Shown here: in pieces, positions 1-26,584 of the stretch
Layout: each line of letters opens with the position of its first letter
Position numbering within the stretch: the stretch's first letter is position 1
Notes under the pieces: generated by a model
What the model was told of the DNA's origin: nothing
The model's database searches: none
What the model saw: only the letters and a program-made list of their open reading frames with translations
Program-made: the position numbers and the translations under genes
Assembly: GCF_004010195.1 (NCBI RefSeq)
Contig: NC_057718.1
Coordinates: forward strand, 73,052,854 to 73,079,437
From: Chiloscyllium plagiosum
Taxonomy: Eukaryota
Reading direction: 5' to 3'
Length of the DNA stretch: 26,584 nt

Positions 1-22
1 GAGAGAGAGAGAGAGAGAGAGA
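1..22. repeat. (GA)n microsatellite, cut by window edge
   Basis: 11 GA units read directly. Confidence 0.95.
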
Positions 23-441
23 CTGAATAGGTTAGGGCAGTTTTCCTCAGAGTGCCAGAGGCATGACCTTAGAGGTTCATAACATCACGAGGGGTATGGA
101 TAGGGTCAATAGACAAGGTCTTTTCCCTGGAGGTATCCAGAATTAAAGGCAAAAGTTTAGGGGGAGTGAGGAAGAAGGGAAAGATATAAAATAGACCTAA
201 GGGGCAAATTTTTCATGTAGAGGGTGGTACACATGTGGAACGGGTTGCCAGAGGAAGTGGTGGAGCCTAGTACAATAACAATATTTAAAAGGCATCGGGA
301 CGGGTATCTGAATAGGAAGGGTTGATAGGGATATGAGCTGGATGCTGGCAGGTGGGACTAGATGGAGTTGGGATATCAGGTCAGCATGGATGAGTTGGAC
401 CGAAGGGTCTGTTTCCATGCTGTACATCTCTATGACTCGAT
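23..441 (+). mobile_element. CR1 (HER1-like) LINE 3' fragment
   Basis: Decayed ORF2 C-terminus (gtggaacgggttgccagaggaagtggtggag, WNxLPEEVVE-like) and 3' end gaagggtctgtttccatgctgtacatctctatgactc; homologous to the minus-strand copy at 7568-7900. Confidence 0.85.
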
Positions 442-442
442 G

Positions 443-2630
443 TTGCCAACTCCTGCATTTAGAGTCAAAGGTGCTGGTTGTATTACTGCCTGCGGCTTAC
501 TTACTATTTGGCATGTATGACATGTACGGCAAACATTAACCACATCCTTGTGCATTCCAGGCCAACTTTTGTACCTTAGCCTGAGTTTTCCTTACACCTC
601 TGTGACCTCCTACTGGTAGTTCATGTGCTACCCATAACACTTCCAGTCTGTATGCTACCTGCAACACAAATCGGTTGCATTTCTGCCCATTTCTCCTCTG
701 CATGAACCTGCCGTGGTCTCCATTTTCATCTGGGATTCTATCTTTAAAAGATAATAACCTTCAGGAATGTTCTAATTTCTTTTCTGAGTATGCAACACAC
801 ATCTTTTATGGTCTAGTCTTTCTGTTGCAAGCCTTTAGCCTTTCAGGACTAAACACTTCTGCCTGACCCTCTGCCTGTCCAGGCTTTCCATGCACCATTA
901 CATCAGACAGGGTGTCTGCTAACTGAACCTCAACTCTTTCATCTTTCTCTTTCGTTTTTACTTCATGCTGAGACTTATGATAGTGGGATCTTGTTACTAC
1001 ACAGTCTGGGACAATTCTAGGGTATTTTTCTTTTAACTCAGCTCCCTAGTCTTCCTTTGGCTTCTCCACAAGGAGCATCACTCCCACCTTTGATCCTGCT
1101 AAATTGTTCCCACCAAATTGTATTCCTGGAACGGACACTCTCAATCACTCCCACTGTTACTCCTCCACTCTTGAGTTGGCCCTCCAACCTGACCTTACAT
1201 AGGCAAACACTAAACTTCTCTCATCTATTCCCCAAATTACCACTCTCTCGGGTAATAGGTTAGAAAGAGTGCAATTATGTTCATCTCTTACTATTAGACA
1301 CTGGTTAGATCCTGTATCTCAAAATTATAGCTTCTTTCCATTTTCTTCCAGTTCTCTCTCAGGGAACTTTACCCAGAGGCGAATTCTTTATAGAGATCAG
1401 GCACTAACTCCATACCCAGCCCGTGCCTAGACTGTGCACTCTCATACAGCTCAACTTTTCTTGGGGTTTCCTTTGTTAGCTTTACTAATGCCACTGGTTT
1501 AGTTTCTTTTCCCACAGTGCCTTTCTTTAAACAAAAACCAGCACTTTGATTTTACATGCCCCACTTTCTGGCAGTGAAAACACTTTTTCCCAGTGCCTTT
1601 CTTAAGCCACCGGCACTAATTTTCTGCATCCCATTCCATTACAGTGAAAACAGATGCCTTTCATCTCCTTTCCACCCGATTGGGCTTCTTTGAAATCGGT
1701 GGTGAAAAATTACCAGTGCGCTCTGTTTTGTAGGGTAGGATCTCCCCTTCTCCCCAATTTCTATCCCTCATGGGATGAAATTTTTGCAGGAAGCTAAAAA
1801 CTTGATCTGATGCACCAATGGATATTTATCTGCCATCTCTGCTGCCTTTCTCACTTTTTGAACTTTGCGTTCATCCACATGAATTCTGATCATCTCTGGA
1901 AGTGAGTTTTTAAAACTCCTCCAGCAGAATAATCTCTTGGAGATTGGTCTTATCTTTTTTTTTAAAAAAGGACCACCTCCACCATCTATCAAAATTACTG
2001 TTTAATTCTTTCAAACTCAACAAGTCTGACCTGTCTCCTCCTTTATGTTTATGAACCGTTGTCTATATGCTTCTGGTACCAATTCATAAGCATTCAAAAT
2101 AGCCTGTTTGATGCATTCATAATCTCTCGAAACCTCATCTGACAGTGCTGCAAATACCTCTCTAGCTGTGCCTACCAGCTTAGTCCAAACTAGCATTTCT
2201 CACAAGTCCTCTGACCACTCCATCTGCCTGGCCAATTTTTCAAATGAGACGAAAGACTTCGACATCTTTCTCAAAAGCGTAGCAGTGTTTAAACATATAT
2301 CACTACCTTCTCTCCATTTCCATCCTGTTAACTTGACTTTCCTGACTAAGTTGCAACTTCTGAAGTTCAAATTCTCTCTCCATCTAACTCCATTTTGCTC
2401 AATTGTATTTTATGTTTTCTTTAACAACTCGACTACATTGGTCTATTTGTCTGACACCCTTACAGTGCTTGACTAACTCCCTTACAATTTTAGCTTTCCT
2501 TTTGTCCCTGGTTAAGCCCAAATCAAACCTCTTTACTAATTCTAAAAGTATAGTTTTTTCTGTCCTCCTAAACTTTCTTGGTAAACTTGGTAATCATCTT
2601 CAAATCCTCTTTAGCAATTTTAAGAGCTAT
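443..2630 (-). pseudogene. Disrupted gag-protease-integrase polyprotein of the Gypsy element
   Basis: FEKLARQMEW...KLVGTAREVFAALSDEVSRDYECIKQAILNAYELVPEAYRQRF (about 2055-2245); FKNSLPEMIRIHVDERKVQKVRKAAEMADKY (ORF 1768-1992); CFHCQKVGHVKSKC (1541-1582); DTG (1310-1318); AHELPVGGHRGVRKTQ...WPGMHKDVVNVCRTCHTCQ (about 505-630). Contains stops and frameshifts. Confidence 0.85.
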
Positions 2631-2826
2631 TTCCCTTACTTTTAATTTAACTAACCACAAATAACTACACAATTAAACAAATTGCCTCACCTACTTTTTA
2701 TTTAAATATCTAGGACAGTAACCAACAAGTGCTTAAATCTGCTGGGATCCTTGTACCCCAGATCTGTCCAAATCTCAGGTTGGATATGTCTAAACTTGTC
2801 CAAATCGAAAATCCGAAACCTCAAAC

Positions 2827-3878
2827 TGTTACAACAACACGGCAGTGAACTCTTCTGCTAATTAAACCAAACACACAGAAAAGTTCACCTCATCTCAATC
2901 TGTTCAAATATATGAGTAACAGAGAATTCCCAACTTCCACTATTTAAAGAAAAAATATCGAATTTATTCCTTAACTCAAAGTGAACATTAAACAACAACT
3001 ATTTACAAAACTATGCCTTCTTTCTCCTAACTGCTTATTATCTGCCTCCAACTCTAACTAACTATCTCCTGTTCCAATAACCAAATCATATTACAATTAT
3101 ATCAACTTAATTTTCAAAATCAAGCAGCAGCAGTAGTCTCCGGTATCCTCGTCCTCTTGGCTATAGAACGCCTTGGGTTGTCTTTTGCTGCAAAAATAGG
3201 TTTCATTAGGAAAAAGGTACCTTTGATAGAGAGTGTTTTGAATGGCAGCTCCTCTCAGATGGCAGTTTAGATTAGATTAGATTAGTTACAGTCTGGAAAC
3301 AGGCCCTTCTGCACAACAAATCCACTCCAACCCGCCGAAGCACAACCCACCCAGACCCCATTCTCCTACATTTACCCCTTCACCTCACACTATGGGCAAT
3401 TTAGCTCGGTCAATTCACCTAACCTGCACATTTCTGGACTGTGGGAGGAAACCGGGGTACTTGGAGGAAACCCACACAGACACAGGGAGAATGTGCAACC
3501 TCCACACTGTCAGTTGCCTGAGGCAGGAATTGAACCCGGGTCTCTGCTAATCACTGTGCCACCGTGCCGCTCACTCTCTCTGGCTAACTGTTTTCTTTAT
3601 GCCCCAAATATCGGATCATCTCATTGAGCCAATGTTGTCAAAACATTACATTCAAATTAGATTGGGCTTTAGCATCTTGGGGCATAGTTTAAACTGATTA
3701 ATTAACTTCGAACGGTTGTGAAAACATAGCAAACAAAACTCAAATATTCGTGTCACAACCAAATGTTACATATTTTCAATTTTTCAGTACACTCTGATGA
3801 CTAGTCAATCAATCAAGTCACATGACAGATACCTGTACTTACTCTTAAAAAGGTACAATACACACCAACTTCATAACA
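2827..3878 (-). repeat. 5' LTR of the Gypsy element, interrupted by a SINE
   Basis: Minus strand begins TGTTATGAAG (3878) and ends GTTGTAACA (2827), i.e. TG..CA with 5-bp inverted termini; AATAAA at 2968-2963; lies just upstream of gag. No second LTR in the window, so boundaries are inferred. Confidence 0.65.
3267..3570 (-). mobile_element. HE1-type tRNA-derived V-SINE
   Basis: A box TGGCACAGTGA, B box GGTTCAATTCC, V-domain GCACATTCTCCC...GTGGGTTTCCTCC, CR1-derived tail with (TAATC)n; short deletion between the boxes. Confidence 0.9.
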
Positions 3879-3989
3879 GTAAAAAAAACAAGCAGGAGGC
3901 TTTATTGCTATGCAGATTAATTTATCTACTTTTTAAATTTTCACTAAACCTGAACTGAACTTCAGTAAGACCACTTTCAAGTATACTGC

Positions 3990-4410
3990 ATGCAGCTCCA
4001 CCTGAAGTACAGGAGAGGATGCAGAGAAGATTGACAGGGATCATACTTAAAGTATACATATACTTTTCAGGAAAAGATGAAAGGTTGCTATCTTCTCAAA
4101 AAGGCTGACGGACAACCTAAATGACTAAAGTTATGGAAGATTTTGATAGACGAGATATATGTTATGTTTCCATTAATGGGGAATAGCATAACTAGAAGCC
4201 ATCAAAACAAGATAGCCACAGGGAAAAAAAAATAATTCAGGAGAAACTTCTTTACCCAACAGATGGTACATGAAATGCACTGCCACAGTGACAGAAGGTA
4301 ACAGATAGCAATGATGATTGGTTTAGATGCGAAAAGATGGAAGTAGGCTTATGTCTTTCTGCACTACAAGTTGGGCTGAATGTTTCTATACAGCAATTCC
4401 TTTGTAGTTG
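3990..4410 (+). mobile_element. Old CR1-group LINE 3' fragment
   Basis: ERMQRRLTGII-like segment (ggagaggatgcagagaagattgacagggatcata), FRRNFFTQ segment and a gttgggctgaa 3' motif; heavily decayed. Confidence 0.6.
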
Positions 4411-4663
4411 AGTATATGGATGAATGCCTGGGTGCACTTGTATAGACACCCAATTTGACAATTTTGTATATTCTCAATTCCGAATAACCTATTTAATAGA
4501 AATGACAATTCTCAGATCTAACTGCTTCAAATCAGAAACTATTCCATTTAATACATAAAATTTCAGTTGTAAAGCTTTCTACCGAAATATCATGTCTCAA
4601 AATGTAAGAGTTACCCAAATTACATCACCGCTCACACTGAATGAAGTTATTTGTAGTACTTAC

Positions 4664-4818
4664 AATGCTAGTCGGTCAAGTACAAAACATACATTCTCAC
4701 ACTCCGCTGTGAGGCAAGGCCGTGCCTTGGAATAATTCTGTATAGCCACAGTATATACTTCCAACAAAGGCAGAGGATTATCAGAGATTTTCCACTTCCC
4801 AGCATACTGTACAAGAGT
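4664..4818 (-). CDS. ZNF292: Internal coding exon (exon 2 equivalent) of a ZNF292/RLF-family zinc finger gene
   Basis: Acceptor TTTTAATTTTTCATTACAG and donor GTAAGTA bound 155 bp (phase 0 to phase 2) encoding TLVQYAGKWKISDNPLPLLEVYTVAIQNYSKARPCLTAECENVCFVLDRLA(L). This closely resembles recalled human ZNF292 TLLEYAEKWKTSEDPLPLLEVYTVAIQSYVKARPYLTSECENVALVLERLAL. The paralog RLF is not fully excluded. The exon is absent from the ORF track. Confidence 0.88.
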
Positions 4819-5139
4819 CTGTAATGAAAAATTAAAATTTCAGTGTTTCTAGTGCATCATGATACAAAAAGCTTTCTCAGCATGAAGCTCAGTTCTTAAC
4901 GTTCAGGGAAATTCAAATATTTTCTTTCTTAACATGTCAAATTTTCCTTAGATTGCATTCATCCATGATATTTTGTCAGGTGCAATTTTTACTTTTGCTC
5001 CAAGATTGATTGTCAGACTCTGCATGCATTAGAATCCTATTGTATCTTGGACCTTGATTCTGGAAATCCCATTAAGCCAAGTTTGCATGATTGACTATTA
5101 ATTTTATTCATACAACTGACAAAAACTGGTATACATTAT

Positions 5140-5620
5140 AACAAATCTGTCTTAATCCTCTGTCACTTAGTAGAAATTTGGGTACCCTTGTTACCAACCT
5201 CTGTATAAACAGAAAATCTGCCTTCCTATTCACCTTATGTCCATCAATCTTATATATCAGAGGTACCCTTTCAACCTTGGTTGCTCAAAGAAACAAAACT
5301 TCCCCATCCAGTTGCTCCTCATAGCTTAGATATTCCAGCATCCTCCTAAAGTTCCTTTGTACCCTTTCATTTGCAATCACATTCTTCGTATTATGGTAAC
5401 AAGAACTGTACACAGTACTCCAACAGTGGTTTAACCAACATCGTACAGAGTTCCATCTTGCCCTTTTATTCAAAACCTTGGCTAATAAAGGCAAGAACCC
5501 ATATACCTTCTTAGACACTATCTACCTGCTCTGCTACCATCAGGGATCTGTGAATATGTGCACCAAGATCCCTCTAGTCTTCTGTACTTTCCAGGATGCT
5601 ACCTGTAAGATACTGTGTTA
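5140..5620 (-). mobile_element. Old CR1 LINE ORF2 C-terminal fragment
   Basis: Minus-strand LEYCVQF (aagaactgtacacagtactccaa on +) and ERVQRNFRRML...LSYEEQL (ORF 5285-5518). Confidence 0.75.
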
Positions 5621-5762
5621 TAGGTTAACTTTAACTCACTCACCAGCTTACTATATATTCATTAACACCAGGTTCCTGTTCATTCATTCATTACCCCTTA
5701 TTTACTAATAACGGTTTCATTATTCATAAAACCGTAGTTTTGGAGTATATTTTGACTATCAT

Positions 5763-5945
5763 ACGCTGGTGTTGGACTGGGGTGGATAATTTTTTTAACA
5801 AAATCAAAACACCAGATTATAGTCCAACAGGTTTATTTGGCAGTACTAACTTTTGGAGCACTGCCCCTTCGTCAGACAGCTAGTGAGGCAAGATCATAAA
5901 ACACAATGTATAACATAAGATCATTGTGCCATGCAAACTGAACTA
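5763..5945 (-). mobile_element. Probable Penelope-like element 3' terminal fragment (second family) with decayed hammerhead-like motif
   Basis: Minus strand CTGACGA-A-GGGGC-AGT-GCTCC-AAAA (5875-5851), then AATAAA and a 9-bp inverted repeat tgttggact/agtccaaca (5770-5778, 5821-5829). Family assignment is by architecture and recall. Confidence 0.55.
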
Positions 5946-6154
5946 ACACCTCTTAATTATGCAAGCAGACCACAGACACAATCCCAGAAGCAGCAGCTGG
6001 CACCTAACACATGTTTTAATCCACATCAACTTCCAGGACAGAAGCCTCTCAAACCTTTGTGTCCTATAGATAAAGGAATGGAATACCATGGTAATGGAAT
6101 TTTAATGGTCACACAAAAGGGTATTATAGTCAGTTCTATTCACAATAACAGGCA

Positions 6155-6535
6155 GGGTATGAAGCACCTTGAAAGTGTGCAGAGATAGTTTTCCAGAATG
6201 GTCCCACAAATTGAAGTTTAGTTACAAGATTAAGTTATGAAAACTGGATATTTGTCCTTGGAGGTGGGAGAGAAGTCAGAGGTGTGAAAACATTTTGATC
6301 AGATTGATAAAAAGCTGTTCCCATTAGCTGATGGCACAAGGAATAGGCAACACAATTGGGAAAGACACACAGGATGGTATGGGGTAAAAATGCTATGATT
6401 AGCAATTTGAAACCTGCTACTCAGATGCGCAGAGGATGCAGGGATTCTTTATTTCAGAAAACTAGATGAATAACCGAGGGAAGCAAACTTGCAGGGCTAC
6501 AGCAACAGCAGGCAACTGGACTGACTAGATTCTCA
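6155..6535 (+). mobile_element. Old CR1-group LINE 3' fragment
   Basis: LESVQR-x-FSRMVP segment and KLFPLADGTRNRQH-like segment; decayed. Confidence 0.6.
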
Positions 6536-6699
6536 AGCCCAAAACGTAAAGTAACAAATACTACTCCCCATATGCACAGATGTTCATATACATCGGAATA
6601 GGTGATTACTAAAGATGTAACATGCTTTTAAATTACTAACACAATAATGTGAATAAAGTTACTTGTTTAATCAAACTTTAGAAGGACAGCAAAAATTAT

Positions 6700-7310
6700 G
6701 TTGCTCCTCAAAGGCAAACTGAGATTGGAAGCTTCTAGTTATTTCAGGTGAAATCCTGGCCATGTTCTTGCAGTTAACAAATATAATCCTGCAGGGAAAA
6801 TCTCTTTTCACTGCCAAAAATGACTGCTATTTGGATTCTGTTCTTCTACTCCGTGAAATTGCTTTATAGTGCTTGCCCTGGACTATGTTACCTGCCTCCC
6901 TTGTGCCAAAGTATTAGCTCCCATTCCAGCAAGCTTTATTCACGTGATAAGTGTATTAAGACATTCCATTATCTGCACAATGGACTGGAGTTTATACAAC
7001 TTATACACAATAGTTGGAGGAAGTAACATAGTTCCACATTCCAGTTCATAATCAGGTCACTGAAAAACTATTTGAAACCCCCACCTGGGAACAGATCTAG
7101 CTGCCATGGTTTCAATCTATTGCTGAAGTGGTGACAGTCTGTCAGTTATCATCTGAGAACGCCATTAATTACCTAGCCAGATTATATGGTTTGTCTGACT
7201 GAACCACAATTTAATTGTTACTTTCTTTTTCAAGTTATGCTGACATATCCCAAATAACGTTGTGCATGACATCACCACATTCTACCCATGAACTCAAATG
7301 TGCCAAACAG
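6700..7310 (-). mobile_element. Possible very ancient LINE reverse transcriptase remnant
   Basis: Minus-strand VIWDMSA*LEK (LDxSxAFDK-like, about 7225-7258) and CADN (YADD-like, about 6969-6980) in the expected order; weak. Confidence 0.3.
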
Positions 7311-7355
7311 CCTCCTTACAGAGTCAAAGAGACATACAGCTGGAAACAGACCCTT

Positions 7356-7565
7356 AGAGTCGAAAAGCGTGGCGCAGGAAAAGCCCTGCAGGTCAGGCAG
7401 CATCTGAACAGCAGGAGAATTGATGCTTCAGGAATAAGCCCTTCATCAGGGGGGTGGGAAAAGGAAGAGGAGGAAGGGGGCTGAGAGATAAATAGGAGGT
7501 TGGGGTAAGGTAGCTGGGAAAACAACAGGTTGATGCAGGTGATGGTGATATATGTCAGAGGGAAG
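7356..7565 (-). mobile_element. Penelope-like element 3' fragment with decayed hammerhead motif
   Basis: Homologous to 8801-9030; minus strand CTGATGAAGGGCTTATTCCTGAAGCATC at 7449-7422. Confidence 0.8.
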
Positions 7566-8800
7566 GAATAGAGTCAGAGTCGTACAGCATGGAAACAGAC
7601 CCTTTGGTCTAACCTGTCCATGCCGATCAGATATCCCAACCCAATCTAGTCCCACCTACCAGCACCTGGCCCATATCCCTCGAAACCCTTCCTATTCATA
7701 TACCCATCCAAATGCCTCTTAAATGTTGCAATTGTACCAGCCTCCACCACATCCTCTGGCAGCTCATTCCATACAAGTACCACCCTCTGTATGAAAAAGT
7801 TGCCCCTTAGGTCTCTTATATATCTTTCCCCTCTCACCCTAAACCTATGCCTTCTAGTTCTCGACTCCCCGACCCCAGGGAAAAGACTTTGCCTATTTAC
7901 ACTATCCATGCCCCTCAATTTTGTAAACCCCTATAACATCACCCCTCAGCCTCCGATGCTCCAGGGAAAACAGCCCCAGCCTGTTTAGCCTCTCCCTATA
8001 GCTCGAATCCTCCAACCCTGGCGACATCCTTGTAAATCTGTTCCGAACTCTTTAAAGTTTCACAACATCTTTCCAATAGGAAGACCAGAATTGCATGCAA
8101 TATTCCATCAGTGGCCTAACCAATGTCCTGTATAGCTGCAATATGACCTCCCAACTCCTGTACTCAATACTGTCACAAATAAAAGAAAGCATACCAAACA
8201 CCGTCTTCACTATCCTATCTACCTGTGACTCCATTGTCAAGGAGCTATGAACATGCACTCCAAGGTCTCTTTGTTCAGCAACACTCCCTAGGACCTTACC
8301 ATTAAGTATATAAGCCCTGCTAAGATTTGCTTTCCCAAAATGCAGCACCTTGCATTTATCGTAATTAAACTCCATCTGCCACTTCTCAGCCCATTGGCCC
8401 ATCTGGTCAAGATCCTGTTGTAATCTAAGGTAAACCTCTTCGCTGTCCACTACACCTCCAATTTTGGTGTCATCTGCAAACTTACTAATTGTACCTCTTA
8501 TGTTCGCACCCAAATCATTTATGTAAATGACAAAAAGTAGAGGACGCAGCACCGATCCCTGTGGCACTCCACTGGTCACAGGCCTCCAGTCTGAAAAACA
8601 ACCCTCCACCACAACCATCTAAGATATAACCTTGCTAATCAGTCTCCCATAGGGAACCGTGTCGAAAGTCTTACTGAAGTCTATACAGATCACATCTACC
8701 ATTCTGCCCTCATCAATCCTCTTTGTTACCCCCTCAAAAAACTCAAAAGTTTGAGAGACATGATTTCCCACTTAAAAGCCATGTTGACTATCCCTAATCA

Positions 8801-10990
8801 AGAGTTGAAAAATGTGGTGCTGAAAAAACACAGCAGGCCAGGCAGCATCCGAGGAGCAGGAGAATCGACGTTTCGGGCATAAGCCCTTCTTCAGGAAAGA
8901 GGCTGGTGTGCCAAGCGGGCTGATATAAAAGGTAGGAGGGAGGGAATTTGGAGGAGGGGCGCTGGGAATACGATAGGTGGAAGGAGGTGAGGGTGATAGG
9001 CCAGAGAGGGGGTGGGGGCGGAGAGGTCGGGAAGAAGATTGCAGGTCAAGAGGGTGGTGCTGAATCTGAGGGTTGGGACTGAGATAAGATGGCGGGAGGG
9101 GAAATGAGGAAGCTGGAGAAATCTACATTCATCCACTGTGGTTGGAGGGTTCCTAGGTGGAAGATGAGGTGCGCTTCCTCCAGGTGTTGTGGCCAGGGTC
9201 TGGCGATGGAGGCAGCCAAGGACCTGCAGGTCATTGGCGGAGTGGGAGGGGGAGTTAAAGTGTTCAGTTGGTGCTGGTATCCCAGAGGTTCCCTGAAACG
9301 TTCCGCAAGTAGGTGGCCTGTCTCCCCAATGTAGAGACGACCACATCAGGTGCCGCGGATACAGTAAATGTTGTCTGTGGAGGTGCAGGTGAATTTGCGA
9401 CGGATATAGAAGGATCCATTGGGGTGGAGAGAGAAATATATCCCTGGTGGTGGCGGAAATGACGGAGGATGATATGATGAATCCGGGAGGTTGGTGGGGT
9501 GGAAGGTGAAGACCAGTGGGGTTCTGTCCTGGTGGTGATTGGAGGGGCAGGGTTCAAGGGCAGAGGTGCGGGAAGTGGAGGAGATGTGGTGGAGAGCGTC
9601 GTCGACCATGGAGGGGAAATTGCGGTCTTTGAAGGAGGAGGCAATTTGAGTTGTTTGGTAGTGGAATTGGTCCTCCTGGGAGCAGATGCGGCGGAGGCGG
9701 AGGAATTGGGAATATGGGATGGCGTTTTTACAGGGGGCAGGGTGGGAGGAGGTGTAATCTAGGTAGCTGTGGGAGTTGGTAAGTTTGTATTAAATGTCGG
9801 TGTTGAGTCGGTCGCTCGAGATAGAAATGGAGTGCGGGGTCTAGGAAGGGGAGTGAGGGGTCTAAGATGGTCCAGGTAAATTTGAGGTCGGGGTGGAAAG
9901 TGTTAGTAAAGTGGATGAACTGTTCAACCTCCTCGTGGGAGCACGAGGTAGCGCCAATACAGTCAGTCATCGATGTAGCGGAGGAAAAGGGGGGTGGTGC
10001 CAGTGTAGTTGCGGAAGATGGACTGTTCCACATATCCGACAAAGAGGCAGGCATAACTGCGGCCCAAGGCTACTCCTTTGGTTTGAAGGAAGTGGGAGGA
10101 TTGGAAGGAGAAGTTAAGAGTGAGGACCAGTTCAGTCAGTCAGTCGAAGGAGGGTGTCAGTGGAAGAGTACTGGTTGGGTTGGCGGGAGAGGAAGAAGCG
10201 GAGGGCTTGGAGACCTTCGTGATGGGGGATGGAAGTGTATAGGGACTGGATGTCCGTCGTGAAGAGAAGGCGTTGGAGGCCGGAGAAGCGAAAATCATGG
10301 AGGGAGGTGGAGGGCATGGGTGGTGTCCCGAAAGTAGGTGGAGAGTTCTTGGACTAAGGGGGACAGGACAGTATGCAGAGATGAGTTCGGTGGAGCAGGA
10401 GCAGGCTGAGACAATGGGTCGGCCAGGGCAGTGGGGTTTGTGGATTTTGGGTTGGAGGTAAAAACGGGCGGTGCGGGGTTGTGGGACTATGGAGGTTGGA
10501 GGCAGTGGATGGGAGATCTCCTGAGGTCATGAGGTTATGGATGGTCTGGGAGATGGTTTGGTGGTGTGAGGTGGGGTCATGGTCAAGGGGGCAGTAGGAG
10601 GCAGTGTCCGTGAGTTGGCGTCTAGCTTCAGTGGTGTAAAGATTGGTGCGCCAAACTAGCACTGCACCTCCCTTGTCTGCCGGTTTGATGGTGAGGTGGG
10701 GGTTGGAGCAGAGGGAGTGGAGGGCTGCGTGTTGTGAGGATGAGAGGTTGGAATGGATGAGAGGTCAATGTCGCGGCAGCAGTTGGATATGATGAGATCG
10801 AGGGCGGGCAAGAGGCCAGCACGGGGTGTCCAGGTGGATAGGGGTGGGTTGGAGGCGGGAGAAGGGGGTTGTCAGAGGGTGGGCAAGAGTCCTTTTTGAA
10901 GAAGTAGGCGCGGAGGCGAAGGCAGCAGAAGAAATGCTTGATATCTAGCTGCGTGTCGAACTCTGATTCGGGAGCGTAGGGGGATGAAGG
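8801..10990 (-). mobile_element. Penelope-like retroelement (Neptune-type), RT plus GIY-YIG, frameshifted
   Basis: IKPADKGGAV (about 10660-10690), DIQSLYTSIP, QTKGVALG (about 10062-10086), YIDD (9966-9977), PFLD, IYCI...YIGET (about 9317-9370). Flanked by tatccctaatca (8789-8800) and tatccataatca (10991-11002). Confidence 0.93.
8863..8898 (-). ncRNA. Minimal type I hammerhead ribozyme motif, core intact
   Basis: Minus strand UUUC-CUGAAGA-A-GGGC-UUAU-GCCC-GAAAC-GUC-GAUU: conserved core, 4-bp stem II, palindromic ACGU as helix III, predicted cleavage after 8867. Helix I is only 2 bp and activity is untested. Confidence 0.7.
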
Positions 10991-12119
10991 TATCCATAAT
11001 CAGTCCTTGCCTTTCCAAATGCATGTACATCCAATCCCTCAGGATTCCCTCCATCAACTTGCCCACCACCGACGTCAGGCTCACTGGTCTATAGTTCCCT
11101 GGCTTGTCCTTACCACCCTTCTTAAACAGTGGCACCACATTAGCCAACCTCCAGTCTTCCGGAACCACACCTGTGACTATCGATGATACAAATATCTTAG
11201 CAAGAGGCCCAGCAAATCACCTCAAACTTCCCACAGAGTTCTAGGGTATACCTGATCAGGTCCTGCGGATACCTGATCAGGTCCTGGGGATGTATCCACC
11301 ATTACCCATTTCAAGACATCCAGCACTTTTCTGTATATAAAGAAGTGTTGCTTCCCAATTGCATTACGGATTGGCTTGACTCTAAGATGGCCCTGCGTTC
11401 TAGCCTCCCCAACAAAGAAGAGTTTTTCATTACCAGATCAAATCAGTTCTCATTTTAAAACCTTAATTATACAACTATACCAGGAAATCTCAAGTCATTC
11501 AGCAAAACAGGCTTGGTTTTTTAAACTGCATTCATAAGCTTCCTGCTTATGCTTCACACAGAAATCATTCACTCTACTACATTTAACTCCTGTACATTGC
11601 TCCACCAATGAAGCAATACTTTGCAAGATGTGAAAATATCAATGTTCAGACAAACAGGTAGTAGATAACAGTCTTCCATTATCTCGGGCAATATCCATCT
11701 CCAATAAGGAAAGTGACAACTTTCAGTAACATCACTATTATCAATTTTAAAAATGGAAGAAATATACCAAGTAACCTTGAGATCAGTAATTTTCTCAGTA
11801 GCTGGATAACTGTTAAAATACATAAACAGGGATTGAATAAATTATCACTTGGAAAAGTATAAATTATACGGTCCTCCAGGAATCACTGTTAGTTATAAGC
11901 TGTGCATAATTTCTTTACAATAATTCCACGTTTCCAGATGTTAAAGTCAACAGGAATGGAAAGTTGTGAAGATTGTAAAAGAATTCCAATTGTATACACA
12001 ACAGGGTGAGCAGGACATTGCAGAAAAGATCTTAAAAAAGATTTCTTCCCCCACCCCCTCCAAATATGAAGAGTCATTAAAGTTTGCAATTCATGTATAC
12101 CAATGCTACTTAGGATCCT

Positions 12120-12376
12120 CTTCCCCTTACATTTACCTCAGACTAAGACACCCAACCAACACATCCCTGAACAGTATGGGCAATTTTAACAGGGCCAATT
12201 CACCTAATCTGCACATCTTTGGATTGTGGGAGGAAACCAGAGTACGCAGAGGAAACCCACTCAGACAGGGGGAGAATGTGCAAACTCCACACAGACAGTT
12301 GCCCAAGGTAGGAATCGAACCCAGGTCCTTGACACTGAGGGAACAGAGCTAACCACTGAACCATCGTGCTTGCCCC
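12120..12376 (-). mobile_element. HE1-type V-SINE, older diverged copy
   Basis: A box TGGTTCAGTGG, B box GGTTCGATTCC and V-domain present; tail not recognisable. Confidence 0.85.
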
Positions 12377-12384
12377 GTCACTTT

Positions 12385-12938
12385 CCTTTTCCCAACTGCA
12401 CATTCATGATATCATTTGACCTTTCCTCTCTGGAACTGTTGGATTTCTCTTTCGCTAAGATCTCACCAACATCTTCTGTTGCCTTCACCTTCTTCAGCCA
12501 GAAAATCTATGGCTAAGATCGCACACAAAGAACCCTCTTATCCATTTGCAGAATTCACCCTAATCTGGATTCCTTACTCACCCCACATTTTTTCCATTAA
12601 TAACTGCTGACATAAGATTGGCCATCTCAACTTCTCTGCTCTCCTTACATGCTCTAATCGGTTTCCCTCTGAAATGATATTAATTACTCTGATTTCAGAA
12701 ATTCAACCTTAGCCTGTTGTTATTTGGCATTAGTAGAGGCAAAACATCAACTCTCTGACAATATCCTTCAAGCCCTGTCTGCATCATGACCCAACAATGA
12801 ACCTCAAGCTACTGTTTCCAAGACTAATCACTGAGCACATCTTCCCTCAATGATCAACAGCCCCATATGGTCCCTCAACCTTGAACAGCTGTCTTCTACC
12901 TCCCTTCCAAGATCCATAAACATGGTTGCCCTGTTAGA
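12385..12938 (+). mobile_element. Old Penelope-like element N-terminal fragment
   Basis: Decayed INNC*xxIGHLN, EAKHQLSD, HDPT and VFYLPSKIHKHGCPVR (FYLLPKIHKPxCPGRP-like), collinear with the 10400-10990 part of the other PLE. Confidence 0.65.
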
Positions 12939-12939
12939 T

Positions 12940-13585
12940 GGAGCAAATTAAATGGAAAGGAAGATGGTTAAGTAGGACATTTCAAGAGGACGGTGCACAG
13001 TTAGAAGTTTGGATTTGGGGGAGGGGGGGGGGGGGGGGGGGAAAGATGAGAAAACTGGTGAAGTAAAAGCAGATGCCATGTGGTTGGAGGGTCCCAAGGT
13101 GGAAGATGAGGCGTCCTTCCTCCAGGTGTCAGGTGGCTTGGATTTGGCGGCCCAACACTTGTATGTCCTTGGCAGAGTGGAATGGGGTGTTGAAGTGGTC
13201 TGCCACACGGCAGTGGGGTTGCTTGGTACGTGTCCCAGAGATGTTCCCTGAAACAGTACACGGTGGCATCCTGTCTCCTCAATGTAGAGGAGGCCACATT
13301 GAGATCAATGGACACAGTAGAGAGGGGGTTTGGATGTGCAGGAAAATTTCTGCTTGTGTAAGGAACCCGTGGGGCCTTGGATGAAGACAGGGTGGAGGCT
13401 GTGGGAGGTGTGGGCACATGTTTTACACTTCTTGCAGTGGCAAGGGAAGGTGCTGGGAGGGGTGTGTGTGGGGGTGTGTGAGAAAGAGCTTAATAAGAGA
13501 GTCACAGAGGGAATGGTCTCTGTGGAATGCCAACAGAGGGAAATGTATCGCTGGTGGTGGGTTCTGATTGTATGTTTCAGAAAAA
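12940..13585 (-). mobile_element. Penelope-like element (Neptune-type) C-terminal fragment
   Basis: Cys linker STFPCHCKKCKTCAH (ORF 13305-13505), LYCVH...CGLLYIEET endonuclease motif and FREHLWD. Confidence 0.85.
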
Positions 13586-13619
13586 AGAGGGGATTACGAT
13601 CCTTATTGCTGTTGGAGTG

Positions 13620-13872
13620 ATGGGGTGCACAATCGTTCAGTCCAACTCATCCATCTGGACATATTTGCTAGGATTTGGCCCATATGCCTCAACGCTTCCT
13701 ATTCATATACTCATCCAGATGCCTTTTAACATGTTATAATTGTCCCAGCTTCCACCACTTCCTCTGGCAGCTCCATACACACACCACCCTCTGCATGGAA
13801 AAGTTGATCCTTAGGTTCCTTTTAAACTTTTCCCCTCTCACCTTAAACCAATACCCTCGAGTTTTGGACTCA
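13620..13872 (-). mobile_element. CR1 LINE 3' fragment
   Basis: Homologous to 7660-7870 (ccaccacttcctctggcagctc, cccctctcaccttaaac). Confidence 0.85.
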
Positions 13873-14391
13873 TTTCTTTCTGTTTCGTTGATATCTTTGA
13901 ATATCCTGTAATTAGAAAATTTGCAATATATAAAGGTTTAGGACTCAAAACATCTGACAGAAACGATGAGAAATATGAAAAAAAAAAGCAGGAAAGAACT
14001 CCAGCAGGGAATTAAGAGACCAAGAAGGGCCACTAAATAACCTTGGCAAATAGGGCTAGTGAGAACCCCAAGGTATTCTATATACATTTTTTAAAAAAAA
14101 GGGACAACCAGGGACAAGGTAGGACCACTCAAGGATAAAAGAGGGAACTGGTACCGAGGCAGAGGAGGTGAGTGAGATCTTAAACGAGCACTTTATTTGG
14201 TACTTATACATAAGTATAGAGGATAGCAAGATATTTGTGGAATGTGCTAATGCACTATGGCATTTTGAGATAAAGAAAATAAAAAGGTGGTTAGGTCTCT
14301 TCAAGAGCACGAAATTGGATAAGCCCCCAGGGCCTAAAATGTTATCTACCCTACATTGGAGAGATGTAAGAGAGGAGATTGTTATTGCCTT

Positions 14392-14702
14392 AGGATTTCA
14401 CCAGTTTCCTAATTTCCCCTCCCACTACCTTATTCCAGTTCCAACCTTCGAGCTCAGCACCACCCTCAGGACTTGTCCCACCGGTCCTTCTTCCTTTCCA
14501 CCTATCCGCTCCACCCGATCACCTTTACCCCCACCTCTATCCACCTATTACACTCTGTTACCTTCCCCCTCCCATTTATCTCGTCACCCCCAAGGCTCCC
14601 AATCTCATTCCTGATGAAGGGCTTTTGCCTGAAACATCGATTTTCCTGCTCCTTTGATGCTGCCTGACCTCCTGTGCTTTTCCAGCACCATCTTCTCAAC
14701 TC
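14392..14702 (+). mobile_element. Penelope-like element 3' fragment inserted in CR1
   Basis: Homologous to 24836-25160; interrupts the CR1 frame between EEIVIAL and the FVSL-like continuation; no TSD seen. Confidence 0.85.
14607..14642 (+). ncRNA. Hammerhead motif with two CpG-type changes
   Basis: AUUC-CUGAUGA-A-GGGC-UUUU-GCCU-GAAAC-AUC-GAUU. Confidence 0.5.
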
Positions 14703-16161
14703 AAGACCTTTGTATCCTTATTAGCCATGGGAGAGGTCCTGGAGAACTGGAGAGTAGCTAATGTTGTTCTTCTATTCAAGAAGGGAAAATGGAGAAAATC
14801 CAAAAAAAACTATAGACCGGCGAGTCTCACATCGGTGGTTGGGAAGCTATTCGAGAGAATTCTTCGGGATAAGATTTACATGCATTTGGAAAAGCATGGC
14901 CTAATTAGGAAGTCAGCACAGCTTTGTGCAGGATAGGCCATGTCATACTAACCTGACTGAATTTTTCCAAAAGAGGTGAAAAAGGTGATTGATGAGTAGG
15001 GCAGTGGATGTTGCCCAGGTGGATTTTAATATGGCTTTCAACAAAGTCACCTCTAGTAGGTTCATCCAGAAGATTAAGATGCATGGGATTCATGGTGACT
15101 TGATCTCATGGATCAAGAATTGGCTTGCCTATAGAAGACAGTGTGGCGGAGGAAAGGTGTATTTCTGCCAGGTCGTCTGTGATTAGACCTCCTGTTCTGC
15201 AGGGATCCACGCTGTGACCCCTACTTATTGTAATATATATAAATGACTTTGATGAAAATGTAGATGGGTGGGTTAGTTTGCAGATGTCAAAGTTCAGTAG
15301 AGTTGTTGATAGTGTGGAAGGTTATCAAACAATACAGCAAGATATAGGTCTGTTGTAGATATGGGCAGACAAACGGCAGATGGAGTTTTACCTGGGTAAG
15401 TGTGATGAATTGCATTGTGGGAATCAAAAGTATACAGTTAATGGTATTGATGTACAGAGGGATCTTGGGGTTCAAGTCCATAGCTCCCTGAAAGTAGCCA
15501 CACAAAGTAGACAGAGTGGTGAAGAAGGCATATGACATGCTTGTTTTTATAGGAGAGGCAAAAAAAAACTGAGGTTGTTTTCTCTAGAGCAGTGGAGGCT
15601 AAAGGAGAGACTTGATAGAAGTCTATAAAATTATGAGATGCATAAATAGGTTTCCCAGTCAGTAACATTTCCCCCCCCAAATAATAATTTAAAAGTGGGG
15701 TTGGGTCGATTAAAAAAAAAAGATATGAGGGGCAAGTTTTTTTTAAAGTTACCGTGTGGTAGGAATCTGGAATGCACTGCCAGGAAGTGGTGAGGCAGAT
15801 GTCTAAAATGTCCATATCATAAGCAAATAAATATGCAAGGAAAGAAAAAAGGATATGGACCAAGGGCAGGCAGAAGGGATTAGTTTAATTCAGCGTCACA
15901 TTTTGCTTAACATCATGAGCCAAAGAGCCCGTTCCCACGCTGTACAGTTCTACATAATTCTGAAAAGTCAAGCAAACACAGCAATGACTTCCTACACATG
16001 CTCTCTTTCAAACACCATCACAGATTTTGCATGAAAATGAAAATTTACTATCCTATAGACAGTTTAAAAATCCTCATTCCCAACATTGGAGACTTGGCAA
16101 CTGGTTATATATCCACTTTCAGGACAGCTGCTCTAGCCATAATTTACAGGCATGAACATTG

Positions 16162-16389
16162 TATAGGGTGTTCTGTTATAACACGTGTTTTGTCAACACA
16201 AATTCACTGTAGCACAATTGATGAATTGGTGATGCTGTTTCTACAGCACAAAACTTTTAAAACAGGTTGGCTGTAATCGATTAGAGCACCAATACTTTAA
16301 TTGTGGTTTCTAAAAAGTGTGATTTTTCTACAAAGTGGAGCTGCAAAAAAAAAAAAATCACCGCAACCATTGTGCTATTAGAAGGTGTA
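16162..16389. mobile_element. Possible decayed Tc1/pogo-type MITE
   Basis: TA-flanked segment of about 225 bp with imperfect inverted ends (ttctgttataacac versus gtgctattagaa). Confidence 0.35.
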
Positions 16390-17574
16390 CAATCAGTTCT
16401 TCTTCCTGGTAAATTAATCCAAGCTTTACTGTCCTTTTACCAACTAAACCATCCAAGTAGGCTTCCAAAAGAATTTGGAGCAAATCACAAAACACCTTTT
16501 ACACCTACATTTTAAACCAAAGTAAAGTTCTATTTGTAATAACTAAGGACAAGTTATGCTGAATGATCTGCTTCTATAAAATGTACATCCTACATATCTT
16601 TCTTTTGTTGCACTGCTTTAGATTAGAGTGTTGCAGGATGAACAAAGGCTAGGTCTGGTTAAGTACCAATTTCAATGGTTAGATATCTTCCATCCAAAAC
16701 AAGGGGAAACTTCATTGTAAAGAAATGCGATCAATTTAGAGATCAAACTACCACCACTGTTACTAAAGGCCTAACCATTCACAGAAATCAAGTCAAAAAC
16801 TTACTACGTACACTTGAAGAATATAAATTTTTATAGTTTATGACCCCAATACATAGATTGCATTTTTAGTTTTAAGTCGTCACTATTATGAAGGCTTGAA
16901 TCCAAAAGAGACTGGATAATATTCAGATATTGGATTATCAGTTCTGTTTAAAAGCTAAAAGATTGGTAAACATGTAACTTCATTCAAGTGCTGGCTTTAA
17001 ATTTAATATTTAGTCTCTGGCCTAATATCACAGTACATTTGGCATATACTTAAAATAGAAAAGAGACAAAGTAGCAGATCTTAATTTAGCTTAATATTTA
17101 ATACAACAATTAAGAGGTGCGATTTGTATTTATAGTTTTTGCAGGAAGTTTTGTTGTTTGGGAATCAAAAATATTTTAACTAAGAGTACTTCACTAGCAA
17201 TTCAATTAACCATTTGTCCAGTTATACAGCAGTAGATTTCATTCTGCATGTAATAAAAGTATAAAGAAGTGAGAAATTCTATCCCAATCTATTTAGAGCA
17301 TATGAAATGGGAACAGACCATTCAGTCCCTCAAGCCATTCAACAGTATCATGGCTGATCTGATCTGACATTCCTCATGGCTACTTTCCTGCATTTTCCAA
17401 TATACCCAATTCCCTGACTGATCAAGAGTCTATCAGGTGTTAAATATACACAAGGACTCTGCCGTTTAGCTCAGTGACAAGGGTTTTTAAAAGACACTCA
17501 AACCTCAAGAAATTCTCCCTCATCTCAGTTTTAAATTGGTATCTCTTTTCTGAGACTGTGTCCTCTGGTCCTAG

Positions 17575-18131
17575 TGACAATGTACACTGGGTATAAGCAG
17601 ACAGGGTAAGAGTTAAGATCAGAGTTTTGTGAAACAAGAGATTCAGCTGAGCATGACTCAGATCCGATAAGAACTTGCCTTTAACATTAGGTTGCTGGAG
17701 GCAAGGGTAATGGGTTAACAAGGTGGAAAAGCACTCATTAAGTATAGCCATTTAACAATATTGAAAGCATTCATTATGTAAAGTCAGTTTAACAAGGTGA
17801 AAAGTATTTATTGTGAAGCCAGGTAAGGTTAAGAACATCCATTGTGTAACAGCACAACTGCCATCGCTTAATCTTTACCATTGACACTCACTGATTGTGA
17901 CGGTCACCAAGTCAATATGTATGTTGGATAATGTAAATTATCCAATGTGTTATCAATGTGTTATCGGGATGTTCCTCATATAAATCATTAAGAAACTGCT
18001 GTTCAAGACAGAAGACCGGGAACTCATGCCACTGTGCACATGGGCGATTGTTCTCTCTCCCTCCAGGAGCCAGAATAAAAAAATGGAGGTAAAGCTATAT
18101 TGTGTTTGAGCATTTTGCTTCAACTGCAATA
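17575..18131 (+). repeat. ERV 5' LTR
   Basis: Starts TGACAATGT; AP-1 site TGACTCA 17654-17660; TATAAA 17979-17984; AATAAA 18074-18079; followed by the PBS. Confidence 0.85.
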
Positions 18132-18132
18132 T

Positions 18133-18150
18133 TGGCGTAGTTGGCAGGAT
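18133..18150 (+). promoter_or_regulatory. Primer binding site for tRNA-Ser
   Basis: TGGCGTAGTTGGCAGGAT, a 17/18 match to the complement of the vertebrate tRNA-Ser(AGA/TGA) 3' end TGGCGTAGTCGGCAGGAT; the mismatch is at a CpG. Confidence 0.9.
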
Positions 18151-18348
18151 CCAAACTAATAGTTAGGATTGGACAGTGTCAGTGGCTGCCAAGAACATTT
18201 GTGTCTTGAGACAGACTGGCCACAAGGTAAGATTTTAAACCTTGGTTCATCTTTATATTCCTGCATGCTGGAGACAGTCCCCTTGTTCACTCTCTATTCC
18301 ATGGATTCCTCAAAATGGTAATTAATTCAGTTGAGAGAACGTTTCACA

Positions 18349-18486
18349 AGCGCGCTAAGAGGTTCGAGTCCTCTGCGCTGCACTGGGAGAGGGGATGTAA
18401 TGGAGGTTTGAGTCCTCTGCGCAGTACTGGGGTTTCAGTTCCCTCGGTGGGTAACTGACAGTTGAGTCCTCCACACTGTGCTAGGG
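18349..18486 (+). repeat. Three imperfect direct repeats carrying a tRNA T-arm/B-box motif in the ERV leader
   Basis: gaggttcgagtcctctgcgctgcactggg (18359-18387), gaggtttgagtcctctgcgcagtactggg (18403-18431), gttgagtcctccacactgtgctaggg (18461-18486). Confidence 0.75.
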
Positions 18487-19777
18487 TTCAAGGTCTAGGT
18501 ATTTAACTGAGGTTTGTTTTTTGTGTTTAATTGAGATTCGGGATGTATGTGTTCAAGTGGGATTAGAGCCTCCGTGAGGAATAAAGTGAGAAAGGGGTTA
18601 AAAGTCCCCGAGTGGCGAAATTGGAGGCTCTGTCCTGGGAGAAAGAAAGAGCAGCTTCTATTGCAGCATCATGGGGTTTGCTGAGAGGGCTCTCTCTTTT
18701 TAAGCGCAATTTCAGTGAGAGGATGCAGAAAAAAAAATGAAGGGGAGAAACTAAGGTGGTATTAGTACTTGGGTTGAAGGAGGAAAGTTTCAAACGTAGA
18801 TTGTGTCATTCTCAGAGAGTGTTTGATGTTTAAAAAGTTTGGTTTGTTAAAATACTGGTTCGCAAAAATCCTTTTAAGTAACTGTTCTGCCTTGTTTGAA
18901 CAATGATCTCAATCCAATATGTTTATGGGCTGTATAGTGGGCAGATTTTGCTTTTACATTCAAATTGTACAACATTATGTCCTTTTTAAAAATGATCAAA
19001 CTTGTAACCTTAAAGCAAATTCATTGAGCCCCCAATTTGTTTGAAACTCTACAATACCGGTTTATAAAACAACACAGCTAGGTCAATGGTCATGCTTTAG
19101 CCAAATGGGTGTATTGATTTAAAACATCTTTGCTAGTGTGTTTTTAATACGGAGTAAACAAAAAAAAGAGTGCATTTTGAGTTTGATGTGTTGATAAGAT
19201 TTTCTAGAAAATATCAGAACTTGCGGTTGAGCTCTTTAAGTTCTGTTAATTATTGTTAAGACTTCATTGGCCCCTTTCGTATTGCAAATTCAAAAGAATG
19301 TTGATCTGTACCAAAGTTGCCACTAATTCAGACTGTTTTATTTGGGAAATTTCATTTGGAAAATGTATTTTAAATTAGTCAGCATTTTTGTTTCCCACAA
19401 GTATTTGAGATTTAAATTGGAACTGAATCTGCCTCTTCAATTGCTAAAGCACAGGAAATTTTTTTGCTGTTCCACATTTTTGAAATACTTTTCTTGACAG
19501 CTTTCCCATTAGCCAAATATCAATTTGTTGAAGAAAAATAATTTTTGAATAACCCGAATGGGGTTCCCAAGGGTTTGATTTTAGGACCATTGATTGTTGT
19601 TTATAATTGACAATTGTTTAGGCAGTGCAATTTAGAAGTTTGTGGATTGTATAAAACTTTATGTCATAAACAATGAACAGAGTAACAGAATTCAAGATAA
19701 CTAACAATGTTCAAATAGGCAGACAATTTAATGTAGTTAATTGCGTGACTATCTTCATACTGATAACCACACTGGCA

Positions 19778-19900
19778 AGGAAGGCACGAGAGAAGAAATG
19801 CAAAGATACTTGCAGCAGCTAACATCTTCTCTACAGTTTCTCCATTCACAGGTAAAGCACCCCTTCGGACCACCACCACCCACCCCTCCACAACCTGATC
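19778..19900 (+). pseudogene. Putative retroviral integrase C-terminal linker remnant
   Basis: EGTREEMQRYLQQLTSSLQFLHSQVK resembles the YxxxLxxxLxxxHxQV helix of class I ERV integrases and lies just upstream of env. Confidence 0.45.
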
Positions 19901-19975
19901 CAATGGATTTAATCAGCTCTCCAGTCACGAGAACGTAAAGTGAAGAAATTAACAACAGTGAAGAAATTAACAACA

Positions 19976-20170
19976 GCGAAGAGATGGTCAGTAGGCTTTT
20001 TGTCAGTAGCCTTCCTATGGACATTAAACCACGTGAACGTTATCTTGTCTATTGATCATTTAAGGAATACAAAGGTTTTTGATCAAGTGAACATCAAAAT
20101 AGCCAGCTGGCTTTGTTGCATTTAACAGCAGAGTGGGAGCAGGTGCAGTAAAGAATGCTGCATTCACCTA
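19976..20170 (+). pseudogene. env transmembrane subunit remnant
   Basis: AKR then hydrophobic WSVGFLSVAFLW; heptad-like VILSIDHLRN; after frameshifts QNSQLALLHLTAE (immunosuppressive-domain-like, 20095-20133) and CSKECCIHL (shortened CX6CC, 20144-20170). Confidence 0.6.
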
Positions 20171-20596
20171 GCCTGCAGCTGCTCCACTACATGCTCAGAT
20201 GTGCTGGTATCTTCTATCTGAAGCATGTCCAGAAGGATAAGTCTTGTCAGTTTTGTGAAGCATTTAACTGCCCTTATCCAAGAATACAGATTTTTCCATG
20301 CAGTGGTATGCAAAAACAGACTGGATTTTGTTTTCAGGATGGACTTTAGGGAAGGTGGTTTTAGGAGAACTGGCTCATTTCCACTCAATTTGGAGGGGAT
20401 AGAGTAGTCACTAGGACTTTGGATTTAAGAACATCACTGGTGAATTCTTTCCCCACATAGGAGGATCCTTCAAACTATTTACTGTAATGGACTGGCAATT
20501 TTTGTTATAGTCATTGACAATAACTTGCTTAAATACTGGCTGTCAGATTCTTATCATAGTACCATCTAGGTGGTTATCGTGAAATGACAGAGGAAA

Positions 20597-21331
20597 TGAG
20601 AATGTGTCAGGGAAAGAGTGAAGTTCTGAATTTTGTGAAACAAGAGGCTCAGATGAGCATGACTCAGATCAGATACGAACTTGCAGTTAACAATGGGGTG
20701 CTGGAGACAAGGGCAATGGGTTAACAAGGTGGAAAAACAGTCATGTACAGCCATTTAACAATATTAGATTAGATTAGATTACATTACATTACAGCGTGGA
20801 AACAGACCCTTCGGCCCAACAAGTCCACACCGACCCGCCAAAGCGCAACCCACCCATAACCCTAACCTAACACTACGGGCAATTTAGCATGACCAATTCA
20901 CCTGACCTGCACATCTTTGGACTGTGGGAGGAAACCGGAGCACCCGGAGGAAACCCACGCAGACCACGGGGAGAATGTGCAAACTCCACATAGTCAGTCA
21001 GTCACCTGAGGCGGGAATTGAACCCGGGTCTCTGGCACTGCGAGGCAGCAGTGCTAACCACTGTGCCACCATGCCGCCTATCTGAATGGAAGTATTCAGA
21101 GGAAAAGGTCAATTTAACAAGGTGAAAATTAATCATGTCAAGCCAGTTAAGGTTGAGAACATTCATTGTGTGACAGCAGACCAGGAACCCATGTCCCTGT
21201 GCACATGGGCAATCGTTCGCTCGCCCTCCAGGGCCCAGAATAAAAGATGAGGAAGATAAAACTATATTGTGTCTGAGTGTTTTGATTCAACTGGGAGTTT
21301 GGGGGGCGGGGGGGGGGGAAGCAGGACGATA
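20597..21331 (+). repeat. ERV 3' LTR, interrupted by a SINE
   Basis: Starts TGAGAATGT; aligns to the 5' LTR (about 16 mismatches in a block of about 118 nt, counted by hand); AATAAA 21239-21244. Confidence 0.85.
20764..21078 (-). mobile_element. HE1-type V-SINE, full length
   Basis: A box TGGCACAGTGG, B box GGTTCAATTCC, V-domain, CR1-like tail and (TAATG/TAATC)n. Confidence 0.93.
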
Positions 21332-22399
21332 CTAGAGTCTCCAATGAAGGGAAACATCCTTCTACACTTAGGCTCATGTTGCAATGGGATTACTTCTCAT
21401 TGTTCTAAACTCCATCGAGTAGAGTTTCAACCTGTCTTCGCTTGTTAAGACAATCCTTTCAAATAAAGGATCATCCTTGTGATCCCTCCGAATTGCCTGG
21501 AAGGAAAGATATGTCCTTAAGCAAAAAGGGACCAAATTGCTCTCAGTATTCCAGATTTGATTTCATAAGCATCTTCTAGAATTGTAATAAGACTTCCAAT
21601 TTGTGTACTCCAACTCCACTGAAATAAAGGCCAACACTACATTAGCCTTCCAGCATGCTAGCTTTTGGCAGCACATTCCACACTCCTATCACTGTGTGGG
21701 AATCTTGTCCCTCACAACTTCATCCAAATCATTTCTTATATAATCAAACAGCAAAACATCCTAGTACAGATCCCTACAGAACACGAGACATGGACCTCCA
21801 GCCTAAAAACAACCTTCCAACACCATGAAGTCCCTTGTCCAGCGCCTTCTGGAAGCTTACATACAAAACATCATCTTGTTCCCCTCCATCCACTCTGGTT
21901 GAGACTCCCTTGAAAAACTAATTAATTTGGCAGACATTATTAGTCTTTCTATGAAGCCTCGCTGATTTTGCTCACCTAGATGATGATTGGAGTGTCATTT
22001 AGTTAGTTGGTAGTGTCTGTATTAAAAAAAATTGCTATCAATTGCATGCAGCTGTGTTACTAGACTAATAACACAGCCATTGAAAAAATACTACCAGATT
22101 TATAACTTATTTAGCCGTGTAACCACATCATCTTTGTTTACAAGACAACTATCAGATGTTCATAGAATCCAACACACTTTGAAATGAAACCTGGCATTCT
22201 TATCCGATTCGACCTGCAAAATTACTTAAGCTCTGCACTCACATAACTGATCTTGAAAAGAGACAGGCTTGTAATCATAAAAGGGTGTGTTGTGATTATG
22301 GTGATGTTTCAAAGAATTTTTCAGCAAGTTAAATGCTTTCTGAAGTATATCCATTGTAAGGGGACCCCATTCGGGCAGAGGTGGACTCACAGCCTGTCC

Positions 22400-22860
22400 C
22401 TTACACTAGTCATAGGGAAAAATCATGACACTTTGCCATGGTTGGTAAATAATCATCATGGACCTATTTTCAGGCAGAAAAGAAGCTGCATAAGGGGAAA
22501 TTTGGTGGTGAGAAAGAAAAACAATTACTGCTACATGTAGAAAATGTTCCAGTCAAAAAGTGGAAAGTGAAAAACTGACCAGAGGAAATACATTGAGAAG
22601 CGAAATTGGAAACAATGGGACTGAGGTTCAAACAATATCAGGGCCCAATTTAAAGACAGGGCCTTGAGAATTTTAACACAGATTGTTATCAAAGCCTTGT
22701 CCAAGCCAGCATAGGAATAATCAATCAGACTAGGAAGGAATGAAATGACTCAGGAAAGAGGAGTCAGTTTCATGGAACAGTGGCACAATACAGGGACAGG
22801 AAGGAACAATACTAATCAGGACAGGCTTCATCTGAACCAAGTTGAGAGAAGGGTCCCAAT
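22400..22860 (+). mobile_element. Decayed CR1 ORF1 (SGNH esterase-like) remnant
   Basis: GVSFMEQWH..YRDRKEQY..DRLHLNQ resembles the GFxFxxHW...DGLHLN end of the CR1 ORF1 esterase domain. Confidence 0.5.
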
Positions 22861-22959
22861 AGAAAGATAAATATGTCAGTCATGAGGACTAGGTAGTAAA
22901 TATGGCAAATGCATTGGTGGAAAATGCTACCAAAATCTGCTGTCAGACTATAAAGACAG

Positions 22960-23095
22960 TGCACCAAGTTCTGCAACTTCTCCTTATTTAAATTATACAC
23001 TGCTCTTCTAGTCCTGCTGCCAAAATGAATGAGTTTACATTTTCCCAATATCATACTGTCAAATGTTTGATCATTTACTGACGTACTTTGTAAAC
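22960..23095 (-). mobile_element. CR1 ORF2 fragment
   Basis: KCKLIHFGSRTRRAVYNLNKEKLQ in ORF 22812-23162. Confidence 0.7.
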
Positions 23096-23252
23096 TTATG
23101 GACAAGACCCCAAAATATTTCAAAGATAGCAAGACCCTAACGTTTTTAGTTGTTTTAGGCAAATGTCAAGGTGGATATTCCAGGAATGATGCAGCTGGTC
23201 AAACCACTCTGCTTTAAACAAACTAGAATTTACTTACACTACTGAATGAAAT

Positions 23253-25197
23253 GGGAGCTGAAAATGTTGCTGGAAAAGCGCAGGTCAGGCAGCATCGACG
23301 ATTCGGGCATGAGCCCTTCTTCAGGAATGAGGAAAGGGTGCCAAGCAGGCCAAGATAAAAAAAGATAGGGAGGAGGGACTTGAGGGAGGGGCGTTGGAAA
23401 CACGACAGGTGGAAGGAGGTTAAGGTGAGGGTGATAAGGTGAGGGTGATAGGCCTGGGAATGGGGGGGGGGGGGGAAGAGGGGAAAATGAGGAAACTGGA
23501 GAAATCGGAGTTCATCCCTTGTGGTCGGAGGATTCCTAGGCAGAAGATGAGGCGCTCTTCCTCCAGCCGTGGTGTTGCAATGGAGGAGTCCAAGGAGCTG
23601 CATGTTCTTTGGTGGAGTGGGAGGGGGAGTTGAAGTGTTGAGCCACGGGGTGGTTGGGTTGGTTGGTGCGGGTGTCTCAGAGGTGTTCTCGGAAAACATT
23701 CCGCAAGTAGGCGGCCTGTCTCCCCAATACAGAGGGGGCCAAATCGGGTGCAGTAAACGGGTGTGTGTGGAGGTGCAGGTGAATTTGTGGCAGTATGGAA
23801 GGATCCCTTGGGGCCAGGNNNNNNNNNNNNNNNNNNNNNNNNNNNNNNNNNNNNNNNNNNNNNNNNNNNNNNNNNNNNNNNNNNNNNNNNNNNNGTAGGT
23901 GAGGACCAGTGGGGTTCTGTCCTGGTGGCGATTGGAGGGGCGGGGCTCAAGGGCGGAGGAGCAGGAAGAGGAGGAGATGCGGTGGAGGGCATCGTTGGCC
24001 ACGTCTGGGGGGAAATTGCGGTCGTTGAAGGAGGCCATCTGGGCTGTTCCCATATTCCCAATTCCTTCGTCTCCGCCGCATCTGCTCCCAGGAGGACCAG
24101 TTCCAATACCGAACAACCCAGATGGCCTCCTTCAACGACCGCAATTTCCCCCCAGACGTGGTCGACGATGCTCTCCACCGCATCTCCTTCATTTCCCGCT
24201 CCCCGCCCTTGAGCCCCGCCCCTCCAAATTTCCACCGGGACAGAACCCCACTGGTCCTCACCTACCATCCCACCAACCTCCATATACATCGTATCATCCG
24301 TCTGCATTTCCGCCACCTCCAAACGGACCCCACCACCAGGGATATATTTCCTGCACCTCCCCTATCAGTGTTCCGAAAAGACCACTCCCTCCGTGACTCC
24401 CTCGTCAAGTCCACACCCCCATCAACCCAACCTCCACTCCCGGCACCTTACCCTGCAACCGCAAGAAATGCACAACTTGCGGCCACACCGCCCCCCCTTC
24501 CTTCCCTCCAAGGCCCCAAGGGATTCTTCCATATCTGCCACAAATTCACCTGCACCTCCACACGCATTTATTGTATCTGCTGCACCCGATGTGGCCCCCT
24601 TTATATTGGGGAGAGAGGACGCCTACTTGCAGAACATTTCAGAGAACACCTCTGGGACACCCGCAACAACCAACCCAACCACCCTGTAGATCAACACTTC
24701 AACTCCCCCTCCCACTCCACCAAAGGACATGCAGCTGCTTGGACTCCTCCATTGCCAGACCATAGCAACACGACGACTGGAGGAAGAGCGCCTCATCTTC
24801 CGCCTAGGAATCCTCCAACCACAAGGGATGAACTCAGATTTCTCCAGTTTCCTAATTTCTCCACCCCCCACCTTGTCTCAGTCCCAACTCTCGAACTCAG
24901 CACCACCTTCCTAACCTGCATTCTTCCTGACCTCTCTACCCCCACTCCGGCCTATCACTCTCACCTTATCACCCTCACCTTAACCTCCTTCCACCTATCG
25001 CATTTCCAATGCCCCTCCCCCAAGTCCCTCCTCCCTACCTTTTATCTTAGCCTGCTTGGTACACTTTCTTCATTCCTGAAGAAGGGCTCATGCCCAAAAT
25101 ATCGATTCTCCTGTTCCTTGGATGCTGCCTGACCTGCTGCGCTTTTCCAGCAACACACTTTCAGCTGATCTCCAGCATCTGCAGTCCTCACTGTCTC
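23253..25197. mobile_element. Palindromic (head-to-head) Neptune-type PLE insertion: minus arm 23256-24048, plus copy 24049-25197
   Basis: The plus copy encodes PYSQFLRLRRICS, GTLPCNRKKCTTCGH and IYCICCTRCGPLYIGE. The minus arm is an inverted copy of 24111-25166. The unit is flanked by CTGAATGAAAT at 23242-23252 and 25198-25208. Confidence 0.9.
23819..23894. other. Assembly gap (76 N)
   Basis: Run of N inside the left palindrome arm. Confidence 0.99.
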
Positions 25198-25579
25198 CTG
25201 AATGAAATATGAACAAAGAATAGAATATTGAACTTATCTGAAAACCCAATTGAGTATTACAACTTAATGAAGCTGTTCCAATTTCTTGCAAAATTCCCAT
25301 AAACAGTTTGACAAAAAAGGATAAATTCAAACCCAGGTTCTTACAGGAGATGTTAAAGAGAAAGTCAGCCATAAAATCTGTCGAACCTTTGTTACAACCT
25401 GCTGGGAGGAACAGAGTGCTCGCTAAAACCCAAAACCAGAATAAAACCCTGAACTGGGAGAACTGGCCACTTGGTTTCATTGTACAAGGGTTTTAAAAAA
25501 CTTGGATTGTTGCCTTTGATTATGACTAACATATACTGTCTAAGTGACCTAATCCCAGACAAATCAACCTCTGCCCTTT

Positions 25580-25900
25580 TTAGATTAGATTACATTAGAT
25601 TAGATTACATTACAGTGTGGAAACAGGCCCTTCGGCCGAACAAGTCCACACCGACCCGCCGAAGCGCAACCCACCCCTACATTTACCCATCAACCTAACA
25701 CTACGGGCAATTTAGCATGGCCAATTCACCTAACCTGCACATCTTTGGACTGTGGGAGGAAACCGGAGCACCCGGAGGAAACCCACGCAGACATGGGGAG
25801 AATGTGCAAACTCCACACAGTCAGTCGCCTGAGGCGGGAATTGAACCCGGGTCTCTGGCGCTGTGAGGCAGCAGTGCTAACCACTGTGCCACCGTGTCGC
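25580..25900 (-). mobile_element. HE1-type V-SINE, full length
   Basis: Same A/B boxes, V-domain and tail as 20764-21078. Confidence 0.93.
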
Positions 25901-26204
25901 ACAGTGTGCCCTTACAACCCTTTTAGAAAATAAAGAGTACAGCAAGGACAACATAACCTTGTTAAAAGGTGCAGCACAGTCACACCTCCCCACTTAAAAA
26001 TATATAATCAATATCCAGAGATGGCTTCATTTGAAAACCCACTTAATCTTACACAACACACATTCATTACATTGACAATAACCATGCAAACATGCTAGTG
26101 CATTCTACGTCAGTTTACTCCCATTACTGAAGGCCTCGGATTTCACATCTGAGTCTCGACAATGCATGGCAATCACGTTTTCCTCTCCTGTCACATGCAT
26201 TTCC

Positions 26205-26584
26205 AGTGCGAGCAGCAGCGAAGGTAAGACCGTTTGGTTTTAAAAGTACTTACCGGTAGCGGGCAGCGGTGTTTTTTCTTCTCTTTCACTCTCTCTTCAC
26301 AGAAAGAGCGGGAGCACCAGGGGGAAGTGACGACAACCAGAGGGGCAGCCGAGACCCGGAAGCAGGTAGTGTAAGCTTACCTGGGTAGGTTTTTCCCCCT
26401 TTAAAAGCGCGAAGGAGAGGAACCCGAGGCACGACACGGGTAGTGCCTTCCACCCGCCCTCCTCCTCTAACCTAATAATAACATCTGTTGTGGCTTGTTG
26501 TATTCTTTAGATCCAGTTTTTTTTTAAAAAAAATATCTTTTTGGGGGGTGGGAGTGAAAGGAGTGCAAAGTTTCCTCTTCAACA
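26205..26584 (+). mobile_element. Probable CR1 LINE 5' UTR and decayed ORF1 start, running off the window
   Basis: Abrupt CpG-richer segment with ETS-like GGAAG motifs and an imperfect palindrome aggcacgacacgggtagtgcct; ends GVKGVQSFLFN, resembling a decayed VxAVQCSSCxM CR1 ORF1 zinc-finger start. Based on recall. Confidence 0.55.

Follow-up and report, generated by a model that had tools for sequence, protein, structure and literature searches.

A minimal hammerhead of a dead Penelope-like element in a probable ZNF292 intron of Chiloscyllium plagiosum, probably an inert transposon passenger

We analyzed a stretch of 26,584 nucleotides of Chiloscyllium plagiosum DNA (hereafter, the window) and identified on its minus strand what is very likely a hammerhead relic of a Penelope-like element (PLE) in an intron of ZNF292, carried at this locus as a transposon passenger and probably inert. 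Judged from its sequence, the motif is a PLE minimal hammerhead (min-HHR) by every feature tested, with its catalysis being a prediction. The min-HHR descriptor gave a single match in the real window, at this motif, and none in 1,000 dinucleotide shuffles, both strands being searched. The initial annotation, in which the motif had been described as having an intact core, an extra A after A9, the palindrome ACGU and a weak helix I of 2 bp, was thus found to be accurate. The coordinates of the motif, its source element, the host exon and the related copies are summarized in Table 1.

Table 1. Features of the window discussed in this study.
Feature	Position	Strand	Remarks
Minimal type I hammerhead (min-HHR) of the PLE	8863-8898	minus	predicted cut at 8867/8866; agrees with the Fig. 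S3 consensus (Cervera 2014)
Core C3-A9 (CUGAAGA)	8888-8894	minus	extra A next, at 8887
Helix II, 4 bp, UUAU loop, G10.1-C11.1 retained	8875-8886	minus	
Palindrome ACGU (A15.1-U16.1)	8868-8871	minus	helix III possible only between two copies
Helix I, 5' strand	8895-8898	minus	pairing confined to 8895-8896 (with 8866-8865)
Dead 5'-truncated PLE copy (RT, HTH linker and GIY-YIG endonuclease remnants)	8801-10990	minus	frameshifts, stops, 155-nt deletion at 9426
Conserved 3' tail beyond the cut site	8801-8866	minus	element end at 8801
Target-site duplication, 5' copy	10991-11002	minus	12 bp with 1 mismatch
Target-site duplication, 3' copy	8789-8800	minus	
Interrupted LINE RT, 3' part	8052-8788	minus	Pfam RVT_1 at 8055-8615; 5' part at about 11003-11216
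ZNF292 coding exon 2, 155 nt, AG/GT ends	4664-4818	minus	motif 4.0 kb upstream
Closest family copy, in sense, 1445 nt downstream	7356-7550	minus	position 7449; A15.1, G16.2, C11.1, G11.4 and G1.1 changed
Family copy, sense, 14.4 kb upstream	23286-23428	minus	position 23324; A15.1 changed; deletion beyond the cut site
Family copy, antisense to host	14417-14702	plus	position 14611; G16.2 and C11.1 changed
Family copy ending the longer plus-strand PLE, antisense	24861-25190	plus	position 25076; G12, C15.2 and G16.2 changed

On the minus strand, the core runs from C3 (8894) through U4, G5, A6, A7 and G8 to A9 (8888) and the extra A (8887), and its 3' half consists of G12 (8874), A13, A14 (8872), A15.1 (8871), C15.2, G16.2, U16.1 (8868) and C17 (8867). 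Helix II is formed by 8886-8883 with 8878-8875 (GC, GC, GC and CG), where G8886-C8875 represents G10.1-C11.1, and the 2 bp of helix I (C8895-G8866 and U8896-A8865) are followed by two U.U mismatches. The motif therefore has the CUGANGA...GAAA...UH core with a single nucleotide separating position 9 from 10.1 and the G10.1-C11.1 pair of the class, together with palindromic 15.2-16.2 positions with which a monomer forms no stable helix III and a location at the PLE terminus in the sense of the open reading frame (ORF). The Infernal search proposed in the initial annotation, when run, gave no match to any Rfam hammerhead model at E values up to 10 in the whole window or in 8780-8980, which is as expected for a motif that lacks a helix III loop.

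The min-HHR was defined in 2014 (Cervera and De la Pena, PMC4209133), in a paper that gives as class features the palindrome, G10.1-C11.1 and the extra nucleotide; the earlier assignment of the motif to the dimer-type PLE hammerheads is in keeping with these. Like our motif, the published PLE min-HHRs are of type I with a CUGANGA core, have a nucleotide added ahead of G10.1, lack loop 3 and are located at the 3' terminus of 5'-truncated PLEs, and those of Acropora Neptune and Nematostella have, in addition, a similar 4-bp helix II and CG palindrome (PMC4209133). Thousands of copies were reported there in coelacanth and Xenopus, whereas cartilaginous fish are absent from the 56 motifs of its Fig. 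S3. The 2-bp helix I of the focal motif is shorter than the 3-bp consensus, although 2 bp are also found in 5 of those 56 motifs.

The source element was characterized by homologue searches. One frame piece of the PLE gave 50 relatives among 132 candidates, with the best being from Chiloscyllium punctatum, and the domains of the relatives were PF00078, PF26215 and PF01541. A tblastn search with the relatives gave matches at 11024-9068 in several frames and with stops, and these pieces lie 5' of the motif, confirming the earlier placing of the hammerhead just 3' of the PLE ORF on the same strand. The order of a reverse transcriptase (RT) followed by a C-terminal GIY-YIG endonuclease was also found in the focal copy (tblastn against relatives P0030 and P0034). 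When 10 PLE and LINE frame pieces were submitted to Pfam, only one was matched (RVT_1, in the LINE), the PLE identity coming from the homologue searches. Both flanks of the PLE carry on a single LINE reverse-transcriptase frame, which we take to be of the 'CR1' type. Of the 903 sites that could be aligned between the focal copy and the longer plus-strand copy (24047-25165), 148 differ, and the deletion at 9426 has deprived the focal copy of its CX2-5CxxC linker, which is present in the sister copy (24400-24762) and in relatives P0003, P0030, P0031 and P0034. This linker is a mark of the Neptune and Nematis clades (PMC8557442). The source element was probably a Neptune/Nematis-type PLE with a GIY-YIG endonuclease (EN+). 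The focal element is thus a dead copy, truncated at the 5' side and with just its 3' hammerhead left, which is the most frequent state in the list of Cervera and De la Pena (Table S1; PMC4209133).

Further PLE remnants were observed in the window. A plus copy (24111-25190) and a minus copy (24049-23286) stand head to head at 23286-25190. They overlap in inverted orientation over 155 nt, the assembly has a gap of 76 nt at 23819-23894, and the plus copy has a tail that exceeds that of the focal copy by about 25 nt and resembles the optional PLE tail. A decayed fragment at 12950-13650 (minus) has the linker zinc finger and is devoid of the 3' end and the hammerhead. A second hammerhead family, with another helix II, an AGCU-type palindrome and decayed G12 and 16.2 positions, was seen at 5760-5883 (minus), in the sense of ZNF292.

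With regard to the host gene, the exon at 4818-4664 encodes 51 residues that are all identical to C. plagiosum ZNF292, and 48-50 of the 51 are identical in eight other cartilaginous fishes; since Pfam gave no match to this exon, its identity comes from the homologue searches. The sense orientation of the motif to the host gene, as noted in the initial annotation, holds for this exon, which is on the minus strand as well. A part upstream of exon 2 is present in eight of nine cartilaginous-fish ZNF292 proteins (43 residues in seven and 70 in one), and the search of the window for this upstream coding part, a first exon of 43 residues in shark, found no match (best tblastn E value of about 0.27-0.28; 9-10 of 11 proteins having the upstream part). 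One Heterodontus ZNF292 isoform begins just ahead of exon 2. The CpG-rich stretches of the window are all PLE copies, and there is no CpG island elsewhere. Thus, the motif most likely sits in sense orientation in the long intron 1 of ZNF292, where the host exon and strand are observed and the position in intron 1 is what we infer from the absence of the first coding exon from the window. Other repeats in the window include decayed coding sequence similar to that of LTR retrotransposons at 460-3260 (minus), in which gag zinc knuckles and protease- and integrase-like pieces were recognized by eye, and four copies of a SINE-like repeat with TTAGA-type microsatellite ends (3260-3570, 12150-12375, 20763-21080 and 25584-25903), presumably 'HE1'.

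Among the five copies of the family in the window, three are in sense and two in antisense orientation to ZNF292, and the sense orientation of the focal copy is therefore not special. None of the four other copies has an intact core, so that there is no cis partner in the window. At 17 key core sites, the four sister copies have nine changes, seven of which are at CpG positions (C11.1, G12, C15.2 and G16.2) and two at A15.1, and the frequencies of differences in the core and the tail were comparable (9/85 versus 24/266; Fisher p 0.67). By this pattern of changes, the sister copies are decaying neutrally and mostly by CpG decay. Changes on both sides of a pair, as in compensation, were found in none of seven pairs, a count based on five decayed genomic copies only. 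The focal copy retains all three core CpGs, and only 10 of the 25 CpGs of a sister copy are kept in it. The rough chance of keeping the three is 0.06 per copy, a value weakened by the choice of the best copy, and the chance that one or more of five cores would be intact is about 0.45-0.85 at a uniform divergence of 6.5-12%. This CpG retention is a small point against pure neutrality and may reflect mild constraint on the focal copy. Furthermore, likeness in the 10 pairs of copies was 0.69-0.89 for the hammerhead and tail versus 0.55-0.86 for the 90 nt upstream, and the greater likeness of this module between subfamilies points to its constraint in active elements and not in the copies. A pattern scan for further family copies found none in viral contigs, and the single metagenome-contig match lacked helix II, lay in DNA of bacterial appearance and was rejected as fortuitous.

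To evaluate the ability of the motif to fold, we calculated pairing probabilities and energies with an energy model that omits core tertiary contacts and proteins. In the five contexts used, which ranged from 44 to about 630 nt, the pairing probability of helix II was 0.67-1.0; that of helix I was 0.002-0.019 in the monomer, and no extended or alternative helix I was found close to the junction (10-nt flanks, +0.2 kcal/mol). For two focal copies, the energy of the double-hammerhead fold was -13.3 kcal/mol, in comparison with -19.9 kcal/mol for two free monomers and -26.7 kcal/mol for the best dimer, which is non-catalytic. The active dimer thus costs 6.6 kcal/mol over two monomer ensembles and 13.4 kcal/mol over the best non-catalytic dimer. 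The intermolecular pairs available to a dimer are 4+2+2 only, and a local hairpin can cover G5-A9. The penalty for a heterodimer of the focal motif with neighboring copies was +21.0 and +8.9 kcal/mol, and a cis dimer with these copies was ruled out, as neither has an intact enzyme half.

Four sequencing runs were mapped to 8640-9240 at 80% likeness, and the signal represents the family and not the locus. The best-matching DNA runs share 0.33-0.36 of words, and there was no RNA run among those listed. The RNA run was a poly(A) single-cell library, of which about 2 in 100 reads were sampled, with a related label and a species that may differ from C. plagiosum. Only 14 of 3039 RNA reads were 99% alike, so that the run is no test of the focal locus, and 97% continued into unlike sequence. 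At position 8898, the family majority letter was present in 417 of 460 RNA reads and accounted for 97-99% of contig depth in three runs; because the focal copy differs there, it has lost an A-U pair at position four of helix I. The differences listed include more than 25 further places in 8806-9240 where the focal copy departs from the family majority, and none of the 40 listed of 229 is within 8839-8897. No contig bridging the insertion junction at 8800 was found among the pieces listed in two DNA runs.

The RNA depth in three bins around the cut site was 2018, 2254 and 1772, and reads at 8850-8870 were present in both orientations (1282 and 972). The family is thus abundant in RNA from both strands, which indicates that partners in trans exist. 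A pile-up of RNA read ends at the cut site was not seen, this being a weak test with family-level reads from a poly(A) single-cell library. The RNA read depth over 8808-8897 exceeded that of the element body 20- to 40-fold, which may reflect short solo copies in large number or a module common to many subfamilies; a short solo repeat as the source of this excess and of the loose ends at 8897 is an unproven reading, as none of the five copies in the window is solo and divergent upstream subfamilies mimic it. In a few contigs, the 5' end of the hammerhead (8897) was joined to an inverted piece starting at 8853-8867, near the cut site. These inversions, which would lengthen helix I, reached a depth of up to 274 versus millions and could be explained by microhomology or by the use of cleaved RNA.

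As for the mechanism, the hammerhead of the 3' pseudo-LTR would have been copied in together with the 5'-truncated PLE, landing in an older LINE inside intron 1 of ZNF292. In an active element, two copies would pair through ACGU, and each would cleave the other after GUC with its own core and helix II, in a reaction that would be slow and probably aided by the element protein. At the present locus, the motif would be transcribed with the host pre-mRNA and helix II would fold, with helices I and III needing a partner; as these would be unformed without one, the motif is probably uncut or cut too rarely to matter. The intact core would be explained by this copy having decayed least among several. 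We infer the dimer mechanism from published papers, and the inactivity in vivo is likewise our interpretation. The suggestion in the initial annotation that the host intron holds a self-cleavage site is not supported in the sense of a site that is likely cut, considering that none of the four other copies is an intact cis partner, that the dimer fold is disfavored, that published min-HHR monomers are uncleaved and dimers cleave at a low level (PMC4209133) and that the anole PLE hammerhead needs the element protein (Frangieh 2024; PMC11167929). Splicing is also stated to survive a slow intronic hammerhead (PMC2995048, citing Dye 2006 and Fong 2009).

A different outcome, in which nascent ZNF292 RNA is cleaved in trans at a low rate with an intact family copy or PLE protein and the mRNA is unaffected because the tethered exons are spliced, is unlikely. 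The core, helix II and palindrome are all intact, family RNA is plentiful in both orientations, min-HHR dimers and trimers cleave weakly (PMC4209133), and the PLE protein activates the anole hammerhead (PMC11167929). However, the few intermolecular pairs with their cost of 6.6 kcal/mol, the hairpin over G5-A9, the pair lost at 8898 and the lack of a read-end pile-up, weak as the latter test is, argue against it. It is highly improbable that the host has retained the motif to adjust the output of ZNF292 by regulated cleavage, in the way of the intronic hammerheads conserved in amniotes. The sense location in a long first intron and the retention of all three CpGs would fit such use, and domesticated intronic hammerheads do exist in amniotes (PMC6155905). 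Nevertheless, the motif is still within a recognizable dead element with its target duplication, is devoid of the long helix I and the helix III of the amniote ribozymes, has a helix I that is weakened rather than strengthened and shows no compensatory change among the five decayed copies compared, and its sister copies decay neutrally. The idea that the motif is a chance match, or that it lies outside the host transcript with the gene starting between 4819 and 8860, has a negligible likelihood; the lack of an Rfam match, the Heterodontus isoform and the absence of exon 1 from the window would accord with it, but the shuffles gave no match, four homologous copies are present, 9 of 11 ZNF292 proteins compared, human-type N-termini aside, have an upstream coding exon that was not found in the window and no CpG island occurs outside the PLE copies.

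The motif can also be compared with other hammerheads. The Poseidon hammerhead of Anolis is similarly located in a pseudo-LTR (pLTR) with a conserved tail next to it, where genomic copies end, and no pile-up of RNA-seq ends at the cut site was seen in either case; it is dispensable for insertion in vitro (Frangieh 2024; PMC11167929). The Poseidon clade differs in having no linker zinc finger, unlike the sister copy of the focal family, and in that the ORF there begins within stem II and cleavage in the presence of protein has been demonstrated, whereas that of the focal motif is a prediction (PMC11167929). The amniote intronic hammerheads in RECK, CTCL and DTNB are likewise of type I and on the sense strand of introns, but they are conserved across orders with tertiary contacts, whereas the focal motif is one decaying minimal transposon copy (PMC6155905); the full helix I with tertiary contacts and the monomer helix III of that type were not found in the focal motif, which has a helix I of 2 bp and no loop 3. 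Non-LTR retrozymes also carry a type I hammerhead of PLE origin and occur in one chondrichthyan, and 42-44% of Xenopus retrozyme copies overlap introns (bioRxiv 10.64898/2026.07.22.740005). They are tandem non-coding repeats with at least two ribozymes, whereas the focal motif is a single one on the relic of a coding element; neither tandem units nor two or more complete ribozymes were found at this locus, where the nearest copy, 1445 nt away, is broken. Outside subscription journals and bioRxiv supplements, a literature search revealed no report of a PLE hammerhead from sharks or of retrotransposon ribozymes lying in sense in the introns of host pre-mRNA, and the chondrichthyan tables of the retrozyme preprint could bear on this.

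This locus adds an example of the bamboo-shark type to the class described in 2014, in which every one of its features had already been described (Cervera and De la Pena 2014). Because of its weakened helix I and the lack of a cis partner, the ZNF292 locus is poorly suited to testing host cleavage, for which an intact tandem element would be better. There is a slight chance, well below that of low-rate cleavage in trans at this locus, that core-intact sense copies are latent cut sites in pre-mRNA, at which the supply of element protein or RNA, such as in the germ line or under stress, would lead to pairing in trans via ACGU and to cutting of the intron; if true, transposon activity would be coupled to host transcript breakage. 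If such copies do cut host pre-mRNA in vivo, this would be the first PLE min-HHR activity in vivo and would represent a route by which a transposon enters host RNA processing.
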